Shown here in pieces: positions 1 through 64,000 of a stretch of DNA of 64,000 nucleotides. Within the stretch, counting starts at the first letter, position 1, and each line of letters opens with the position of its first letter. Origin of the DNA: a virus; IMG/VR virus record IMGVR_UViG_3300023174_000056, positions 1-64,000 of that record; one strand, 5' to 3'. The position numbers and the translations under genes were made by a program. The notes beneath the pieces are model-generated. The model saw only the letters and a list, made by a program, of their open reading frames with translations. It searched no databases and was not told where the DNA came from.

Positions 1-8
1 TTAACGGT

Positions 9-338
9 CTAATCACCCTTTGGACTAAACTGAATTACGTTATCCTTATTTTCTGATTTCTTCTTTTTGTCTTTTTGCTTTGGATTAGGCGAAGGATTCA
101 GATAAATAAACCTAGCAACAAACTTCTTGTTTGGAACAGTAATAGTTGTTTTACATTCTTTACAATTAATCTGTAGACCTGTTCCACCATCAAGAATTGC
201 AATACCCCATTGCATATTTGCTTCTTCGTAATCACCATCACAGCAATTACAAACAGGCTCAGTTAGCCTAATGTCAATTCTGTCAAACATTTGTTTGCGC
301 CTTATCCATTTCTTTAGTTTGTTGAGCATGAATACCAT
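9..338 (-). CDS. Hypothetical protein with two CxxC pairs (Zn-ribbon-like)
   Basis: CNCC and CKEC motifs; true start may be a downstream Met. Confidence 0.6.
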   Translation of the reverse strand: MVFMLNKLKKWIRRKQMFDRIDIRLTEPVCNCCDGDYEEANMQWGIAILDGGTGLQINCKECKTTITVPNKKFVARFIYLNPSPNPKQKDKKKKSENKDNVIQFSPKGD

Positions 339-428
339 TGGAGGAAAGAGAAGGATTTGAACCTTCGGAACCCGTTAAGGTTCATCAGTTTTCAAGACTG
401 ACTGTTTAAGCCGCTCACACACCTTTCC
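339..428 (-). tRNA. tRNA-Ser(UGA)
   Basis: Anticodon arm TCAGT-CTTGAAA-ACTGA, long variable arm, TTCAAAT T-loop, encoded CCA. Confidence 0.95.
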
Positions 429-433
429 ATAAT

Positions 434-510
434 TGGCGATCCCGATAGGAGTCGAACCTATAACCTACGAGGTAGAAGCTCGTTGCTCTATCCAATTGAG
501 CTACGGGACC
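434..510 (-). tRNA. tRNA-Arg(UCU)
   Basis: ACGAG-CTTCTAC-CTCGT, TTCGACT T-loop, CCA. Confidence 0.95.
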
Positions 511-523
511 GTTATTTCAAAAT

Positions 524-597
524 TGGTTCGGGATGATGGATTTGAACCACCATAGGCAGATTCAAAGTCTGCCGTCCTGCCCTTAGACGAATCCCGA
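524..597 (-). tRNA. tRNA-Gln(UUG)
   Basis: GCAGA-CTTTGAA-TCTGC, U1-A72, CCA. Confidence 0.95.
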
Positions 598-615
598 ATA
601 AAAACTATTTATAGT

Positions 616-825
616 ATGACTTACACACAAGGACAACTAATAGTTATCCGCACTAGATTACTTCTGAGAGGTGCCATAGATGCTGGGGGCGAATCCGAAG
701 CAATCTATATGTTTTTATCTTCAGAAGACGGTATTGCAAAAGTATACAAACTTTCTACTGGCGACACAATACTTATTGATTTAAGTGATCCAAGAATCAT
801 ATCGCACCAACCTTACAATGGGTAA
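616..825 (+). CDS. Small hypothetical protein, the only credible plus-strand ORF
   Basis: Fills the gap between tRNA-Gln and a structured RNA; ACTATTTATA motif 2 nt before ATG. Confidence 0.55.
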   Translation: MTYTQGQLIVIRTRLLLRGAIDAGGESEAIYMFLSSEDGIAKVYKLSTGDTILIDLSDPRIISHQPYNG

Positions 826-833
826 AAAAACAT

Positions 834-969
834 TATGCGGGGTTGGTTTCTCGACCCAACGACTATCTGCGCTTCCATAATTTTGTCTCAAGGCAATTGG
901 TGTTCAATGCACCAAACCCGACTGGGTGTTCGCAGCAGAGTTGAACACCAATAATAATTAGCCCGCATA
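834..969 (-). ncRNA. Structured non-coding RNA of about 136 nt in the tRNA cluster
   Basis: Terminal stem TATGCGGG/CCCGCATA, 12-bp stem ATTGGTGTTCAA/TTGAACACCAAT, hairpin GTTGG-GTCGAGAAA-CCAAC beside the closing stem; strand inferred from context. Confidence 0.65.
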
Positions 970-982
970 GTCTTTAAATTGT

Positions 983-1056
983 TGGCAGGGAATGTAGGAA
1001 TCGAACCCACGACAGGAGTTTTGGAGACTCTTATGATACCATTTCACTAATTCCCT
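983..1056 (-). tRNA. tRNA-Trp(CCA)
   Basis: GAGT-CTCCAAA-ACTC, TTCGATT T-loop, CCA. Confidence 0.93.
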
Positions 1057-1061
1057 GTGAA

Positions 1062-1146
1062 TGATGTTGAACCCTCGTATGGGACTTGAACCCATATGAA
1101 CGATCCCTCGTTATCTTGCCGTTAGACGAACGAGGATTCAGCATCA
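1062..1146 (-). ncRNA. tRNA-like RNA 1 (no anticodon, GNRA-capped, extended acceptor stem, no CCA)
   Basis: 17-bp terminal helix with one C-A mismatch; D arm GTCT-AACGGCA-AGAT; AACGA-GGGA-TCGTT; T arm ATGGG-TTCAAGT-CCCAT. Confidence 0.8.
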
Positions 1147-1152
1147 AATTGC

Positions 1153-1228
1153 TGGTGCCGCCCCTTGGGATCGAACCAAGTTTGTCGGTTCTTCAGACCG
1201 ATGCAATGACCACATCTGCTAAAGCGGC
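1153..1228 (-). tRNA. tRNA-Phe(GAA)
   Basis: TCGGT-CTGAAGA-ACCGA, TTCGATC T-loop, CCA. Confidence 0.93.
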
Positions 1229-1237
1229 ATTACGAAT

Positions 1238-1312
1238 TGGTGACCCTAAGCGGATTTGAACCGCTGTAACAGCCTTGAAAGGGCTGTGTCCTAACCGTTA
1301 GACGATAGGGCC
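1238..1312 (-). tRNA. tRNA-Glu(UUC)
   Basis: CAGCC-CTTTCAA-GGCTG, CCA. Confidence 0.95.
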
Positions 1313-1316
1313 AAAT

Positions 1317-1392
1317 TGGTGAGGAAGGTGGGACTCGAACCCACAACTAACGGCTTAAAAGGCCGCTACTCTAACCATTGAGTTACTTCCCC
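1317..1392 (-). tRNA. tRNA-Lys(UUU)
   Basis: GCGGC-CTTTTAA-GCCGT, TTCGAGT T-loop, CCA. Confidence 0.95.
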
Positions 1393-1403
1393 GAAAAGTA
1401 CTG

Positions 1404-1488
1404 TAACTAAAGAGAACAGGAGTCGAACCTATTATTACAAGGGTGCCCCCTTGCTGTGATTATGTATCCGTTTCACTCTCTCTTGTTA
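1404..1488 (-). ncRNA. tRNA-like RNA 2 (no anticodon, GNRA-capped, extended acceptor stem, no CCA)
   Basis: TAAC-AAGAGA pairs with TCTCTT-TA-GTTA; D-like arm GTG-AAACGGATA-CAT; GCAAGGG-GGCA-CCCTTGT; T arm ATAGG-TTCGACT-CCTGT. Confidence 0.72.
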
Positions 1489-1495
1489 AGAAAAT

Positions 1496-1779
1496 TGGCT
1501 GGCGAAGTAGGATTCGAACCTACGACCCGATGGTTACATACCACTATAGTTTTCACTACCCATTTCTGGTTTGTGGTCTGGACTATTCCATCATCCGCTT
1601 GGGATGGACTGATTATAGTCTCTGCACGTTCCTGATTTCTCAGGCTTCGCTCAAGATTGCCACGCTTAATACTTTAAGCAGAGGGTTCCTTGAATTTACA
1701 GTCTTTTCATTTTGATGTTACCATCAAACGCTGCTATTTTGTTTACAGCCATCTGCTCTGCCTACTGAGCTATTCGCCA
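1496..1779 (-). tRNA. tRNA-Asn(GUU) interrupted by a group I intron (exons 1745-1779 and 1496-1536)
   Basis: 35-nt 5' exon ends GATGG-CT-GT and the 3' exon starts T-AA-CCATC, giving the loop CT-GTT-AA; G73 plus CCA. Confidence 0.93.
1537..1744 (-). mobile_element. Group I intron, 208 nt, no ORF, at tRNA position 35/36
   Basis: P1 GCUGU/GCAGC with U-G at the splice site, P2 with GUAA loop, P3 GACTG/CAGTC, P AAATTCAAGGAA, Q AATCTTGAGC, R TGCAGAGACTA, S GGAATAGTCC, terminal G. Confidence 0.92.
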
Positions 1780-2327
1780 ACTAAACCTAATACTTTTGCT
1801 CTCTTTCTTATTGCATTATCCGATACGCCCAGCATTTTTCCTATTGCTACCATGCTATGCGAATCTAATAAACTCTTTAGATCAACACTATCCCAATTAA
1901 CTTTTCTGTTCTTTATATGAGCGCACTTTTCCGAACAAGTTACATTATTTCTATTTTTTTTCTTGCCACAAACAGGGCACTCATTCATTTTATCCAATCT
2001 TTCAGTTTCTCTATAATTTTCAAAGATTGGATTGAAGGTTGGCAAATTATTTGGTATTTCAACCAAACCTTCATGGTATTCTCTATGGCACCGACAGCAT
2101 AGGATAACACATTTTTTGACTTCAGAAACGAGTCTTGACCAGCTTTTTATATTACCTCTTGCTGCTCCTAATGCAAACTCTTTAGTAGATGGATCAATGT
2201 GATGAAAATCTAAAGCGCCTTCACATTTAGAATAATTACATATTACACATTTTCCGCCCATAGCTTCCAACAATCTCAACTTTGTTTTAAGTCTCCATTG
2301 TTTTACCTTATCCGAACTTTGACTCAT
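1770..2327 (-). CDS. Free-standing HNH endonuclease with Zn ribbon and C-terminal HTH
   Basis: CVICNY...LDFHHIDP...LCCRCHREYH; CPVC...CSEKC; SMVAIGKMLGVSDNAIRKR; stop codon lies inside tRNA-Asn. Confidence 0.9.
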   Translation of the reverse strand: MSQSSDKVKQWRLKTKLRLLEAMGGKCVICNYSKCEGALDFHHIDPSTKEFALGAARGNIKSWSRLVSEVKKCVILCCRCHREYHEGLVEIPNNLPTFNPIFENYRETERLDKMNECPVCGKKKNRNNVTCSEKCAHIKNRKVNWDSVDLKSLLDSHSMVAIGKMLGVSDNAIRKRAKVLGLVGE

Positions 2328-2454
2328 ATTTATTATCTCCTACTATAATAAATAGTATCATGGTTCGAAAAAGATGTTAAAATAAACACCGATTGTTTCA
2401 GTTGGCACAATCGGTAAAGCACTTGTTATCTTAGGCACATACACCTAAGAACAT

Positions 2455-2541
2455 TGGTGGGGGAAGTCGGAATCGAACCGACAAGACCGTTAAGTCGGCA
2501 GATTTTAAGTCTGCTGTGTTTACCTATTTCACCATACCCCC
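2455..2541 (-). tRNA. tRNA-Leu(UAA)
   Basis: GCAGA-CTTAAAA-TCTGC, long variable arm, A73, CCA. Confidence 0.95.
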
Positions 2542-2548
2542 GAAAAGT

Positions 2549-2638
2549 TGGTCGGCCTGCTAGGAGTCGAACCTAGTCTAGGCGGTCATCTACCGCAAAG
2601 CGATTATAAGTCGCTCTCGCAATCCGATGCACAGGCCG
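2549..2638 (-). tRNA. Atypical tRNA, anticodon UAU (nominally Ile), with long variable arm
   Basis: AGCGA-CTTATAA-TCGCT; V-arm GCGGT-AGATG-ACCGC; T arm CTAGG-TTCGACT-CCTAG; acceptor CGGCCTG/CAGGCCG-A-CCA; short D arm. Confidence 0.85.
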
Positions 2639-2728
2639 ATATAACTAACAATAACACGGTATTATTCAATTGTTAAAGAACTTTTTTGTTTCGCTGTCGT
2701 GGCTTTCGTCCAACCACCGACAAGAACC

Positions 2729-2933
2729 AGTCTATCACAGAGCGTCGAGCGTGTCAAGCACTCTTTTTTTTCTTTCGTTCTGCGCTGCGTTCTCTTTCAT
2801 CGCAGCGACAAGAACCATTCTAGCAGAGCGTCGAGGACTTGTCAAGCACCCTCTCGCTCTTTTTTTCGTCGGTGCGCCTTGCTTTCATCGCCACCGTGAA
2901 GAACAGTCTATCATGCGCCGCTCACGTTGTCAA
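2729..2933 (-). promoter_or_regulatory. Three tandem sigma70 promoters (88-bp period) driving the tRNA cluster
   Basis: TTGACA-N17-TAGACT (2729-2757), TTGACA-N17-TAGAAT (2817-2845), TTGACA-N17-TAGACT (2905-2933), all with extended -10 TGn and upstream A-tracts. Confidence 0.9.
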
Positions 2934-3182
2934 GCGGCTTCTTTTACTTTTTTTGCGGTAAATCAGTTGTGCGCTGTCATCAATATAGAAAATCCCATTG
3001 TCCGTTTGATTTCCTACTGAATCGTTTATCAACACGCCTTTCCATTTAACATCATCTTTATTTTCAAACATCTTTTCAATTAGCAATACAGTTCTTGTGT
3101 ACGGATGTTTAATTCTATGCAAATCTGGATCTGCACCATAGCAGAATTGCACAATATCAAATGGCTTGAATCGCTTACGCAT
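2922..3182 (-). CDS. Hypothetical protein (SH3/KOW-like)
   Basis: FKPFDIVQF start and beta-strand pattern. Confidence 0.55.
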   Translation of the reverse strand: MRKRFKPFDIVQFCYGADPDLHRIKHPYTRTVLLIEKMFENKDDVKWKGVLINDSVGNQTDNGIFYIDDSAQLIYRKKSKRSRLTT

Positions 3183-3444
3183 TTTGCCTTCTTTTGCCTT
3201 GCAAGGTGATTCTGGTTAGAACCAGAATTTATATTTAGGGGTTGTCTCTCAACCAATTCTACCAGATCACCTTAGTTTTAGCGCCAATTATGACGTAAAC
3301 TTCTAATCTGTGTAGGTTGAGAGAAAAGGGGCAAGCAATAACTCTCAAGCGATGTTGCATCGCTTGGAAACTTTTTAAGTTTTGTAGTTAGGTTGTCCAT
3401 AATATAACCCTAAATAGTATCCAGTTTTAGAATCTACCTTTTTA

Positions 3445-3801
3445 TTACCAACTTGAATGGTAAACTAGTTTTGATCCTGCTTTTACATCTTCCAGCAATT
3501 CCTCAAACTTCTTTATTGATTCTGTTACGTCTTGCATGAAATACTGATCATAGTCCGTTGAACCAAAGAAGAATCCATCACTTGTTGGTAGTAATACCTT
3601 TGCAGTTAATGGGGCTTGCTTAATAGCCTTCATAATGTAAATAAGGTTTTCAAGATCCTCAGTTGTCAAAGCTCTGGATGGTTCGCAATTATCAATACCA
3701 TTTTGGCAGTTCTTCACAAACCAAGCATGAAGTGCATTGAACTTTCGCCAGTATGCAACCTCATTACCATATTCATCATTGATATACATATCAAGACCCA
3801 T
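3445..3801 (-). CDS. Conserved phage hypothetical protein (MGLD...YWRKxNxxHxWF type)
   Basis: MGLDMY and YWRKFNALHAWF motifs, C-terminal YxSSW; GGAG RBS. Confidence 0.8.
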   Translation of the reverse strand: MGLDMYINDEYGNEVAYWRKFNALHAWFVKNCQNGIDNCEPSRALTTEDLENLIYIMKAIKQAPLTAKVLLPTSDGFFFGSTDYDQYFMQDVTESIKKFEELLEDVKAGSKLVYHSSW

Positions 3802-3813
3802 TACACAATCTCC

Positions 3814-4056
3814 TTATTCGATAACAACTTTTGCCTTAACCTTCTCAAACCTATCTTCAACCTTAAAACGACTCAAACAACCATTTTCTAGGTTAACGCA
3901 AAGCACAGTATCGCAATCCTGGTTAAAGTCATCTCCGTAATTTAAGCCATCGTCAGTAATAACATAATACGTACCAGCATTTTTGAATACGGTTCCAAAG
4001 TCCATTTCGCCAATTTCTTCCATGTTCTTACACTTCCGCTTATCTTCAATCTTCAT
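3814..4056 (-). CDS. Hypothetical protein
   Basis: Tightly packed minus-strand ORF. Confidence 0.6.
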   Translation of the reverse strand: MKIEDKRKCKNMEEIGEMDFGTVFKNAGTYYVITDDGLNYGDDFNQDCDTVLCVNLENGCLSRFKVEDRFEKVKAKVVIE

Positions 4057-4330
4057 TTGGTTTATCCTTTAATTTAAGAGGTTCAGATGAACCGATTTCT
4101 GGACGTTCATACTTTTCCATCTTGCCTAAGAACTTACCTTCGTAATAAGAGTCTAACCATTTGCCACATTCTTTACAATGGTAAATAAGCCAAATACTTT
4201 GTGACCAAGAATATTTATCGTTCTTTTCCCAGATAGGCTGATGCATTTTGCCTTCTTTACCTTTGCACCATTTCCTAGTATTCTTCTTTGACCTGTGTTT
4301 AGGGATTTCATCATCTTTGTCTATACTCAT
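4046..4330 (-). CDS. Hypothetical protein, Zn-binding motif
   Basis: WCKGK...H...CKECG. Confidence 0.65.
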   Translation of the reverse strand: MSIDKDDEIPKHRSKKNTRKWCKGKEGKMHQPIWEKNDKYSWSQSIWLIYHCKECGKWLDSYYEGKFLGKMEKYERPEIGSSEPLKLKDKPNED

Positions 4331-4658
4331 ATTGGTTCAGCAGTTTGGAATATAACAATCTTTATTCCTTGTTTATCTATTACCTTTGGTGGATTGTAAA
4401 CTATCTTTCTATATCTCGTCGGTCCACGGTTAACAATCCTAGCAATTATCTTATCAGCGTATTTCAAATCACAACGCTTGACACCTTCGATTGTATTGTG
4501 GGCATGGACTTTCTTACAGTATGGCATCTACTCACCAAAATGCACAGTCACACCATTCTTCCCAAATGATAGACCGTAATGTTTGCCTTCGATATTCACT
4601 CCAAGGAACAAAGCCCAAAGGATTGCAACGGTAATTGCAATATTGCGGATATTGTCAA

Positions 4659-4958
4659 TCAAGACAGAATCTCCAAATCATTGATGTTTTCGGTAAAGAT
4701 TTCTCCTTCTTCATCTTCAACGACAACAACCTGATCTCCCTGTTTAGAATAAGCAATAATCTCTAATTCAGAATCTGGGTAGTGTCCTGAAATGACTTTA
4801 GTTCCAAGTGGAACATCCCTTGCTTTCAAATCCTTGCTAATTGGCTGCTTATCAATAACTTTTTCAAGTCTATCCAAGGCAGAATTAAGCCTACTCTCAA
4901 GTTTGTTAATATGCAACCAAAGACGATCAATTGAATGTTCCATCTCATTAAATTCCAT
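4659..4958 (-). CDS. Hypothetical protein (coiled coil plus SH3/KOW-like)
   Basis: Packed ORF; VPLGTKV...DLEILS. Confidence 0.65.
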   Translation of the reverse strand: MEFNEMEHSIDRLWLHINKLESRLNSALDRLEKVIDKQPISKDLKARDVPLGTKVISGHYPDSELEIIAYSKQGDQVVVVEDEEGEIFTENINDLEILS

Positions 4959-5200
4959 TACTTAATCTCCCGAACGGTAACAATAGCGTTGCACTCGCAA
5001 CGATTATAATTGGTAGAGTAAACAGCATTAGGCGAACAGGCAGCAGCGCACTTTGAATAGAAGTCACCCTTCTGCATTTCTTCTAGTTGCCGTTCAGTCT
5101 TTGCGGTACTAATCATCATAGCGCCAGTAGCAATAACGGTAAGACCGATAAAACAGCCAATTGCAACCATCGCAGTATCGTAAAACTTTTCCTTAGTCAT
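4958..5200 (-). CDS. Small membrane-anchored Cys-rich protein
   Basis: Start MTKEKF after AGGAG; TM segment, then CxxxC...CxC. Confidence 0.6.
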   Translation of the reverse strand: MTKEKFYDTAMVAIGCFIGLTVIATGAMMISTAKTERQLEEMQKGDFYSKCAAACSPNAVYSTNYNRCECNAIVTVREIK

Positions 5201-5477
5201 CTTTCTTCTCCTTTGCATGATACATATTGGGAACACACCACTCACAAAGATCAATACCCTTTACAATCTCAACACCAACAGCATATCCGCTTCCAGCTAA
5301 GACGTAAAAACCATAATCAAAAGTGGGGTCATCGTGTTTAAAGAATTCATCGTACTCCATCTCCCCCTTACACTTGATGCAGACAAATGTTTTTGTTGGC
5401 TCCTCCGCAATATCATTTGCGGCGGCTGGTAACTCATATGGATCAACCATCACTAAGCACCTTCCAACCATATTCAT
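5193..5477 (-). CDS. Hypothetical Zn-finger protein
   Basis: CIKC and CEWC pairs. Confidence 0.6.
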   Translation of the reverse strand: MNMVGRCLVMVDPYELPAAANDIAEEPTKTFVCIKCKGEMEYDEFFKHDDPTFDYGFYVLAGSGYAVGVEIVKGIDLCEWCVPNMYHAKEKKDD

Positions 5478-5844
5478 TAATCTTTCCCGTGTTCAATTTC
5501 TTCATCAGGTCTGCTGCACCAATTTCAGTATCGCTATGCTGCCCAACCGCAGAAAGTTTAAACGCATAACGGTTACGATAATAACGCTGAGGATAAATAC
5601 CAATCACAAGATAAAGCAATTGTTCATATTTTGAAACCTGCTTTTTGGTTTCTAGATTATATTCATATCCAGTCCATTCGTGAACTGAAACCAGCTTACC
5701 TACATAGGACTTATACTTCTTGTATGTGTCTGATTCGGTATAATTTCTTTCCCGCAAAGGCTTATAACCGTAACTCATTACCTGTCCTCCGTGTCTGTGA
5801 TCAATTAACAAGGACAGGATACCATAGGTTCCCGTCCGAGTCAA
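5443..5844 (-). CDS. Hypothetical protein (SH3-like)
   Basis: Likely start MSYGY after GGAGG; YVGKLVSV...WKVLS. Confidence 0.6.
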   Translation of the reverse strand: MTRTGTYGILSLLIDHRHGGQVMSYGYKPLRERNYTESDTYKKYKSYVGKLVSVHEWTGYEYNLETKKQVSKYEQLLYLVIGIYPQRYYRNRYAFKLSAVGQHSDTEIGAADLMKKLNTGKINEYGWKVLSDG

Positions 5845-5859
5845 GATGATATTAGTCAG

Positions 5860-6723
5860 TTACTCACTAAGAATTTTAAGATCACGCTCCATCATTATAG
5901 TCTCTTGGCTATTTGCAATCCACATGATTTTAAGCCTTCTTGAGCCATAGCCATAAGAATGATTCTCGTCAAACTTAGAAATCATGCCAAGACGAGGAGC
6001 ATCCTTATTTTCCATATCCCAATAAAATGGATCTTTATTTCTATTATTCTTCAATTTATCACGCAATTGGACAAGAGTTCCAATTTTTAAAGTACGAGGT
6101 CTTGCGTTTTCTAGTTTATTACGGAAGCTAGAATCATTTGTAGCAATTGCAAACTCTACAATGGTAGGAACATCCGTTGTGTTATTGTGGTCATTCCACA
6201 CTTCACGCAAGCCGGGGCGCTTTGAAAACCATTCTTGAAATGCAATCTCATACTTTTGAAATTCATTCGTCTGTGTTGCCAAATAGGCAAGGATCGAATC
6301 AAACTTTTCAAGAGTTTGGTATGAAACGCCAGTTCCATAAGCTGCACGGAGCGTACTATAATTTGCAGACGCTGCCTTAAACTCGGTATACCAAACCTCT
6401 CTGCCCTTTTCAAGATAAGGCATAAATTGCTTTACCTCATCGTCCGTAAAAGAAAGTTCGGCTTTTGTTGCCGTACTCTTGAAGTCAAAATTTGCAGGAA
6501 CAAGATCCTTCAATTTATTTCTTGAAGCGTAATCGGCAACAATATTTGCTGCCATAGCGACATCATAACTATTTCCACGCCAATACCATCGACGGCGAAA
6601 ATCCTTAAAAGTTAAGGTCTTGCCTTCATTGGTCTTATACTTGAAATCAAGCTTGTAATGGATATTCTTATTAGACATTATCAACAGCCCTCGTTTGGAA
6701 GATAGGAAGATCCATTTGCTCAT
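5860..6723 (-). CDS. Hypothetical protein with C-terminal SH3/KOW-like domain
   Basis: LKIGTLVQLR...GSRRLKIMW...MERDLKIL; likely start MSNKN. Confidence 0.75.
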   Translation of the reverse strand: MSKWIFLSSKRGLLIMSNKNIHYKLDFKYKTNEGKTLTFKDFRRRWYWRGNSYDVAMAANIVADYASRNKLKDLVPANFDFKSTATKAELSFTDDEVKQFMPYLEKGREVWYTEFKAASANYSTLRAAYGTGVSYQTLEKFDSILAYLATQTNEFQKYEIAFQEWFSKRPGLREVWNDHNNTTDVPTIVEFAIATNDSSFRNKLENARPRTLKIGTLVQLRDKLKNNRNKDPFYWDMENKDAPRLGMISKFDENHSYGYGSRRLKIMWIANSQETIMMERDLKILSE

Positions 6724-6955
6724 TTTCGGAGCGATATTGTGAATGACGAATAAAGAGAATATTTAGACAATTCTTCTCTAGAACCTTGCTATTAAAGTCT
6801 AAAGAAAAATCTTCCCAATTCCAATTCTCGTTATCCTTGAGTTCTGGATGCTTTGAATAGACATACTCCATCAAAATGTTTTGAACTTCCTCACCAGTAA
6901 GATCAATATTAACAACTTCGCTCTTAGTAGAATTCATGTTTGAAACTCTCTCCAT
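6671..6955 (-). CDS. Hypothetical protein
   Basis: Packed ORF. Confidence 0.55.
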   Translation of the reverse strand: MERVSNMNSTKSEVVNIDLTGEEVQNILMEYVYSKHPELKDNENWNWEDFSLDFNSKVLEKNCLNILFIRHSQYRSENEQMDLPIFQTRAVDNV

Positions 6956-7203
6956 TATTTGGTTAAGTCAGGGTTATAGTGTTCAAGAAGTTCAGCATCA
7001 ATATCGAATGATCCATCTACATAATCTGCTTTTACATCTGCAAGTTTTAACTCATTCCAAGCAATGTCGCAAGCTTCATCAATATTTGTCGCTTCGATCT
7101 CTTTTACACCATACATTTCCCAACGTACTGGAATACGAAACTTTGGCATATTTAATTCACCCATTTCTGCAATTTGCCTTCTGCAAGTGCTTGCATGGTC
7201 CAA
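6955..7203 (-). CDS. Hypothetical protein (EAxxxxEA phage type)
   Basis: Likely start MPKFRIPV; IEATNIDEA motif. Confidence 0.65.
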   Translation of the reverse strand: MDHASTCRRQIAEMGELNMPKFRIPVRWEMYGVKEIEATNIDEACDIAWNELKLADVKADYVDGSFDIDAELLEHYNPDLTK

Positions 7204-7556
7204 AGCATTGTTTCAGTAAATTCCTTTTGAGTCCACCCATGTTCGCTAAAATGGTCTTCAAAGAGAGCTTTGTTTGCTGTTTCTAGCGTAGCCTGATAAA
7301 TAAATTCCATCTGCTCAAACGTCAACTTCTTTTCAGTCATTTTTAAAACCTCATCTTTCGTTGAATGATGCAATCAAAAACTTCGATTCCAGTATCGTCC
7401 CTAAGAGTGATCACCATTCTATTACCAGAAATAGAATATGCGATATATTCATTTGGATCTTCTGCAAGATATTTTACGCCCTCAACCGCCCATTCATCAC
7501 GTTGATATTCTGGAATTTCCACTCCCTTTTGTTCCCGCCAAATAGCCTTTACATCA

Positions 7557-8258
7557 TTAGTAGCGATACCCATTGTTGTCCTCCTCGATAGGGTTTTCGT
7601 GTTCATCCTTCGGACGATACTTCTTAATATCCTTCTCGTAAACGGTGATCTTCTGGTCTTCACCAAAAGGCATAACCGAATACTGGCGAGAACCCCTTGC
7701 AGGACCAACTACGTTTTCGTATGAGAGAACAGCACAAATCTTATTAGTGCCGTAATGACGAGCAGTTTGCCGAATCTCAACAACTGCACCAATTTCAAAC
7801 TTAGGAGGAGTTTCCAGATTCTCCATGATGCGATTGGCATACTTGTTTTCGCACATAGCACGATACTGCTTTTCGCTAGGCGTCCAAGAGGGATCGGCAA
7901 TGACACGAACAGCAATATCACGAAAATAAGGAGTCTGTGCATAATATTGGGCGCACACATTAAGCCTTGCACGCATTTCGGGAGTAAAATTGGCAAGCCA
8001 ATCATTTTGCGCTTGCGTGCGAGTCGCAATCACGCTTGCATCATAACGGAGTTCACACTTCTGCAAAGCGCCATACTGACCAGCAGTAAGCGACTTATAC
8101 TTATTCCAACCCTGCTTCAGCGATTCGCAAAAAGCCTTATCATTAAGCGAGATTGCAGGATTGTTGATAAGCAGATCAAGACGATTAGGAATCGTCGCAT
8201 CATCCACCTTCTGCACAACAACCTTCGGTTTCGCAAAACGATTGTAACCCCAACGCAT
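7557..8258 (-). CDS. Conserved early hypothetical protein with C-terminal SH3/KOW-like domain
   Basis: GAGGAG RBS, own promoter, GC-richer codon use. Confidence 0.8.
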   Translation of the reverse strand: MRWGYNRFAKPKVVVQKVDDATIPNRLDLLINNPAISLNDKAFCESLKQGWNKYKSLTAGQYGALQKCELRYDASVIATRTQAQNDWLANFTPEMRARLNVCAQYYAQTPYFRDIAVRVIADPSWTPSEKQYRAMCENKYANRIMENLETPPKFEIGAVVEIRQTARHYGTNKICAVLSYENVVGPARGSRQYSVMPFGEDQKITVYEKDIKKYRPKDEHENPIEEDNNGYRY

Positions 8259-8295
8259 AATTCATTTCTCCTCGCTGACCACCAGCGTTAAGAAC

Positions 8296-8324
8296 ATATT
8301 ATCACGGCAGGTGCCGCCCGTCAA
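8296..8324 (-). promoter_or_regulatory. Sigma70 promoter
   Basis: TTGACG-N17-TAATAT with TGn. Confidence 0.75.
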
Positions 8325-8581
8325 GAGATTTTTTTGAGGAATTCTAGTAAATCTTTATTGTAGGGGAATGTTCGATCTTCCGATTTGCCTTCAATATCTA
8401 CAAAAATCATTCTCTTTTCGCCTGAATATTCATCATCGTAGAACTCAACTAATAGATATGTTCTGGTTACAAACCCACCATTCTCAATAACTTGCGAAAA
8501 CTTATTCATCTCATATTCATAAAGATGCCCAATTTGAAAATACTCACTAAGTGTCGGTTTCTTCTTTCTCATTTTTATCAA
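8321..8581 (-). CDS. Hypothetical protein (SH3-like)
   Basis: FQIGHLYEY...FLKKIS. Confidence 0.6.
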   Translation of the reverse strand: MIKMRKKKPTLSEYFQIGHLYEYEMNKFSQVIENGGFVTRTYLLVEFYDDEYSGEKRMIFVDIEGKSEDRTFPYNKDLLEFLKKIS

Positions 8582-9408
8582 TCGTCTTTAGTATCTTTTG
8601 ATATTTAACTTTAACCAAAGGCTTACCATCTTCGGTATTCACAAATTCAGCATTTACCAATTCATACTTCTCGTATTTAATTTCGTAGAACTCTGCTTCA
8701 ATAGCTTTGTGAATTAATTTTAGAATTGCTTCTTCATCAAAGACAGCATTAATTTCTTGAATTTGTTGTAGATACATCTATCACTCACTTTCTTCTTCAT
8801 AATCGTTTTGTTCGGGAGCGCAGGAAACACAATGAGCAGCGGAATGGTTATCGTCTAATTCAACCCAAACAACTTCGTCATCGTGAAGATAGCAACCACA
8901 AACAAAACACTTTAGAACACCCATTATACATCCTCCACAATATTAATATCGCTATTGTTCTTCTCACAAAAATCAACAATCAAGTCAATTGCTTCACAAC
9001 AAGCAGCACCATTATCTAAACTTTCATCAGTCAAAACCTTGAAAACGCTCTTGAGCAAATCGTGATACTTGGTTTCCATTATGCCTTCTCATCCCATTTC
9101 TGGAACATCTTGATATGACCCCAATATGCTTCATCTTCACCATCATAACGGTCAAAGTCTAATTCATTATATTCTACCTCGTCATGAATTATTCTAAATA
9201 CCATTGTTTCCCAACCAGAAAATATAACATCGCTAGTTGAAACTAAGTAATTACCGTTTGCAGTTTTATGCTGCCATTTTACGCCTTGACTCATTTGATT
9301 TATTCCAGGTAAAATTATCCAGCTTTTCTCATTACTCAATGGAAAGAACAAACCCAATAAGTAATGTTGCTACGCAAGTTACAAACATAATCATATGGCT
9401 CTCCTAAC

Positions 9409-9437
9409 GCCGAAAGCCCCAACAAAGGGGCTTTGGC
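9409..9437 (-). terminator. Hairpin terminator candidate
   Basis: GCCAAAGCCCC/GGGGCTTTCGGC after the 9456-9776 gene. Confidence 0.6.
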
Positions 9438-9455
9438 TTAGTTAGATTTTAAAGA

Positions 9456-9776
9456 TTAGATAGACAGATCAACGATCTCAATATCGGAATCACCGTCGCT
9501 ATTATCATCAGCAGTATCATCGTCAACAGAAATCTTCGTAGCAGTAATGCTGCTATCGCTGTTCTTCTTACGATCAATTACCATACCAGCGATAATCACA
9601 CCACCGTTACGACCACGCAAACCCTGAATCTTGCTATCCTTCTTGAGACTAAGGATAGTCTCCGAAACATCATCACCGAACTTATCGGTCAAATAGTGAC
9701 TCGGGCAGGGACGGCTATTCTTTTCGATGTACGACTGAATTGCAGCGAGAACGTCGATGTTATTGATAGTAGGCAT
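9456..9776 (-). CDS. Winged-helix DNA-binding protein with acidic tail
   Basis: IQGLRGRNGGV resembles the Rrf2/GntR wing motif; own promoter. Confidence 0.65.
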   Translation of the reverse strand: MPTINNIDVLAAIQSYIEKNSRPCPSHYLTDKFGDDVSETILSLKKDSKIQGLRGRNGGVIIAGMVIDRKKNSDSSITATKISVDDDTADDNSDGDSDIEIVDLSI

Positions 9777-9825
9777 ATTGGTTTTTTCCTTTGCTCACTC
9801 TGGAGCGGTTAAATAGTCTTGCTTA

Positions 9826-9854
9826 ATCTTACAGGGTTAAGGGTTAAAAGTCAA
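9826..9854 (-). promoter_or_regulatory. Sigma70 promoter
   Basis: TTGACT-N17-TAAGAT. Confidence 0.7.
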
Positions 9855-10064
9855 CTGGTTTCTTCTACTGGTTATCAACTAACTCACGTTCGCTCTCCTC
9901 AAATACATACTGGGTATCACCGCAAAAATCACAAACCCATTTCTCCGCATCACGCTGAACGAGGATATCACCTTCCTCCCAATAAAGCTCTTTGATGCTT
10001 CCGTTAAACTGCATGAAGTGTTCGCAATTCGTATTGCTCATCTGTTTCCCCTCCATCTATTACC

Positions 10065-10093
10065 AGTCTATCACAGACTCACAGCGGAGTCAA
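10065..10093 (-). promoter_or_regulatory. Sigma70 promoter
   Basis: TTGACT-N17-TAGACT with TGn. Confidence 0.8.
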
Positions 10094-10113
10094 GACTTAT
10101 TTTTGCTGGAATA

Positions 10114-10377
10114 TCAATATGATACGACTTTCATACCACCGTTATCCAGCATTTCATTAACTTGATGCGCTCCATTCCAATTAGTTTTATCAATACTCAC
10201 AGGATCGGGAGTACCAACTTTCCAAAAATGCACAGCATAAGTCATTGGTGCATTTTTTAATTTCTCTATACGGACGATCTGATAAAAACCTCCACCGTCT
10301 TTTTCATAAACACAATACTGAAGGATACTCCCCACTCGATATTGGTCAAGCCTTGGTTTATTTTTGTTTTTTGCCAT
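10114..10377 (-). CDS. Hypothetical protein (SH3-like)
   Basis: YRVGSILQY...MKVVSY. Confidence 0.65.
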   Translation of the reverse strand: MAKNKNKPRLDQYRVGSILQYCVYEKDGGGFYQIVRIEKLKNAPMTYAVHFWKVGTPDPVSIDKTNWNGAHQVNEMLDNGGMKVVSY

Positions 10378-10441
10378 TTTGCAAACCGATTTGCGGCGGC
10401 TGGCAACCGATTACCAGATTGCCAACCAACCGCATTTTAGG

Positions 10442-11722
10442 TTAATCGACCGAAACAACTCGCTCAGTCGTTTGGAAGTAAGGCGAATTAGCACCATGCT
10501 TATCAGTCATCCACATACGGGGGCAACGTGAAGGCACAGGCTTAGGCGCATACATATCCGTAAGAATGATATGACCATCAAACTCGGGATGCTTGTTAAC
10601 ATATTCGGTGGGCTTATTGAAATCCGTACCACCAAACTTCACACGCTTCGCCTTTTCGTGCTTACCCTTCTTCCAAACATAGATAAGCTTTTCATCAATC
10701 TCACAGTCAAACGGAACAACCGTGAAAGTTGCAAGCTTCGCAAGACCATTAAGCTCCGCAAAGAACTTCGTGAGCATTTCATCGGAAACCGAACCCGACT
10801 GGTCAATGGAGATTGCGATATTTGCTCGTCGCTCAACCTTGCGTCCAGCGTGAATATACGGGAAACGCTTGTTAAGACGCTTCACGGTATTCTGCTTATC
10901 TGCACGCTGCGAAGTCTTGATGAAATAGCGAAGGACGTTACGCCAGTTCACCTTATTGGAGATACGGTCCATAATGTCGGCACGCATATCCGACGAAACG
11001 CTACCCCAAGACTTCTTATTGGCTTCCTCCGCAGCCTCCTTCATCATTTCCTTAAGACGCTGCTTTGCAATTTCCTTCACGCTAGGGTCGATTTCACCTT
11101 CACCCCAACCCTCATGGTCATCAAGCGAATCACCAAAACCATCGCCTTCACCATCTCCATTTTCCTTCTGCTTCTTCTTCAATTCCGCATAGTACCATTC
11201 AGCGGTCTTGAGCGGAGGCAAATCAGCAAATGGACCACGTTCAGGGATACAACCAAACGCAGGAATCTCATCGGGGATATGGGTGTTGATCGAAAGATCG
11301 GTAGCAACATTCCAAAGACGGTTCATCTTCTTGCCAGAACCATCTTCTGCATCGGGCAAACGAGCAGAAACGTGTTCAAGAATAAGATGATAAAACTCAT
11401 GCTTGAGAACGCCCAAACGCTCCTTCAGCGTAAACTCTGCAAAGAAATACGGATTATAAAGCATCTCGTAATGACCTTCGCTGGTAACACGAACACCAGC
11501 AGTAGGCACCGAAAGCGTTGCACGCTTTTCGACATGACGAGAAATTGCAGCAAAGAACGGTTCATTATCAAGCAGCGAAATGATATGGTCATTCATATCA
11601 AATTTGCTAAGTGCATCGTTCAGATTGCCGCTCTTAGAAAGCTCCTTCACGTTATCAAGCTTTGCTTGCGATTCCTCAACAGCCTTATCGGTAACAGGGG
11701 CAGGATTCTTCTTCTTGGCCAT
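10442..11722 (-). CDS. Metallopeptidase plus VWA-like domain protein (DUF2201 type)
   Basis: HEFYH (HExxH), WNVATDLSIN, MIDAS DQSGS, GGTDF, LTD. Confidence 0.9.
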   Translation of the reverse strand: MAKKKNPAPVTDKAVEESQAKLDNVKELSKSGNLNDALSKFDMNDHIISLLDNEPFFAAISRHVEKRATLSVPTAGVRVTSEGHYEMLYNPYFFAEFTLKERLGVLKHEFYHLILEHVSARLPDAEDGSGKKMNRLWNVATDLSINTHIPDEIPAFGCIPERGPFADLPPLKTAEWYYAELKKKQKENGDGEGDGFGDSLDDHEGWGEGEIDPSVKEIAKQRLKEMMKEAAEEANKKSWGSVSSDMRADIMDRISNKVNWRNVLRYFIKTSQRADKQNTVKRLNKRFPYIHAGRKVERRANIAISIDQSGSVSDEMLTKFFAELNGLAKLATFTVVPFDCEIDEKLIYVWKKGKHEKAKRVKFGGTDFNKPTEYVNKHPEFDGHIILTDMYAPKPVPSRCPRMWMTDKHGANSPYFQTTERVVSVD

Positions 11723-11763
11723 TTAATACCTCAAACCGTGGCGGAATTGCCACCTTGTAGAAC

Positions 11764-11792
11764 AGTCTATCACAAGTTAATTTTGGCGTCAA
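11764..11792 (-). promoter_or_regulatory. Sigma70 promoter
   Basis: TTGACG-N17-TAGACT with TGn. Confidence 0.8.
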
Positions 11793-11854
11793 GCCCGTAA
11801 TAAGCAGTTGGGGGAAGTGGTTTTGCCACTTGCCCCCTATGCTGTTTATATGGA

Positions 11855-12916
11855 TTACTTCTTGTTAGAACCGCCGGTCATAATCGACACGATGTAATCG
11901 TTGCAAAGCTTGTGAAGCTCAACAGCGTTATACACGTTCGCATTACCAGCGATCTTCCACAGCTTCATCGAAGCCTCGGCAGGAATCATTCGGATATAAT
12001 CCGAAATGTTCTTGAGCGAAGCAGCATCAAGCTTGGTCTTGAGCTTATCGGAAGCCTGAATCTTCTCGATAAGGGCAAGGTGGTCGTTTACGGGCAGACC
12101 CTTAAGGGCATCGTGCTTACCGTTGAAGATGTCGTCAATCGAAATCTGACGCTCATACTTCTCAACGAAATCACGGAAAGCAACCGCACCCTCCATACCA
12201 ATAAACGCACAACCAAGCTCGTACATGGTAGGAAGAAACTGCTTCGTTTCGTCCTTCTTCTTACCAAGCATATCGGCAGAAGTCAGGCACTCATTGAAGC
12301 GGAACCACGAACGACGGCTAGGATAAACCTTGTTAGGCTCAAACTCGCCCTTATGCTCAAGGTGGATGCGATTCTGGTTGAGGAAGTCCCAAACAACCAT
12401 ATTCACCTTGTCCTTAGCGAAATCAAGGAAATCCTCGACAGTAGGCTCAAGGTCGAAAACGGTCCAACGGTCAAGCTCCGCAGGGTCCATTTCGCCAACC
12501 TGATACTGCGAACCGTGATTACCACCGTTTACAGCGGCAAAGATAAGCGTATCCTTATGCAGATGCCAACCATTCAGCTTACGGCTATCGGTAAGCTCGA
12601 AAAGACCCTGCCGAACCTCAAGAACCGCACGGTCAACCTCATCGAAGAAAAGCACAACAGGCGTATCACAAGCGGTCTTGAACCAATCCGGCGGATTCCA
12701 CTTGGTCGAACGAGCCTCAATATTCGGCAAACCGATAAGGTCGCCTTCGGTCATCTGCGATGCACGACGCTCGACAACGGGCAAACCAGCGGCATTAGCA
12801 AACTGGTAAACCTGCTCCGACTTACCGATACCGTGCTTACCACGAATCAGCACAGGCTTCTTAACCTTGACAACGTGCGGAACAACCTTGGCGAACGTCT
12901 TGAAATCAACAGCCAT
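11855..12916 (-). CDS. MoxR-type AAA+ ATPase
   Basis: Walker A GKHGIGKS, Walker B LFFDE, DPAELDRW, PSRRSW; adjacent to the VWA gene. Confidence 0.9.
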   Translation of the reverse strand: MAVDFKTFAKVVPHVVKVKKPVLIRGKHGIGKSEQVYQFANAAGLPVVERRASQMTEGDLIGLPNIEARSTKWNPPDWFKTACDTPVVLFFDEVDRAVLEVRQGLFELTDSRKLNGWHLHKDTLIFAAVNGGNHGSQYQVGEMDPAELDRWTVFDLEPTVEDFLDFAKDKVNMVVWDFLNQNRIHLEHKGEFEPNKVYPSRRSWFRFNECLTSADMLGKKKDETKQFLPTMYELGCAFIGMEGAVAFRDFVEKYERQISIDDIFNGKHDALKGLPVNDHLALIEKIQASDKLKTKLDAASLKNISDYIRMIPAEASMKLWKIAGNANVYNAVELHKLCNDYIVSIMTGGSNKK

Positions 12917-12992
12917 TTTTATTACCTACCCTTTTTCGTCTTGCGTTTTTGTTTTGAACAGCGAACCATTCGCCGCTCAACCTTACTTAACT

Positions 12993-13098
12993 ACTCTACC
13001 ACACCATGCGGCAGCGGTCAACTTATTTTTTCGTCGCTGTTTTTCCGTTCAAGCGCAGCGACAAGAGACAGTCTATCACGGGCGAGAGCGCCAGTCAA
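12993..13098 (-). promoter_or_regulatory. Two tandem sigma70 promoters upstream of MoxR
   Basis: TTGACC-N17-TAGAGT (12993-13021) and TTGACT-N17-TAGACT (13070-13098). Confidence 0.8.
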
Positions 13099-13124
13099 CT
13101 CTTTTTTTCTAAGAATTGCTTACA

Positions 13125-13697
13125 TTACTTAAGTCGCTTAGGAAAATTTACAGTAGTGCCATCAAACCATTCAATAGGCGGTTTAATTGAATCAGGCATT
13201 GCTGGGTTCTCTGCAACCATGTTGCGATCATTGTTAATATAGTATTCACGCTCTTTATCATTTCTGCCAAAGTACGACGGAGCATTAATTCCACTCTCAA
13301 CACAATCCTCGCCAATTACCAACACCCTAAATGGGTAGGAATAATGATCGTCCTGATTAATATAATCCCACCTAATATCTTTAATAAAATAAAAAGTAGT
13401 TTGACTCTGCCAAGAAATACGCTTAACAATAGCACCAATACCAATACCAGCTTTCTTCATATCTTCAAGAAAACGGCTGCGGTATGCCGCATTTTCAGTA
13501 ATCCAAACATTACGTTCACTTTTCAGTTTTTCACACTTACGCCTATCATGTTCATTTTCATAACAAAAACTGCAACGGCGAGACTTGCGTCGATATTTGT
13601 TATGGTATTCCTTGTCAGCGTTTTTGGCTTCCTGCGAACGTGAAGGGCAAGTCCTACGATTATGTCCAGTATTACCACAGTTACGACAATAGCGCAT
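13125..13697 (-). CDS. Protein with two CCHC zinc knuckles
   Basis: CRNCGNTGHNRRTC and CSFCYENEHDRRKC. Confidence 0.85.
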   Translation of the reverse strand: MRYCRNCGNTGHNRRTCPSRSQEAKNADKEYHNKYRRKSRRCSFCYENEHDRRKCEKLKSERNVWITENAAYRSRFLEDMKKAGIGIGAIVKRISWQSQTTFYFIKDIRWDYINQDDHYSYPFRVLVIGEDCVESGINAPSYFGRNDKEREYYINNDRNMVAENPAMPDSIKPPIEWFDGTTVNFPKRLK

Positions 13698-13735
13698 TTA
13701 GTGTTTTCTCCATCGGAACCGTCCGAATTATAGAC

Positions 13736-13764
13736 AGTCTAGCACGGGGGCAGCAGGGAGTCAA
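13736..13764 (-). promoter_or_regulatory. Sigma70 promoter
   Basis: TTGACT-N17-TAGACT with TGn. Confidence 0.8.
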
Positions 13765-13791
13765 CTTCTTATTTAGCAGTTAGTTAATTAG

Positions 13792-13806
13792 ATTTGCGGC
13801 GGCTGG
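13792..13806. repeat. 15-bp GC-rich repeat ATTTGCGGCGGCTGG (also at 5415-5429 and 10389-10403)
   Basis: Three exact, co-oriented copies read from the sequence. Confidence 0.8.
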
Positions 13807-13869
13807 GCACCAGTATTTGCGCTAATTAGCACAAATGGCGGCTGGCATCGAACACTCTGCGACAATAAC

Positions 13870-13898
13870 ATATTACTACGGCTGCTGTCCCATGTCAA
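13870..13898 (-). promoter_or_regulatory. Sigma70 promoter
   Basis: TTGACA-N17-TAATAT. Confidence 0.7.
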
Positions 13899-13955
13899 GC
13901 GATATTTTAACTCTAGCGTTAGAGTGTGTCATTATTCGCTGGGAATATATACTCG

Positions 13956-13984
13956 TTGACACGGGAATATTCCGTTGCTAGAGT
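13956..13984 (+). promoter_or_regulatory. Divergent plus-strand sigma70 promoter
   Basis: TTGACA-N17-TAGAGT with TGn. Confidence 0.65.
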
Positions 13985-14143
13985 GTCTAAGTGGCTGAAA
14001 TCTCAGAGAGTTTTGTCTATTCTACCGCTGGGTGTTGTAAGTATCGGAAACAATAAGTTTTTTTGTATCTAAATGTTTTGTTTTCTACTTAACAATACGG
14101 TAAGAACATAAATATTTCTAACTAATATTGTTAGAATAATAAT

Positions 14144-14683
14144 TTAGATACTTGAAAACTGTGTTGTTCCCCAATTGTGATTTTGAATTGACCAGTTCAA
14201 GACATCCTGCACAATCTCTTCTTTTGTTACGACTGTCATCTTAGAAAATGAAATTAAATTTTCTGAGTAATGCTCTTGTTGCCTTGTTGCTGATTCACCA
14301 GGAAATAGCGTACCTTCTCTTGCTTCCCACTCTACAATATACACTCTCTGACCGAAAAGATCAATATCTTTCTTTTTAACGTCTAAGCGTTCTTTTACAG
14401 TTCCAATGTATTTTGTATGGAACATATAAAAACCACCATCGTCATCAGCATCTTTACAATATTCTATTTGAGTATTGTAGTCTTTTCCAAGATATTTCCA
14501 CCAAACTTCTAATGGCAGGGAGCTTGCATAAAGATCATAAAAACGTTTTACTTCTTCTTTGCTAAGACGCCTTGAACGCATTAAAACTTTTTCGCCAGCA
14601 TAGAAAGAACCTTGCTTTGTAAGGTCATCAGAGGAGATACCCCCACCCTGGGGGTACTCTGGTGGTATATTACTGGTGTTCAT
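14144..14683 (-). CDS. Hypothetical protein
   Basis: 179-aa ORF with an SH3-like pattern. Confidence 0.65.
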   Translation of the reverse strand: MNTSNIPPEYPQGGGISSDDLTKQGSFYAGEKVLMRSRRLSKEEVKRFYDLYASSLPLEVWWKYLGKDYNTQIEYCKDADDDGGFYMFHTKYIGTVKERLDVKKKDIDLFGQRVYIVEWEAREGTLFPGESATRQQEHYSENLISFSKMTVVTKEEIVQDVLNWSIQNHNWGTTQFSSI

Positions 14684-14721
14684 CTATTACATATCCTACC
14701 AAACATATTTTATCTTGTAAA

Positions 14722-15009
14722 TTAAAAAATACAATACATCTGCTCCCAGTATTTTTTTCTTATAGACTCTTTATCTAAGGACAAATCAGCAGCATTTATT
14801 AAAAAATAAACATTGTTTTTTAGCAATAAAGCGCCCTCTTTATCAATCGGGAATTCGTTTCCTTTATCATAAAATTTTATATGACACTCTAATTGCATTT
14901 CATCAACTGCTGTTATTAGCCCAAAACCATACCAAGGATCAAATAATAAATCGCCAATTTTTAATTTTTTTAATCCCTGCTCCATATCTTGGATTAAATA
15001 TTTTTTCAT
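14722..15009 (-). CDS. Hypothetical protein (SH3/KOW-like)
   Basis: LKIGDLLFD..YGFGLITAV....CHIKF. Confidence 0.65.
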   Translation of the reverse strand: MKKYLIQDMEQGLKKLKIGDLLFDPWYGFGLITAVDEMQLECHIKFYDKGNEFPIDKEGALLLKNNVYFLINAADLSLDKESIRKKYWEQMYCIF

Positions 15010-15019
15010 TCATATTTAA

Positions 15020-15250
15020 TTATTGTTCTCTTGTGCTAAAGAATGGTTTAGCTCTAAAATCTCCAAAATTAAGATTAGTTCCTTCGTAAATTTCATACCA
15101 TTTTGCCTTACCATGCATTACAAAATTACTTACAAAGTTTTTCACTTGTTGCAAATCGCTTTGAATCTCTGGATTGATCGCTAGCGAAAACTTTTCAGCA
15201 AAAGTACCATCTATTCTTCTTGTAACAACTGTTACAATTCTATTGTTCAT
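15020..15250 (-). CDS. Hypothetical protein
   Basis: AGGAG RBS. Confidence 0.65.
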   Translation of the reverse strand: MNNRIVTVVTRRIDGTFAEKFSLAINPEIQSDLQQVKNFVSNFVMHGKAKWYEIYEGTNLNFGDFRAKPFFSTREQ

Positions 15251-15266
15251 TTTATTATCTCCTAAT

Positions 15267-15304
15267 AAAAAGCCCCGCCTTGAAAAAACAGGGCGGGGCT
15301 TTTG
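15267..15304 (-). terminator. Intrinsic terminator
   Basis: AGCCCCGCC/GGCGGGGCT with U-tracts on both strands. Confidence 0.85.
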
Positions 15305-15324
15305 GTTATTAGCTAATTCCTAAA

Positions 15325-15609
15325 TTAGCGGGCTAGGGTATTTAGCTCACGGTCTAGGAAGCTCTTAAACGCACGGGCTTCGGCTAGTGTCATAACAAAA
15401 CGTTGTGACTTCTCATTATCGCTTGACCACTTCCAAACGACTACATTGCTATAATCACCATGACGAGTATCACCACGGCGGATGCCCATACCAATACGCT
15501 TTAGCTTACGCTCGCTACGGTAAATGCCTTGTGAAGCATCGTGAACATTACGGCGGGTGCTGCGTGAATTTGTGTTTGTTGAACGGTTGGTTGAATTACG
15601 AACTGACAT
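15325..15609 (-). CDS. Basic, probably nucleic-acid-binding protein in its own transcription unit
   Basis: AGGAG RBS, promoter TTTACA-N17-TAGAGT at 15673-15701, terminator after; Arg-rich. Confidence 0.75.
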   Translation of the reverse strand: MSVRNSTNRSTNTNSRSTRRNVHDASQGIYRSERKLKRIGMGIRRGDTRHGDYSNVVVWKWSSDNEKSQRFVMTLAEARAFKSFLDRELNTLAR

Positions 15610-15690
15610 CTCATTCTCCTTGCCACTCTGGGCGGTTATTTTGGCTGGCCTCTCGGCTCACCTTATAGAACTACTCTAGCAGACCTTCTC

Positions 15691-16050
15691 TCACCTGTAA
15701 AGAACTTTCTTTTTCAGACTCTCGACGTACTTATTAAAGTCAGACAGCAGCGTGAGTGGAATCTTTGTATAATTTTTATTATACTCACGCAGATTAAATT
15801 CGTCCGACTCTCCTAACTCTGGAATATTATATTCAAACCATTTAACTGTGGCTATTTCTACTTGGCTTTCACTTTTTTCAAAGTATTTTGACATATTATA
15901 GTATGGGTGTTTCCAATCATCAATTTTGATATCTAATATAATTCCTGCGACTGGCAACGTTTCTACTTTATTTGGATTATTCCAGTTGTGAATATATCTG
16001 CGGTCGGTCCTCATTTTAACAAGCTGACCAACTTCCAGTTTATGATGCAA
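15691..16050 (-). CDS. Hypothetical protein (SH3/KOW-like)
   Basis: LEVGQLVKM...GIILDI...ATVKWF. Confidence 0.65.
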   Translation of the reverse strand: MHHKLEVGQLVKMRTDRRYIHNWNNPNKVETLPVAGIILDIKIDDWKHPYYNMSKYFEKSESQVEIATVKWFEYNIPELGESDEFNLREYNKNYTKIPLTLLSDFNKYVESLKKKVLYR

Positions 16051-16381
16051 TTTTATTTACCACCTTTTGAACTCCAACAGCGTGCTTACAAGTCTTTCGA
16101 TAGCGGAATCCGCTACATTCACAGGTAATGCTCTTGTTTTTCCACACCTCGACTTTATATGTTTTACCCTTGCTTTTAACTTCATATTTTTTGAGCGGCG
16201 CTTCTGTGACATATTCTTTTTTCCTCATATAAAGATGAACATTGTCTATTGTTGTGCCTTCTGGTACAGGCAACCATTGCCCGCCTCCAACTGCATACAA
16301 TTGCTTATTATCTGTGCCACGAATTAGACATGGGCTATAAGTTGATTCCACGGGATATTTTGGCGTCGTCAGCATAGACAC
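16040..16381 (-). CDS. SWIM zinc-finger protein
   Basis: YKVEV...TCECSGFRYRKTCKH. Confidence 0.85.
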   Translation of the reverse strand: MSMLTTPKYPVESTYSPCLIRGTDNKQLYAVGGGQWLPVPEGTTIDNVHLYMRKKEYVTEAPLKKYEVKSKGKTYKVEVWKNKSITCECSGFRYRKTCKHAVGVQKVVNKIAS

Positions 16382-16602
16382 ACTCTATCACAGGGACTGT
16401 GGCGTGTCAAGTCCTTGAAATTCCACAGTATATCTACCATCCTTGTTCATGGCTAGAATCATCATGTGTTCTATCAGATAAGAAAAATCATCTGCGTTAA
16501 AACCATCTTGCTCCCTAGGTATATCAAAGCTTATAATTACTCTCTCAGCGTCTTTAGAGATCTTAGCCTCAAACTTGCCTTGAGTTATTTTTATCGTTTC
16601 CA

Positions 16603-17613
16603 TCATAGCCTCTCTGGTGAGTCAGACCAATAAATTTCTGTTGATCTTGGGAGTTTATTAACAAACCACTCCTTCATCTGATCCTCTGATTTGAATTCTA
16701 ATAGCGCACCAGATTCATCATAAATCTTCCATTGCTTAATATCTCTCAGGATATCGGCTTTATTAAATACAATCTTATTAGCTCCATTTAGATCGATAGC
16801 CTTGAAAAGGCTTTTTGTATTAATCCAATTACATTGTCTTGCTCTTCCAGTTGTTGCGCCATATTCTGCACCTTTTTCACGGATTTCATTAAAAATTGAA
16901 TCCTCTGGCTCAAACTTTTTCATTCCAACATAAGTCTCATAAACCTTAGCAACGCCCCAGACATTACGGATCCTTCTTGGAGGAACACCATTAGCAATTG
17001 CAGCAGCAACAGTACATCCACTAGAAGTAACATAAGGATAGTCTCCCCAGTCAATATCCAATCCAAAGCCCTGCGCACCTTCAAAAAGGATTCTATTAAT
17101 CTCTCTAGAAGTGTATAGTTCTTCATACATATCAATTAGATATGGCTTTAAAATTTCTACCTGTTCCGCTCGTATGCCCTTACGCCAATGTTTGTCACGA
17201 TAGGCTTGACCGACTCCACGCTTGGTTGTTCCGATAGTGTTATCTTGTCGGTCTTCTTCAATGTGTTCGCTAGTAATGATGTGCGCATTGCGGGCGATGA
17301 AAACAACGCCATCAGTTTTAATACCACCATCTTGAAGCTCCTTTAATTCTTTAAAAAAATGTTCAACGTTTACCACACAGCCCGGTCCAATGATGCTCTT
17401 AATACCAAAAAATACTCCGCTTGGAATACTGTGTGTTACAAACTTTTTTCCTTGATGATAAATTGTATGACCAGCATTATTACCACCGTTATAACGAACA
17501 ACGTGTGTATAATTTTCTCTTTTGCATAATTGGTGTGTTACTTTGCCCTTGCCGCTATCTCCATAAGCCAAATCTACTACAACATCTGCGTAATCAATCA
17601 TATATTCTCCCAA
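16603..17613 (-). CDS. purA: Adenylosuccinate synthetase (short form)
   Basis: GDSGKGK, GGNNAGHT, EGAQG, DWGDYPYVTSS, EYGATTGRAR. Confidence 0.95.
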   Translation of the reverse strand: MGEYMIDYADVVVDLAYGDSGKGKVTHQLCKRENYTHVVRYNGGNNAGHTIYHQGKKFVTHSIPSGVFFGIKSIIGPGCVVNVEHFFKELKELQDGGIKTDGVVFIARNAHIITSEHIEEDRQDNTIGTTKRGVGQAYRDKHWRKGIRAEQVEILKPYLIDMYEELYTSREINRILFEGAQGFGLDIDWGDYPYVTSSGCTVAAAIANGVPPRRIRNVWGVAKVYETYVGMKKFEPEDSIFNEIREKGAEYGATTGRARQCNWINTKSLFKAIDLNGANKIVFNKADILRDIKQWKIYDESGALLEFKSEDQMKEWFVNKLPRSTEIYWSDSPERL

Positions 17614-18296
17614 TCAAATTGTATCTTGACTCTATCATCACTATAGCACAGCCTACGGTAGTGTTCAACATCTGCGCTCCACCGCATACCCGTCCACCAT
17701 TCAAAACCGTCGTAATAGCTTTTATAAATTGAACAGCTTTCATACCCAGAAGATAAATAAACAAAATCATATTTTTTTAATTTTGCATAAGAGCATAAGT
17801 AATGAATATTTAATCTTCCAAGAGATAGTTTAGAATCTTCATAATCCCAAGCAAATTCAACAGCAAATATGTTATTTGCCAATAATTTAAAAAAACAAAA
17901 GCCAATTATTTTTCCATCGTAAGTATAATAAACATGACCATTTGAGGTTTTTATTATATCTTCTAATGTATAATCTTGGCTTTTGAAATTTTTATATTTT
18001 ATGTATTTATTGTATATTTCACCAAATATTTTTTTCTTATTTTCTGTGAGAGAAATATCAAAATAGACTTTTATTTTTTTACTTTTACTTAAAAGTTTTT
18101 TATTTGGTAAATAATTTTTAATATTGATTCTTGTTGATCTTGTTTGAAACCATAAATTATTAACTAATGGACACCATCCACCCTCTATGGCTTGGCTATA
18201 TTCTTCTTCGCCTACTATGGCACCAATTGGAACATAAATATATGATTGATCACGCATTTTACCGAAACCATGCGTGTGGTCATATATTATCTTCAT
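17598..18296 (-). CDS. Aminoacyl-tRNA-protein transferase, ATE/Bpt-like
   Basis: GW motif, TRSTRIN, WDYEDSKLSLG, YL.SGY...SIYK pattern of the ATE C-terminal domain. Confidence 0.75.
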   Translation of the reverse strand: MKIIYDHTHGFGKMRDQSYIYVPIGAIVGEEEYSQAIEGGWCPLVNNLWFQTRSTRINIKNYLPNKKLLSKSKKIKVYFDISLTENKKKIFGEIYNKYIKYKNFKSQDYTLEDIIKTSNGHVYYTYDGKIIGFCFFKLLANNIFAVEFAWDYEDSKLSLGRLNIHYLCSYAKLKKYDFVYLSSGYESCSIYKSYYDGFEWWTGMRWSADVEHYRRLCYSDDRVKIQFDWENI

Positions 18297-18299
18297 ACT

Positions 18300-18581
18300 T
18301 TAATCGTCTTCTGGATCTGTCGGATAATCTAAATCGTCTTCCGACACTTCATCGTGGATTAATTCGTTTTCGTCTACTTCATCTTCGTATGATCCACGAA
18401 GAACATCTTTTTTAGCTAAATCCCAATAAGCAAGCTCATCAGCTGCTTCGGCTATCAACTCTTCAACTTTTTCTTGATGATCTTCATCCAAAAGATCTAA
18501 TTCAAGAAATTCTTGATAGCGTTCTTCGGCTTCTTCAACTGACATCTTGTGATTTTTTAATCCACGACAAATCAAGCACAT
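18300..18581 (-). CDS. Acidic hypothetical protein
   Basis: MCLIC start, GGAG RBS, promoter at 18616-18644. Confidence 0.7.
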   Translation of the reverse strand: MCLICRGLKNHKMSVEEAEERYQEFLELDLLDEDHQEKVEELIAEAADELAYWDLAKKDVLRGSYEDEVDENELIHDEVSEDDLDYPTDPEDD

Positions 18582-18649
18582 TTATTTTCTCCAATAAGTT
18601 AATGGTAATAGAAATCTTATAGCATGTTTTTTTTATGCTGTAAAGACAC

Positions 18650-19015
18650 TTATTTAAGTGTTAATAAATATTTAAGCTTGCTAATATTTCCAAGCATTTC
18701 ATCACGAATATTTAATAAATCGGTATCAGTCTGTGGATCTAACTGTTCTGATAGGCTTGTTAGGAACTCTGATGTTCCTTCAACAAAGTCAGATAGATCT
18801 AGTTGACTCATATTTATAATTTGTATTGAATTATTTTTTAATACAAATCTTCCATATTTGCCCATAACTCCTTCCATGAAGGAATCAATTAAATCGCCAA
18901 GGGCAGCATAAGTATCACCAAATGCTTTATGTTGTGCATAACTTTCTGTTTGCCAATGCAAAATTCTTAATTGTTGTTCTATACCGATCAAAGTATTAAT
19001 CATAATTGGATCCAT
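18650..19015 (-). CDS. Ferritin-like four-helix protein (DUF5856-type)
   Basis: LHWQT.SYAQHKAF...D.FME...GKYGR...NIRDEML...KYLLTL. Confidence 0.8.
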   Translation of the reverse strand: MDPIMINTLIGIEQQLRILHWQTESYAQHKAFGDTYAALGDLIDSFMEGVMGKYGRFVLKNNSIQIINMSQLDLSDFVEGTSEFLTSLSEQLDPQTDTDLLNIRDEMLGNISKLKYLLTLK

Positions 19016-19016
19016 T

Positions 19017-19529
19017 TTAGCTCCTTCTACCTTCTATTTTGTTTATATTAAATTTATATTTATCTTTGAACTCTTTTGTATATAGTTCAACCTTATCTGG
19101 TTCGTCTTCCCACATTTCAATTTCTTTTATTGTTGGGTTGTCTTTTAACAACATATGAATTTTTTCTAACTTAAATTCTCCAGTGCTTCTTCCAAATTCA
19201 TTACACCAAATATGCTTAAAATTTAAGTTCTTCTGTGCAACTAATTCAGTAATACGGTCGTGAAAAACATTACCAACTCTACCTGTCATCAGAATAACGC
19301 AATTCGTTGCATCACTTAGCTCTTTTTTCGCTGCTTCTACTACTTCCATGTTCCAATAAGAATCATCCGGCGCTTCAGGGACTGCTGGTGGATTTAAAGA
19401 TTTTGCTTCGATCCACCAATTACCTTTATATCCTTCTGGTTTCTCTGGGCTTTTAAACAGAGTCCCATCAAAATCAAAAACAGATAATTTTATACATTTT
19501 TTACTGCCAGATATCTTTATCTTTATCAT
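19017..19529 (-). CDS. HAD phosphatase (RNA-repair 'Swiss Army knife' type)
   Basis: VFDFDGTLFKSP, WW, LMTGR, FK, MWED. Confidence 0.8.
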   Translation of the reverse strand: MIKIKISGSKKCIKLSVFDFDGTLFKSPEKPEGYKGNWWIEAKSLNPPAVPEAPDDSYWNMEVVEAAKKELSDATNCVILMTGRVGNVFHDRITELVAQKNLNFKHIWCNEFGRSTGEFKLEKIHMLLKDNPTIKEIEMWEDEPDKVELYTKEFKDKYKFNINKIEGRRS

Positions 19530-19530
19530 T

Positions 19531-19875
19531 TTATCCTGTTCTACCGCCCTTCATGTAACGGGCTACTGAATTCAACATTGAAGATGCAACCGCAATTTTT
19601 TCTTCTACCCAAGGTTCTAAATTCTCGTCGTCCTGTATCATGTCCACCAGCATCATAGCATCCTCTGCTGCGTTACGCAAGTTATTTTTTGCCATGCTGC
19701 CTTCATATCCATCGGGATCTTTTGGTCTGTCGCCATGAATAGTAGGTTCTTCTGTTTGCATTCCTTTTGCGCCACCAATATAGCCATGAGCTTGCAAAGG
19801 AGTTCCAACGCCTAATTTAATAACTTTTAGTTCATCCTCAATCATTTCTCTTAACAAGTTTTTTGTGATCTTCAT
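19531..19875 (-). CDS. Probable virion-associated protein
   Basis: MKITKxxL leader; EGSMAKNNL...LEPWVEEKI. Confidence 0.7.
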   Translation of the reverse strand: MKITKNLLREMIEDELKVIKLGVGTPLQAHGYIGGAKGMQTEEPTIHGDRPKDPDGYEGSMAKNNLRNAAEDAMMLVDMIQDDENLEPWVEEKIAVASSMLNSVARYMKGGRTG

Positions 19876-20441
19876 TTCTTTTTTCCTTTTGCTTTTAGTT
19901 GTTTTTCTAATTTTTCTATACGTTCCTCTAAGTCCTCTAGAGGATTGCTATTAGCCGTTAGTAAACTAGATTCTTTATTTTCTAATGCTGCAACTCTTGC
20001 AGAAATAGAAGCAAACTTTGCAGAAGCTTTTATTTGATGTGTTTTACAGTCGGTTGGTTCATCTTTTTCTTCTTCTGGCGTTTTATTATTTTTAGCTTTA
20101 AATTTATTTTTGATAAAACTTTTAGCTAAATTTGTTAAAGCGGGCATCCCTGCTGATGAAACCGCACCTGCCAATGCGCCTACTATTGCAGTAACAGCAG
20201 CGCTATGATCTGCTGCTGGTTCTGGCTTTTTTACAACTGGGTCGGATTTTGCCTGTTCCACCGTTGCTACAGTTTTTACTGTATCAACTTTTTCTTCAGC
20301 TTTAAAGGATGATTCATCATCTCCAAAAAAAGAAATAGAGTCTAGATCTTGACGATCAGAATATTTTGATAATTCTGATAGGTCTTTTACCTCTATTTTT
20401 GTACCATCTTTTAGGGTTACTAATGCTTTTTGCTCTGCCAT
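19872..20441 (-). CDS. Hypothetical protein with hydrophobic segment and coiled coil
   Basis: Packed ORF. Confidence 0.65.
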   Translation of the reverse strand: MAEQKALVTLKDGTKIEVKDLSELSKYSDRQDLDSISFFGDDESSFKAEEKVDTVKTVATVEQAKSDPVVKKPEPAADHSAAVTAIVGALAGAVSSAGMPALTNLAKSFIKNKFKAKNNKTPEEEKDEPTDCKTHQIKASAKFASISARVAALENKESSLLTANSNPLEDLEERIEKLEKQLKAKGKKK

Positions 20442-20442
20442 G

Positions 20443-20904
20443 TTATCTTATCTCTATGATAAATTGCTCTTTCTTTACGCCCTTGTCTAATATGTATTGC
20501 TCTGCTTCTTTTGCGAAATCTTTGCTTAACTTTCCGGACTTATTATAAAATATAATTTTTATGTTCTTAAGGCTACTATTTTTTAATAATGCTATAGCAG
20601 AATTATCAAGTATTGGAATTATTTTCTTTTTTTCTTCTGCATCTTCTTTGACGAAAAAATCTTTTTTCTTTGGTTGCTCTTCTTTATCTTTTTTGCCTTT
20701 TATCTCTTCATATTGTATTTTAAAACAATTTGGCATATTTGAACAATTATGTTTTGTAGCTAAATCATACCAAAACAATTGAACACATCCTTGACTATCT
20801 ATTTCTATACCTTCCCAATTACAATTAATTTTTTCTACTGTTTCACCATCACTTTTTAAACTCAAACATAAAATAGCTAATAAAATTATAAATAAGCGTT
20901 TCAA
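20443..20904 (-). CDS. Secreted or membrane-anchored hypothetical protein
   Basis: Signal-peptide-like N-terminus; GGAGG RBS. Confidence 0.65.
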   Translation of the reverse strand: MKRLFIILLAILCLSLKSDGETVEKINCNWEGIEIDSQGCVQLFWYDLATKHNCSNMPNCFKIQYEEIKGKKDKEEQPKKKDFFVKEDAEEKKKIIPILDNSAIALLKNSSLKNIKIIFYNKSGKLSKDFAKEAEQYILDKGVKKEQFIIEIR

Positions 20905-20919
20905 TTTAGTTTCCTCCGC

Positions 20920-21204
20920 TTATTTTTTACCCTTGGCTTCCTTTGCTTTCTTTTTTAGCTTATCGGCTTTAGCTTTGGCTTCGGCAGCTTTTGCTTCTAA
21001 TTCTAATTTTTTCATTTCAAGTTCGTGTTTTTGTTCGCTTTTCTTTTGCCAGAACTTCCAGCCAGCGCCTGAGCCTAAGACGACAACTGCGACTAGGATA
21101 ACTGTTACAACTGGATTGCCGCCAGTTAATTCTTTTAATTGGCCTAACTCGCCAGCCATCGTTTGTGGTTGTGCGATACTAGCTACTGTTTCTTGATTTT
21201 CCAT
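20920..21204 (-). CDS. Single-TM protein with Lys-rich tail
   Basis: TM VVTVILVAVVVLGSGAGW. Confidence 0.7.
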   Translation of the reverse strand: MENQETVASIAQPQTMAGELGQLKELTGGNPVVTVILVAVVVLGSGAGWKFWQKKSEQKHELEMKKLELEAKAAEAKAKADKLKKKAKEAKGKK

Positions 21205-21517
21205 CTCCTTTCTCCTCCTTGGGGAAAATTATTTTTGCTGCCTTTGGGTAAAAATAGTTGCAGCAACCGTGCTTACTCGATACATATGCTTTCACATCTG
21301 AGTTCTCGCAGAAATCCTCTTCATTAAGGCTGCGGCATGAGCCACAGGCGAAACCTTTTGCTTCCTCACTTATTTCCATATAACCAACATGCTTGTCGGC
21401 AATACGGTTTAATGTTTTTTTATTGTTTTTTGCTAATGTTTTATTTTCAATTATTAATAGTTTAATCATTTTATTCCGACTCTCCAAAACTTTCACCGGG
21501 GGCAGCAGTTGCCGCAC
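21179..21517 (-). CDS. Small Cys-rich protein with HiPIP-like spacing
   Basis: GY...GFACGSC-x8-C-x13-GCC; likely start MIKLL. Confidence 0.55.
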   Translation of the reverse strand: MRQLLPPVKVLESRNKMIKLLIIENKTLAKNNKKTLNRIADKHVGYMEISEEAKGFACGSCRSLNEEDFCENSDVKAYVSSKHGCCNYFYPKAAKIIFPKEEKGDGKSRNSS

Positions 21518-23369
21518 CGGCAGATTTGCTTTTTATTTTTTTAACTTTTTCTCTGTATCCGCCAGCAACACCTTTACCATGAACTGGTTTTAATGGAACA
21601 GATATAGAGCTTTTATCTTTTTCTGGAGTTCCTGGTCCAAATTTTGGTGGCATCCCGTCTTTTCTTTTTGCTTCCATTTTTTGTTTTCTAATTTCTTTCA
21701 TTTTTTGTAAATATTTTTTCATGGAATCAGCAAGCGTTTTGGCACCCTCAATTTCTTTTAAATATTCTTCTTCAAGCTCAGGGTATTTCTTGTGCATTTC
21801 AGTCTGGCGCTTGTGCGCCCATTTTAAATCTTGTTTTGTATAATCTCTTTCTTGTCTTTTAGCTCTAGCTTTTGCTCTCTTTTTCCAAATTTTGCTTAAA
21901 CGGGCTTCTTGTAAAGATTCGATCCCTATTGCAATATCGTAAAGAGTCATACCAGCGTCAACTAGTAGATCCTCCAAAGATTCTATAGTCCAGCCATTTG
22001 GTATTAGTTCCTCACAAGTAGCAAGGGCTTCATGCGCTTTCATCAGGTAAGTATCTGTGTTTTCCCCACTATAGATATAAGCCTTATTTAATGGATCTCC
22101 ATCATATCTTGGGTGTATAACACAGTCGTCTTCTTCTGTTGGAGTTTTTGGTTTTTTAATATCATCAAATGAATCATGCACTTCACCAGTTTTTGGATCT
22201 CTAACTGTTTTAGTTTTAACACCTGATGATGACATATCAACCCATGCTTTTGTAGCAGATGGGCTGACAAAATCACGGTCTGGCGTTAGACCTTCTGGGT
22301 GGTCTGACATAACTATTTTATATAAAAACTTTCCAAGGCCCTTACCTTTTAAATTTTTGTTAACAGCAGAAACCTTAACATGGCTTGCATTCATACAAGT
22401 GCCATATTCTGATTTTAGTTCTGGTGTATTTTCTGCAATTTTAATAGCACTGACAACAATATTATTATCAATTAAATCTTTTTTCTTTATGTCGGGATTT
22501 TGTGGATCTAAGGATTTGTAAAAATTTAGTAGTTTATCTATATCAATTAATACATAATTAACGTTTAAACCACTACCAACTTTTACTACTCCAAAATTAC
22601 TTTTTTCTGATTGCTCTTTTAAAAAATTTCTAAAATTTATTGTGAGAGATTCTGCTGTTGGTTGCATAGTTGGTGTTTTAACTCCTTTAAAGCTGTCATA
22701 TGACACGATTTGATCAAAACCTTCCGAGCTATGCGGTTTGGTTATTTTAGAAAACATTACGTCATATACCTTGCTTGGAACATCTCTAGTAAATGACGAC
22801 CCAAGCTCCTTTTTCATTTGCGCCGCTCTTTCAGAGGCTCTTTTTTCTATTTCTTTTCTATATTGCTCAAACTCAAAATAAACAGCAACTGTCCTGTACT
22901 CAGGGTGACTTTTAACTAAATTTAAAGCTTTTGATCTTTCTACGCTTGTTCCATTTACTGCATCAATGATAATATTATCTGGTTTTGTGATAAAACTTGC
23001 TAAAATTTGTTTTTTAATTTGCTTTTCTACTTCTTCATTTGCTTCAAGAATATTTTTAAAAGCTTTCTTGCCTCTTCTATCTTCTATAACTTTACCATAC
23101 TTCTCAAAACCACTTATAGTTTCACCAATTTTAGAATCTTTTGGAGGAACTAATGTGTATAATTCGTTGTTTGCTATATTATATTTTGGAAAAATTTGGT
23201 CTTCTATAATTTGGTCACGGCTTATAACAGTATATGTTTCTCCACTTTCCTCAATAAAATGTTTAATCCAGCTTGTTTTTCCAACAGCAGGAGGGCCAAC
23301 AAGAACATAAAATGTCTTACTTGTCTCTTCTTCTTCACGAAGCCAATTATGAAATTTTTTTGTATTCAT
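21471..23369 (-). CDS. Fusion: PNK/AAA_33-type P-loop kinase, GNAT-like domain, basic tail
   Basis: LVGPPAVGKT, ISRD, IIIDAVN; V....KGKGLGKFLY. Confidence 0.8.
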   Translation of the reverse strand: MNTKKFHNWLREEEETSKTFYVLVGPPAVGKTSWIKHFIEESGETYTVISRDQIIEDQIFPKYNIANNELYTLVPPKDSKIGETISGFEKYGKVIEDRRGKKAFKNILEANEEVEKQIKKQILASFITKPDNIIIDAVNGTSVERSKALNLVKSHPEYRTVAVYFEFEQYRKEIEKRASERAAQMKKELGSSFTRDVPSKVYDVMFSKITKPHSSEGFDQIVSYDSFKGVKTPTMQPTAESLTINFRNFLKEQSEKSNFGVVKVGSGLNVNYVLIDIDKLLNFYKSLDPQNPDIKKKDLIDNNIVVSAIKIAENTPELKSEYGTCMNASHVKVSAVNKNLKGKGLGKFLYKIVMSDHPEGLTPDRDFVSPSATKAWVDMSSSGVKTKTVRDPKTGEVHDSFDDIKKPKTPTEEDDCVIHPRYDGDPLNKAYIYSGENTDTYLMKAHEALATCEELIPNGWTIESLEDLLVDAGMTLYDIAIGIESLQEARLSKIWKKRAKARAKRQERDYTKQDLKWAHKRQTEMHKKYPELEEEYLKEIEGAKTLADSMKKYLQKMKEIRKQKMEAKRKDGMPPKFGPGTPEKDKSSISVPLKPVHGKGVAGGYREKVKKIKSKSAGAATAAPGESFGESE

Positions 23370-23370
23370 T

Positions 23371-24270
23371 TCATTTTCCTGTTATCTTACTCAATATTTT
23401 TTCTGCGTCTTTTTCGTTCTTTTTTACTTTTTCTAATGAAGATTTAGAAAATGCATTTGATCTTCTGGAGGCTTTAATGCCCTTTTCGTAGCCAGCTCTT
23501 ACATCTAAGTTCTTGTGCGCTTCTACGATTTTTGTCATTTTATCCATAGCTTGCATCAATGTTTGAACATCTGCTAGCGCAGCGTGCCAGTTTTTATTGC
23601 TTATATCTAAAGTCCTTGATAGACTTCCTAATGTAAACGATGGAATACCTTTAGGTGCTATTTTTTTCTTTAATTCTAGCTCTTTTACTGTTTCAATTAT
23701 TGGATAAAATACCTCTCTTGCAAATACAAGGCTATTCATTGTTTTTGGGTTTAAAGCTTTTATACCGTATTTAGAAGATCTGACCGACACAAAATTCCTA
23801 TCAAATGTTGCGTTATGTGCAACTAAAACAACTTCTTTGCCGGTAGAGATTTTATTTATAAAATCATTAAACTCACGCATTGCATCTGATTCATCAATTC
23901 TATCAGCGTCATCTTTCCAATAATCAGTCATTTTTAATATTTCTTCTATAGATTTACCACCTTTAGCAATTATTTCTGGGTGGTTCTTTTCATCTTCAAT
24001 TCTTTTCTTTGTTTCATCAGTTAAATTTACTTTTTTGTGGTAAACGTTATCTGGAGAAATTTCAGAATTTAAATTTTCTGGATCTACAGCGACAGCTGCA
24101 ATTTCTGTAATTTGTCGTTTATGTGCTAGAAGACCAGTGGTTTCTGTATCAAATATAATCCAGATTTTATTTTCTTTATACTTGTTAAAATTAGATAATA
24201 ATTGACCAGCAGTAACTGCAACCTTTTTATCTTCTTCTTTTAAGAATCTTTTTATTTTAATTTTAAGCAT
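23371..24270 (-). CDS. DEDDh 3'-5' exonuclease (DnaQ-like)
   Basis: FDTETTG, VAHNATFD, WHAALADV; start reassigned to MLKIKIK. Confidence 0.9.
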   Translation of the reverse strand: MLKIKIKRFLKEEDKKVAVTAGQLLSNFNKYKENKIWIIFDTETTGLLAHKRQITEIAAVAVDPENLNSEISPDNVYHKKVNLTDETKKRIEDEKNHPEIIAKGGKSIEEILKMTDYWKDDADRIDESDAMREFNDFINKISTGKEVVLVAHNATFDRNFVSVRSSKYGIKALNPKTMNSLVFAREVFYPIIETVKELELKKKIAPKGIPSFTLGSLSRTLDISNKNWHAALADVQTLMQAMDKMTKIVEAHKNLDVRAGYEKGIKASRRSNAFSKSSLEKVKKNEKDAEKILSKITGK

Positions 24271-24271
24271 A

Positions 24272-24682
24272 TTACCACTTCCTGCATGACCAATAACGAG
24301 CTTTGGTTCTTGGCCCAGGATTTGAGCAATTATGACGGGCACGAAATGATTTGCGGCGCTTTGGATTGCTTTTCTTAATACGCATCTTTTTATCACCAAA
24401 GTTTACTTTTTTAATGTTTCCGGTTTTTGGATCACGTACATAAACTTTAAACTTCTTGACATCACCACGCATTGGTTTACCAAGTGGTACTTTATGACCA
24501 CGGTATTCTGCTTCTTCCAATTTATCTGGGCATCCACAAGTTAAATCTTCATATAAACAAGCTTCGCAAACTGGTGTACCGTCTTCAAGGACGGCATCAT
24601 CATCACCCAACTCTTCAATAATCAAGGTTTCTTCGATGGACTCTTTAATTATTTTAATCAATTCCTCTTTTAAAATTTTCAT
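24272..24682 (-). CDS. Conserved myophage protein (RRKSFRARHNC/ARYWSC type)
   Basis: EAEYRG...KKFKVYV...RRKSFRARHNC...ARYWSC. Confidence 0.8.
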   Translation of the reverse strand: MKILKEELIKIIKESIEETLIIEELGDDDAVLEDGTPVCEACLYEDLTCGCPDKLEEAEYRGHKVPLGKPMRGDVKKFKVYVRDPKTGNIKKVNFGDKKMRIKKSNPKRRKSFRARHNCSNPGPRTKARYWSCRKW

Positions 24683-25393
24683 TTATTCTTCCTCTTTCTT
24701 TTTTGGTTTCCATGAAACTCTGCTTGAACTTTTCTTTTTGGACGTTCCAGAACGTGTGCAAGCACTTGGAGTTGGTCTACAGGCAGGATACTTTGAACGC
24801 TTTTCGCCCTCTCCACGACCACATGATTTACAAGTTTTTCGACCAGTCTCTGGGTCTTTGCGACAAGTGTTACAATCAATCCATCCCTTTTTCTTACCTT
24901 TTTCACCACGGCGTCCAAACCAAACACTTAAATCTTCTTTTTCTTCTTCAATAAAAGTGTCCTCTTCTAACACGCTTAAATCAAGTTCTAAGGATTCTTC
25001 TTTTTTTGATTTTTTCTTACGTTTGCGGCCAACTTTACCCTTGCGGCAGCGAACTATAAAGCCAGAAGCATATGCACTTGGGAATACTTTGTACTTACGT
25101 TTTGCCAAGTGATAGCAGCGGTCTTTTTTTTCGTATAAAGTCTCATCAGGTAATTCTATTTCTTCTTCGTCACTATCTAATATATCAAAATATTTAACTT
25201 TTTCTTCATGGTTGCTGCCATCTTCCATTGCATATCTTGGCAAAGATATAGGATTATGGTCGTGACCAGCAGTTTTAGTGTATTCGTCAGATGCTCCAAA
25301 CCCGCTAATTTTTGTTGGGGTATGTTGAACGTCTACCTTTTCTATAGGTTTGCGGTTTCGTGACTCATCAGTCAAAATTTTTATTTTAATCAT
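24683..25393 (-). CDS. Conserved myophage basic Cys-containing protein
   Basis: YKVFPSAYASG..V.CRK and WF...GWIDC...CGR...YPACRP modules. Confidence 0.75.
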   Translation of the reverse strand: MIKIKILTDESRNRKPIEKVDVQHTPTKISGFGASDEYTKTAGHDHNPISLPRYAMEDGSNHEEKVKYFDILDSDEEEIELPDETLYEKKDRCYHLAKRKYKVFPSAYASGFIVRCRKGKVGRKRKKKSKKEESLELDLSVLEEDTFIEEEKEDLSVWFGRRGEKGKKKGWIDCNTCRKDPETGRKTCKSCGRGEGEKRSKYPACRPTPSACTRSGTSKKKSSSRVSWKPKKKEEE

Positions 25394-25416
25394 GCTATAA
25401 GTAGTTTACATAAAAC

Positions 25417-25444
25417 AAAACGGGAGGCGTTTCTGCCTCCCGTT
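25417..25444 (-). terminator. Intrinsic terminator after Hsp20
   Basis: AACGGGAGGC/GCCTCCCGTTTT. Confidence 0.8.
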
Positions 25445-25466
25445 ATATTAACATATAATTATGTTT

Positions 25467-25832
25467 TTAGTTTACTTTAATATTTACAGATTTCTTTTCT
25501 GGCCGAATCCTTGGAATAGTAACTGTTAAAAGCCCATTTTCCAATTTTGCTGAGATGTTTGAGACATCTGCATCGTCTTTTAATGAAAAACTAATATTTG
25601 AAGCTCTAACAAACTTTGATGTTTTTGTTGGTTTAGTTTCAACTAGCAACCGTTTTTCTTCAACCCTAACACTTAGTTCTTCTTTAGAAATTCCAATAAG
25701 CGGCGTCTCTATAACATATGAATCCTTAGAAGAATATGTAAAATACGTTTCATGCGAAATTGTTGAATAATCAAACTCTTTCATAATATCTCTAAATAAT
25801 CTCTCATACGGTGTATACACTACTTGTGACAT
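25467..25832 (-). CDS. Small heat-shock protein (Hsp20)
   Basis: ISAKLENGLLTVTIP alpha-crystallin motif. Confidence 0.92.
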   Translation of the reverse strand: MSQVVYTPYERLFRDIMKEFDYSTISHETYFTYSSKDSYVIETPLIGISKEELSVRVEEKRLLVETKPTKTSKFVRASNISFSLKDDADVSNISAKLENGLLTVTIPRIRPEKKSVNIKVN

Positions 25833-25906
25833 TTTTTTCTCCTTTTTGTTAAGCTGAACACCGCCAGCACAAAATAAGATAAAGCTTTTTATTTTTTTGT
25901 CAAGAA

Positions 25907-26299
25907 CTAATTTAGAGAACAGCTAAAATTAAACGTTTGTAGTAACATTTCTTTTCTTGCTTCTACTGCAAGATAGAAATGTTGCATCACGTCCAATTCA
26001 TCTTTTGTGAAGAGTACATCTTTTATGTTGTTTTTTATAGTTATTTCAACTTCCTGGTCTGTTGGATTATTTATTTTATCATCTAGGAAAGCACGATAAG
26101 AATCCACTAAAAGAAAAGTTTCTAAAAATTGTGGTATAGGGCTCTCATACCATTCTTCAATATTTGTTGTAGAAATCATATCCTTTAATTTATCAGACAA
26201 TATAAAATATGTTTTGTCAACTTCCGTGACAATTTCCATATATTTTTCAAATACAATTGTATAGTACTGAACTTTTGGTTTCTTTTTTGCTGGGGGCAT
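25907..26299 (-). CDS. Hypothetical protein
   Basis: Packed ORF. Confidence 0.65.
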   Translation of the reverse strand: MPPAKKKPKVQYYTIVFEKYMEIVTEVDKTYFILSDKLKDMISTTNIEEWYESPIPQFLETFLLVDSYRAFLDDKINNPTDQEVEITIKNNIKDVLFTKDELDVMQHFYLAVEARKEMLLQTFNFSCSLN

Positions 26300-26814
26300 T
26301 ATACTCTTTCTCCCTCACCCCAGAAATTTTCATTTTTTCTATCATCAATAATTAATTCAACAACAGCTAGCTCTTGACCAAATTTGTTTATTTTACCGAA
26401 TCTATGTAATTCTAAATTACCATATTTCTTTTTTCCCTTTTTATTAATAGAAATAGAATTTAAATAATTTACGCAGCGTTTAATAATTTCGGAATCGTGC
26501 CATCTTAAAATTTTATATTTATTCCAATCCAATTTTAGATAGCCGCCTACGACCCATTTATTTTTTCCAAACCCATTAATGCTGTATATACTTGTCATAT
26601 ATCTGCCAGATTTTAATTCTGGGGATGGAATATGCGCATATTGTGACAAAGGAATAAATTCGCACTCAATTGAAGACTCTGCATTTTCTGGCGGTTCGAT
26701 AAATACTTCTTCTTGTTTCTTAGGCATTTCAGATACAAATACTGCTCCAGACTTATTTGTATCTTTTGGTGGTCTTCCTAGTCTTTTTCCATTTTTGCTT
26801 AATTTAACTGCCAT
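26299..26814 (-). CDS. Hypothetical protein with AT-hook-like RLGRPPK
   Basis: AGGAG RBS; GRP motif. Confidence 0.7.
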   Translation of the reverse strand: MAVKLSKNGKRLGRPPKDTNKSGAVFVSEMPKKQEEVFIEPPENAESSIECEFIPLSQYAHIPSPELKSGRYMTSIYSINGFGKNKWVVGGYLKLDWNKYKILRWHDSEIIKRCVNYLNSISINKKGKKKYGNLELHRFGKINKFGQELAVVELIIDDRKNENFWGEGERV

Positions 26815-27032
26815 TTTTATCTCCTAAATCATAGATCCATTCATTGTACACATAAACAAATTTATCTTCATAAATTAGTTTTGAAACATTATCATTAAAA
26901 TTTTCTACAAATATAGCAACTGATGGTTTTTTTATTTCTTGAAAGAATGTAAGACTAAGCTCTGAGTTTACTTCATCAGCCATCCATGCTTTATAGCATA
27001 TAACGCCTTGAGGCAAGCTAACTACGTCTCCT

Positions 27033-27329
27033 TTATTCGGTTGTATGCTCAACATTTTTTTCTTCTGGCTCCTGTGTTTTGTACCTCACAAGGCCACCAA
27101 GGATACTATAGCAGTCCTCTAGCCGTGAGTCAAGCAGCGTAAGTTTTTGTCGAGTGTCATCTAATAGTTCAATTTGGTTTAAGAGATCTTTTTTTGCTGC
27201 TACATCTTTTGATGTATTAATAACATCGTTTGAAAGGGATTCAAGTTCTCTTGAAATTTCGCCTAAAATACCTGCAACTGTTAAATGCAATCTTTCTACT
27301 GGCACTGTTATTGTTATCTTTGCGTTCAT
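27033..27329 (-). CDS. Coiled-coil hypothetical protein
   Basis: GGAG RBS; promoter at 27372-27400. Confidence 0.7.
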   Translation of the reverse strand: MNAKITITVPVERLHLTVAGILGEISRELESLSNDVINTSKDVAAKKDLLNQIELLDDTRQKLTLLDSRLEDCYSILGGLVRYKTQEPEEKNVEHTTE

Positions 27330-27341
27330 TATTTCTCCAAT

Positions 27342-27371
27342 AAAAAAGGACGGGTTTTTGACCCGTCCTTT
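27342..27371 (-). terminator. Intrinsic terminator
   Basis: AAAGGACGGGT/ACCCGTCCTTTTTT. Confidence 0.8.
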
Positions 27372-27401
27372 AATCTAGCACAAGTTTTTAAAGAAGTAAA
27401 G

Positions 27402-27725
27402 CTACTGTATAATCTTAAATATTGACTGTAATAATGACATCGCAACGCCAGAAGCAACAAGCCAGAGTATTTTATTATAGGTTTGTTGTGAATTTTTTAA
27501 TAGAACTAAATCTTCGATCAAATTTTTTGGTATAGTCTGCTCGATAACAGTAATTCTTTTTTCTTGCGAACTAACGGCTGTACTAATGGTTTCAATAGTT
27601 TTCTCTAACTTTTCTATTGAATCATAGATTTGATCCATTTTTACACAAATTGTTTGTGTATTTATTTTTAGTTCATTTAAATTTTCATTTAATTCCTTTA
27701 TTTCTTCCGGTGCTAATTGTGCCAT
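27402..27725 (-). CDS. Coiled coil plus C-terminal TM (XhlA/holin-like)
   Basis: Heptad repeats, then ILWLVASGVAMSLL. Confidence 0.55.
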   Translation of the reverse strand: MAQLAPEEIKELNENLNELKINTQTICVKMDQIYDSIEKLEKTIETISTAVSSQEKRITVIEQTIPKNLIEDLVLLKNSQQTYNKILWLVASGVAMSLLQSIFKIIQ

Positions 27726-27759
27726 ATTTGTTCCTCACGCTGATTAATAATAATTAGTA

Positions 27760-29340
27760 TTATGTATCAACAATTGCATGAGAAGTAGTCAATAAAGTGG
27801 ACGCCGCAGATACAGCATTTTGTAATGCACAACGTGTTACCTTTGCTGGGTCTATAATTCCAGCTTTATCCATATTTACGTACTCTCCAGTAGCGAAATT
27901 CCTACCAGCCCAGATGTCATCACCGCATTTATTTAATACAGTTTCGACAACTACATCTGGCTTGTCCCCACAATTTTCCGCTAATTTACGTATTGGTTCT
28001 TCACACGCTCTTTGAAGAATTTTTACTCCAAACCGTTCGTCTTGATTATCCACAGAAACATTCTGCTCTAAGCCTCTAGACAATTTTAATAATGCACAAC
28101 CTCCTCCTGGTAAAATACCTTCTAATTGCGCTGATTTAACAGCCTCTAGAGCATCTTCGATGCGATGCTTGCGCTCGACCATATCTACCTCTGTCGTACC
28201 GCCCACACGAATTATGGCGACCCCGCTAGCGAGTCTGGTAATTCTTTCTTGGATGCGCTCGCACTCTGCAAGGTCTTCGGTCTGCAAAATTTCCTGCTTT
28301 AACCTGTCAATATGGCGCTCGACCTCCTCATAATTGCCGCCACCGCCCACAATTGTTGTATGCAGTTTTAGCGATTCAACTGTTTTAGCGGTTCCTAGAT
28401 CCTTCAGTTTAACATCACGTAATGGTCTTCCGCTTTCACGTGTAATAAAAGTAGCACCAGTCGCTAGAGCAAGATCTTTCATAATATTTCTACGCTCTTC
28501 TCCGTACTTTGGAGCCTTAATCACACCAATCTTCATACTGCCACGAACAGCATTTAAGATAAGTGCTGCCAATGCTTGGCCTTCAACATTTTCTGCAATG
28601 ATAACAAAAGGCTTCTTCTCTCTTGCCATAATTTCTAGAGCAGGGAATAGATCATCAAGATTATCTATGCTGTGGTCTGTAATAAGAAGCCGAACATCGT
28701 CAAACCTCATTGCGGCACGAGCTTCGTCAGTAACAAATTGTGGAGAAAGATAACCAGAACTAACTTGGAAACCTTCAACGATATCTAAGCTTGTTTCTAC
28801 GCTTTTTCCTGCCTCAATAGTGATAGCGCCGTCTTTACCAACCTTGTCTACAGCAGTAGCAATAAGTTTACCAATCTTTTTATCACCATTTGCTGAAATT
28901 GTTGCGACATGCTCAATCTCTTCCAAGCTTTTAATTGTAACAGACCTATCTTCTATATTCTTAACAATATATTCAACAGCTGCATCCATTCCACGCTTTA
29001 GATCAGTTGGGGACGCACCAGCAATTATATATTTTTGTGCTTCATTCATAATAGCTCTAGCTAAAACAGTAGCTGTTGTAGTACCGTCGCCAGCCTCTGT
29101 AGCTGTAACCGCAGAAGCTTGTTTTAGCACTTGCGCTCCAACGTTTTCAAATGGATCCTGCAATTCAACTGCCTGAGCTACAGTTACACCATCCTTAGTG
29201 ATAATTGGATTACGGCCCTTCAAGTGGATTACTACATTTTTACCTTTTGGTCCTAAAGTAGCCGAAACTGCGTCCGCTAATTTATTTACACCTGTTAAAA
29301 TTTTTGTATTTAAAGATAAACCATTATCATATACTTTCAC
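27760..29340 (-). CDS. groL: Chaperonin GroEL
   Basis: TLGPKG, ITKDGVTVA, AGDGTTTA, GIIDP.KV.R.ALQNA.S.A. Confidence 0.97.
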   Translation of the reverse strand: MKVYDNGLSLNTKILTGVNKLADAVSATLGPKGKNVVIHLKGRNPIITKDGVTVAQAVELQDPFENVGAQVLKQASAVTATEAGDGTTTATVLARAIMNEAQKYIIAGASPTDLKRGMDAAVEYIVKNIEDRSVTIKSLEEIEHVATISANGDKKIGKLIATAVDKVGKDGAITIEAGKSVETSLDIVEGFQVSSGYLSPQFVTDEARAAMRFDDVRLLITDHSIDNLDDLFPALEIMAREKKPFVIIAENVEGQALAALILNAVRGSMKIGVIKAPKYGEERRNIMKDLALATGATFITRESGRPLRDVKLKDLGTAKTVESLKLHTTIVGGGGNYEEVERHIDRLKQEILQTEDLAECERIQERITRLASGVAIIRVGGTTEVDMVERKHRIEDALEAVKSAQLEGILPGGGCALLKLSRGLEQNVSVDNQDERFGVKILQRACEEPIRKLAENCGDKPDVVVETVLNKCGDDIWAGRNFATGEYVNMDKAGIIDPAKVTRCALQNAVSAASTLLTTSHAIVDT

Positions 29341-29358
29341 GTTTACACCAGACCTTTC

Positions 29359-30618
29359 TTATCGGGTTTTAATTTTTAGATCATCTCGTTTGGATGATAA
29401 CATATTTGAGTGAAACTTTAAGCCGTGAATAGTTAAGGGATCTAGCCCTGGAATGTCGATTATAATTTTTGCACCGTCTGTTTTAACTATGTCTTTTTTA
29501 CCCATGTTAGAAGCCCTTATTTTTTCTATATCTGGTTTGCTTCTATCTTTTTCCTCTAGTCTTATTCCATCAACATCCGAAACTAGCACGTAAAGTTTAT
29601 CATAACTTGTACGCTCATCTTCATCGCCAAGTTGTGCATCGTTAACCATATTCACAAGCTCTTTTAGCTTCATGCTCCTTAGATTGCTAACAAATACTTC
29701 ACGCACCTTTTCGTATACTTCTTCCATAGCTTCTTTATATAAGTCCGAACGGTCTTCTTTTGCTTTTTCCATCCAAGAAGGTGGTTCAAAATCTTCAGAT
29801 TTTGGAGTGTAAACACGACCTAGTTTTTTCGCAAATATTTGCCTTCCTACCATCCACCAAGGTTTACCATTGGGATTTTTAACTATATTTTCCTCTTGTT
29901 CATCTCCATACCCAAGATTTCTATTATATGTAAACCTTAATTCTCTACCTTCTTCCGTGACAAGCTTAATGGATAAGCCTTCTCTATTGCCACTTTCTGT
30001 AGTTAAAATTAAGTCAGCTTTAGAGTTCTTACTTCCTAGAGATTTTGTAGAAGCAATTTTTCCTAGCTTATCCTCTATTAACTTTTTGCCTTGTAATGCT
30101 ATGTCTAGTACATCAGAATATTCGCCTTTTAATTTTTCTTTTACTTCTTGTTTAGAAGCTTCTGGTGGTAAATCTAGACGATTCTTTAATTCATCGGTAA
30201 TTTTACCAGTTAGCACTAATGCAACAACATGTTCTAGTGCAAGACCTTCTCTTGAACCTATATCGTATTTATAAACAAGATAAATTCTACCGCTGCCATC
30301 TTTATAAGAAACTTCTGTACATTCTATTGAGGAATCATATTTTGGTATATAGCGGTTTTCTACACTAATACCATCAGATTTTATAGCATTTACCACTTTT
30401 TTTCTGGCCTTCTCAATATTTTCCTTGTCTTCAAAGCGTATAACTAATGCCATGTCACTTTTATTTGATGGAGTGACGGAAATAATACTTAATGATTCAA
30501 AATCTAATTTTGATAATGAATCCTGTACTTGTTTTTTTAATTGTTCTTGCTTTTCTAATTCTTCTTCAAGAGCAATTGAAGACAATTCTAAAAGAAGTTT
30601 TTTAAATGCCTTTTTCAA
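29359..30618 (-). CDS. Putative PD-(D/E)xK nuclease-fold protein
   Basis: SKADLIL...GLSIK pattern; TTG start. Confidence 0.5.
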   Translation of the reverse strand: MKKAFKKLLLELSSIALEEELEKQEQLKKQVQDSLSKLDFESLSIISVTPSNKSDMALVIRFEDKENIEKARKKVVNAIKSDGISVENRYIPKYDSSIECTEVSYKDGSGRIYLVYKYDIGSREGLALEHVVALVLTGKITDELKNRLDLPPEASKQEVKEKLKGEYSDVLDIALQGKKLIEDKLGKIASTKSLGSKNSKADLILTTESGNREGLSIKLVTEEGRELRFTYNRNLGYGDEQEENIVKNPNGKPWWMVGRQIFAKKLGRVYTPKSEDFEPPSWMEKAKEDRSDLYKEAMEEVYEKVREVFVSNLRSMKLKELVNMVNDAQLGDEDERTSYDKLYVLVSDVDGIRLEEKDRSKPDIEKIRASNMGKKDIVKTDGAKIIIDIPGLDPLTIHGLKFHSNMLSSKRDDLKIKTR

Positions 30619-30620
30619 TA

Positions 30621-31250
30621 TTAAATTACCTCGTCAGCTATTCCGTATTTTACTGCTTCTTCTGCTGATAAATAAACATTCACATGTCTTTGCAACAATT
30701 TATTCATAGTTGCTTGTGTCATTTTTGTTTCTTCAATTAATGCACCAATGTATCGTTCCTGTGTCCAGCGAATTTCAGCCATTTCATTTTCAAGATTATG
30801 TAATGGACCTTCATTACCAGCTAATACTGAGTGTATCATGACTCTGCAATGCTTACCAATTTTGCGCTTGCCTTTTGTACCGGCAGCTAAAAGTAAAACA
30901 CCAGCGCTCATCACTTTTCCTAAACCAATTGTATGAATTTCACAATCTTTACGAACTTGACGCATTACATCATAAATCGCAAACATGTCTGACGCAGAAC
31001 CTCCATGAGTTGAAAGATAAAACTCAAAAGGCTCATATGCTTGTTTTTTATTTTTTCCTTTATGTTGTTCATTGTCTAGTTTTCCATACTCTTTAAGAGC
31101 TAACATTCCATAAATTACATCAGCAGCCTTTTCTTCATCAACATCGCCAATCAGGCCAATAGTACGCATTGTAATCTTTGGTTCTTCACTTGGCAGCATG
31201 ATTACTGAAGTTGTTTCTTCTGCTTGCTTATCTTCTTTTTTATTTAGCAT
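30621..31250 (-). CDS. clpP: ClpP-like protease
   Basis: STHGGS, GKVMSAG, RVMIH, YLSAEEAVKYGIADEV. Confidence 0.9.
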   Translation of the reverse strand: MLNKKEDKQAEETTSVIMLPSEEPKITMRTIGLIGDVDEEKAADVIYGMLALKEYGKLDNEQHKGKNKKQAYEPFEFYLSTHGGSASDMFAIYDVMRQVRKDCEIHTIGLGKVMSAGVLLLAAGTKGKRKIGKHCRVMIHSVLAGNEGPLHNLENEMAEIRWTQERYIGALIEETKMTQATMNKLLQRHVNVYLSAEEAVKYGIADEVI

Positions 31251-31563
31251 TTTTTGCTCTTTTCTTTCTTGTTTTACAAGAACGTTGGATTCGTACTTCC
31301 TTACCTGCTCTATATTTTACTTCAACAATTTTTATGGGACATTTCTTTGCCCACTCTATCCATTCTTTTTCAGAAGAGAACTTTTTAATTAAGATTTTTA
31401 CTTCATTCTTGTTGTTTACGTTCCAGCCATCTGCAAATTGCTTCCATTCCTTAAATAGTTTTGAAAATGTCGTTTTATCACCGTGTTTAATTTCGTTTAT
31501 CTGCAATTTGTACTCATACTCATTTGTGTATTCATTCCGCCACGCACAAGCATCCATTTTCAT
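31240..31563 (-). CDS. Hypothetical protein
   Basis: Packed ORF. Confidence 0.65.
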   Translation of the reverse strand: MKMDACAWRNEYTNEYEYKLQINEIKHGDKTTFSKLFKEWKQFADGWNVNNKNEVKILIKKFSSEKEWIEWAKKCPIKIVEVKYRAGKEVRIQRSCKTRKKRAKNAK

Positions 31564-31805
31564 TTTTCGTCCTTCTTTCCCTTTTTAACCTTTATTTTAC
31601 CATCCTGCCAAAAAAGTGTTATCTCTTCGTTCAAATGTTTTTCTATTTCTTTTAAGTAATAAGTGATTACACTAGCTTCTTTATTATTTTCTAACGCCCA
31701 TGAAAGAGCAGAATTTGCCATAAAAAATCTTTCTGCCCGATAGAGATTGTCATCTACCTTCATATATATCTTTATCATTCTTTTAAATTCGTTAGCTGGA
31801 CTCAT
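31560..31805 (-). CDS. Hypothetical protein
   Basis: Packed ORF. Confidence 0.65.
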   Translation of the reverse strand: MSPANEFKRMIKIYMKVDDNLYRAERFFMANSALSWALENNKEASVITYYLKEIEKHLNEEITLFWQDGKIKVKKGKKDEK

Positions 31806-32178
31806 CTCTTATTTTCTTCATAAGTGTATCAATATATTTAGTAGCCTCCTCCCAGTTTTTATACTCTGTTTCGTAACCTAATGATTTATTTAGCTCTTTA
31901 ATCCAATCATCACAAATTTTGCTATATTTAGCATTAAAAGTTTCTACTATTTTTTCATAATCTCTAGCGTATTGCTCGTCTGTTTCTGCTGCTTTTTCAT
32001 ATATAATTTTCAACATTTCAAGCATCTGATATTTATATGAAATAAAGTGTGCAGATCCCAAAAGGAATCTTATCTCTAATTCTCTTAGATTTTTTTTATG
32101 GGCTTGTTCATTTGCATAAAACGCATAAACTGTAATAATGAAAGCAGTAACAATAAAAACAGTTGTAAAAATGTCCAT
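31792..32178 (-). CDS. Protein with N-terminal TM segment
   Basis: Hydrophobic N-terminus. Confidence 0.65.
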   Translation of the reverse strand: MDIFTTVFIVTAFIITVYAFYANEQAHKKNLRELEIRFLLGSAHFISYKYQMLEMLKIIYEKAAETDEQYARDYEKIVETFNAKYSKICDDWIKELNKSLGYETEYKNWEEATKYIDTLMKKIRDESS

Positions 32179-32251
32179 TTAAAATCCCATAAAATAAAAC
32201 CCGCTACCTTATTAAAGTAGCGGGCTGTTATTTATAACTATACTACAGTTT

Positions 32252-32518
32252 TTATTCTTCTACAACTTCTTTTAATAAAGGAGCGACGATTTCTTCTGGA
32301 AGGTTATTCATGAATGCCTCAAAAGCAATTTTTGGTATTTTTGTTTCTTGTAGAACTTCTAAGAAGTCAATAATTGCTTCCTTGGAAATTGTGTCCTCAT
32401 CTATTTCATAAGATAGGCTATAGTTTTCAATCAAGGTTTCAACTTGGTCACTTTCGTTTGCAATATTTTCCATTTCTTCAGAAATTATTTGCTTTAGCTG
32501 GCTTTTTGTAATTTGCAT
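32252..32518 (-). CDS. Acidic protein with MQITKxxL leader
   Basis: Start reassigned to MQITKSQLKQIISEE. Confidence 0.7.
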   Translation of the reverse strand: MQITKSQLKQIISEEMENIANESDQVETLIENYSLSYEIDEDTISKEAIIDFLEVLQETKIPKIAFEAFMNNLPEEIVAPLLKEVVEE

Positions 32519-32596
32519 TTTTTTATCCCTTATAGTCCAACACCGACACACCTTTATAGGATATGTCGGTGTTAAACATAGATTATCTATTTTAGA

Positions 32597-33547
32597 TTAT
32601 TTCTTGTTGCCACCCTTGCCAGTTACAGGGCTTGTTTTACCGTGGCTTACTGTGTGTTTGCCTTCGCTTGGAGCTGCATGTAATTCATGACCGCCCTTTG
32701 AATTCTTTTCGCCTTCCTTCCATTCTTGATCAGCTTGTTTTTTTGTTCCAAAAACGCTTGAACCTGGACCGTGGCCTTTTGCAACACCAGCTTTGCTGCC
32801 ATTTGACATTGATGATTTTGGAGCAGGGGCATTAGCTTCTTTTAGCTCTTTTTTATCATCTGCGCCATCTGCTTTTTTCTTTTTTGCTGCTGCTGCTTTT
32901 TTCTTCATTTCTTCTTTCTTCTTTTCAGCGGCAGTCATCTTTTTCTTCTTCTTAGCTTCTTCTAGAAGACGAGCGGTAACACGTGCCAATACAGTATTGA
33001 TAAGTGCTTCATCCATCTTGTGATCATACTTTTTGGCTTCGTCTGTTTCTTCTTCTTGCTCTTCCATCATTGGAGTTTCGCCTTCGTTCTCTTCGTCGGC
33101 TTCGCCTTCTTCTGATTCTTCAGAATCTTCTTCGCCTTCTTCTTCCTCTTTTTCATCAGCTGGTGCTTCCATTTCTTCTTCATCAGCTGCTTCACCACTA
33201 GCGTCCATCTCAACGTCTACGCCAACTAGATCAGCTAACATTGTTACTAGCTCTTGAAACTTAGCTTCTTTGTCTTCGCCACCAGCAGCTTCTTCTTCAC
33301 CGCCCATCTCTTCGCCAGCGTCTTCTTGATCGCCGCCTAATTCGTCGGCAGCCATATCAAGCATTTCTTCTTCTTGAACAGTTTCGTTTTCATTTCTTGC
33401 TAGTGAACCATATTCTTGTCTATCTTCTGGTTTTGCAGCCATTGGCAGATTTTCGTTAATTTCTGGTCTGTTGATGACTGGAATATCCGCAAGTGCCATA
33501 AAACGACGAACTTCTGACTCTGTTAATAGCTGTTTCTTATTGCTCAT
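32597..33547 (-). CDS. Acidic/basic low-complexity protein (scaffold or internal head protein candidate)
   Basis: LLTESEVRRFMALA, Glu-rich core, Lys-rich tract; AGGAG RBS. Confidence 0.7.
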   Translation of the reverse strand: MSNKKQLLTESEVRRFMALADIPVINRPEINENLPMAAKPEDRQEYGSLARNENETVQEEEMLDMAADELGGDQEDAGEEMGGEEEAAGGEDKEAKFQELVTMLADLVGVDVEMDASGEAADEEEMEAPADEKEEEEGEEDSEESEEGEADEENEGETPMMEEQEEETDEAKKYDHKMDEALINTVLARVTARLLEEAKKKKKMTAAEKKKEEMKKKAAAAKKKKADGADDKKELKEANAPAPKSSMSNGSKAGVAKGHGPGSSVFGTKKQADQEWKEGEKNSKGGHELHAAPSEGKHTVSHGKTSPVTGKGGNKK

Positions 33548-33624
33548 TTTTTATCTCCTAAAGGATTTTAGTTTCAAAATTTAAAATAAATAGTTACATT
33601 CATCACAAAAGGAACTATTCAACA

Positions 33625-33885
33625 TCATAAATAGTTTCCAATATCTATTTGATCCTTAATTTTTTCTAATACTTCTTCTTCTATTTGTTTTACTCGCACA
33701 AAACTACAGCCAATTCTTTTAGAAACATCTCGTAACGTCATGTTACCATTCTTTTCTACTGCTATATGAACGCAATTAAGGTCTTCCTCAAAATCAATCC
33801 AGCTTCTGCATTCTTTATTTGGACAAGATTCTTCTAATGTTTTGCAGGCTTCTGTACATGTTTTAAACTTATAATCACTCATCAT
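33625..33885 (-). CDS. Cys-rich domain plus sigma70 region-4-like HTH
   Basis: MTLRDVSKRIGCSFVRVKQIE...LEKI. Confidence 0.8.
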   Translation of the reverse strand: MMSDYKFKTCTEACKTLEESCPNKECRSWIDFEEDLNCVHIAVEKNGNMTLRDVSKRIGCSFVRVKQIEEEVLEKIKDQIDIGNYL

Positions 33886-34186
33886 TATCTTCCAATTCTA
33901 TTTGGTCGTAAATATCAGCTACTTCCTCTTCGGATAGCATAAAATATTCTTCTTGCTTTTGCTGTTCTTTTTCGTCTTTTTTCATTTTTTTTAATGATCT
34001 TTTACCTATTCTTTCTTCATTCAGTTCTTTTATTAAAGAACGCATATGAGGATTATCTTCAACATATGCCTTTACAAGCATTTTAAAAAAAGTTTGTTGT
34101 GGTAAATTATCATAACGAAATTTTAATCTCATATCTGCATGAGCTGTATTGCTTAAATAAAAGGTATACTTCTTCCAACCTTCCAT
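33875..34186 (-). CDS. Hypothetical protein
   Basis: Packed ORF. Confidence 0.65.
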   Translation of the reverse strand: MEGWKKYTFYLSNTAHADMRLKFRYDNLPQQTFFKMLVKAYVEDNPHMRSLIKELNEERIGKRSLKKMKKDEKEQQKQEEYFMLSEEEVADIYDQIELEDNDE

Positions 34187-35211
34187 TAACGGTTCCTAGA
34201 AAGAATGTGTGTAGAGCTTTCGTGTTGACCAGCACTCGTTTGACGGATAAACTCCGACCTAGCTTGTAGTCCACCAATATTTATAGCACCAGTATACGAT
34301 AAACCGCTCTTAATATTACCAACAAGATCATTAAAAATATTTTCTACTGGGCCTTTATACGGTACAGTTGTAGCAATGCCTTCTGGGGCTGAGGATTTAC
34401 CACGCCACTCTTCTTGAGCTTCACGGGAAGCCATGCCACGATAGGCTTTCATTTTCATGCCATAAATTAGTGATTCGGTAATTTCACCTGGTGCTTCGTC
34501 TGTTCCTGCTAGTAATGAACCTAACATTACAAAATCCGCTCCAGCGGCTAACGCCTTAATAATATCTCCAGCGTTTTTGATACCACCGTCAGCAATAAGA
34601 GTAGCGGTAGTAGCAACTTTAGCGCAATCCATAATAGCAGTAATATTAGGGACACCATGACCTGTTTGAATCCTTGTGGAACAAATTGAACCACCACCAA
34701 TACCAACACGAATAGAATTCGCACCCCACGCTTGCAATGCTTCAAAAGCTTCTGCTGTAGCTACATTGCCAGCCATAATATGGATAGATGGTCCATAGTG
34801 GTCACGGATACTACGAATAGCATTATAAACATTGAGGTGATGACCGTGAGCAACGTCAATGCAGATAAAATCAACACCAGCATTATACAGGGCAGTAACC
34901 CGCTCCATATAATCGCCAGTGCTACCAACAGCAGCGCCGACACGTTCGCCATTGCGCTTAACTGAACGAACAATTTCAGCTTGCTCCTCAATTGAGTTGT
35001 AACGGTGAATAATAGCTACACCACCTAGCTTTGATAGCGCTACAGCCATATCAAAACCACTAACTGTGTCCATTGGACTTGCAATGATAGGTGTTTGAAA
35101 CTCTAAACTTGGTCCAAGACCACTTTTTAAAGTCACTTGTGACCGACTTTCGATTTCGCTATAATGTGGAACTAGTAATACATCATCATAACTTAATGCT
35201 TCTTTAAACAT
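34186..35211 (-). CDS. guaB: IMP dehydrogenase / GMP reductase family, no CBS domains
   Basis: [38 protein letters not shown]. Confidence 0.93.
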
Positions 35212-35428
35212 TTTTCCTCTTTTCTTGGCAGGATGGGCAATAAAGATCAACTCGTTTTTGTTCGCTGAACACCTCTACGAACCAAGTCATCGCCATCTGC
35301 TTGTCTTTTTTATCAAAAATTGCGTCACAAGTCAAGCATTTGTTTGGCATATCAAGCATCAAATTTACGCTCTTAAATGCCTCTTTTCCCATTAGTTTTT
35401 CAGCTGTACGTCTTTCTTTGCGGTTCAT
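35204..35428 (-). CDS. Small Zn-finger protein
   Basis: MNRKERR, CLTC, CPSC. Confidence 0.7.
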   Translation of the reverse strand: MNRKERRTAEKLMGKEAFKSVNLMLDMPNKCLTCDAIFDKKDKQMAMTWFVEVFSEQKRVDLYCPSCQEKRKNV

Positions 35429-35934
35429 TTTGCACCACTTGATCCAAACCCGCCAGAACCTCGGCTATTCTCTGGTGTGGAAAATTCTTCCACTTGCACA
35501 AGTTCGCTTTGCCAAACACGTTGCACTGTAAATTGTGCAATCTTATCATGGTGGTTGACTACCACTCTTTCAGTTGTAGCATTATGAAGAACAATACCCC
35601 AAGGACCAGTATAAAAACTATCTACAAGACCAAGGATAACAAGCTTACCCTTGCTATTCATGCCGCTTCTACCACGGATATCACAACACCAACCATTTGG
35701 TGGCATAATAGCTAAACCAGTTGGTACAATTCGTGTATCACCTGGAAGTAGAACAATTGGCTCATTTGGGCAATCCGCATAAAGATCCCAAGCCGCATCT
35801 TCGGCATGTGCTTTTTGTGGACCTTTTGCTGTTTGTGTTAGTGGTTTCCACTGCAATGTTGCAGAAATCATATTTTCCCATACTTTCTTTTTTTCTTTTA
35901 AAGATTCCCATGTTTCTAGATTAATTGTTGTCAT
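35425..35934 (-). CDS. dut: Trimeric dUTPase
   Basis: AWDL, RSG, GLVDSFYTG, KIAQ, RGSGGFGSSG. Confidence 0.95.
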   Translation of the reverse strand: MTTINLETWESLKEKKKVWENMISATLQWKPLTQTAKGPQKAHAEDAAWDLYADCPNEPIVLLPGDTRIVPTGLAIMPPNGWCCDIRGRSGMNSKGKLVILGLVDSFYTGPWGIVLHNATTERVVVNHHDKIAQFTVQRVWQSELVQVEEFSTPENSRGSGGFGSSGAK

Positions 35935-36165
35935 TTTATCTCCTAAAAAATTTTATCTGCCTTGTTTTCCATTTCATGGGCAAGGTTTTTAAGCATATTT
36001 GCCGTATCTACCAAAACTCTTCTAGCTCCAAGATGGTGTAATTCAGGTTCTTTACAGGCCATCAATTCTAAGACAATACCATTGTGTTCTAAAATAATGT
36101 GACTTTTAGAATGAATTTCACTATTAACCGCTTTAATATCTGTGTGTTTAATTTCCCACTTCATT

Positions 36166-36564
36166 TTAACCCTTTTTGAGAAGCCAAGAAGAGCTTTGTA
36201 TTTTTTCTCCTAGCCCGTCTACCATTTCTATTCCTAATTCTTGACAAATCTTAGCCTCTGGTATTTCTGATGAAAACCTATCGCCCCCCTTGGCAAAAAT
36301 GTTAGGCTTCACCAGAGCTAAAGTATCGCACACCGTGCCATCCTTGTCAATCGAAAGAATAACTTCGTCCACGCAGCGGAGAGCAGCGACGATTTCCATA
36401 CGCTCGTCTTCTTTCATGAATTCTTTAGAGCCTTTTAAAGATCTTTGGTGGTCGCTATTAACAATAACAACTAAGTGATCTCCTAATTGTTTTGCTTTTT
36501 CTAGGTATTCTACGTGTCCTTTATGGAGTGGGTTAAAATAACCACTTGTTGCTATTTTTTTCAT
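36166..36564 (-). CDS. HIGH-family cytidylyl/adenylyltransferase (TagD/RfaE-like)
   Basis: SGYFNPLHKGH, VDEV, KGGD, SSS. Confidence 0.9.
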   Translation of the reverse strand: MKKIATSGYFNPLHKGHVEYLEKAKQLGDHLVVIVNSDHQRSLKGSKEFMKEDERMEIVAALRCVDEVILSIDKDGTVCDTLALVKPNIFAKGGDRFSSEIPEAKICQELGIEMVDGLGEKIQSSSWLLKKG

Positions 36565-36905
36565 TTAACTCTCCCATAAATGTCATCAAATCTTTGTATG
36601 TCGTCCTCACCAAAATAAGTACCAGTTTGTACTTCAACAAACTCAAGATTATTTTTACCAATATTTTCTATTCTGTGCATAAAACCAACAGGTACAATAA
36701 CGGTATTCCCTGTTTTTACTTCCCAATCATTTCCATTAACGTGAACGTTCCCTGTACCAGCAACAACAACCCAAATTTCACTTCTTTTTTGATGCTTTTG
36801 CAAACTAATTTTTTGTCCAGGGTTAACTACAATACGCTTTACTTTATGCGTTTCGGTATCTTCTAAAATAATGTAATGTCCCCAAGGTCTTTCTGTTTTT
36901 TCCAT
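36561..36905 (-). CDS. Mannose-6-phosphate isomerase cupin domain
   Basis: RPWG, SLQKH..RSE.W, EVQTG.YFGEDDI.RFDD.YGR. Confidence 0.92.
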   Translation of the reverse strand: MEKTERPWGHYIILEDTETHKVKRIVVNPGQKISLQKHQKRSEIWVVVAGTGNVHVNGNDWEVKTGNTVIVPVGFMHRIENIGKNNLEFVEVQTGTYFGEDDIQRFDDIYGRVK

Positions 36906-36909
36906 ATTT

Positions 36910-39900
36910 TTATCCTAATAGTTTGAAATTGTATTTAATACTTCTCGTGCTAAATCCCCAGTCGTCTTTTTGTAATTTTCCAAGATATGGTCTGTTTTTC
37001 CAAATTTTATCTTTTTTAGGATCAACACCCCAACACTTAATATTAGTAATTTTGTTAGTTGTGTCAGTAACTTCAAGAACCCAATAAAGTTTACCATTTT
37101 TAGTTTTCTTTTCTATTATATTTCTAGGAATAAACCAAACAACTTCTCCTAGTTCCTGTTCGTTTTCTCCAATTGATGGAATGTATTTCTCTTCTAATCT
37201 TTTAAGAATTTGCGGATCCATTACAAGATTGATTGGATAGATACCAGACAAGGATGTAAGATTATCAATCTTTTCCTCTAATGTAAAATCTCCTTCTGGT
37301 TTATATTTTTCAATATTTTCATCAAGCTTCTTTTTTGTCTTTGGCCGGTCAACAACGCAAGCAGACCAAAAATGCTTCAAGCCTGTAAAACGTTTATCTA
37401 CCAGCGATGTTAGAGCTTCACTTCTTGTAAGTGAATCGAGTGCTTTCTTATTAAGCTTGCTATATGTAACTTCTGGGTGGAACAGCAAATCTTCAGCCGT
37501 TTTGAACGGACGGTATTTCATAATCTGTTCAATCGCCGTATCTCCTAAACCCTTGATTGACGACAGCGGTTGAATAAGTGTTTTGGCATCGTTTACGTCT
37601 ACTTCCCATTTAACACCAGATTTATTGATATCAAGGTTTCTTACAGTGAATCCAAAAGATTTAGCAGTTGCGATTGCCGCTTCCTTGCGCTCTTCTGGTT
37701 CTTTATCAAGGAATGCCGCAAGCCATTCAGCTGGAAAATGGTAGAAGAGGTAAGCACACTGATAAGATAGAATTGAGTAACAGACAGCGTGGCTAAGATT
37801 AAAGCCATATCCCGAGAAGAATTCCATAGTTTTCCAGAGATTAATTGCATCGACTTCTGCAATTGATTTTTCTTTGCATCCTTCAATGAATTTTCCATAT
37901 AGTTTTTCCTTTACTTGCGCTTCCTTACCAGTGCCTTTTTTAGTTAGAACTTTACGTAATTCGTTACCTTCATCAAGAGTAATATCCTTGCCAAGCTTGT
38001 GTGCAAGTAGCGACAATTGTTCTTGGAAGACAATAAATCCATAAGTCTCTTCAGTTACTTCTCTGACTAAATCATGGATATATTGAATATTGCTTGGATC
38101 ATTTTTAGCTTCAATATATTTGTTATGAACATTCGCAGATAATGGCCCAGGTCGATAAATTGAGGTAATAGCAGCAATATCTACAATATTTTTTGGTTTT
38201 GCATCCATACAGAATTTTCTGGCTCCATGATTTGTGAACTGGAACGTCCCACAAAAATTGCCTTCTTGGAATACATGTTCATAAACTTTTTCATCGTTGA
38301 GGTTGATCTTTTCTGGGCTTAGGAAGTTGTCGTAATACTTCTTAATATCTTTAAAAGTCGGCTCTTTAACTCCGTGATGACGCTTCAAAATATGCTCGAT
38401 ACAAGTTTCGATCATTCTAAGAGAAGCAAGACCAAGAACGTCAAACTTAATAAAACCAAGTGGTTCCAAATGACGAACTGTTTGCCCCTCAGTCCAAGGC
38501 GTTTGAACAACGCCGCCGCTGTTGATTAGCGGCATTTTTTCATTCAAGTTGTCGGCAAATAGAACACCACCAGCATGGCGAGAAATTGAACGAATTTGAC
38601 CTTGCAAGTTTTCAACGTGTGTCGCAACATGTGGATATTTTGTTAAGAACCCTAGCAATGATGGTGAATGCTGTTTGAGTTCATCCCACGTTGGATTATA
38701 AACACCAGCAGTAATGCCATGTAATTGCTTGCAAATTGGAGTTGCTTCACTTAACATTTTGCTAGTTACTTCATTCACTTCTTGGAAGTTAATATCATAA
38801 AGTTTAGAAATATCCTTTATTAGCGAACGAATTTGTAGTGTGTTGTAGTTTGAAATCGGAACAACGCAGTTTTCACCAAATTCTTTAATCATTGCTTCTT
38901 TAATTTCCATTGGATCGGAAACGTCGAAGTCAATATCTGGGTAATCTTTAGCATTCTTACGAATAAAACGTGAGAACTGGAGCTTGTATTTGATTGGATC
39001 AACTTCTGTAATGTTTAACAAATATGAAACTAGCGAGCCAGCACCAGAGCCACGACCTGCGCCACACAATTGTTTTTCTTTTGACTTGTCAGCAATTGTT
39101 TTCATAGTCAAGAAATACTTAGAAAATCCACGATCCTTAATTGTGTGCAATTCTTCCTTGAGGCGAGCGACATATTCGCTATCCTTGTGAAGATTGTTTT
39201 TCTTTAGATTTTCAATAGCAATTTTTACCAAAGTATCATCAGCCGTTTCGCCTTCTGGGACGACGAAAGACGGAAGTTTGATGGTTGTATCTGGCGTATA
39301 ATTTTCAATACGATTTTCTAGAATCTCTGACGTTCTTTCAATGCTGTCAGCAATAAGCTGATCGTCATAAGCAAAGCCCAGCTTTTTAGAAGTAAGTTTA
39401 TAGAATTCATATAGTTGATCGCCATTCTTTGGATAAAGTTGATAAGCCATTTCATCCAATGAAACAGGAAGATTGCCAATGCTCAGTTCATCCTTGTTCT
39501 TTCCAAGCCAACCAAGCATTTTATAGATTTCACGATCCTTCCACATGTCTGGAGAAGGGTAATGGGCATCGCAAGTCGTGATTAATTGGAAGCCATATTG
39601 TTTAGAAAGTTGAATAATGAATTGATTGATCTTGTGTTGGTCTGGATTCATAGCCCATTGAAGTTCGCCATAGAAGCGATCTCCAAAGATATCCATCATT
39701 TTTTCGACTGTCTTAGCCATCGCTCCAAGAACTGCACTATCGCCATTGTCACGATTGCGCCAATAATCATTCCCAAGAATACCACCAATACAAGCGGAAG
39801 ATGCAATAATACCATTGCTATGACGCTTGAGAAGATCATAATCCATCCTAGGGAAGCGGTAAAAATTATCCCCACGATAGGAGTCGCTAACCATTTTGAA

Positions 39901-40344
39901 AAGATTGTTAAGACCCTCTTGATTGATTGCGTTAAGGACAAGGTGACTTCTTTGGTTGAGCGTACCATGTTTACCCTTCTTTGTTTCACTTTCGTCTTCT
40001 ACAACAAGTCCAACGTCATCATCAACTTGTTTTGCAAGTTTGGCGTCTTCCTTGTGCTTTTCTTTATCTTTTTTCCAATCTGGAATCGATGGATGTATGT
40101 AAGCTTCAATACCATAAATAACCTTGAAATCGGTTTTGCCTTCATCCTTCATCTTTTTAGACTTCATCATTGCATATGAAAATGAATTCATATTACCATG
40201 ATTGGTAAAAGCCATACCATCAAGACCATTGCTATATGCAAAATCAATATGTTCGTCTGGAAAACCCATTCCATCAAAAATACTGAAAGTATCGTGTCCG
40301 TGAAGATTTGTAAATTTTAGTGATGGTTTCTTACGCTCTGTCAT
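36910..40344 (-). CDS. dnaE: DNA polymerase III alpha subunit
   Basis: PHP domain, GRGSGAGSLV, PDIDFD, RHAGG, KFDVLGL, YGFN.SH; no intein seen. Confidence 0.96.
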   Translation of the reverse strand: MTERKKPSLKFTNLHGHDTFSIFDGMGFPDEHIDFAYSNGLDGMAFTNHGNMNSFSYAMMKSKKMKDEGKTDFKVIYGIEAYIHPSIPDWKKDKEKHKEDAKLAKQVDDDVGLVVEDESETKKGKHGTLNQRSHLVLNAINQEGLNNLFKMVSDSYRGDNFYRFPRMDYDLLKRHSNGIIASSACIGGILGNDYWRNRDNGDSAVLGAMAKTVEKMMDIFGDRFYGELQWAMNPDQHKINQFIIQLSKQYGFQLITTCDAHYPSPDMWKDREIYKMLGWLGKNKDELSIGNLPVSLDEMAYQLYPKNGDQLYEFYKLTSKKLGFAYDDQLIADSIERTSEILENRIENYTPDTTIKLPSFVVPEGETADDTLVKIAIENLKKNNLHKDSEYVARLKEELHTIKDRGFSKYFLTMKTIADKSKEKQLCGAGRGSGAGSLVSYLLNITEVDPIKYKLQFSRFIRKNAKDYPDIDFDVSDPMEIKEAMIKEFGENCVVPISNYNTLQIRSLIKDISKLYDINFQEVNEVTSKMLSEATPICKQLHGITAGVYNPTWDELKQHSPSLLGFLTKYPHVATHVENLQGQIRSISRHAGGVLFADNLNEKMPLINSGGVVQTPWTEGQTVRHLEPLGFIKFDVLGLASLRMIETCIEHILKRHHGVKEPTFKDIKKYYDNFLSPEKINLNDEKVYEHVFQEGNFCGTFQFTNHGARKFCMDAKPKNIVDIAAITSIYRPGPLSANVHNKYIEAKNDPSNIQYIHDLVREVTEETYGFIVFQEQLSLLAHKLGKDITLDEGNELRKVLTKKGTGKEAQVKEKLYGKFIEGCKEKSIAEVDAINLWKTMEFFSGYGFNLSHAVCYSILSYQCAYLFYHFPAEWLAAFLDKEPEERKEAAIATAKSFGFTVRNLDINKSGVKWEVDVNDAKTLIQPLSSIKGLGDTAIEQIMKYRPFKTAEDLLFHPEVTYSKLNKKALDSLTRSEALTSLVDKRFTGLKHFWSACVVDRPKTKKKLDENIEKYKPEGDFTLEEKIDNLTSLSGIYPINLVMDPQILKRLEEKYIPSIGENEQELGEVVWFIPRNIIEKKTKNGKLYWVLEVTDTTNKITNIKCWGVDPKKDKIWKNRPYLGKLQKDDWGFSTRSIKYNFKLLG

Positions 40345-40394
40345 TTTTTCTCCACTCAATAAAATAATGAGCTGCTACGTTGCCTATGAAAAGT

Positions 40395-40423
40395 ATACTA
40401 ACACGCCATAAAAATTCTTGCAA
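40395..40423 (-). promoter_or_regulatory. Sigma70 promoter upstream of dnaE
   Basis: TTGCAA-N17-TAGTAT with TGn. Confidence 0.65.
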
Positions 40424-40433
40424 GGTGAATGTA

Positions 40434-41267
40434 TCATACATTTTCACCTCTTTTTTTAAACATGTGGATTGCATAGTCCACTGGTTGTCCAAGTGTGCCG
40501 CTCTCGTAATCTTCTGGTTCGGTGTTTTCGTGAGTGATGCCTAGCTTTTCATAAAAAAGTAAAATATCTTCTTTTTTAATTGCATTCTTATTACGAAGAA
40601 TACTTTTTACATTACTCATATCCGTACTTTTATTATTACATGATTCTAGTAATTTTGCTAAAACCTGTTCATAATTTGAAGGCCATAAAGAATAATCAGT
40701 TCCTAAATATTTCTTTAATCTCCAAGGAAAATATTTACCAGATAAATTATCTACACGAATAATTTTCTGATCTTCTAACCCTTCCCAACCATCGACCATC
40801 CAAATAAATTTACCATCAGTGGCAATTTTACAATTAGCAATATCAAAACGATTTAGAACTTCTTCTGGCGAACCCGTACTTTTGGCAATAAATTGGAACT
40901 TAACAACAGCTGGTTTTTTCATGCTGTTTAATCTCAAGCCGCCATTTCCCTCATATGCAAAACCAGTTACGCTGTTTGGAGCAAATGTAGAGGGTCTAGG
41001 GATAAACGTTCCAACGTGCTTGGTAAAATATTCAAAAGCTTCTTGAGCGTGCTGCTCAGAGTAGAAAAAGAAATCAATATCTCCTGCTGATAATCCGTCT
41101 TTGATAGTTTCTATAACACTACCATTCTTAATTACCTTACGTAGAAATCCACCCGCTAGATAACCTCCGTTAATAAAATAGTTTGATTGGCTATCATAAA
41201 ACTCCATGAAATCTGGGACTTTACCTAATAGCCACGAAATATCTTTTTTAATAACACTAGTTGCCAT
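40434..41267 (-). CDS. Pol-beta-superfamily nucleotidyltransferase (CCA/polyA head-like)
   Basis: YLAGGFLR, GDIDFF, RFDI. Confidence 0.75.
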   Translation of the reverse strand: MATSVIKKDISWLLGKVPDFMEFYDSQSNYFINGGYLAGGFLRKVIKNGSVIETIKDGLSAGDIDFFFYSEQHAQEAFEYFTKHVGTFIPRPSTFAPNSVTGFAYEGNGGLRLNSMKKPAVVKFQFIAKSTGSPEEVLNRFDIANCKIATDGKFIWMVDGWEGLEDQKIIRVDNLSGKYFPWRLKKYLGTDYSLWPSNYEQVLAKLLESCNNKSTDMSNVKSILRNKNAIKKEDILLFYEKLGITHENTEPEDYESGTLGQPVDYAIHMFKKRGENV

Positions 41268-41428
41268 TTTTCAAATCCTTTTCAAAGTTTTCAATTAGTT
41301 TAATTGCTTCAAACAACTCTTTCGTTGGCTCACCAATAAATTCACCATCATATCCACTGTTGCGCAATCTTTTTGCTGCAAAATAACAACGGTATAATAC
41401 ATCGTTGTATCGGTCAAGTCTATCGAAA

Positions 41429-42349
41429 TTAATCTTCAGATTGTCGTATTTGTTCTTCCAGTCTTCCTTGTTTTTGCTCATCCATATCTCTTTCAGTTGG
41501 AAATATTTTTCTTTTTTCTTTAATAAAGACTTCTTTATGTCTTTTTAATTGTAAGGCTTGCTGACTCGAAGTATATTTACAATATTTTTCCCACGAACTG
41601 ATCTCATGGAACCAAGGTAACTCTACCACAGAGTTACTACCCGTGTCAAGAGGCTCAAATATTTCTTGTAGAGAAAATTCTCTAGCATCCTTTTCTTTTC
41701 TTTTTTCCCAATCTTCTATATTTTTTTTCTTAACTATATCTCTACAATTTTTATAATCTTTTGCATCGAATGTAAATGGGAGATGGAAACCGTCTTTAAT
41801 GGTTTTATTTTCATAAGAAAAAAAAGTTTGCTTTTCTGATCTTAAAAAGTTTTGTCTTTCTGATTTAATTGCCTCTGGTGGAACTATGCCGTAAGGAAAC
41901 GAGCAAAAAAATCTTGTTGGAGCAGTCCATTTACTAATAAAGCAAGAAACTCTAAAAGCAGAATCTGCACCGTGTAAAACACTCCATCCTAAAGAATCCC
42001 TTCTATCATAATCTTTTGGTAGGATTGGAACATAAAAAATTGGTATGTGTTTTCTTATGCTGGAATATTTATAAGTCTCGCTTGCTACTTCATTTGCTGG
42101 GTCTAGTACATAATCTCCAAGCCTGTGCCTTACCAGTGGAGTTATGCCTTTATGACCCACTATCCATATTGTTTCACAACCAGCAATTGCACATTGATAA
42201 ACAGATTGTTCTACCGCTAAATAATCAGGTGCCACTGGCATTAAGGAATCATGCCAAGGCATTCGAAAATCTAAAATTTTTCCACCAATAGGAACAATAC
42301 CAGCTAAGTGGTCAATTTGATTGTACTTGTAATTTTTGTATTTCGCCAT
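41429..42349 (-). CDS. Divergent sugar-phosphate nucleotidyltransferase-fold protein
   Basis: AGIVPIGG...LMPV...AGCETIWIV; canonical GxGTR motif eroded. Confidence 0.6.
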   Translation of the reverse strand: MAKYKNYKYNQIDHLAGIVPIGGKILDFRMPWHDSLMPVAPDYLAVEQSVYQCAIAGCETIWIVGHKGITPLVRHRLGDYVLDPANEVASETYKYSSIRKHIPIFYVPILPKDYDRRDSLGWSVLHGADSAFRVSCFISKWTAPTRFFCSFPYGIVPPEAIKSERQNFLRSEKQTFFSYENKTIKDGFHLPFTFDAKDYKNCRDIVKKKNIEDWEKRKEKDAREFSLQEIFEPLDTGSNSVVELPWFHEISSWEKYCKYTSSQQALQLKRHKEVFIKEKRKIFPTERDMDEQKQGRLEEQIRQSED

Positions 42350-43136
42350 ATAATTCCTCTTTTAAAGTTGGTGCAGGAACATTATACAGCAATTGTATAT
42401 TGTTTGGAAGATCTTTATAGATTAAAGTATAGGAAGGATATATAAATCGGCATATTGATTCAAGTTTTATTTTCTTGAAGTATCCATTTGTTTTATCCCA
42501 TCGTCCTTTTATTCCTGCTTTTTCCATGAAATGTGCGGTTTTCATTCTTGCAGCTATTTCTGAGCAGTCGAATCTTTCCATGTCCTCTTGCTTTATATAT
42601 GATAGAGCAACGCAGTCTTTTTTATTATCCGTATTCTTATAAAAGAAACGACTAGATAATTCAAACTTTATTTTTTTAACAAAGTTATCGCCATCAGTAT
42701 CTAATTCCCAATAATCATGGTAAAGGCCAGAGCGAACGCTTATTGTATCTGCAACAAGATTTATATGATTATGTGTTTCATACTCTGGTGGCATTCCTTC
42801 TAAATTTATTGCACCAGCATTTGTAACCCACAATTTATTGAATTTTATGTTAATAACAAAATTTTGTGTTGTTATTAATTTTAAATTATTGTTATCCTCT
42901 AGTCTTGCAGAATATGCATTTTGTGTTGGGAATAATCCAAGTAAAGAAATTCTAGAATATAAATTCTCGTATTCCTTTCTTTTTATCTGTGGGTCTACAA
43001 AATCATAATTTGGAGGAAAATTAATTGAACTAATCGTATAAAATAACGGTATATTTTTTGTATAAGCAAAACGAAGCGAGTCTAGATTTAGACCGAAGAT
43101 TATCTCATCGTATTCTAATTCTAAGACTCGCTGCAT
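42312..43136 (-). CDS. Hypothetical protein (possible degenerate FAD-binding fold)
   Basis: YDEIIFG N-terminal strand; no intact GxGxxG. Confidence 0.55.
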   Translation of the reverse strand: MQRVLELEYDEIIFGLNLDSLRFAYTKNIPLFYTISSINFPPNYDFVDPQIKRKEYENLYSRISLLGLFPTQNAYSARLEDNNNLKLITTQNFVINIKFNKLWVTNAGAINLEGMPPEYETHNHINLVADTISVRSGLYHDYWELDTDGDNFVKKIKFELSSRFFYKNTDNKKDCVALSYIKQEDMERFDCSEIAARMKTAHFMEKAGIKGRWDKTNGYFKKIKLESICRFIYPSYTLIYKDLPNNIQLLYNVPAPTLKEELYGEIQKLQVQSN

Positions 43137-43145
43137 TTTTAAATA

Positions 43146-43613
43146 CTATTTTCCTTCTAGGGCATTATTTACGGCTTTAGCTTTACTGTCAATGTCTCCA
43201 TCGCCAAAACCATCCCTTACTGGGGTATTTTTAACTGTCCATTCAGCAAGAGCTTTTGTAAAAACAAAGCGATTGTGATTTTCTTTGTAAATATCAGTAG
43301 ATGCCACAGTAGCTCTTACAGCAACTGTCCCTGGCTTTCTCTTCCAAAACATTAACATATAAACAAAGTTCATAAATAGACGCTTCCAATTTACTTGGTA
43401 TTTTCTACGATATACACGCCTTACTTCAATTACTTCTTCAAGTTCAAAAGCCTTTAAAAAAGAAGGTAGATTACGTTTTTTATTAAAACCGCTGCAATCT
43501 CCACACAACATAAAAAGATCATCAGTTTTAAGATTGATGGATTTATATAGTGCTTCTTCTTTCTCGCTTAATTTTTTAATTGCTTTATTGCATTTTTTAC
43601 AATTTAGTTCCAT
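43146..43613 (-). CDS. Hypothetical Zn-finger protein
   Basis: CKKC, CGDC. Confidence 0.6.
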   Translation of the reverse strand: MELNCKKCNKAIKKLSEKEEALYKSINLKTDDLFMLCGDCSGFNKKRNLPSFLKAFELEEVIEVRRVYRRKYQVNWKRLFMNFVYMLMFWKRKPGTVAVRATVASTDIYKENHNRFVFTKALAEWTVKNTPVRDGFGDGDIDSKAKAVNNALEGK

Positions 43614-44292
43614 TTTTTACCTCGTTATATGCTTTAATTGTTTCTGGAAACAAATCCTCAAGAATTTTTAGCATTGCTTCAGCAACTTTTTGGATTTCAA
43701 GTTGCGCTCCTTCGTGAGAGCGTAATTCAATAAACTTGAGAATGTTGTTAAGATTTGCACTTGCGTAATATTCAGTGTACATATTTTGTGGAAGAATTCC
43801 ACGGGCTTGTTCACGGCATACACCTTTTCGCATCATTTCTTCGTAGAGAAACACAGCAGCCAAATGGTGATCTCTGATAGCTCTTGAAGCTGTAACTTCT
43901 CCAAGTTCATAAACAATTGGATCAATTAAATCATCTTCATTGCTAGCCTGACGGTTTTTTTCATGTTGAGTTCTGAACTTCATTGGTTCATAAAATTCTA
44001 GATTCTCCGCTGTATAGCGACGAGAGATTTCATTGTATGACCAAGTACGATGCCGGTGATGCTGCGAACGGATAAAGAGCGGAACCTTTACCCGAAACGT
44101 AACAAAACAATGCTCTAACGTGCTTGTGTGCTTATGCTTAATAAGATAACGAATAAGTTTACGATCCTTGTCGTCTAGTTCAGATTTATGAACCCCAAAT
44201 GATACCCGAGCAGAATTAACAATAGTAAGGTCTGAACCGATAGAGTCAACAAGTTCAACTTTTCCAATCCCATCTCCATATATATCAATCAT
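43597..44292 (-). CDS. thyX: FAD-dependent thymidylate synthase
   Basis: ARVS, H.S.LEH, RHRTWSYNEISRRY, EQARGILP, AQLEI. Confidence 0.97.
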   Translation of the reverse strand: MIDIYGDGIGKVELVDSIGSDLTIVNSARVSFGVHKSELDDKDRKLIRYLIKHKHTSTLEHCFVTFRVKVPLFIRSQHHRHRTWSYNEISRRYTAENLEFYEPMKFRTQHEKNRQASNEDDLIDPIVYELGEVTASRAIRDHHLAAVFLYEEMMRKGVCREQARGILPQNMYTEYYASANLNNILKFIELRSHEGAQLEIQKVAEAMLKILEDLFPETIKAYNEVKNGTKL

Positions 44293-44294
44293 TA

Positions 44295-44588
44295 TTATAC
44301 CTTTACAACCACGCCATAAACAACGTGTTCTGGGACTACTGATACTTTCAGTCCATCGAATTCAACTGTTTCAATATTATGAGAGGGTACTAAAAGATAT
44401 GAACCCTCATCTTTTGAATAATCTGAACCTTTTGCAGCGGAAACTAATTTAACAACAGCTAGCGGGCTGCTCTGCCGTTTATATTCTGGTGGCAGAACAA
44501 AACCGCTAAATGTTGTATTAGTATTATCCTCTGCTTTTTCTTCTGGCAATTCCACATGAAGGTACTTGTTGCGAGGATAAAAATACAT
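44295..44588 (-). CDS. Co-chaperonin GroES-like protein
   Basis: FYPRNKYLHVE, SGFVLP mobile loop, EHVVYGVV. Confidence 0.75.
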   Translation of the reverse strand: MYFYPRNKYLHVELPEEKAEDNTNTTFSGFVLPPEYKRQSSPLAVVKLVSAAKGSDYSKDEGSYLLVPSHNIETVEFDGLKVSVVPEHVVYGVVVKV

Positions 44589-44851
44589 TATGCACCTTTA
44601 ACTTTCTTGTACATTTCTAGAAGAGCATCCATGTCTGTTTCATCTTTTACAAGGCGCATCGCCTTGGTTAGATTGCTCATCTCGTTCTTATCTAGCCAAC
44701 CATTTTCGACATAGTTCTTCTTTAGATCTCTACGTTGATCCTTGAATGGCTCCATAGCTTGTTCGACCGCACGCATTGATTTTACGAAATCTTTAACTCT
44801 CTCTTCTTTGCTCTTTGGCTTCTCGTCGCTAACACCCATCACTGATCCCAT
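44588..44851 (-). CDS. GapR/DUF2312 or T4 DsbA-like dsDNA-binding protein
   Basis: Helical pattern FV....VE....FKD...DL......G.D...L. Confidence 0.5.
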   Translation of the reverse strand: MGSVMGVSDEKPKSKEERVKDFVKSMRAVEQAMEPFKDQRRDLKKNYVENGWLDKNEMSNLTKAMRLVKDETDMDALLEMYKKVKGA

Positions 44852-45088
44852 TTTATTCTCCGTTTAATTTAGAAGCTAGCTTGTCTAGCTGTCTGTCTAA
44901 GATACCACGCTGTTCGTACTCTGTCAAGTCATCTAGGTCGAATTTAATTCCGGTGTCCTTACCTTCTACAAAGATCTTACGGTATAACGCCATCTCTTCA
45001 GAAGAATAATAGCCTTCTTTAGATAATTCTATTTTTTTGCTTAACCGCTTTGTTAATTCTTTTTCTAAAAATTCTTTATTCAACTTCT

Positions 45089-45793
45089 TCACTTTGTCTC
45101 CAAAATTAGATGCAATTGTCCTGGACTTTGAATACTATACCACTCTCCATCCCCGATGTCAACTATATCTTTGACGATATCATAGTCATTTCCATTTTTG
45201 TCCGTTCTATCGCCAAAGAACAAAATCTTTCCACCAATATTTTTACGAATCCATTTTGATGCTAGACTTTTATTATTTCCTTTGTTCTGGATGTCGATGC
45301 TGATTTGACCACCAATTCTTGCTTCTAATGTATCAAAATTAGAATTAATAAAGTTGGTAATAGTTCTACGTTCATTATTTTTCAAATCATAAAGATAATA
45401 TTGCTCCCTTTCTTCATTTGAAGAATTGCGGCCAGCAATTGAAAAATTCAACATTCCTTTGCGATATTCAAAATTGTTTGAACGTTTTGGTGAGTATGCA
45501 GAATGCATGAGAAATATATTTAAATATTCTAAAACTTTTTCTGGTAATTCTAGCTCGTTTGAATATACTAACTTACCCTTAATATAAAATTCATTCGCCA
45601 TAGAACAAAATATACCAGCACAACTATCAATAATTCTTTGTGATAGTTGTTCTTTTACTTTTTTCATGTCACTACCAGTTACAAGATACACGCTTTTATC
45701 TTGCATCCAATTAAAGAAAAAGTCTTCAAATTTTGGATCTATCGGCTGTCTTGGTAATGTTAAAGTGCCATCAATATCAAATAAATAATTCAT
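45089..45793 (-). CDS. Phosphomannomutase, HAD IIB (eukaryotic-type PMM)
   Basis: LFDIDGTLT.PR, VTGSD, MLNFSIAGRN, GGQISIDI, FFGD...GNDY. Confidence 0.9.
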   Translation of the reverse strand: MNYLFDIDGTLTLPRQPIDPKFEDFFFNWMQDKSVYLVTGSDMKKVKEQLSQRIIDSCAGIFCSMANEFYIKGKLVYSNELELPEKVLEYLNIFLMHSAYSPKRSNNFEYRKGMLNFSIAGRNSSNEEREQYYLYDLKNNERRTITNFINSNFDTLEARIGGQISIDIQNKGNNKSLASKWIRKNIGGKILFFGDRTDKNGNDYDIVKDIVDIGDGEWYSIQSPGQLHLILETK

Positions 45794-45798
45794 AAAAG

Positions 45799-45842
45799 AA
45801 CCCCTCTGTGACTTTTATATCACAGAGGGGTTTGAGTGTAAA
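45799..45842 (-). promoter_or_regulatory. Overlapping terminator hairpin, promoter and RBS
   Basis: TTTACA-N17-TATAAA with the -10 in the loop of AACCCCTCTGTGA/TCACAGAGGGGTT. Confidence 0.75.
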
Positions 45843-45850
45843 GAGCCTAA

Positions 45851-48241
45851 TTAATAACACTTACTCCAGCCACAGCCTTCTTTACAGGTAGCGCAGCCAT
45901 CTTGATAAACTAGTTTGCCACTACAATCTGGACAGGTAGATGCTGAACCAGTTACTTCCTCGCCTTGCTTGATGTATTCTTTCAATACACGGGCAACTGC
46001 TTTACTAAAAGTTGTCATGCTTTCAGTTTCGCTCTTGAGAATTTGCTCAACGATAAACTTAACATCAGCACCGTGGCGTAGTGATAGTGAAATCAAACGA
46101 GTCAAGTCGGCGTATTGAGTATTTTGGAATGCATCCTTGATATCATCAATTAGTCCGTCTTCACCAAAGGTTAGTTGGTAATGACCTGTTTTCTTTTTAA
46201 TTACCTTGCCTGATTTGATGCTTGAAGGAATGGTAATTTTATTTGCTTGTCCACCAAAGACTTCATATGGCTTCCCGTCAAATAAGCCAACCAACACGAC
46301 CCACTTTTCACCTTTAACTGTCAAGTGATGAATGTTGCAGTCTAGAGCTTGCTTGCGTTTTGGAGCCTTGTGTTGTTGGAATTCTTCTTCCTTCTTTGGT
46401 TCCGCCGTGATTAATACACCGTCACGTGAACCATCAACATAAACAGTAATACCCTTTAAGCCTAGCTTCCAGCCATTTAGGTATAGTTCACCAACAACTT
46501 CTGGTGTTGTGCCTCTTGGAAGATTAATTGTTGATGAAATTGAGTGGTCAATATAGTTCTGAATCGTCGCTTGGATCTTAACACGATTCTGCCAGTTAAT
46601 ATTATCGCTCTCAACGAAGAAATCTGGAACCGTATCGGTTTTCATCATTTCAAGATATTCTAGTACGTTATGATGATAAACCTTGAAGTTAATCCAGCGA
46701 TCACCAAGTTGATCAACGAAATCAGCCTTTGTATTCATCTCTGATTGATCTAGTTTACGACGACGAATATAGAAGTTCTTGAATACTGGTTCAATACCAG
46801 ATGATGTTTGTGATTCAATAGAAACTGATCCTGTTGGAGCATTGGTCAATAAGGCAATGTTGCGGCGACCGTGTTTTGCCATTTCCTTCTTGATTTGCTC
46901 TGGGAGGCGTTTGATGAATTCATTTTCTTTCTCTAGACCCCAGTTGAAGATTGGGAATGCGCCACGCTCTTTAGCCATATTAACGCTCATGGCATAAGCT
47001 GAATCACGTAATACCTTATAGATTTGGTCAATTAGTTCAATACCTTCTTCTGAATCATAGCGAATGCCGCAACGAGCAATAGCATCAGCTAGACCGTGTG
47101 TGCCTAAACCAGTTCTACGCCCATCTTCACAAGCCTTTAATAGTTTAGTCCAAAGCTCTTTTTCATTTTGTGTATCACATAGATTAATAATTGCAGTGAG
47201 CTTTTCAATCTCAAGGTCAATCAAATCATCTGATAGACGCATAGCTTTACGAGCTACTTGCTCAAAATGAGTTAAATCAAAATAAGCCTCTTTAGTAAAA
47301 GCGTTCTTTACAAAGTGCTTTAGGTTAATTGAGATTAAGCGGCAGCTATCGTAAGCAGATAGTGGGATCTCTCCGCATGGGTTTGTTGTTAGGGTCTTAA
47401 ATTGTGGATAGCTATGAGCTGGTAGATTCTTTACAATATTGTCCCACATCAACAAACCAGGTTCAGCAGTCTTTGTAGCTGATTCTACTACTAGTTTCCA
47501 GATTTCCTTGGCTTTTACAACCTTAGTGAATTTTGGATTTGGTGAACCAACTGGGAAGTGAAGGGTAAAATCTTCATCAGCTTCTACAGCCTTCATGAAA
47601 TCATCAGTAATACGAATTGATACGTTCGCACCTGTTACCTTGGTGAGATCGTGCTTCATTACTGCAAATTTCTCAACGTCTGGATGGCGAACGTCAATTG
47701 AAATCATAAGAGCGCCACGGCGGCCATTTTGACCAATCATACGGCAAACATATGAATAAAAGTCAGCAAATGACCAAGCACCAGTTGTAGTACCAGCACT
47801 ATTATTTACTGGCATATTCTCTGGACGTAGATCGGTAATATCAATACCAACACCGCAACGACGCTTAAATAGGTTTGCTAGATCCTTACCCGCATCAATA
47901 ATTGACGTAACTGTATCTTCTGGATTAGCAACTACAACACAGTTGCTTAATGAAGATAGCGCAAAGTTGTTACCAATACCATACATTGGTGAACCTTGTG
48001 GTACAACCCATTTAAATTCCTTGAATAGTTCAAGAATCTCTTGCTCTGACATGGCATTAGGATATTTAGCTTCTACTCTAGCAAATTCCTTAGCAAGACG
48101 GCTATGCATATCGTCTGGTGTCAGTTCGTAATAATTCTCTTGCTTATCTTTTAGGGCGTATTTAAAGAATACGTTTGCAGCCAGACCATCGCCCTTAAAG
48201 TATTTATTTGTAGCTTCTTGTACTTGTTGTTTAGTATACAT
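45851..48241 (-). CDS. nrdJ: Class II (B12-dependent) ribonucleotide reductase
   Basis: SNC, RRGALM, TNPCGEIPL, APTGS, KGITVY.DGSR, C-terminal Zn ribbon; no nrdB in the window. Confidence 0.92.
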   Translation of the reverse strand: MYTKQQVQEATNKYFKGDGLAANVFFKYALKDKQENYYELTPDDMHSRLAKEFARVEAKYPNAMSEQEILELFKEFKWVVPQGSPMYGIGNNFALSSLSNCVVVANPEDTVTSIIDAGKDLANLFKRRCGVGIDITDLRPENMPVNNSAGTTTGAWSFADFYSYVCRMIGQNGRRGALMISIDVRHPDVEKFAVMKHDLTKVTGANVSIRITDDFMKAVEADEDFTLHFPVGSPNPKFTKVVKAKEIWKLVVESATKTAEPGLLMWDNIVKNLPAHSYPQFKTLTTNPCGEIPLSAYDSCRLISINLKHFVKNAFTKEAYFDLTHFEQVARKAMRLSDDLIDLEIEKLTAIINLCDTQNEKELWTKLLKACEDGRRTGLGTHGLADAIARCGIRYDSEEGIELIDQIYKVLRDSAYAMSVNMAKERGAFPIFNWGLEKENEFIKRLPEQIKKEMAKHGRRNIALLTNAPTGSVSIESQTSSGIEPVFKNFYIRRRKLDQSEMNTKADFVDQLGDRWINFKVYHHNVLEYLEMMKTDTVPDFFVESDNINWQNRVKIQATIQNYIDHSISSTINLPRGTTPEVVGELYLNGWKLGLKGITVYVDGSRDGVLITAEPKKEEEFQQHKAPKRKQALDCNIHHLTVKGEKWVVLVGLFDGKPYEVFGGQANKITIPSSIKSGKVIKKKTGHYQLTFGEDGLIDDIKDAFQNTQYADLTRLISLSLRHGADVKFIVEQILKSETESMTTFSKAVARVLKEYIKQGEEVTGSASTCPDCSGKLVYQDGCATCKEGCGWSKCY

Positions 48242-48243
48242 TA

Positions 48244-48498
48244 TTAACCCTCTAGGAATTCCTTAACTCTTACTACGTTTTGTGCTCCAACTAGACGCTT
48301 AACTTCTTCATTGTCTTCGATAAGCATAAAAGTTGGAACACCTCTAATATCAAAATCTTTTGCCATATCAGACTGTTCATCAATATCTACAACTTCAAAC
48401 TGTACGTCACTTCTTGCCTCTTTTAACTGTTGGAATACGGGTTTCGCTTGTTTACATGGCCCACACCAACTTGCGGAAAACATTACAATTTTTTTCAT
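48244..48498 (-). CDS. trxA: Thioredoxin
   Basis: WCGPCK, GVPT. Confidence 0.95.
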   Translation of the reverse strand: MKKIVMFSASWCGPCKQAKPVFQQLKEARSDVQFEVVDIDEQSDMAKDFDIRGVPTFMLIEDNEEVKRLVGAQNVVRVKEFLEG

Positions 48499-49877
48499 GA
48501 TGCCCTTTGCTCCTTTTTATAATTTTTATACTTTTGTTTTAAGTTTTCTTCTTGTTTCTTTGTTGCTTTTTCCATAATTTCCGTTGCGGTTTCCGTGCTT
48601 TGTTGTAATACTTTAATTTTAACGTTCGCAGTATCCATGAAAATTGGGAACACCAATCCATCAGGACCATTTCTGTTCTTGGCAACAAAAATACGCCCTT
48701 CGTTTGTGTTCTTATCCTTTATTGTTCTGGAAATTGTGAAAATGAAGTCTGCGACGAAGCATTTATTGAAGGCTTCTGAAATGCTTTCCATCGTAATAAC
48801 CTCTGCGTTGAGTCCGCTTCGGTTAGTCTGAGATGCAGTCCAAACAGGACACCCATAGATCTGTGCAATAGCCCGCATTTCTTCATAGATGCTCTCCAAT
48901 TCATTACGCTTCTCTCTCTGAGCTGTGATAGGTCTAATTAGATCTCCGTAATCTACAATGACCATATCAATTTTAAAATCTTTACGTTTTAATTTTTCAA
49001 GATGGTTTTTAATTGTATTTGTCGTGGCCGACTTAGTTGGGTATTCTTTAACAATAAGTTTACCTTTGATATCCTTAATGTTTTCCCAAACCATCTCTTT
49101 TTGGTCTTTTACATCTGATAAAGCAATACCAGAAATACAAGAGTCATAACGTAGTGCCACAACTTTGTCTTGTAATTCCAATGAGTAGTGTACCACATTC
49201 TTGCCAGCTTTTAATGCAGCTGCTCCAAGATGCACAAGCGCCATACTTTTACCTGCGCCAGTTGGTGCAATAACTACTCCAAGTTCACCTTTACCTAATC
49301 CACCTTTTGTGATGCTATCAATCAGTTCCCAATCTGTTGAAAGAGGATTACGTGCCATAACTTCAAAGCGCTTCTCAAAATCAACAATAAAATCATAACC
49401 ATGATTATTATCAGTTCCAAGCTTTAACGCATCATTGATAATCTTGCTAATTTCATCATATGATGATTGTTGAATCAACCCAACTGATTTAATCATTGCT
49501 TCTTTTAATTTTTGTTTTCTACAAAAATCGAGAGAAACATCCTTAATATGTTGCTCGCCGTCCAATGAAAATTCATTAGCCTGAACTCTTGCAAAGAATT
49601 CTCTTGTTTGCTTCTGTAACAGCTCTGGTTCTTTTTCAATCTCTGTACGTAAAATAGTTGTAATCGTATCTCTTGAAGGATGCGTGCCATATTTCTTACG
49701 ATATTCAAAAACTTTTTCTACGAAAAGACGTAAATATTTTAATTCAAAAAAAATAGGATCCAGTACTTCACTAATTTGATCACAAAATACACGGTCATCT
49801 AACATAATTTGTACTAAATTTTCTTGGAACTTTGTTCCATATTTTTCAAAAGTCGCTTTTTCATTTACAAATGACAT
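48495..49877 (-). CDS. DnaB-like replicative helicase (gp41-like)
   Basis: APTGAGKS, YSLE, VDY, SQTNR, KNRNG. Confidence 0.92.
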   Translation of the reverse strand: MSFVNEKATFEKYGTKFQENLVQIMLDDRVFCDQISEVLDPIFFELKYLRLFVEKVFEYRKKYGTHPSRDTITTILRTEIEKEPELLQKQTREFFARVQANEFSLDGEQHIKDVSLDFCRKQKLKEAMIKSVGLIQQSSYDEISKIINDALKLGTDNNHGYDFIVDFEKRFEVMARNPLSTDWELIDSITKGGLGKGELGVVIAPTGAGKSMALVHLGAAALKAGKNVVHYSLELQDKVVALRYDSCISGIALSDVKDQKEMVWENIKDIKGKLIVKEYPTKSATTNTIKNHLEKLKRKDFKIDMVIVDYGDLIRPITAQREKRNELESIYEEMRAIAQIYGCPVWTASQTNRSGLNAEVITMESISEAFNKCFVADFIFTISRTIKDKNTNEGRIFVAKNRNGPDGLVFPIFMDTANVKIKVLQQSTETATEIMEKATKKQEENLKQKYKNYKKEQRAS

Positions 49878-49914
49878 CTTAACCCCGTTGGAAGTCTAAC
49901 TATACAACAGAACA

Positions 49915-50880
49915 TTAACAGTTTTCAAGCTGAATCTTTTTGAGCTGCATAAACAGGTCTGAAAAATCCATTTCGCCAAATCCATCTTGAATGGACATAC
50001 GAATAATTTCCAATTTATTAAATGTACATTCACTATTTTCTAGTGCATAGTTTATGCTTAGGCTATCTTGTACAGATATATTTGGCACACCTAATTGCAT
50101 TATTTTATAATTATCTCTAACACGGTTTTGTTGTTCTAGTACCATCTTATATGCTTTTACTTCCGCTTCTGTTGTTTTACAAACTTCTAAAATATCATCA
50201 ATCGTGTAACTTTTTTCTTCTTTTAGCATCGGAAAACGTTTTGCTACAGTTGGCAATCCAATACCATCAACGCCATCAATATTATCTGACTTATCGCCCG
50301 ATAATGCACGGGCTAAACAAAAATTGTTAGGATGAATACCGTATTCTTCAACAATCTTTTTTTTATTTAAGACTTCGTGTTGCACTGGTCTATAAAGTAC
50401 AGTTGATTCGTTACACAATTGTATAAAATCTTTATCACTTGATACTATAACTTTGTTATATTCTTTCAGTGTATGATGATTAGCAACGGCAGAAATAAGA
50501 TCATCGGCTTCTACTCCATCAAGTAAAAGTTGTATAACTGGCATTTCATTAATATACTCTGCAAGTCTTGTCATTTGCCAGATTTTATTATCAATTTCTT
50601 CGTTGTCTGATAGGTTCTGTATGTTCCTATTTAATCTAATAGGTTTTCTGCCTTCTTTGTAATTTTTATTCATTGCCTTACGTTTGGCAGATCCGCCTTT
50701 GCCATCCCAACAAATAACAACACGGTTGGGGTTTACTTCACGACAAAGTTTTTGTAGAATTTTAAGAAACCCTTTTAATCCACCAATTGGCTGACCATTC
50801 GTTGAAACACTTGGATCAACTATATAAGCACGAAAATAGTTATTATTTCCATCAATAATTAAAACTTTTTTCTTATCCAT
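49915..50880 (-). CDS. 5'-3' exonuclease / RNase H (FEN family)
   Basis: IIDGNN, YKEGR, EADD, SSDKDF.QL, GDKSDNI.GV.GIG. Confidence 0.95.
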   Translation of the reverse strand: MDKKKVLIIDGNNNYFRAYIVDPSVSTNGQPIGGLKGFLKILQKLCREVNPNRVVICWDGKGGSAKRKAMNKNYKEGRKPIRLNRNIQNLSDNEEIDNKIWQMTRLAEYINEMPVIQLLLDGVEADDLISAVANHHTLKEYNKVIVSSDKDFIQLCNESTVLYRPVQHEVLNKKKIVEEYGIHPNNFCLARALSGDKSDNIDGVDGIGLPTVAKRFPMLKEEKSYTIDDILEVCKTTEAEVKAYKMVLEQQNRVRDNYKIMQLGVPNISVQDSLSINYALENSECTFNKLEIIRMSIQDGFGEMDFSDLFMQLKKIQLENC

Positions 50881-51278
50881 TATTTACCCCTTGGATATTG
50901 CTTATAAATCTCTTCAACTGTTAAATCAAGAATTTCATTAGCATAATCTTCGGCATCGAGCCAATGTTCTTGACAGCGAATGTACCAAGCAATTGCTTCT
51001 TGGATTTCATTACGTTCTTTCTGCATTTCGTCAGCAAAATCAGCCTCGCAGCCAATTATTGTAACGGCCATTTTAGCCCTATCTAATAGGGTTGTTTCTA
51101 TTTCCTTGCCGTCAATAGTTACAAGCCCAGCTGGGTATAGTGCTTCGTAGGCTTCTTTTATTTGAGCTTTTAAATTTTTATTTTCTTCCAATAATTCTTC
51201 GTAAGTCATATTATCCTCAAAATTTGTAAGTTCCAATAAATTCATTATCAACAGAATAATAAACCTGCCTGATACCAC
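50880..51278 (-). CDS. Hypothetical protein
   Basis: Likely start MTYEEL after GAGG. Confidence 0.6.
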   Translation of the reverse strand: MVSGRFIILLIMNLLELTNFEDNMTYEELLEENKNLKAQIKEAYEALYPAGLVTIDGKEIETTLLDRAKMAVTIIGCEADFADEMQKERNEIQEAIAWYIRCQEHWLDAEDYANEILDLTVEEIYKQYPRGK

Positions 51279-51655
51279 GCTCCTGCATTAATGCATGACA
51301 CATAGTGCAAGGCTTGCTCATTCTGTCTTCTTTTTTACCCTTAGAAGCTCTTGCAACATACATAATAGCGCCCTTAGTTTGCGAGCGAGGAATGTTAAGA
51401 AGAGCTTTAACCTCTGCGTGATACGTAGAAACACCTTTTTCTTCGGGACGAAACTTTGCACCAACAGAAGAATACTTTTCAGAATTAATACCGAGATTAA
51501 TGACAGCACCGCCCCTAACAAGAACAGCACCATGACGAAAATTACCATAAGTTGAACATTCTGCCATTTTCTTAGCTAACTGAAAGATACCTCCGTACTC
51601 TGTTGCTTGTATCCTTCTTTGCTACAATAATCTCCTGCGGGTCGTCGTTGTCCAT
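51217..51655 (-). CDS. Zn-dependent cytidine/dCMP-type deaminase, predicted 145 aa via +1 frameshift at 51586-51583
   Basis: HGA, HAE, PCTMC; upstream ATG 51655 has AGGAGG and a promoter but is one base out of frame. Confidence 0.8.
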
Positions 51656-51664
51656 AAAGTAGAA

Positions 51665-51708
51665 CCTCCTAGTGTTCTCATACTACCACTAGGAGGCTCA
51701 GTTGTCAA
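51665..51708 (-). promoter_or_regulatory. Promoter nested in an RBS-containing hairpin
   Basis: TTGACA-N17-TAGTAT; inverted repeat CCTCCTAGTG/CACTAGGAGG. Confidence 0.8.
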
Positions 51709-51905
51709 GAGGCACTCGACAGAAGTTTTAAATTCCAAGGATATACATAATTCCTATCTTTTTCATCAAGAATTAATTTGATGTTAACAGTGCCATTATG
51801 TTCGCTTGTTTTATTTATTTTCATTACAAGAGCTATGGTTTTTCTATCGCCATTCCACGTATCAGTATATTCTACTAAGTCTCCAACTTTTGGTTTGTAC
51901 CCCAT
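51705..51905 (-). CDS. Small SH3/KOW-like protein
   Basis: PKVGDLVEY...NLKLLS. Confidence 0.7.
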   Translation of the reverse strand: MGYKPKVGDLVEYTDTWNGDRKTIALVMKINKTSEHNGTVNIKLILDEKDRNYVYPWNLKLLSSAS

Positions 51906-52354
51906 TGTGCGCTCCTAACTGCATCGTATTCTTTTCTGCAAGGATCGCAAAGAGTTATAATCCAACCTTCATTATTTTGTTTACCTGGATTACCGCAATG
52001 TTCACAAGTGCGGGCCGACATACCTTCAGCCATACTGATTAAGCCATAAATATATTCGTCTGTTGAATTTGTATAAAATCTTAAGCCACCAAATTTTTCT
52101 TTTACTTGTGTTGCTTGAATTACAGGAATAAGATCAGACTCTTTTGCTTTTCCATCTTCGATATCTCTTTGTATCTTCCAATTTAAATTACGGTTATACC
52201 CCATAATTCTGCCGCAAAGAGCATCAATAATATTATACCATCCATCGCCGCATTCAATTCCCCAACACATACAAGTTTGTGACATTGGAAGATCTTTTTG
52301 CACAAATATTTCAGGGTATTTTTCAAATAGTTTTTTCTCTAATTCTTCTTTCAT
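51875..52354 (-). CDS. Conserved phage protein (QVKEKFGxLRFY motif, Zn finger)
   Basis: CGDGW, QVKEKFGGLRFY, CEHCG...LC..C. Confidence 0.85.
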   Translation of the reverse strand: MKEELEKKLFEKYPEIFVQKDLPMSQTCMCWGIECGDGWYNIIDALCGRIMGYNRNLNWKIQRDIEDGKAKESDLIPVIQATQVKEKFGGLRFYTNSTDEYIYGLISMAEGMSARTCEHCGNPGKQNNEGWIITLCDPCRKEYDAVRSAQWGTNQKLET

Positions 52355-52356
52355 TA

Positions 52357-52629
52357 CTAAAACCTTTCTCTAAGGAATAAAAAGATAACTGTTCCAACGG
52401 TGTAACCAAATCCATTAAAAAATGCAATTTTTAATTTGTTTATCAACCCTTCTTCTTCTACCAATAAGATCATCGGCAACATACTAATAAATGGATAAGT
52501 AAAATTGGCAAGAATTGCAACTGTATAATTGTTATGATTTGCCGACCAAGCACACATCGAAAACCAAAATTCTAAGAGAAGAGATGATACAAATGCAAAT
52601 ATATATTTATGTTTTTTTATAAAATCCAT
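52357..52629 (-). CDS. Small multi-pass membrane protein
   Basis: Three hydrophobic segments. Confidence 0.7.
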   Translation of the reverse strand: MDFIKKHKYIFAFVSSLLLEFWFSMCAWSANHNNYTVAILANFTYPFISMLPMILLVEEEGLINKLKIAFFNGFGYTVGTVIFLFLRERF

Positions 52630-53558
52630 TAATTTTCAATTCCAAATTCTTGGCGCATTTTTAATAGAGCGATATTTTTCATTTTTGCCTCGACATCAAC
52701 ATCGATTATGTTACCACGAATCGCTTCCAGTTGCAAGGGTGGAACATAACGAATCATTTGTGAATGCGCTCGCTTTTGGTTGAACGCAGCATTTTCCATG
52801 CCGATTTCAGTATTTGAGATATGCTGGAGAGGCTTGATACCGCCCCAAGTGTCAATAGTGCTACGAAAAGCATCATCAAATAATAGATCGCCACTACCAA
52901 AGTTATAATGGTGGCTATCAAAAACAATAGGGACATTAGTGCGGCTGCTAATATCGAGTAGCTGGCGGACATTATAGCATTTTTCATCATTTTCAAGTGT
53001 TAATCTTCCCTTGACTGATTCTGGAAGAGTCTGAATTACTTCAACCAACTTTTCAGAACGTTTTGCCTTACCACCATGAATGTTAATTGCATAATAAGGA
53101 GTTCTATCAAAATTCATCATATCAAAAATCCAAGCATGGTATTCCAATTCCTTAATACTGTTCTGGACAACAGAATCTCTGTCGCTGCTGATGACACAAA
53201 ATTGACCTGGATGTGTTGTCACTCTAATATTTGAGGCTTTGAACCGCTTTCCAGCAAGCTGCAAGTCGTTTTTAATTTGTTCATCGTTTCTAGCAATATC
53301 TCCACAGAATTCAAATAGTGGGAACAAGCTACTTGAAATTCGGAAAGATTTGATATTGTGTTCGTTGAGTCGAGGAATGATTTGCAGGATTTCCTTGACG
53401 TTTCCACGATAAGTTGCAAGAATTCTCTCTCTGCTATATTTGCCATTTTTGTATGCGCCTAATTGTAGAGACTTTTCATCAATAATATTTTCACTAAGTA
53501 GCTTGCCGTTTCGATTTGTTCTCTGTTCGATCCACTGACAACACAACCCAAGACTCAT
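52629..53558 (-). CDS. uvsE: UV DNA damage endonuclease
   Basis: FRISS.LFP, HPGQF, NIHGG, LTLENDE, VFDSHH, EAK.K. Confidence 0.95.
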   Translation of the reverse strand: MSLGLCCQWIEQRTNRNGKLLSENIIDEKSLQLGAYKNGKYSRERILATYRGNVKEILQIIPRLNEHNIKSFRISSSLFPLFEFCGDIARNDEQIKNDLQLAGKRFKASNIRVTTHPGQFCVISSDRDSVVQNSIKELEYHAWIFDMMNFDRTPYYAINIHGGKAKRSEKLVEVIQTLPESVKGRLTLENDEKCYNVRQLLDISSRTNVPIVFDSHHYNFGSGDLLFDDAFRSTIDTWGGIKPLQHISNTEIGMENAAFNQKRAHSQMIRYVPPLQLEAIRGNIIDVDVEAKMKNIALLKMRQEFGIEN

Positions 53559-53779
53559 TTTAAATCTCCAATTTCATATATTACGCTATCAAGCGCAGCT
53601 TGCCTTGCCTCTTCTATTGTGGAAGCATATCCTTTTTCTTCCACTTTAACGTGCCACCAATACAGTCCATCTTCGGGCCTTGGGCCACCAATGATAATTT
53701 TGATAGGGCCATTGTCGCCAATAATTTTAACTTTCTCTGCGTGTTTAAGATCTAGCGTAGTCCATTCAAGTTTAGACAT
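53555..53779 (-). CDS. Hypothetical protein
   Basis: Start MSKLEW after GAGG. Confidence 0.6.
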   Translation of the reverse strand: MSKLEWTTLDLKHAEKVKIIGDNGPIKIIIGGPRPEDGLYWWHVKVEEKGYASTIEEARQAALDSVIYEIGDLK

Positions 53780-53784
53780 AAAAA

Positions 53785-53827
53785 ACCTCACCCTCTAGAT
53801 AGTAGCAGGGTGAGGTAGAGATGTCAA
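53785..53827 (-). promoter_or_regulatory. Overlapping recA terminator, promoter and RBS
   Basis: TTGACA-N17-TACTAT in the loop of ACCTCACCCT/AGGGTGAGGT, followed by TTTTT-ATG. Confidence 0.8.
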
Positions 53828-53833
53828 GCTCTT

Positions 53834-54967
53834 TTATTCTGCGTGCGCTTCTTCGCTTTCACCTTCTAGGTTATAAAAGGCTTTTGCGTCACCTTCACGA
53901 TTATCAAACTTAACAACAACTTCATTTTCCATCAAATCGTAAACCGTTTTCTGGAACTCTGCGTCTGTTCGCATTAATTCGACCCATTGCTTTTCTTGGA
54001 ACTTCTTTGGTTTACCGCCAACATCTAGTTCATACCAAGCACCGCTTTGCTTAATAAACGGCTTAACGGCTTCAAAGATTGATTCTTCATCTAGAACACC
54101 GATTTGATCGGCCCACATAATACGGAAGAAGCATTCACGTCCTTGTGAACCAAAGCGTGACTTCTCAAGGCGGCATTTAACTTCAGAGCCAACACGATAA
54201 CCACGTTCGTCAACAACATAGGAATCTTTTGCTTTACGACCTGTCAACCAAATACGCAAGCTGTATGAATAAGCTAATGCTTTTCCACCAGGAGTTGAGT
54301 ATTTTTCAGAATCGGTTGCATACTTTGGATTTTGAACTGTTAAGTTTGTTTTTAATTGGTTCAAGATCAATAAGGTTGCTTGTTTGTTAGCAATTGGTTG
54401 AATCAATTTTGACAAACCTTTTGCTAGAATACGTGGTTTGACTGCCATTGATGATTGTGGATCAAAGTCACCTTCCAAATCAGTTTTGCTTGGCGTTAAA
54501 GCCATTGAATCCCAAACAAATAAGAACTTCTCGTCTGTTGTTTTTAGGAGATCTTCAATTGTTTCAAGAACGAATTCAACTGAATCGGCTTGAACATATA
54601 GAAGTTTTTGGATATCACAGCCAGCTTTTTCTAGGAAGTCTGGATCGATAGCGCTTTCGGAGTCAAAGTATACAACCGAAATGCCTTGTTTTTGTGCATT
54701 AGCAGCAATTTGTGCTGCCATATAACTTTTACCAGAACCTTCAAGCCCAGCTAATTCTGTAACTTTGCCAACTGGAATGCCAGCTAGCTTACCACGGCAA
54801 ATAATTGAATCTAGCCAACGTGAGCCTGTTGAAATCCAATCTGTGACTTCGGTTGGATTATCTTCGTGCAAATCAAATGCAACTTCACGACCTAATTTTT
54901 TATTAATCATTGAGCGCATATCTGCGATTGAAACTTTTCCTGCGCCTGTGTTTTCTTTTTTCTTCAT
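53834..54967 (-). CDS. recA: RecA/UvsX recombinase
   Basis: ISTGS..LD, GLEGSGKS, FDSE, WDS, NQ, TPGGKAL. Confidence 0.95.
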   Translation of the reverse strand: MKKKENTGAGKVSIADMRSMINKKLGREVAFDLHEDNPTEVTDWISTGSRWLDSIICRGKLAGIPVGKVTELAGLEGSGKSYMAAQIAANAQKQGISVVYFDSESAIDPDFLEKAGCDIQKLLYVQADSVEFVLETIEDLLKTTDEKFLFVWDSMALTPSKTDLEGDFDPQSSMAVKPRILAKGLSKLIQPIANKQATLLILNQLKTNLTVQNPKYATDSEKYSTPGGKALAYSYSLRIWLTGRKAKDSYVVDERGYRVGSEVKCRLEKSRFGSQGRECFFRIMWADQIGVLDEESIFEAVKPFIKQSGAWYELDVGGKPKKFQEKQWVELMRTDAEFQKTVYDLMENEVVVKFDNREGDAKAFYNLEGESEEAHAE

Positions 54968-55200
54968 GTTAGATTACACTCCGTTCTTTTAAGCTTTCTT
55001 CAAAAATGTATAAAATGTTAGCCATAGCTTGGTTTTCATTACTCGATTTTATTGATTTTAAATTTTCTTGCAATTGTGCAAAAGATTTCCAAGCTATTTT
55101 TGTATCATTTCCGTTTTTATTGACGATCCTATCATCAACTAATTTACATTGGTACTTATTTAATAAATTTTCAAAATCTTTATTCATTTTATCTCCTAGT

Positions 55201-55230
55201 AAAAGAGGGACAGGTTTTACCCTGTCCCTC
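55201..55230 (-). terminator. Intrinsic terminator after SSB
   Basis: GAGGGACAGG/CCTGTCCCTC-TTTT. Confidence 0.8.
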
Positions 55231-55256
55231 TGTTATACTACTTTACATTTTTAGTG

Positions 55257-56051
55257 TTAAGCGTCCATTAATTCATCAAAAGCTGCATCTACTGCATTCT
55301 TTGCGAATGCCTTTGGCGCAGTCTTAGCAACTGTCTTTGCACCAAATTTGGTTGTTTCTTTTGATTCTTTTTCTACTTCCTCTTCGCTATGATCGCCAGC
55401 TAGATATTCATCTAGGATAGCAGCAACCTCTTCAGTTGTTTTACGAGTGTGTAGCTTCTCAAAATCTGGGATCGACTCTAGAAGCTGCTTGCATTCGTCG
55501 CCAGTCCCTTGGCATAGCTTACTTGTCTTAACACGTGCAACAACCTTCGTCATTGGGAAGCTTTGACCTGGGGCTTTGCTTGTGGTCAAAGTTAGATCAC
55601 GGCCTTCTTCTGGGTCTGTAATATCGCCATAATCTGGGTTTAGTACGAGGCCGATTAGCTCTTGATAAACGTTCTTGCCATAACCCCAAACCTTAACGCC
55701 TTCCTTTTCTTCGCCACGAACAACAACTGGTGAGAAGAAGCGTTGACGAGGCAGGAACTTCTTAGCCATCTTGGCTGATTCTTCGTTCTTTTCCTTGTAT
55801 AGCTTGCTTGCAAAATCACAGGCTGGGCATACATCGCCGTGATTCTTTTTTGGGCACAGAAAACCACCTTGGGTGCCTAGCTCATAGTGAAACCAGTATT
55901 CCTTGAATGGATCGCCGTCTGGCGTTGGCACAACACGGACTGAATAAGAATTACCTTCTTTTGGTGAGAAGAAGCTTGTCTTGCTTCCGCTTCCACCCTT
56001 GTTTTGTAGTGCATTAAGCTTGGCTTGCATTTTCTTTACGTCGATACCCAT
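55257..56051 (-). CDS. Single-stranded DNA-binding protein (gp32-like)
   Basis: H...CP...CPAC Zn site, DITDPEEGRD, acidic C-terminus; promoter at 56100-56128. Confidence 0.85.
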   Translation of the reverse strand: MGIDVKKMQAKLNALQNKGGSGSKTSFFSPKEGNSYSVRVVPTPDGDPFKEYWFHYELGTQGGFLCPKKNHGDVCPACDFASKLYKEKNEESAKMAKKFLPRQRFFSPVVVRGEEKEGVKVWGYGKNVYQELIGLVLNPDYGDITDPEEGRDLTLTTSKAPGQSFPMTKVVARVKTSKLCQGTGDECKQLLESIPDFEKLHTRKTTEEVAAILDEYLAGDHSEEEVEKESKETTKFGAKTVAKTAPKAFAKNAVDAAFDELMDA

Positions 56052-56129
56052 GTGTATTTCTCCTTTGTCGGGGGCAAATCTTCCCACCGAACTGTTATGA
56101 CTCTACCACGGTCTGTGGCGAGAGTAAAG

Positions 56130-56363
56130 CTAAAAATTAATATCTTTTTCTACGACCTGACCTACGACGGCATTCCAATTGAAAACACGAAATTCACGTA
56201 GTTCTAAATCATATACTACCTCAGAACCTTGAGATTGTTTAGCAGATTTACCACCTTTTAACGTTTCAGATAAAAATTGTGGTGGCAGATCTTTAAGTTT
56301 TGCAAAAGTCATAGTCCTGACGCTTCCATCTTTCTTCTTAAATGACCCAATATACGCTTTCAT
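56130..56363 (-). CDS. WYL_2/Sm-like SH3-barrel protein
   Basis: F.KKDGSVR.M...VYDL....FR.FN. Confidence 0.75.
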   Translation of the reverse strand: MKAYIGSFKKKDGSVRTMTFAKLKDLPPQFLSETLKGGKSAKQSQGSEVVYDLELREFRVFNWNAVVGQVVEKDINF

Positions 56364-57187
56364 TCTTGAACCTTTCTTGAATAAGCAACCACATAACAGT
56401 AGCTCTGATTCTGTGGCGTGCTATGTATTCTATACGAAATTTTCGTGCTGTCAAGAACTTTTTGACGCATATTTTCTTTTATTACCCTAAATAGTTTTCC
56501 ATTAGATTTTAATTCGCTTTCATTTATTACAAAATAATAGCATTTATCGTCGATAAATTCAAGAGGATATAATAATTTTTCAATATCATTTTCTAAATCA
56601 TAAACTCCAAAAGTCACTATTCTGCTAATTTCTTTTGGAGGCGTTGAATTATCAATAATAGCCTCTTGCGATGAAAGCTTCAGATACCCTGATAAACAGT
56701 TATGTATAACTTTATTTAAAGTCTCATTATATTCCATAATTGGAATATCTCCAACTATATTTTCTATCATTTGATTACTAACTATAAATGTGTTTTTAAA
56801 CACACCAGATCTTGCATATTCTTGAAATACATTAAATGTTAATTTATCTTGCAATTTTCCTGTTGTTGCTAACAACGATGTATCTGGTCTTATATAAGCA
56901 ACATTTAGCTCTTTTCCCTTTAATTCGCTTAAGACCCTCAGAGAACACCCAGAAACCTTCCCAGATCCACCAACAATTAATATAATTTTTTCTGTAACAT
57001 CTGAGAAATATTCAGAAAGATCTGGGGTATTTGCTTCGTACAACTCTGGCGTATTCTGTTTTTTTAAAGAAAAACAATTTTCGCCTTCTATGTCAACATC
57101 TATAAGTTTAACTTTAAATGCAGCGTCTCCTTCAAATTTTTCAGCAACATTGCACCCAGCAGAACCAAGACCAATTATTGTATACAT
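56360..57187 (-). CDS. Tubulin/FtsZ-fold protein (PhuZ-like, divergent)
   Basis: IIGLGSAGCNVA; degenerate signature GGSGKVSG; IVSN...N. Confidence 0.75.
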   Translation of the reverse strand: MYTIIGLGSAGCNVAEKFEGDAAFKVKLIDVDIEGENCFSLKKQNTPELYEANTPDLSEYFSDVTEKIILIVGGSGKVSGCSLRVLSELKGKELNVAYIRPDTSLLATTGKLQDKLTFNVFQEYARSGVFKNTFIVSNQMIENIVGDIPIMEYNETLNKVIHNCLSGYLKLSSQEAIIDNSTPPKEISRIVTFGVYDLENDIEKLLYPLEFIDDKCYYFVINESELKSNGKLFRVIKENMRQKVLDSTKISYRIHSTPQNQSYCYVVAYSRKVQE

Positions 57188-58395
57188 TATTCTACCTTAA
57201 GATTTAATTTCTTCATATTACCATAATCACGACCAACTTTAATGTTACAAAGAAATTTACCAAACTGAGTGTTTTGAACAATTTTTGCAATTTCTAGCAA
57301 ATTTTGTTTTTCATCATCAGTAATATCAAGTACAAATTCGTCATGTAATAAAAAAGCAACAAAGCTTTTCTTGTCTGACAAATAATCATCGACTTTAATG
57401 ACTTGCCTGTGGAATAAATCAATAAAAGTTGACTGATTTAAGTATGGGATTGCATGATGATCATCGGCTTCAATTTTTCTACCAAATGGTGTATACACAA
57501 AACCATTTACATAATATAGTGATTTGAGAACTTCTTTTTTGAAGACATTATCAAGATTTTGAGCATATTGCTGGTATGTAGGATTGCTTGAGTTGTATAA
57601 CCACTCGATAACAACCTTCTTTGATTTATCTCTTGATAAACCTCCGATGATATCCCTCCCGATCCATTCATATAAATCTTCCTGTGGCTGAACGCAATTT
57701 AATAATGCTAATGAAGTTCTTAACTCGGCTGCATTTATATCAAATGCAACAAACCAATCGTTATGAGGTTTTAAGGCATATCTAAACTGTTTTTGAAAAC
57801 TTTGAATAGGAAAACTTCCCTTTTTCATAGCCAATCTTCCAGTAACAGCACCAAACAAATTATAATCAATTACTTTACTAACATCTCGCATCTTATGGTA
57901 ATAAGATAGATCTTTTTCATTTAAGATATTTTTCTTTAATGATTCAAGGTCAATATTTAATGGTCGATACTTTATGTCAATAAGTAACTCATTAAATCTG
58001 CGAAAGAAATCATACTGCTCTGGTTTTGGATAAGTGTCAAATACATGTCTAGTAATTTTATTTTTAATGTCACAATATTGCTCCAGAAATTTTTGTGGCG
58101 TTAAATCAAAAAAACAATTTTCTTCTAATGAAACTTTTGCTTCAATAAAAGAAGACATAAAGGCTTTTAACCTAGATCTAATTTCTGTCCATTCATTTTT
58201 TAAATGTTCTGGACAAACTTCGTCAAGTGTTTTGCCTTCACAATATAAGTTTGCATATTGGATTTTTTGCCCTTTTAAATAGGGCGAATAGCTCCAAGAT
58301 GCCGTTAAATTTTCTGGAATTTTATCAAAATGGAGTTTGCCATTCGCATAAACCCCAACGCATTCTTTTTTATCATCTAGTGTCTGGAATAGCAA
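57187..58395 (-). CDS. Minimal family A DNA polymerase domain
   Basis: TGRL, motif A DINAAELR, motif B R...K......LY, NQST, motif C LHDE. Confidence 0.85.
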   Translation of the reverse strand: MLFQTLDDKKECVGVYANGKLHFDKIPENLTASWSYSPYLKGQKIQYANLYCEGKTLDEVCPEHLKNEWTEIRSRLKAFMSSFIEAKVSLEENCFFDLTPQKFLEQYCDIKNKITRHVFDTYPKPEQYDFFRRFNELLIDIKYRPLNIDLESLKKNILNEKDLSYYHKMRDVSKVIDYNLFGAVTGRLAMKKGSFPIQSFQKQFRYALKPHNDWFVAFDINAAELRTSLALLNCVQPQEDLYEWIGRDIIGGLSRDKSKKVVIEWLYNSSNPTYQQYAQNLDNVFKKEVLKSLYYVNGFVYTPFGRKIEADDHHAIPYLNQSTFIDLFHRQVIKVDDYLSDKKSFVAFLLHDEFVLDITDDEKQNLLEIAKIVQNTQFGKFLCNIKVGRDYGNMKKLNLKVE

Positions 58396-58403
58396 GTTTA
58401 CCT

Positions 58404-59612
58404 CTAATATTTTGAAAGTTGCTGGTAGTCAACCTGTGTTTTATTTAATTTTATAAAATTGTTTATAAAATTTTGCGACGACTGGAACTTGTTCTGGTCG
58501 CCCGCTACTACACCATACTTCAAAACATTTTGCATGTCAAGCACCGCTTTATTATAGACTGCTTTATTTAAGGTAATATTTTCTTCAACCAAACGAATGT
58601 CAAAATATAATTTTAACCATTCAAACTCTGAATACTCGTTGCTAACATTTTTTTCGCTAATAAGTTCTCTTTGCTGTTTTTTAATTATTGGAGATTGGCA
58701 ATCATTTATATCAACAATTGTGTCTATGCTTGGTTCATTAATACTATAAAAAGTATAGGAATGATGCAAGAATGATTTTAAAATACTTATATCCGTATAG
58801 AAAGCCTTGTAGAATCTTTTTTCGTATACATCGCTCTCGTCAGACAAGTTATATTTTGATAAATATTTTTGTGCCGCCTCAGAGTTAAAATCAAAGTGTA
58901 TCACCCAAGGTGCGTTCTTGTCAACAAAAAAAGAATGTCTTCTGCATGATTCTAGGAAAAATGGAAAATTATTATCTTTAACATAAATTTCTAGTTTTGA
59001 ATAGTCATCATCATATTGTTGGTTTGATAATGAAATTGAAAAACCAGACATAAAGCTATTAGAAAGATTTGTACCAAGAAATTTTGTTCTGGTCACAAAG
59101 ATCGTGCCTTTTTCTAAATTAATAAAATTAATAAAAGCTTTGACATAATCTTTAAAATTAATTATTTCTTTTTTATTGTAACTTGTTTTAACGTAGTCTA
59201 TTAAATATAAATTAAATTTAGATAGATAATCGCTATATTGTTTATGCACACTTATAAAAGATCTAACAGGAAGTATACCAGAATAAGGGCTACCAGGACT
59301 TCTAAGTTTTTTTGTTGCAACGCCTTTTTTAAAATATACATCTAGTTCGTTATAGGCATCCCTAACAAAATCATGAACAAATAAAAGATTGTTTATTTTT
59401 GGATTTAATTCTTTTAAAAATTTTTCAGATGGAAAGATCGAATTATTTTCTTTATCAATTCTACCAAATAATGGCTTTTCAAAATTTTGATCATAAAGCA
59501 TTCCTTGAAATCTATCTATAAATTTAGGATAAATTTCGTTTTTGAAATTATCTCTTGATAATATTAAATTGTTTGCTTCAAAATCATTTGAATCTTTTAA
59601 AAAAATAGCCAT
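58404..59612 (-). CDS. Hypothetical protein, probably structural
   Basis: 402-aa ORF following baseplate-type genes. Confidence 0.65.
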   Translation of the reverse strand: MAIFLKDSNDFEANNLILSRDNFKNEIYPKFIDRFQGMLYDQNFEKPLFGRIDKENNSIFPSEKFLKELNPKINNLLFVHDFVRDAYNELDVYFKKGVATKKLRSPGSPYSGILPVRSFISVHKQYSDYLSKFNLYLIDYVKTSYNKKEIINFKDYVKAFINFINLEKGTIFVTRTKFLGTNLSNSFMSGFSISLSNQQYDDDYSKLEIYVKDNNFPFFLESCRRHSFFVDKNAPWVIHFDFNSEAAQKYLSKYNLSDESDVYEKRFYKAFYTDISILKSFLHHSYTFYSINEPSIDTIVDINDCQSPIIKKQQRELISEKNVSNEYSEFEWLKLYFDIRLVEENITLNKAVYNKAVLDMQNVLKYGVVAGDQNKFQSSQNFINNFIKLNKTQVDYQQLSKY

Positions 59613-59618
59613 TATATT

Positions 59619-62030
59619 TTATCCCAAAATTCCATAATTTGTAAATCTACATCCTATTTCTGTGGAAAACTTGCCAGATTGTATTACATTTTTTGTTCTA
59701 TAAACAATGTAGAATCCACCTAGGCCAAGTTGTTGTATTGCTTCGCTTGTACCCGCTTTTGTGCTTGGTATACTTAATGTATACGCAGCATCTATATAAA
59801 CGGTAGATCCTGGTTTAAATATAGTATTTCCAACCATTGATACTTCAGCATTATATGGTGCTCTTAAAATTTGTGAATTTACAGTTCCTTGTTTTGAATA
59901 AATTAAAACTGGCATGGCTGGGTTATCGTCTTTGGCAAAATTTATTTGTTTTACAAGACCTCTATCAACACCCATCTTTAAATGGTATGTACCCTGTTGA
60001 GCATTTAAGTTTTCATTAATTATAAATGGATAATCTATATCACTATAATATATCTGCATATATAAATAAGGGATAATATTTAAATTTTGTAAATTACTGA
60101 ATTTTATTGACTGGTCGATTCTTTCAAGATCTTTGACTGTAATAATTTTACCTTCGTTTAAACCATTGCCATTATTTGCTGTATTTTTTAATGGGTCTTT
60201 GCCTCCCTGTTCAACAACATTTAATATGTGTATGTCTGTTTTTGGATTTGCGCTAACAAAGCTTTTTCCAAAACAAGATGGCCCTAAAACGTTGACAATA
60301 AATTTGCTTAGAACTGATGATAGAAATGATCTAAGTGTTACAGTTCTTCTTCTTTGAGCAACAATTTCGCTGTTAAACCAATCTAAAAACAACTCTAACG
60401 ATATTGGTAAGTCTGCAATATTAGTTTTTATAGTAACATTTGTTTTTTTCGAACGTGGTAAATCTTTTCTTTGCTGTAATTCTCTTATTGAGGAACTTTC
60501 TATCCTTTCATAAATTATAGGACCAGTTATAAGACGCAAAGGTTCATTAGCTTTATCGTCTTTGGCTGTTATATTTATATTTTCAATTATTAAATCTAAT
60601 AAATCTCCAAAATAAAAATAAGGAATCACAAATTCCTGTGTTGTGCCATCTTTTGTTACATTATTACCCAAAAAGGTTTTTTTAAGCTCTTCAATAGAAG
60701 CAGAAACATCTGTTTCGTTTCCTTTACCCTTTTTTTTAAGATCCCTATATTTTTGCTGAACGCCAGGAGCTTCGTCAATCTTCAAAAATTTTATATTAAC
60801 TAAGCTTGGTGTTTTTACACTTGGGTATAAGGCAGTTTTTAGTTTTAAAATGTCCTTATCGGTTAATTTACAGAAATTTATTAAACCTTTTTCAAAGAAT
60901 TTATCTAAAAAGTCAGAATATATTTCAAAATTTAAATTTGATTCTTTTAATTCTAATTCTTTTTCTAATTCTTGAATTTTAGCAGCAATTTCTTTATCAT
61001 CTGCTCTTAATTTTTGTTCATCACTTTTTTCTTCAATACTTTTTTGTATTGTTTGTATTTCATCTAATGATTTTGTGTTAGCAAGAATATTAGAGCGTGT
61101 TTCATCATTAATTCTAGCCTCTTGCGCCGATTGATAGTTAATACTAACAGTTACTCTACCTTGTTGGTCTATTTGAAGATCATGACCTTTATTATAAAGA
61201 TAAAGAACGTAGTTATTAGCTTTTATAGCTTTTTTTAATGCTTCTAAATTTCCGGTATATTGAAGATTATTTAAAACAGAGTCTTCAAACTCCCATCCAA
61301 TAGATATTTTTATTTTAAATTTTCTTGGATTAGCTACCTGTTGATCGGCTTGTAAATCTTTATCTGGTGCCGATGCATTTACTTTTGCTGGCACTTGATA
61401 TATCAGTTCCAAAAAGCTAAATTTTTTATATTCATCTTTATCTGGGACTTTTTTTGGGTCACCTGCGATTATACCAGTTCTTACTTTTGTAAAAGAATCT
61501 AAATTTGAGAACTTCATTATAAGTGTAGCACTTATGTTTCTATCAAATTCATTAAAACTGGTATTTTCCCATGAAAAACTTTCAAGACCATATCCAAAAC
61601 CTTTACCAATATGCTCTGACAAAATATCTTCTTGTGAGATTTTATCCTCCATTGGGAGTTCGATATCAAATTTTTGCCCTCCATCCAAAATATAACTTTT
61701 GTAAAGTCTTATTTTTGGAACAAGCGCAGATAAAATATGATTTGGAACATTAATAAATGGCATAAAATACTTGGAACCATGAATAATATTATTAGCACTT
61801 CTAATTTCGTCTTGATTTAAAGCTTTTAGATAAAATAAATTGTCATAATAATAGCCATTTTCTGGATCTCTTATTTTAAGTCTCTCAAGGAATTGATTTA
61901 ACTCCTTAATCATAATACATTGTTGATCATATTTACTAAAATTCTTTAAAATCTCCTTACCCTCTTTACTACTTGGGTCTGGAGGCGTTGGGTTTGCATC
62001 TGGTAAATCTGTTTTTGTTGCTTCTGCCAT
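59619..62030 (-). CDS. Putative baseplate hub / tail protein
   Basis: C-terminal VSMVGNTIFKPG.TVYI...G.Y.V......I..G.F.T, typical of hub (gp27/GpD-like) proteins; context. Confidence 0.65.
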   Translation of the reverse strand: MAEATKTDLPDANPTPPDPSSKEGKEILKNFSKYDQQCIMIKELNQFLERLKIRDPENGYYYDNLFYLKALNQDEIRSANNIIHGSKYFMPFINVPNHILSALVPKIRLYKSYILDGGQKFDIELPMEDKISQEDILSEHIGKGFGYGLESFSWENTSFNEFDRNISATLIMKFSNLDSFTKVRTGIIAGDPKKVPDKDEYKKFSFLELIYQVPAKVNASAPDKDLQADQQVANPRKFKIKISIGWEFEDSVLNNLQYTGNLEALKKAIKANNYVLYLYNKGHDLQIDQQGRVTVSINYQSAQEARINDETRSNILANTKSLDEIQTIQKSIEEKSDEQKLRADDKEIAAKIQELEKELELKESNLNFEIYSDFLDKFFEKGLINFCKLTDKDILKLKTALYPSVKTPSLVNIKFLKIDEAPGVQQKYRDLKKKGKGNETDVSASIEELKKTFLGNNVTKDGTTQEFVIPYFYFGDLLDLIIENINITAKDDKANEPLRLITGPIIYERIESSSIRELQQRKDLPRSKKTNVTIKTNIADLPISLELFLDWFNSEIVAQRRRTVTLRSFLSSVLSKFIVNVLGPSCFGKSFVSANPKTDIHILNVVEQGGKDPLKNTANNGNGLNEGKIITVKDLERIDQSIKFSNLQNLNIIPYLYMQIYYSDIDYPFIINENLNAQQGTYHLKMGVDRGLVKQINFAKDDNPAMPVLIYSKQGTVNSQILRAPYNAEVSMVGNTIFKPGSTVYIDAAYTLSIPSTKAGTSEAIQQLGLGGFYIVYRTKNVIQSGKFSTEIGCRFTNYGILG

Positions 62031-62033
62031 TTA

Positions 62034-62372
62034 TTAACCCTTAATATAAAATAAAATCTTATCTAGCGGTTGTGGTATTATAATTACATCTCCCGCTTTT
62101 AGTTCTGCTTCAGTTGGTTTTTTATTGTAAAAAGAAATAACCCACCAGTATTTTGGATCGCCATAATATTTGTCGGATAATCTCCAAAATTTATCGTGTT
62201 GCTTCCAGACATATTGGCTTAGTGTAAGCTCCGATATTTGTTCTAGGTCTGGATATGATAACTCTTGCGTGCCGTATTGTTTAATTACTTTTATATTTCT
62301 ATCTTGCAAAGATTTATCATATAAAAAATTATTATTAGAAAATATCTCTGATCTCTCGTATCTTTCTGACAT
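62034..62372 (-). CDS. LysM-like baseplate wedge protein (gp53-like)
   Basis: YVW...D....LS.KYYGDPKYWWVI..YN...GD.I.IP. Confidence 0.85.
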   Translation of the reverse strand: MSERYERSEIFSNNNFLYDKSLQDRNIKVIKQYGTQELSYPDLEQISELTLSQYVWKQHDKFWRLSDKYYGDPKYWWVISFYNKKPTEAELKAGDVIIIPQPLDKILFYIKG

Positions 62373-62383
62373 TTTATATTTTC

Positions 62384-63232
62384 CTATGTAGGTTCAAGTA
62401 TACCTGCTGATGCGTTTTGTAGTGCATCATTTACCGCTTCGCTTTCTGCTACTTTTTGTGCTTGTTCTTTATTTAATACACCTTCTGTTGTTGAGAAGCC
62501 GTAAGGATAATAGCTTGTATTTGCTTGTTCATCACGTGATCCAAAAACATAAGTTCTTTCTGCGCCTTGCTTTGTATTTTGAATCCACCCTACAGAATGT
62601 TCGTGGATTACGTTAAATCCAGATATATTAATACTAAATAATTTTGGAACAAAATATCTTGGAATATTATTTGTGTCTAGGACTTTTTTTGATAATTCAT
62701 TAACGTTATAATCAACATCTTTATCGTTTCGAGAAAACGAGTGAAAACCAGCTTCTAAATTAGGAGAAAAATTTATATTTTTAATTTTACCTAATAATCC
62801 ATTATTAAAAGTGCTAGAATCAACGCTGAAATTGGAGAATTTTAATCTAACAAGAGGTGAGGATGAAATTGTCAAGGCATTTCCACCCTGCTTATAAGAT
62901 GGATATAAAAATTGCTTTAGAAGCGACATCTTCTGCATATTTTCAATAGCTTCTTCTATTCCATAGGATGGAACCTCAAAAGCAATGCTCACTATTCTTT
63001 TTGTACTTTGAAAAGTAGAAATATCATCCATTCTACCATAAACAGATTCATCTGACCATGTTGACTGGTGATCGTCACTAAATTCTGTTATAAAAGCTTT
63101 AAATCTAACAGCTTGATTTGTCAATAAATGATAAACTTCAATATAAGATCTATCGTTATTTGTTGTTAAATCGGTGCTTGATTCACCGTTTCTAAAATTA
63201 TATGGAAGATATCTTGTTTTATCGTTTGCCAT
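62384..63232 (-). CDS. Tail-tube initiator / baseplate protein
   Basis: FKAFIT.FSD....W.....YGR.D....F..T.R; L.YP.Y; P.VRL. Confidence 0.7.
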   Translation of the reverse strand: MANDKTRYLPYNFRNGESSTDLTTNNDRSYIEVYHLLTNQAVRFKAFITEFSDDHQSTWSDESVYGRMDDISTFQSTKRIVSIAFEVPSYGIEEAIENMQKMSLLKQFLYPSYKQGGNALTISSSPLVRLKFSNFSVDSSTFNNGLLGKIKNINFSPNLEAGFHSFSRNDKDVDYNVNELSKKVLDTNNIPRYFVPKLFSINISGFNVIHEHSVGWIQNTKQGAERTYVFGSRDEQANTSYYPYGFSTTEGVLNKEQAQKVAESEAVNDALQNASAGILEPT

Positions 63233-63244
63233 TTATTATGCCTC

Positions 63245-64000
63245 TTATATAGCTTGTGGTCTTAATTCTGCATTTGCCAATCTTGCTATTTCTCTTCCGT
63301 TTGCTTGGATGACTAATGGACGATTTGCTAAAGCCATCATTGCTTGATACATTTTATCATCATTATTGCCAGAATTACGACCAGCTTTTGTAAAATCTAC
63401 TAGCATAGCAGTATCATTTTGTGTACCACTTATAAGTTTGCCAGCAGCGGTTTTAATAACTGGTAATCCAGGCGATGAAAGAACGTCCTCTCCTTTTTCA
63501 TCTGGTTTCAATGCTGTAGAAGATTTATTATCTGGAGCCATCTTATCCGTGAGTACTCCTCCAACACCCTTCATAAAATCTTCTGCAATGCCTAGTTTAT
63601 TCAATCCTTTTACTAAAACATCACCAGCACTCCATCCAAAAGCACCTGCAAGACCATTAACTATACTTAAACCAATACCAATTGGTCCTCCAAAAGCTAA
63701 AAGACCATTTAATATAGTATTGGCACCACCTTTTACGGCTATCTCGCCAACAGTTTTTTTAAGACCATCATCTGGCGTTTTCCCACCAGCTGTACCAGTT
63801 TCAATAGCATCCTTGATATCTTTATAAGTGAAAAACACGTCTAAGGCTGGTCCAAGGAATTTTAAAGCAGTTTTCAAGGCACCTTTTGCTGCTGCTTTAG
63901 CACCACCAGCAGCAACTTTGCCTCCAACATCAGCAGTGGCTTCTAGACCAGCTCTTTCTGCACCGCTTGCTAATTTATAAGCTTCTTTTGCGGTTTTTCC
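63245..64000 (-). CDS. C-terminal part of probable tape measure protein (runs off the window)
   Basis: Frame open to the window end, Gly/Ala-rich, ends with NGREIA motif upstream of baseplate genes. Confidence 0.65.
   Translation of the reverse strand, partial: GKTAKEAYKLASGAERAGLEATADVGGKVAAGGAKAAAKGALKTALKFLGPALDVFFTYKDIKDAIETGTAGGKTPDDGLKKTVGEIAVKGGANTILNGLLAFGGPIGIGLSIVNGLAGAFGWSAGDVLVKGLNKLGIAEDFMKGVGGVLTDKMAPDNKSSTALKPDEKGEDVLSSPGLPVIKTAAGKLISGTQNDTAMLVDFTKAGRNSGNNDDKMYQAMMALANRPLVIQANGREIARLANAELRPQAI

Follow-up and report, generated by a model that had tools for sequence, protein, structure and literature searches.

A candidate non-decoding, tRNA-shaped RNA in the tRNA cluster of an uncultured phage

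Phage tRNA clusters are now read chiefly as replacing tRNAs that have been destroyed by host defences. What, then, is to be made of a cluster that also holds a sequence that folds as a tRNA and has no anticodon loop with which to read a codon? Such a sequence might be a tRNA gene surviving as a relic, a mark for the processing of a transcript, an element of the DNA itself, or the gene for an RNA whose work lies outside of decoding.

The locus that raises this question lies within the first 64 kb of a 168-kb phage record in IMG/VR that is approximately 92% complete. This 64-kb stretch is called the window here. No close cultured relative of the phage was found among GenBank phages, where the best match to its DnaB is 38% identical.

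A cloverleaf between two tRNA genes

The tRNA cluster runs on the minus strand from 339 to 2638. ARAGORN calls nine tRNAs in it, and Rfam adds a group I intron that interrupts a tenth, tRNA-Asn(GUU). In the relatives G001, G004, and G006, tRNA-Asn occupies the same slot in the gene order and has no intron. All ten true tRNAs encode a CCA at their ends, as a preliminary description of this DNA had reported.

That description had also placed a cloverleaf on the minus strand between tRNA-Trp and tRNA-Phe, with a D arm identical to that of the neighboring tRNA-Glu and a canonical T arm. This is correct to the base. RNAfold returns the cloverleaf at -32.3 kcal/mol, with a z-score of -4.5 and with none of 200 shuffles folding as well. 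The stretch UCGUCUAACGG in the element is the same as in tRNA-Glu (1238-1312), and the T arm is there as described (Table 1). The absence of a tRNA call and of a dedicated family had been anticipated as well; ARAGORN calls no tRNA at the element, and Rfam, RF00005 included, gives no match to 1062-1146 at gathering scores or at E<=10.

The acceptor helix of this element is long. Here, the outer bases UGAUG (1146-1142) pair with CAUCA (1066-1062), C1141 stands opposite A1067 as a mismatch, and UGAAUCCUCGU (1140-1130) pairs with ACGAGGGUUCA (1078-1068) through eleven pairs. The total is 16 pairs and one C-A mismatch. U8 and C9 follow the 5' strand of the helix, and the nucleotides that build the tRNA elbow (G18 G19, U54 U55 C56, U8, A14, and the 15-48 pair) can all be found by inspection of the sequence. 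By analogy with tRNA structure, U48 of the variable region could pair with A15 as a Levitt pair.

Two features that define a working tRNA are absent. The canonical 7-nt anticodon loop, with its U33 and its anticodon, is replaced by a 4-nt GGGA on a 5-bp stem. Nor is there an open 7-bp acceptor stem that ends in a single-stranded discriminator and CCA. The duplex runs 9-10 positions further, and the bases past the 7-bp stem read U-UCA instead of N-CCA and are paired in this phage. The G3-U70 identity of the tmRNA type is likewise absent; position 3-70 is C-G, and there is no CCA.

Table 1. Positions in the window of the tRNA-like element, its parts, and features of the surrounding cluster
Feature	Position	Strand	Basis or remark
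tRNA-like element, entire, including the outer helix specific to this phage	1062..1146	-	sequence; fold
Outer helix, 5' strand UGAUG, this phage only	1142..1146	-	paired in the fold; no counterpart in G006, G001, L181, L208
Conserved 12-position acceptor helix, 5' strand CUGAAUCCUCGU; last 7 are tRNA positions 1-7	1130..1141	-	pairs with 1067-1078
D arm GUCU-AACGGCA-AGAU; G18 G19 and A14/A15 retained	1113..1127	-	sequence
Capped arm AACGA-GGGA-UCGUU, in place of the anticodon arm	1099..1112	-	sequence; covariation
Variable region, 3 nt, CAU (NAU across homologues)	1096..1098	-	alignment
T arm AUGGG-UUCAAGU-CCCAU	1079..1095	-	near-invariant in 5 homologues, one A-U to G-U change
Conserved acceptor helix, 3' strand ACGAGGGUUCAA	1067..1078	-	covariation; RNAalifold
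Outer helix, 3' strand CAUCA; homologous tail is CACCA in G006, UUCCA in L181	1062..1066	-	fold and alignment
tRNA-Trp(CCA), downstream neighbor; begins 5 nt past the element	983..1056	-	ARAGORN and Rfam
tRNA-Phe(GAA), upstream neighbor; its CCA ends 6 nt before the element	1153..1228	-	ARAGORN and Rfam
tRNA-Asn(GUU), split in the anticodon loop (CUGU/UAA) by a group I intron	1497..1779	-	RF00028, 62.5 bits
Three tandem predicted sigma-70-type promoters, extended -10, at the cluster head	2729..2933	-	consensus scan, 10-11/12 positions each

The promoters predicted at the head of the cluster have the form TTGACA-N17-TAGAxT, with TG-extended -10 boxes, and are spaced 88 bp apart. A terminator-like hairpin with a T-run, read by eye, follows tRNA-Leu near 2370-2410, and a weaker promoter match (2380-2352, 9/12 positions) lies ahead of an HNH gene. 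As both of these stand between the head promoters and the element, the transcript that carries the element cannot be assigned with certainty.

The cluster holds other unusual genes. The first in the operon (2549-2638, minus strand) encodes a tRNA of 90 nt that has UAU as its anticodon, a D arm of unusual form, and a long variable arm. It is called by ARAGORN and not by the Rfam tRNA model, is 93% identical in G006, and has a similar gene in G004 and G005 that ARAGORN misses. A 185-aa zinc-finger/HNH-like open reading frame (1770-2327, minus strand) has its stop codon within the 5' end of the tRNA-Asn that holds the intron; on the opposite side of tRNA-Asn in G006 lies a reading frame (L150:5815-6215) whose cysteine and HNH-type motifs are similar.

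After tRNA-Trp comes a third structured RNA of approximately 150 nt (825-982, minus strand), which is closed by the helix AUGCGGG/CCCGCAU, contains a long hairpin, and ends in a run of U. A copy that is 83% identical immediately precedes tRNA-Gln in G001 (L153:5549-5702). In the window, a 69-aa reading frame without a family match (616-825, plus strand) is oriented opposite to the tRNA operon between this RNA and tRNA-Gln; it is missing in G001, where the two abut. Outside the window, the same genome carries a tmRNA (154576-154865, minus strand; tag ANEDVEFESYALAA, by ARAGORN) and a lone tRNA-Gly(UCC) at 152894-152967.

Homologues, strand, and covariation

A fixed-spacing pattern of the exact design of the element matched nothing elsewhere in IMG/VR, the neighboring 287-aa protein used as a query found no relatives, and blastn against 50,697 GenBank phage records returned no homologue, only T-arm fragments of 18-32 nt within true tRNAs. 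Relatives were located instead via the DNA polymerase and, for L208, via a small zinc-ribbon-like reading frame.

Four homologues were obtained in all, each from an uncultured phage or contig, and these fall into two sub-lineages. G006, whose DNA polymerase is 75% identical to that of this phage, has a copy, matched at 86% identity, between tRNA-Glu and tRNA-Thr. G001, with a polymerase that is 90% identical, has a more distant copy that shares the T arm and the variable region and has a wholly different acceptor helix. L181 (a metagenome contig) and L208 (a viral contig) carry variants of the G001 type. Since neither G004 nor the complete relative G005 (with its 24 tRNA genes) carries a copy, the element is optional and dispensable.

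The copy in G006 (L150:5560-5670, minus strand) is flanked by a 10-nt direct repeat, CACCAAUUUG, of which one copy consists of the end of tRNA-Glu and a spacer, and the other of the tail of the element and a spacer. Because of this repeat, the sequence suggests an origin by tandem duplication of a tRNA gene. In G001, a folded segment directly 3' of the element (L153:7733-7815, plus strand) contains the hairpin GCAGG-UUCGAUU-CCUGC, which resembles a T arm, and is not called as a tRNA.

The five sequences (this phage, G006, G001, L181, and L208) align without any shift of register. Standard pairs fill 94.6% of the cells of the proposed helices, as against 33-45% when the partners are slid by one to three columns. 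Both sides have changed in 14 of the 26 pairs, and the covariation score was reached by none of 500 shuffles; this support comes, of course, from five sequences that sample two sub-lineages only.

The acceptor helix contributes most strongly. Here, 9 of the 12 pairs have changed on both sides, 98% of the cells are paired, and one pair shows four types in five sequences. The pairs beyond the usual 7-bp stem also covary, with A-U becoming G-C at -1:73, and with U-A/G-C and G-C/C-G exchanges further out. In the capped arm, three of the five pairs covary. The D stem is weaker, with 85% of its cells paired and two double changes. Without a structure as input, RNAalifold arrives at the same long acceptor helix, capped arm, and T arm, and leaves the weak D stem unpredicted. 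The T arm is the best-conserved part among the homologues, and the D-loop GG, the T-loop UUCAA, U8, A14/A15, and U48 are invariant in all five.

The alignment also speaks to the strand, and through it to the possibility that the locus acts as DNA. An inverted repeat of 12-17 bp is, of course, also a DNA palindrome, which might extrude as a cruciform, serve as a site of recombination, or be the target of the HNH homing endonuclease of the cluster. HNH genes are mobile within these tRNA clusters, and the direct repeat in G006 flanks the element. However, three of the helices contain G-U pairs, which on the other strand or in DNA are A-C mismatches. These fix the strand of the element as minus. 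With a covariance model, the minus strand reaches 98-104 bits and the plus strand 18-29 bits, and the T-loop and D-loop motifs are specific to tRNA and oriented with the operon. A function at the level of DNA is therefore hardly credible.

If a tRNA gene had lost its function through a small deletion in the anticodon loop, and survived because it is young or hitch-hiking, this would explain the D arm shared with tRNA-Glu, the resemblance to tRNA-Gln, and the absence of the element from some relatives. Truly truncated tRNAs do exist in this clade; in G007, a remnant of tRNA-Lys (L154, ~4880-4925, minus strand) consists of an acceptor stem, a short linker, a T arm, and ACCA. Further, a second tRNA-shaped sequence in this cluster, described below, has no homologue in five relatives. 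Against this, the two-sided changes run across lineages whose acceptor helices have almost no sequence in common, the tetraloop arm and the 12-bp helix are present in all five copies, and the divergence of the homologues argues against their recent copying from one another. A relic would not gain five covarying pairs past positions 1/72.

The element is also as conserved as the adjacent true tRNAs. Between this phage and G006, its identity is 82.9%, and five true tRNAs in the same pair of phages range over 75-93%.

The preliminary description had held that this was no decaying pseudogene and that it could not decode. Both views stand: in four homologues, compensatory changes preserve the helices, the part beyond positions 1/72 among them, and none of these homologues has a normal 7-nt anticodon loop, so that two of the conditions set in advance for rejecting the idea turned out in its favor. 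With its structure, strand, conservation, covariation, and context observed here, the element is very probably a selected structured RNA and not a relic; the neutral relic is highly improbable.

Other parts of that description do not extend to all of the homologues. The acceptor helix of 17 positions with one C-A mismatch is present here, but the helix conserved in all five copies is 12 bp long (7+5), and the outer 5 bp are unique to this phage. The cap, described as a GNRA tetraloop, is GGGA here, but GGCA, which is not GNRA, in the four homologues. The lack of a CCA is likewise true of this phage, but in two of the five copies, one in each sub-lineage (G006 and L181), a CCA stands two bases past the 12-bp helix.

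The tails make this plain. The five bases past the 12-bp helix are CAUCA in this phage, CACCA in G006, UUUUA in G001, UUCCA in L181, and UCCUU in L208. In this phage, a U replaces the first C of the CCA, and the tail is base-paired. The occurrence of CCA at the same place in both sub-lineages hints, as far as these tails can tell, at an ancestral form that ended in CCA. Because of the CCA in these two homologues, sealing of the acceptor end is not upheld for the family as a whole, and the further closure seen in this phage may be fortuitous. The claim that the RNA cannot be charged is therefore borne out in part: the 3' end is buried in a helix and lacks CCA in this phage, but the end is not sealed everywhere.

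What might a tRNA that cannot decode be for?

Selection appears to have made a choice among the parts of a tRNA. It keeps the elbow, the T arm, a capped stem, and a lengthened, closed acceptor helix. It discards the anticodon loop and the open CCA end. What is kept and what is discarded together point to a job that is done by tRNA shape alone.

The explanation that we prefer, tentatively, is that the locus is a gene for a non-decoding, tRNA-shaped small RNA, maintained by selection, that binds by its shape as a stable look-alike of a tRNA. Here, we infer transcription, release, stability, and binding. The RNA would be a remodelled tRNA paralogue, its D arm and its U1 start being of the Gln/Glu type, that selection keeps in a clade of uncultured phages with genomes of ~170 kb. 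It would presumably be transcribed together with the tRNAs of the cluster. Its release would then be a by-product of the maturation of its neighbors, as RNase P cuts at tRNA-Trp, which lies 5 nt downstream, and as RNase E or exonucleases act behind the CCA of tRNA-Phe, which ends 6 nt upstream.

The released molecule would have its D/T elbow and its L-shape intact, and both of its working ends closed. With a GGNA tetraloop in place of the anticodon loop, it would read no codon and would offer nothing to anticodon nucleases. The 12-bp helix would put the usual RNase P cut spot inside a duplex and, in this phage, the five additional pairs would bury the place of the CCA, so that the RNA would not be charged. 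Such a molecule could occupy a factor that recognizes the body or the elbow of tRNA, perhaps a host tRNA-directed defence nuclease, perhaps an enzyme of tRNA processing or modification.

This last step, action as a shape mimic or decoy, which the preliminary description had also put forward, is possible and is held with less assurance than the statement as a whole. Against it stands the fact that the anticodon loop is what most of the known anticodon nucleases recognize, and a decoy that lacks this loop could not mimic it.

In the chief alternative, the tRNA shape would simply be a handle in cis that recruits RNase P, RNase Z, or RNase E to cut the transcript, with the excised piece having no function. 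Plant mitochondrial t-elements and mascRNA act as processing handles, and RNase P prefers a U at position -1. In agreement with this, the element lies within a tRNA operon, follows the CCA of the upstream tRNA by 2-8 nt in four of the five homologues, has a U directly before the 12-bp helix in four of the five copies, has a CCA just beyond that helix in two, and has its T arm as its most conserved part. However, the flanking tRNAs in this window and in G006 already supply cut sites, the tRNAs in L181 lie only 2 and 11 nt away, and the element in L208 precedes a reading frame, with no tRNA. A handle has no need of a covarying capped arm or of a conserved GGNA loop.

The geometry of the helix bears on this as well. 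The elbow is where RNase P, RNase Z, and the CCA-adding enzyme all grip a tRNA, and RNase P cuts at a set distance from this point (PMC4919913). By this rule, the cut would lie within a helix that selection has lengthened, at a depth of five pairs in the conserved duplex and of ten positions in this phage. A stable look-alike that works by shape is favored because a handle would hardly be selected to lengthen this helix, and because both neighboring tRNAs already provide the sites for cutting. The processing handle is thus rather unlikely.

A different use would follow if the ancestral form, with its CCA end and its 12-bp stem, were charged by a synthetase that is blind to the anticodon and donated its amino acid outside of the ribosome, for example to a transferase of the ATE/Bpt type, the copy in this phage being a CCA-less derivative. 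The CCA at the same place in G006 and L181 suits this proposal, as do the other tails, which differ mainly by C/U changes, and the phage does encode an ATE_C-like aminoacyl-tRNA-protein transferase (17598-18296, 28.8 bits against a cut-off of 25). But CCA is absent from three of the five copies, including this one, with its paired tail; the pairs nearest the end and the discriminator are not conserved, so that no common identity set for a synthetase is visible; and no gene for a CCA-adding enzyme was found in these phages. As a partner for the element, the transferase was rejected, since it does not track with it: G006 has the element, and the transferase is missing from between the same two neighboring genes. 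Such an acceptor RNA is quite improbable.

The transferase gene is of interest apart from this. In the window, it follows a gene for a PurZ-like short adenylosuccinate synthetase (the two together spanning 16603-18296, minus strand; PF00709, 279 bits; PHROG "2-aminooxy adenylosuccinate synthetase"). It is present in G001 and absent in G006 and G005. The synthetase hints at a genome with a modified base, and the transferase at the tagging of protein N-termini.

Might other genes reveal the partner? A comparison of gene content found no tRNA-related protein that co-occurs with the element. Three of the phages that carry it have in common PurZ and small reading frames without Pfam matches, which are absent from G005, a distribution confounded by phylogeny. 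A gene for PTH2 was not found in this phage. Ro60, which had been suggested as a partner, is unlikely to be one, as no TROVE/Ro60 gene was found in this phage or in four relatives.

Why does this matter? The element is a compact case, backed by covariation, of a small RNA that can be cloned. Should it prove to act on an enzyme that recognizes tRNA, as a decoy or an inhibitor, phages would have a new type of counter-defence that is based on RNA; as a processing mark and nothing more, it would add modestly to the biology of phage RNA.

Related forms and known systems

A loose pattern was also scanned against IMG/VR, requiring intact acceptor and T stems, with true tRNAs removed by ARAGORN. Among the matches listed, at least 21 anticodon-less tRNA-like sequences, from at least ~19 lineages, lie in the tRNA clusters of unrelated phages. 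Leader and trailer pair over at least 3 bp in 6 of these 21 (among the matches listed), whereas 4 of the 607 real phage tRNAs at those loci show such pairing (Fisher p 1e-7; 2e-6 when counted by lineage).

GGCA or GGGA caps appear on unrelated stems, in the L030/L088 group, in L037, in L043, and in the second tRNA-shaped sequence of this cluster. The cap recurs in 3 of 19 lineages among the matches listed, where 0.8% would be expected (p 4e-4), and common descent may explain part of this recurrence. Neither of these exact patterns was found when the genomes of 185,579 species of bacteria and archaea were scanned. Some matches to looser patterns proved, by ARAGORN, to be true tRNAs with short spacing (Cys, His, Leu, and a UUA suppressor), and L159/L162 and L163, which had at first resembled the family, were set aside as probably real tRNAs on the same grounds.

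The second tRNA-shaped sequence of this cluster (1404-1489, minus strand) is flanked by tRNA-Lys and by the tRNA-Asn that carries the intron. Here, GGCA caps a stem of 7 bp, a T arm is present, and the acceptor stem of 7 bp is continued by four more pairs across an A-A mismatch. The z-score of its fold is only -2.4, it has no homologue in five relatives, and model R1, run on this genome, did not match it at E<=1. It was left out as support for the first element.

In the unrelated L030/L088 group (L030:3740-3830, plus strand; L088:2225-2330, minus strand), a sequence of like design has a GGCA cap and the same T arm. It is preceded by a hairpin whose stem covaries between the two contigs and whose loop, CUGCCA, is complementary through UGCC to the cap. 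To judge from these letters, a loop-loop contact between hairpin and cap is possible. As a general role for the GGNA loop, pairing with the 3' ends of tRNAs (NCC) or with a nearby UGCC was set aside, for a complementary loop was found only in the L030 group and nothing comparable near the element in this window.

Is there, then, a dedicated class of sealed tRNA decoys, carried by phages to soak up a host factor that recognizes tRNA shape without being consumed in the process? This is unlikely, and the proposal is worth stating for what it would entail. The factor might, for example, be a defence toxin that cleaves or modifies tRNA, or else an enzyme of processing, and the GGCA/GGGA cap would be a specific point of contact. 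If this were true, the real tRNAs of both the phage and its host would be protected during infection.

A search of the literature, incomplete in its coverage and thus no proof of novelty, found no description of phage tRNA mimics that lack an anticodon and have an extended acceptor helix. A general catalogue of candidate structured RNAs does contain "tRNA-like" entries (PMC10690425).

Compared with a canonical tRNA (RF00005) of the Gln/Glu type, the element has the cloverleaf, the D arm of tRNA-Glu, the T arm, the elbow nucleotides, the U1 start, and a variable region like that of tRNA-Gln, within the same operon and on the same strand. It differs in having a 4-nt loop in place of a 7-nt loop, a 3-nt variable region, 12-17 acceptor positions, and no CCA. 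A YrlA-type Y RNA, known from bacteria and phages, is also a non-decoding mimic of the tRNA elbow. There, however, a loop closes the acceptor end, and the anticodon side opens into a helix that binds Ro60; the topology of the element is the reverse, and no Y RNA of Rfam matches it. The element fails the defining tests for a tRNA, for YrlA, and for the tRNA-like domain of tmRNA.

The tRNA-like RNAs of the mascRNA/MEN-beta type and the t-elements of plant mitochondria likewise have the shape of a tRNA, form part of longer transcripts, and have an anticodon arm that is reduced or of no consequence. They come from eukaryotes or organelles, and their defining feature is an open acceptor stem of 7 bp at which RNase P and RNase Z cut. 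In the element, by contrast, the acceptor stem continues as a duplex, with the expected RNase P site, as placed by sequence, inside it.

The closest parallels are found among phages. Stable tRNA-like RNAs of T4 and T5 have been known since the 1970s and 1980s and are still unexplained. Species 1 RNA of T4 (rnaC) and RNA1, RNA2, and RNA3 of T5 are annotated as small stable or tRNA-like stable RNAs of unknown function. Like the element, whose status as an RNA is a prediction, each is a non-tRNA, non-decoding RNA in a phage tRNA cluster, with a closing helix like that of an acceptor stem and the canonical T arm GGUUCGAAUCC. When folded, they show the closing helix and the T arm, with inserts or an abnormal loop at the site of the anticodon arm. 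The inserts are long, or the loop is of 6 nt (T5 RNA3, which ends in CCA). No sequence homology joins them to the element (blastn, GenBank phages). The element differs from them in being compact (75-85 nt), in having all four arms, in its tetraloop-capped anticodon stem, and in its lengthened acceptor helix. Judged by this analogy, it is a compact, four-armed, closed-end form of the long-known tRNA-like stable RNAs of phages.

Follow-up and report, generated by a model that had tools for sequence, protein, structure and literature searches.

The stretch of DNA analyzed here (64,000 nt, hereafter the window) is the first 64 kb of a 168-kb IMG/VR record, ~ 92% complete, from an uncultured phage of 170–180 kb that encodes a DnaE-type polymerase, GroEL, ribonucleotide reductase, and a DnaB helicase. 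No cultured phage was found with a DnaE more than 30% identical to that of this phage, and a megablast search with window positions 300–2700 against cultured phages gave zero matches. A tRNA operon occupies positions 339–2638 on the minus strand, and nine tRNAs were called within the window by ARAGORN. The IMG/VR record ends within the tRNA array. The same phage was assembled a second time (L125; ENA, 181 kb), and this assembly adds at least 10 tRNAs beyond the window start (L125 6000–8558), and the whole array, taken across the window and L125, contains at least 19 ARAGORN-called tRNAs besides tRNA-Asn.

The element under study, termed mimic 2, lies between tRNA-Asn and tRNA-Lys. It starts 7 nt past the CCA of tRNA-Asn (CCA end at 1496) and stops 11 nt before tRNA-Lys (start 1392). 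The group I intron inside tRNA-Asn was located at 1556–1754 (Rfam RF00028, 62.5 bits). No terminator-like sites were found between the upstream promoters (2729–2933) and mimic 2. The features of the locus are as follows.

2729–2933, minus strand: three strong tandem sigma-70-type promoters upstream of the tRNA operon, which they are predicted to drive
1496–1779, minus strand: tRNA-Asn(GUU), upstream neighbor of mimic 2, with a group I intron inside (Rfam RF00028 and sequence)
1404–1488, minus strand: mimic 2, the entire tRNA-shaped element, 85 nt including an outer 4-bp helix (minimum free energy (MFE) cloverleaf; Rfam tRNA alignment; identical copies in L125 and L126)
1479–1485, minus strand: acceptor 5′ strand, partner 1409–1415, with a C × U mismatch at pair 1:72 (Rfam alignment)
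1456–1476, minus strand: D arm, 4-bp stem (1473–1476/1456–1459) and 13-nt loop with GG (MFE fold and Rfam alignment)
1437–1454, minus strand: sealed arm in the anticodon place, 7-bp stem (1448–1454/1437–1443) and GGCA (GNRA) tetraloop at 1444–1447 (MFE fold and Rfam alignment)
1416–1432, minus strand: canonical T arm, 5-bp stem and 7-nt loop of T-loop consensus (motif check and Rfam alignment)
1404–1415, minus strand: acceptor 3′ strand (1409–1415), discriminator A (1408), and trailer (1404–1407), with no CCA (sequence, fold)
1317–1392, minus strand: tRNA-Lys(UUU), downstream neighbor of mimic 2 (ARAGORN, Rfam)
1067–1141, minus strand: mimic 1, with an 11–12-bp acceptor helix and a 5-bp stem plus GNRA loop in the anticodon place (fold and covariance model)

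Some further features of the operon were recorded. An HNH gene ends within the 5′ exon of the intron-split tRNA-Asn(GUU), and the same arrangement of intron-containing tRNA-Asn and HNH gene was seen in a more distant phage (HNH 62% identical; L127 ~ 6560–6840, L128 ~ 1610–1890). The tRNA-Asn genes of G001, G004, G009, and L129 have no intron. Another structured RNA of ~ 140 nt, with a long closing stem and a T-arm-like hairpin, was noted in the operon at window ~ 834–969 on the minus strand; judged by eye, it is conserved in the related phage G001 (L045 3545–3704, plus strand). Two plus-strand ORFs (1443–1715 and 1456–1635) are antisense to tRNAs and were taken as spurious.

Structure of mimic 2

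The MFE structure of mimic 2 is a cloverleaf of −25.3 kcal·mol−1, compared with −15.5 ± 2.8 kcal·mol−1 for 200 dinucleotide shuffles (z = −3.5), none of which (0/200) folded as well. When the Rfam tRNA model (RF00005) was applied to this stretch alone, all 71 positions were aligned, with a score of 16.3 bits against a threshold of 29. In the frame of that model the element reads 7/2/4/loop/4/1/stem/loop/stem/4/5/7/5/7/1, as in canonical tRNA. ARAGORN, run in tRNA and tmRNA modes, made no call at mimic 2, window-wide Rfam scans gave no match at 1404–1488, and Rfam families other than tRNA produced no meaningful match to the stretch itself.

A reading of the locus made earlier, from the sequence only, had described a T arm, a D loop retaining the GG, a 7-bp stem capped by GGCA, an acceptor helix, and the lack of a CCA end, and every one of these is present, on the minus strand. 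The D arm itself, including the GG, was also found where it had been placed, but the 3-bp stem proposed for it gives way to a 4-bp stem on which the MFE fold and the Rfam tRNA model agree. The D loop, at 13 nt, likely carries a 4-nt insertion. The two linker bases between acceptor and D stem are G and A, so that position 8 is G and not U, and the variable region is 4 nt long. An AG repeat in the acceptor permits a second register (1477–1483), and it is this other register that the MFE fold takes.

The sealed arm is 18 nt in length, while the corresponding arm of a tRNA is 17 nt. The Rfam model reads it as an anticodon stem of 5 bp and, in the loop position, 8 nt that form two more pairs enclosing GGCA; the chance that an 8-nt loop would pair with itself twice around a GNRA sequence was put at ~ 0.004 by our own arithmetic. 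Two accounts of such an arm were rejected: a frameshift-suppressor tRNA with an 8-nt loop, as there is no U33 and the loop pairs with itself, and the scar of an intron, as the arm is only 1 nt longer than that of a tRNA.

Outside the acceptor, the trailer (1404–1407) pairs with the leader (1485–1488) to give an outer helix of 4 bp. Beyond pair 1:72, mimic 2 pairs at four of five positions, a level reached by 22 of 570 real phage tRNAs, and mimic 1 pairs at nine of 10. For mimic 2, this extension of the helix is suggestive, not decisive, as a distinguishing feature. A CCA end is encoded by all 19 of the real tRNAs of the array and by 24 of 24 in two relatives, and by neither mimic.

Mimic 2 has the T arm with T-loop consensus and the GG in the D loop that are expected of a canonical tRNA; it has no 7-nt anticodon loop, no U33, no anticodon, and no free 3′ N73-CCA. 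Because it lacks that loop, U33, an anticodon, and, unlike the real tRNAs of the array, a CCA end, mimic 2 is not a working tRNA. The end-to-end alignment with the Rfam tRNA model shows it to be tRNA-derived. With the T arm, the D-loop GG, and the coaxial stack of acceptor and T arm all kept, the RNA should form the tRNA L-shape and its elbow. With two added G-C pairs and a GNRA tetraloop in place of the anticodon loop, there is no means of reading codons and nothing for an anticodon nuclease to cut.

Distribution at the Asn|Lys junction

Using DnaE as bait, 13 related records (55–90% identity) were collected. The sequence-only reading had proposed a survey of homologues, and here none of the 13 carries mimic 2, including the nearest relatives, whose DnaE proteins are 90%, 80%, and 75% identical. 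In G001, G004, and G009 the gap between tRNA-Asn and tRNA-Lys(UUU) is 6–17 nt, so that neither mimic 2 nor an ordinary tRNA lies there. The junction is filled differently elsewhere: a free-standing HNH endonuclease ORF is found in G005 (L048 3815–4215), and an unrelated GC-rich hairpin of 75 nt is found in L129, an NCBI metagenome-assembled contig (5882–5956). In L127 and L128, where the intron-containing tRNA-Asn is likewise present with an HNH gene upstream, tRNA-Asn is followed by an ORF and there is no mimic 2.

Used as bait, the HNH neighbor recovered the only other copies of mimic 2, L125 and L126, which are identical and come from two other datasets; in the more distant arrays that it retrieved, mimic 2 was absent. 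The 287-aa neighboring protein had no relatives as bait, the 109-aa neighbor led to contigs without the tRNA array, distant blastn searches returned ordinary tRNA matches and none across mimic 2, and the exact 18-mer of the sealed arm was not found in IMG/VR. Since only identical copies are available, and the 6 kb around mimic 2 in L125 is also 100% identical, purifying selection on mimic 2 cannot be shown.

Candidates for a parent tRNA were also sought. The D and T arms of mimic 2 closely resemble those of CAU-anticodon tRNA genes in four unrelated viral contigs (L144, L145, L152, and L160), and the D-arm motif also occurs in tRNA-Trp. No convincing parent was found in the phage's own genome, where the best match was to the D arm of tRNA-Trp only and the resident tRNA-Met is unrelated. 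An IMG/VR pattern scan with the T arm and D-loop motif of mimic 2 recovered real tRNAs, genes of CAU type with related D and T arms, and a small number of sealed analogues.

As tRNA-Asn and tRNA-Lys are adjacent in relatives and the content of the junction varies, mimic 2 looks like a recent gain there, and the junction (window 1393–1495) is an insertion hotspot. The main rival to a selected role draws on the same observations. It could be that a tRNA was gained or duplicated at the Asn|Lys junction and then lost its anticodon loop and CCA, leaving a young pseudogene that is transcribed, functionless, and yet to be deleted. The restriction of mimic 2 to one phage species, with none in the three nearest relatives, fits this account, as do the HNH ORF and the hairpin found at the same junction in G005 and L129, the departures from the tRNA norm in base 8, pair 1:72, and the length of the D loop, and the slippage-prone AG repeat of the acceptor; the record of phage T5 also annotates a pseudo-tRNA within its array. 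Every stem of mimic 2 is intact, however, little junk is tolerated in phage genomes, and neutral decay is unlikely to add two G-C pairs and a GNRA tetraloop, given the small chance estimated above. Recent pseudogene formation is considered a serious possibility, if one held by a minority of our expectation.

The position of the element bears on a different proposal, in which the tRNA-like fold would act solely as a processing or stability module: by bringing in RNase P or RNase Z, or by halting exonucleases, it would shape the maturation of the intron-containing tRNA-Asn or of the operon transcript. Mimic 2 does lie 7 nt past that tRNA, and tRNA-like structures are known processing signals, as in mascRNA and T4 tRNA precursors. 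The flanking real tRNAs, however, already provide processing sites, the relatives mature their tRNA-Asn and tRNA-Lys without mimic 2, and L127 and L128, with the same intron-containing tRNA-Asn and HNH gene, have no such element. A role of this kind is considered improbable.

Mimic 1 and the recurrence of the design

Mimic 1 occupies window 1067–1141 in the same operon. Among 14 related records, orthologues were found only in G001 (L045 5650–5724, plus strand) and G005 (L048 3579–3654, minus strand), and mimic 1 is absent from the complete relative G009. The family has a 12-bp acceptor helix, a Gln/Glu-type D loop, a GNRA-capped stem of 4–5 bp, and an invariant T arm. In an alignment of the three sequences, fitted to a covariance model, 97% of cells are paired, with both sides changed in 12 of the 22 pairs; none of 500 shuffles matched this, and slid controls collapsed. 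Compensation affects nine of the 12 pairs of the long acceptor helix and three of five in the sealed arm. Although the alignment has only three rows, the signal is clear, and mimic 1 is under structural selection.

The two elements were compared directly, and the sequence-only claim that they share one design without sharing a sequence was upheld on both counts. Each has a GNRA-capped, sealed anticodon arm, an intact T arm together with the GG, pairing of leader with trailer, and no CCA. The covariance model of the mimic 1 orthologues (R1) matched mimic 2 only locally (1416–1452, 8.7 bits), and the model of mimic 2 (R2) scored mimic 1 at 19 bits, which is below several real tRNAs. The body of mimic 1 is of Gln/Glu type, as judged from its D arm, and the next-best matches of R1 were tRNA-Gln and tRNA-Glu. 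As the two mimics are not sequence homologues and derive from different tRNA types, the design arose from two different tRNA bodies.

Further examples were sought with descriptor scans of ~ 1.85 Mb of fetched phage DNA, which held ~ 600 distinct tRNA calls; the loci had been picked by T-arm patterns, so the frequency of hits is biased. An IMG/VR pattern scan with the T arm of mimic 1 returned almost only real tRNAs. The descriptor scans identified four sealed-arm tRNA-like genes, none of them a normal tRNA, each in an unrelated viral contig.

L162 8226–8299, minus strand: 7-position stem and 4-nt loop, as in mimic 2; adjoins tRNA-Phe
L168 5263–5342, plus strand: followed by its own terminator
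L191 1328–1395, minus strand: 6-bp stem and CUUG loop
L093 5196–5263, plus strand: UCGG loop

The proposal that the two mimics represent a selected class is supported in part: mimic 1 is under structural selection and further sealed genes exist in unrelated contigs, but mimic 2 itself has no orthologue. The same results weigh against a young pseudogene, as the design seen in mimic 2 is kept by selection in mimic 1 and recurs in other contigs.

Comparison with known RNAs and possible roles

The kind of RNA to which mimic 2 belongs is not new. In the T5 record (NC_005859), the tRNA region includes RNA1 and RNA2, annotated as ‘tRNA-like stable RNA with unknown functions’, and RNA3, annotated as ‘putative tRNA-like RNA’. 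Like mimic 2, these three are found in a cluster of phage tRNA genes, with an acceptor and T arm resembling those of tRNA and with no decodable anticodon loop. RNA3 (73 nt; L222 5878–5950, minus strand; record 33877–33949) also follows directly after tRNA-Asn, and where the anticodon arm would be it forms a 6-bp stem closed by a 6-nt loop; unlike mimic 2, it has an ACCA end and an aberrant T loop of 8 nt, and it is without a GNRA cap. RNA1 and RNA2 differ in having large insertions rather than a short sealed hairpin. An unfiltered search of the T5 tRNA region with R2 gave no full-length match on RNA1, RNA2, or RNA3, and only a local T-arm match in RNA2 (12.6 bits).

The RNAC and RNAD of phage T4, also called species 1 and 2 RNAs, differ from mimic 2 in being longer (~ 120–140 nt) and not simple cloverleaves. 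Like the T5 RNAs, they come from the phage tRNA region as small and stable species, and their roles are unexplained (PMC3014915); T4 late RNAs have been confirmed by Northern blot (PMC9697503). The literature also mentions tRNA-like structures in phages generally (PMC10690425) and irregular tRNA polycistrons (PMC5389517). No description of a sealed, GNRA-capped design without CCA was found in the literature searched. Mimic 2 is of the kind of phage tRNA-like stable RNAs that are already known but unexplained, and its sealed, GNRA-capped, CCA-less form is a variant. To call it ‘undescribed’, as had been done from the sequence, is too strong in view of the T5 annotation and the T4 RNAs (PMC3014915).

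With canonical tRNA (RF00005) mimic 2 shares the frame, the T-loop consensus, the D-loop GG, and a position in the array. Non-decoding RNAs that keep the elbow and acceptor and are handled by tRNA enzymes include mascRNA, the tRNA-like modules of bacterial Y RNA (YrlA), and the domains of tmRNA. Mimic 2 is set apart from these by the lack of an Rfam match, and YrlA is topologically permuted relative to it. Y RNA, tmRNA, and viral TLS were accordingly rejected as its identity, there being no Rfam match, no Ro60 (TROVE) gene, and no tmRNA call by ARAGORN. Among potential partner proteins, no Ro60/TROVE, CCA-adding enzyme, PTH2, or Pth was found in the 168-kb record, which is ~ 92% complete.

One proposal would keep mimic 2 within tRNA biochemistry as an aminoacyl carrier outside translation, which would be trimmed, given a CCA, charged by an anticodon-blind synthetase, and used as donor by a phage transferase of ATE/Bpt type. 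An ORF with an ATE_C (arginyl/leucyl-tRNA protein transferase) domain is indeed present in the same phage (window 17598–18296, minus strand; 29.2 bits against a 25-bit cut-off), and the discriminator of mimic 2 is A. A weaker ATE_C match was found in G001, which has mimic 1; there was none in six other relatives, and none in G004, G008, and G009, which have no mimic. This co-occurrence is confounded by relatedness, however, and G005 has mimic 1 with no ATE match detected. Mimic 2 moreover encodes no CCA, unlike the real tRNAs of the array, and its trailer is paired with its leader. Such a carrier is very improbable.

The explanation preferred here is that mimic 2 is a selected, non-decoding look-alike of tRNA, possibly a decoy, for which the prospects are about evenly balanced. 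A tRNA-derived gene would have been remodeled into a tRNA-shaped small RNA that does not decode. This RNA would be transcribed with the tRNA operon from the three upstream promoters, and its excision could be a by-product of the processing of its neighbors, with tRNA-Asn being trimmed to its CCA and RNase P cutting at the 5′ end of tRNA-Lys; 3′ exonucleases would then be halted by the closed helix.

In favor of the look-alike are its derivation from a tRNA, the four helices, all intact, a fold far more stable than those of the shuffles, and the tRNA spacing within the array, together with the missing CCA, a degree of leader–trailer pairing that few real tRNAs reach, and the lack of a terminator between the promoters and mimic 2. 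The sealing of the arm would need several coordinated changes (~ 0.004 by chance) and recurs in mimic 1, which is selected, and in the unrelated viral contigs, and this too was counted for a selected look-alike, as was the fact that the T4 and T5 tRNA regions make stable non-tRNA RNAs (PMC3014915, PMC9697503). Against the look-alike are the lack of a mimic 2 orthologue, with tRNA-Asn and tRNA-Lys adjacent in G001, G004, and G009, the failure to find an obvious partner protein in the genome record, and the G at position 8, the 13-nt D loop, and the 1:72 mismatch, the last three being features that would equally arise by decay.

As to function, the look-alike may occupy a protein that recognizes tRNA by shape, being neither consumed by it nor entering translation; possible targets are a host tRNA-targeting defense enzyme or a tRNA-processing or tRNA-modifying enzyme. 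This function is offered tentatively and is rather doubtful, and the role of ‘tRNA-elbow mimic’ that the sequence-only reading had given it is pure conjecture. Cleavage of tRNA-Tyr by Septu, and amplification of the tRNA region as an anti-defense locus, have been described (PMC13096335). A decoy role would fit tRNA arrays as anti-defense loci (PMC13096335), and it would also fit the tRNA-repair-like genes, for an Rnl1-type RNA ligase and for a metallophosphatase, on a JGI contig that carries a 96% identical copy of the neighboring 109-aa gene.

In its broadest form, the proposal would be that mimics 1 and 2 are members of a class, widespread and unpublished, that has arisen many times over from different tRNAs. 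Its members would be decoys, neither cuttable nor decoding, and would titrate host immune nucleases that target tRNA or enzymes that handle tRNA. The proposal is unlikely as it stands. Phage tRNA arrays are now viewed as counter-measures to host tRNA-cutting nucleases, and, if the proposal were true, an uncuttable, non-decoding tRNA-shaped RNA would be a decoy, not a spare part, in the same arms race, adding an RNA-decoy layer to the anti-defense role of these arrays. For decades there has been no explanation for the stable RNAs, other than tRNAs, that come from the tRNA regions of T4 and T5, and a simple, recurrent, and convergent design, in which the anticodon arm is sealed, the elbow intact, and the end closed, provides a tractable model for working out what such RNAs do. 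The copy of mimic 2 studied here matters less than the family, to which it contributes an independent origin of the design and neither conservation evidence nor functional proof.

Other unusual tRNA-shaped genes were observed in the related arrays. In G007, a ‘minihelix’ gene lies between tRNA-Lys and tRNA-Arg (L049 ~ 3400–3445, minus strand); its parts are a 7-bp acceptor stem, a linker of 9 nt, a T arm of canonical form, and a discriminator with CCA, and D and anticodon arms are missing. In relatives, L045 (~ 3975–4065) and L046 (~ 3300–3385) contain tRNA-shaped, CCA-ended genes missed by ARAGORN, one of which resembles a tRNA-Tyr of class II whose T loop is odd.

Follow-up and report, generated by a model that had tools for sequence, protein, structure and literature searches.

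The window, that is, the whole stretch of DNA analyzed (64,000 nucleotides, positions 1 to 64,000 of the IMG/VR virus record IMGVR_UViG_3300023174_000056), comes from a freshwater phage and encodes on its minus strand a deaminase gene with a broken reading frame. ATG 51655 opens a 27-codon ORF with the 3' end CGG AGG TAT CTT TCA GTT AGC TAA; if T 51583 is skipped, this ORF is fused with the deaminase frame (...RVRRYL-QLAKKMAEC...), giving a protein of 145 aa that ends at the stop codon 51219–51217. The relevant features are:

51680–51708, minus strand: sigma-70-type promoter-like site upstream of ORF1, TTGACA-17-TAGTAT, 10/12 matches, with TG before the -10
51665–51670, minus strand: ribosome-binding site AGGAGG, 9 nt before ATG 51655
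51572–51655, minus strand: ORF1, frame 0, 27 codons, MDNDDPQEIIVAKKDTSNRVRRYL-SVS-stop
51590–51594, minus strand: internal Shine-Dalgarno (SD)-like GGAGG, spelled CGG AGG, 3 nt 5' of the shift codon
51587–51589, minus strand: spacer TAT, the E-site codon when the proposed shift happens
51583–51586, minus strand: shift site CTT_T, proposed re-pairing of tRNA-Leu from CUU to UUU with T 51583 skipped
51580–51583, minus strand: competing A-site codons, TCA (Ser, 51583–51581) in frame 0 and CAG (Gln, 51582–51580) in frame +1
51217–51582, minus strand: ORF2 in the +1 frame, the remainder of the deaminase (QLAKKMAEC...) with the zinc motifs HAE and PCTMC, stop 51219–51217
339–428: tRNA-Ser(UGA), phage-encoded, in the same window

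Codons 1–24 of ORF1 specify the deaminase's N-terminal strand together with the first half of its helix 1, and the TTGACA...TAnnAT of the promoter-like site is also present in the close relatives L002 and L003 (alignment A1). A further ATG at 51567 is preceded by TAAGAAA and has no SD. SD-dependent initiation is what this phage relies on; SD cores are located 7–9 nt before 53% of 157 ORF starts in this genome, compared with a background of 5%. The internal SD is written in CGG and AGG, the two rarest Arg codons of the genome (34.6% GC), with 3% and 7% of Arg, respectively. It should be noted that GGAGG-N3-CTTY by itself is within chance expectation for one window (one match of this 12-mer against 0.57 expected in the window, and a single occurrence in the 168-kb genome); the cassette is significant because it lies exactly at the frame break and is conserved in relatives. 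A preliminary description of the locus had listed the promoter, the ribosome-binding site, ORF1, the join of the frames, the ATG 51567 without SD, the tRNA-Ser(UGA), and the spelling of the SD in uncommon Arg codons, and all of these sequence statements were confirmed.

Besides a conserved anatomy, the relatives of this gene display constraint at the nucleotide level and a switch in the frame under selection. The extra base is kept in 40 distinct frameshifted CDS, which come from more than 30 metagenome assemblies and have a median pairwise protein identity of 67% and a minimum of about 50%. All 40 have an SD-like element (GGAGG in 38, GAGG in two), always with a spacer of 3 nt; the spacer codon is TAT in 35, TTA in three and TTT in two, the shift codon is CTT in 37 and CTC in three, and the skipped base is T or C without exception. 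In the A site, frame 0 presents TCA, CCA or CAA with a G after it, and throughout the 40 relatives the frame-0 codon ends in A while the +1 codon ends in G. No member examined has a stop codon at this position; a CTT TAA shifty stop, guessed for some relatives from N-termini reading GGIFK..., was ruled out, as the DNA is CTT CAA G. Synonymous choice is frozen within the cassette only (CGG 37/38, AGG 40/40, TAT 35/35, CTT 37/40, CAG 36/36), whereas invariant residues near the cassette are encoded by three to six codons each. The +1 codon is CAG in every case of Gln and AAG in all four cases of Lys, with CAA making up 81% of Gln codons genome-wide. Purifying selection switches frame at the shift site: upstream, pN/pS is 0.41 in the ORF1 frame versus 1.8 and 1.5 in the other frames, and downstream it is 0.18 in the deaminase frame versus 3.1. 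Since no downstream stimulatory RNA structure is conserved (consensus fold -1.7 kcal/mol, single-sequence z-score -0.35), the linear cassette is the signal.

The family extends further, with at least 45 protein clusters in a set of 5.8 billion proteins containing GG[IYF][FS]QLAKK, the cassette as read in the deaminase frame; IMG/VR has 502 relatives. Megablast found no close relatives among GenBank phages, the best tblastn match being in-frame dCMP deaminases of Streptomyces phages at 38% identity, and no family members were found in bacterial genomes. The preliminary description had suggested looking for the same broken frame and SD in homologs, and most homologs turned out to be frameshifted rather than in frame. 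Its central claim, that a prfB-like +1 cassette is needed for the full deaminase, is borne out by the broken frame, SD and CTT-Y in the 40 relatives, by the switch of coding frame and by in-frame relatives that read RRYL-QLAKK.

The fused form matches PF00383 with 56.7 bits, compared with 49.7 for the 116-aa ORF beginning at ATG 51567 (cut-off 25), and the start of the Pfam match moves from profile position 17 to position 5, extending homology across the junction. Residues 13–136 match PHROG 174 "dCMP deaminase" (2e-20), tblastn matches begin at residues 15–17, and HAE (79–81) and PC..C (115–119) are invariant (alignments A2 and A3). The AF2 model of the in-frame homolog P0003 (pLDDT 92) has a confident strand at 9–12 and a confident helix at 18–32, and the junction between residues 24 and 25 falls inside this helix 1 of the predicted deaminase fold. 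The best Foldseek matches are dCMP deaminases (E about 1e-5, TM about 0.57), and the first TadA-derived chain is at rank 46 (TM 0.47); NCBIfam TadA gave no match, NCBIfam ComEB scored 19–22 bits against a cut-off of 219, and phmmer found no match by sequence in the PDB. Sequence and predicted structure point to an enzyme that resembles dCMP deaminases rather than TadA. The CDA fold, HAE and PCxxC are held in common with the dCMP deaminases of human (DCTD, 2w4l), S. mutans (2hvw), T4 (Cd, 1vq2) and cyanophage S-TIM5 (4p9e), at only 17–24% identity. ThyX is also encoded in the genome. For a phage bS21, the Pfam S21 model gave no match in G000 or in four relatives at E <= 0.001. Some of the JGI names include TadA; these names are automatic.

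The clade with the frameshifted genes also holds 12 distinct in-frame CDS (11 lineages), and the frameshift is therefore dispensable. These are of equal length and mostly have CTT CAG, encoding RRYL-QLAKK, which equals the predicted slip product; P0001 and the in-frame relatives align end to end. Because seven of the 12 retain GGAGG-TAT-CTY, the SD is due in part to ancestry and to the Arg-Arg residues. GGAGG is present in 38/40 frameshifted versus 7/12 in-frame CDS (Fisher p = 0.005 on raw counts); given the phylogeny, with only two independent pairs on supported branches, SD loss and being in frame are not significantly associated. The only well-supported frame changes are reversions nested in a 22-row clade. 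A first tree suggested the frameshift to be ancestral to the whole clade, but a tree with more in-frame members gave no clear polarity at the base.

For bacteria, SD-stimulated +1 frameshifting is standard knowledge for essentially one gene, prfB, whose stop codon both makes the ribosome pause and closes the feedback loop. According to the published prfB rules, +1 shifts go with an SD 3 nt upstream and CUU_U is the most efficient shift site (PMC5009743), and UAU, UUA and UUU belong to the four codons that, in the E site, give the fastest release and the highest RF2-type frameshifting in E. coli (PMC2377451). The phage gene is like prfB (SD, 3 nt, CUU_UGA_C) in having an ORF1 of about 25 codons with the protein body in the +1 frame, GGGGG or GGAGG as an internal SD placed exactly 3 nt ahead of the shift codon, UAU in the E site, a CUU_U slip site and no downstream RNA structure; its 12 nt GGAGGUAUCUUU fit the RF2 pattern (PMC5009743, PMC10798248). 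The A site differs, with UGA followed by C in prfB and UCA, CCA or CAA followed by G in the phages, and the family, unlike prfB, is phage-borne and includes CUU_C and CUC_C variants. Furthermore, RF2 reads its own A-site codon, whereas the phage product is a CDA-fold deaminase and no decoder of that codon, which makes an RF2-type feedback loop impossible.

Sense codons are found in the yeast sites of Ty1, ABP140/TRM140 and EST3 (CUU_AGG_C, CUU_AGU_U), where tRNA-Leu on CUU slips +1 with a sense codon waiting and, as proposed for the phage site, the frame-0 and +1 aminoacyl-tRNAs are in competition (PMC5009743). These sites are, however, eukaryotic, have no SD stimulator and depend on a demonstrably rare tRNA (Arg-CCU), whereas in the phage's own codon usage each of the frame-0 codons TCA, CCA and CAA is the commonest in its family. 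Phage PSA also uses +1 ribosomal frameshifting (PMC5009743), at a proline codon by a stop codon or a pseudoknot and with a C-terminally extended second product. The shift in the deaminase gene, in contrast, lies near the 5' end and would be SD-driven and obligatory for any functional product. Curran and Yarus and Gallant reportedly worked in E. coli on RF2 cassettes in which a sense codon took the place of UGA, and on "hungry codon" shifting. Such engineered cassettes have SD-N3-CUU_U and a sense codon as in the phage, with shifting inverse to the speed of aminoacyl-tRNA selection; they are laboratory constructs or starvation effects, whereas the phage case would be natural and conserved. According to a 2016 review, no natural trans-frame protein produced by hungry-codon shifting was known in bacteria (PMC5009743).

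We consider it highly probable that expression of the deaminase gene depends on a programmed +1 ribosomal frameshift that is stimulated by an SD, as in prfB, but has a sense codon as its A-site codon; the slip mechanism we infer from experiments on prfB. Translation would begin at ATG 51655 and run for 24 codons, bringing tRNA-Leu onto CUU in the P site while the anti-SD of the 16S rRNA pairs with the GGAGG 3 nt upstream. The short SD spacing and a weakly held E-site tRNA on UAU would destabilize the P-site pairing, and the peptidyl-tRNA would move one base forward from CUU to UUU (UUC in relatives). The next codon would be CAG (Gln) instead of UCA, leading to the 145-aa enzyme, and ribosomes that do not slip would stop three codons on and release a 27-aa peptide. 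The skipped pyrimidine seen in all relatives would fit re-pairing by a tRNA-Leu with G34; against the model, three lineages have TTA CTC C, a site at which tRNA-Leu re-pairs poorly on UCC. With a sense codon for frame 0 in the A site, the competitor of the slip would be ordinary aminoacyl-tRNA selection instead of a release factor. Probably only a minority of ribosomes is diverted, and the efficiency of the slip may be only a few percent, given the sense codon and the lack of a pause element. The cassette likely serves to limit how much is made of a dCMP-deaminase-like enzyme, which would supply dUMP to the phage ThyX, and this yield would be the kinetic outcome of the speeds at which the A-ending frame-0 codon and the G-ending +1 codon are read. 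Somewhat doubtful, if conceivable, is the stronger proposal that the cassette is a true kinetic switch, with the share of slipping ribosomes set by tRNA supply for the A-ending (UCA, CCA, CAA) versus the G-ending (CAG, AAG) codons. Slippage would then shift during infection with the build-up of phage tRNAs, host tRNA cleavage or starvation, and the availability of the anti-SD on phage-modified ribosomes could be a further variable.

A more specific role had been suggested in the preliminary description, in which the ribosome pauses on Ser UCA and the gene senses or times Ser-tRNA(UGA), the enzyme being made while this tRNA is scarce or destroyed, possibly with feedback through tRNA editing. 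On this model, the enzyme would be turned off as the phage tRNA-Ser(UGA) accumulates. The frame-0 codon of the window is indeed UCA, and the tRNA at 339–428 is phage-encoded. Eight of the ten phage tRNAs read A-ending codons, from which it may be inferred that these are decoded slowly in the host early in infection, and the frame-0 codon is A-ending and the +1 codon G-ending throughout the family. tRNA-Gln(UUG) is encoded by a 100%-complete relative whose site has CAA, and the sense-codon +1 sites of yeast Ty1 and ABP140/TRM140, the latter a tRNA-modification gene, are alike in logic (PMC5009743). The frame-0 codon, however, varies by lineage between Ser UCA, Pro CCA and Gln CAA, UCA is the commonest Ser codon of the phage (29%), and G001 (96% complete, with a UCA site) has 14 tRNA matches with no tRNA-Ser(UGA) among the typed ones; tRNA-Pro was likewise not seen in three records with CCA sites, all of them fragmentary. 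The occurrence of a phage tRNA matching the frame-0 codon, in two of three near-complete genomes, is uninformative. Autoregulation through tRNA editing is at odds with fold and profile matches that favor dCMP deaminases over TadA and with the presence of ThyX. Overall, a sensor of this particular tRNA seems unlikely, and a broader dependence on the decoding speed of A-ending codons is possible.

A frameshift would not be needed at all if ORF1 were a short leader and the 116-aa deaminase were made from ATG 51567 by termination-reinitiation. The geometry is typical of translational coupling, with TAA 51574–51572 located 4 nt before this ATG, a frame-0 stop at +3 or +7 codons in 36/40 relatives, and an ATG at codon +5, beside or overlapping the frame-0 stop, in the window and in 21/40 relatives; the 116-aa ORF also passes the Pfam cut-off by itself. 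Leu nevertheless occupies this position in the other 19/40, and in six lineages the deaminase frame lacks any ATG, GTG or TTG ahead of codon +21. The ORF1 residues are moreover under purifying selection, homologous to the N-terminus of the in-frame relatives, and contribute a confident strand plus half of helix 1 to the predicted structure, and reinitiation leaves the frozen CGG AGG TAT CTT and CAG unexplained; we judge it very improbable. Even less credible is an assembly or sequencing error, or a decaying pseudogene. A lone extra base beside a TTT run in one metagenome contig would be suspect by itself, but the T run is merely three bases long, the extra base recurs as T or C in 40 distinct sequences from more than 30 assemblies, and each half of the gene is under purifying selection in its own frame.

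A search of the literature on frameshifted phage deaminases found nothing relevant and no description of the present case. As dozens of divergent related phages retain both the broken frame and the signal, we regard the site as genuinely recoded, and it seems not to have been described before. One practical consequence is that gene callers annotate the family wrongly, as proteins of 116–138 aa with false N-termini. Kinetic models of +1 frameshifting could draw on the variation that the family offers in nature: three codons in the E site, a shift codon that is CTT or CTC, a skipped T or C, and three frame-0 codons, and the in-frame revertants with and without SD extend this series. It also bears on productive sense-codon ("hungry") frameshifting beyond yeast; the kinetic switch, if true, would be the first natural case in a bacterial system of hungry-codon frameshifting that yields a functional trans-frame protein. 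For the phages themselves, the finding suggests that an enzyme gene has recruited the machinery that prfB uses at the SD, the E site and the P site, here combined with a sense codon as A-site codon, and that the frameshift has been kept over long evolution, down to protein identities of about 50%, with a few reversions to the in-frame state.

The minus-strand deaminase gene is split over two reading frames. The promoter, ribosome-binding site (RBS), short first ORF, frame join, uncommon Arg codons and tRNA-Ser(UGA) that the preliminary description had listed are all present on re-reading. The features of the locus, and of the phage genome as far as they are used here, are as follows.

51708-51680, minus strand: promoter-like TTGACA-17 nt-TAGTAT, from sequence
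51670-51665, minus strand: RBS AGGAGG, 9 nt ahead of ATG 51655
ATG 51655 to stop 51574-51572, minus strand: ORF1, 27 codons, ending CGG AGG TAT CTT TCA GTT AGC TAA
51567-51217, minus strand: listed deaminase ORF, 116 codons
43642-44256, minus strand: ThyX, flavin-dependent thymidylate synthase (PF02511, E 1.6e-48)
339-428: tRNA-Ser(UGA)
339-2638, and 152894-152967 of the whole 168-kb record (G000): ten phage tRNAs, eight of them for A-ending codons

Reading CTTT as one step joins ORF1 to the 116-codon ORF and gives a fused product (P0001) of 145 aa, MDNDDPQEIIVAKKDTSNRVRRYL-QLAKKMAEC.... The fused form scores 56.7 bits against PF00383 versus 49.7 bits for the 116-aa ORF, with the start of the match moving from profile position 17 to 5; the PHROG 174 alignment spans residues 13-136 of the fused protein, and tblastn matches to phage dCMP deaminases begin before the 24/25 junction, at residues 15-17. 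CGG and AGG, which carry the Shine-Dalgarno (SD)-like sequence, are the rarest Arg codons of this phage (3% and 7%; 34.6% GC). The motif GGAGG-N3-CTTY occurs once in the 64 kb window where 0.57 matches are expected, and is thus not improbable by itself; the case for a frameshift rests on the comparison with relatives. The 17 nt that separate the two promoter boxes are complementary to the RBS of the same gene (arms 51662-51674 and 51687-51699, minus strand, 13 nt, 92%), so that the RBS could be hidden in read-through RNA from upstream, and not in RNA begun at the ORF1 promoter.

Scans of viral and metagenome contigs together with protein look-ups yielded 52 distinct CDS of the close clade. The broken frame that the preliminary description had noted in this one gene recurs widely: the extra base is present in 40 of the 52, from more than 30 different assemblies, and all 40 have the SD-like sequence. 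Pairwise protein identity among these has a median of 67% and a minimum of about 50%.

Composition of the cassette in the 40 frameshifted CDS
SD region: CGGAGG 37, AGGAGG 1, AAGAGG 2
3-nt spacer: TAT 35, TTA 3, TTT 2
Shift codon: CTT 37, CTC 3
Skipped base: T or C in every one
+1 codon: CAG 36, AAG 4

Synonymous choice is frozen inside the cassette (CGG 37/38, AGG 40/40, TAT 35/35, CAG 36/36), in a phage that uses CAA for 81% of its Gln codons genome-wide, while invariant residues a few codons outside have three to six codons in use (Arg +15: CGT 20, AGA 11, CGG 5, CGC 2, CGA 2; Leu +1: six codons). Among 17 gap-free relatives, pN/pS in the ORF1 frame is 0.41 over the 20 codons preceding the cassette, versus 1.8 and 1.5 in the other frames, and over the 40 codons after the site it is 0.18 in the deaminase frame versus 3.1 in the ORF1 frame. 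On these figures, there is a true switch of coding frame at the cassette.

An independent start of the deaminase frame is not conserved in the alignment: the Met matching ATG 51567 is replaced by Leu in 19 of the 40 frameshifted CDS, and in six lineages the first ATG, GTG or TTG of that frame comes only at codon +21, inside strand 1. In the AlphaFold model of P0003, a natural in-frame homologue (83% identical, pLDDT 92), a strand occupies residues 9-12 and helix 1 residues 18-32; the junction thus falls in the middle of helix 1, and a protein started at Met 30 would be without both the strand and the helix. Ribosomes that do not slip reach a frame-0 stop, usually TAA, 2-8 codons on in 39 of the 40 sequences.

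At least 45 public protein clusters start with the cassette read in the deaminase frame (GGIF, GGYF, GGFF or GGYS, then QLAKK) and another 27 begin just past the junction, which shows that gene callers systematically mis-start this family. The calls in clusters P0006-P0085 mostly use chance ATG, TTG or GTG starts in the deaminase frame, such as MQATEFGGIFQLAKK; their false N-termini give lengths of 116-146 aa, and their automatic names vary between dCMP deaminase, cytidine deaminase and TadA.

The in-frame comparison set comprised 12 distinct CDS of the same clade, from 11 lineages. Most of them read CTT CAG, and the RRYL-QLAKK that this encodes is exactly the product predicted for skipping the base after CTT; one reads CTT TCG (RRYL-S) and two read CTG AAG or CTG AAA. 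Several are nested among frameshifted sequences: the in-frame L001 is sister to the frameshifted L022 (support 98/95), and of the 22 rows in a clade supported at 95%, 19 are frameshifted and 3 in frame. The nested genes are therefore reversions by single-base loss. In the nested revertants GGAGG is broken synonymously and differently each time (CGA AGG; CGG AGA; CGC AGG with CTG). GGAGG is retained in 7 of 12 in-frame versus 38 of 40 frameshifted CDS (Fisher p = 0.005, with phylogenetically independent contrasts too few for significance). The base before it is C in 37 of the 40 frameshifted genes and A in most in-frame genes retaining the SD; in four lineages (L108-L110, L146, L150, L151) the in-frame gene has AGG AGG where frameshifted genes have CGG AGG. 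GGAGG-TAT-CTT-C is found in frame at L108-L110, L113, L145, L146, L150 and L151, and ribosomes slipping +1 there would be lost to an early stop; at L146 and L151 the +1 frame reads AGT TAG.

The tree does not settle whether the clade began frameshifted or in frame. At about 45% identity, more distant relatives have an unbroken frame and no SD, though some already carry AGG TAT CTT. A plausible history runs from a shift-prone in-frame Arg-Arg-Tyr-Leu through a tolerated one-base insertion to its maintenance. A GIY-YIG/NUMOD3 homing-endonuclease-like gene lies directly 3' of the in-frame deaminase in L147, L148 and L149; elements of this kind could be a driver of gene conversion between the two forms of the gene, in frame and frameshifted.

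In prfB (RF2), the +1 shift is promoted by an SD 3 nt upstream and is most efficient at CUU_U (PMC5009743; PMC10798248); a weaker E-site codon-anticodon interaction gives more shifting, with UAU, UUA, UUG and UUU the fastest-releasing E-site codons (PMC2377451). The deaminase family agrees in anatomy, and its E-site codons are exactly UAU, UUA and UUU. The always-pyrimidine skipped base fits re-pairing of a G34 tRNA-Leu on UUU or UUC. Three lineages have the variant GGAGG TTA CTC C(A/C)A G (L046, L047, L050, L051 and L055, with the shift site near position 600 of each locus), in which CTC occupies the P site and re-pairs poorly on UCC; their deaminase frame reads Tyr-Ser, keeping the conserved Tyr, which makes the exact shift position uncertain there, and these genes may shift a codon earlier or with no re-pairing at all. 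SD cores stand at 53% of phage ORF starts versus a 5% background, so that initiation is SD-dependent and the anti-SD available in the infected cell. No conserved RNA structure was found downstream of the shift site. In some bacteria, how available the anti-SD is depends on control by bS21 (PMC10798248). The Pfam S21 model gave no match at E <= 0.001 in G000 or the relative genomes G001, G002, G003 and G005, so that a connection of bS21 with the SD-driven shift has no support here.

Whereas prfB has a stop in the A site, the deaminase genes have a sense codon (UCA in the window, CCA or CAA elsewhere) followed by G, and never a stop, which puts the slip in competition with ordinary decoding. RF2 cassettes engineered with sense codons at the stop position exist, and by analogy with these the slip probably falls short of the 30-50% efficiency seen for prfB. 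The preliminary description had read the UCA pause as a sensor of Ser-tRNA(UGA), a reading that lacks support for the family as a whole: the frame-0 codon is Ser, Pro or Gln by lineage, UCA is the commonest Ser codon of the phage, and the typed tRNAs of one relative that has a UCA site and is 96% complete do not include tRNA-Ser(UGA). By contrast, tRNA-Gln(UUG) is encoded by a complete relative whose site is CAA, and no tRNA-Pro was found in the CCA-site records, which are fragmentary. In the 40 frameshifted CDS the frame-0 codon always ends in A and the +1 codon always in G. The phage tRNAs for A-ending codons (Ser-UGA, Arg-UCU, Gln-UUG, Glu-UUC, Lys-UUU, Leu-UAA, Ile-UAU, Gly-UCC) suggest a host less AT-rich than the phage, in which slow frame-0 and fast +1 decoding would fit this pattern. 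That the cassette is a regulated switch we consider rather unlikely.

The deaminase carries the HAE and PCxxC motifs typical of the CDA superfamily. By fold it is matched best by dCMP deaminases (human, S. mutans, T4, cyanophage S-TIM5; E about 1e-5, TM about 0.57), with a TadA-derived chain first at rank 46; it reached no NCBIfam equivalog cut-off, and a PDB sequence search gave no match. A flap endonuclease adjoins it in the window and a 5'-3' exonuclease, DnaB or GIY-YIG endonuclease in relatives, a neighbourhood of replication and nucleotide metabolism. No ThyA-type enzyme was found, and ThyX is the likely consumer of deaminase-derived dUMP. Most simply, the protein is read as a dCMP-deaminase-like enzyme that would provide dUMP in an AT-rich phage, its substrate being presumed from these comparisons.

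No account of a frameshifted phage deaminase turned up in full-text literature searches. A 2016 review lists prfB as the SD-stimulated +1 case and knew of no natural trans-frame protein made via hungry-codon frameshifting in bacteria (PMC5009743). New here is a prfB-type cassette in another gene family, in phages and with a sense codon.
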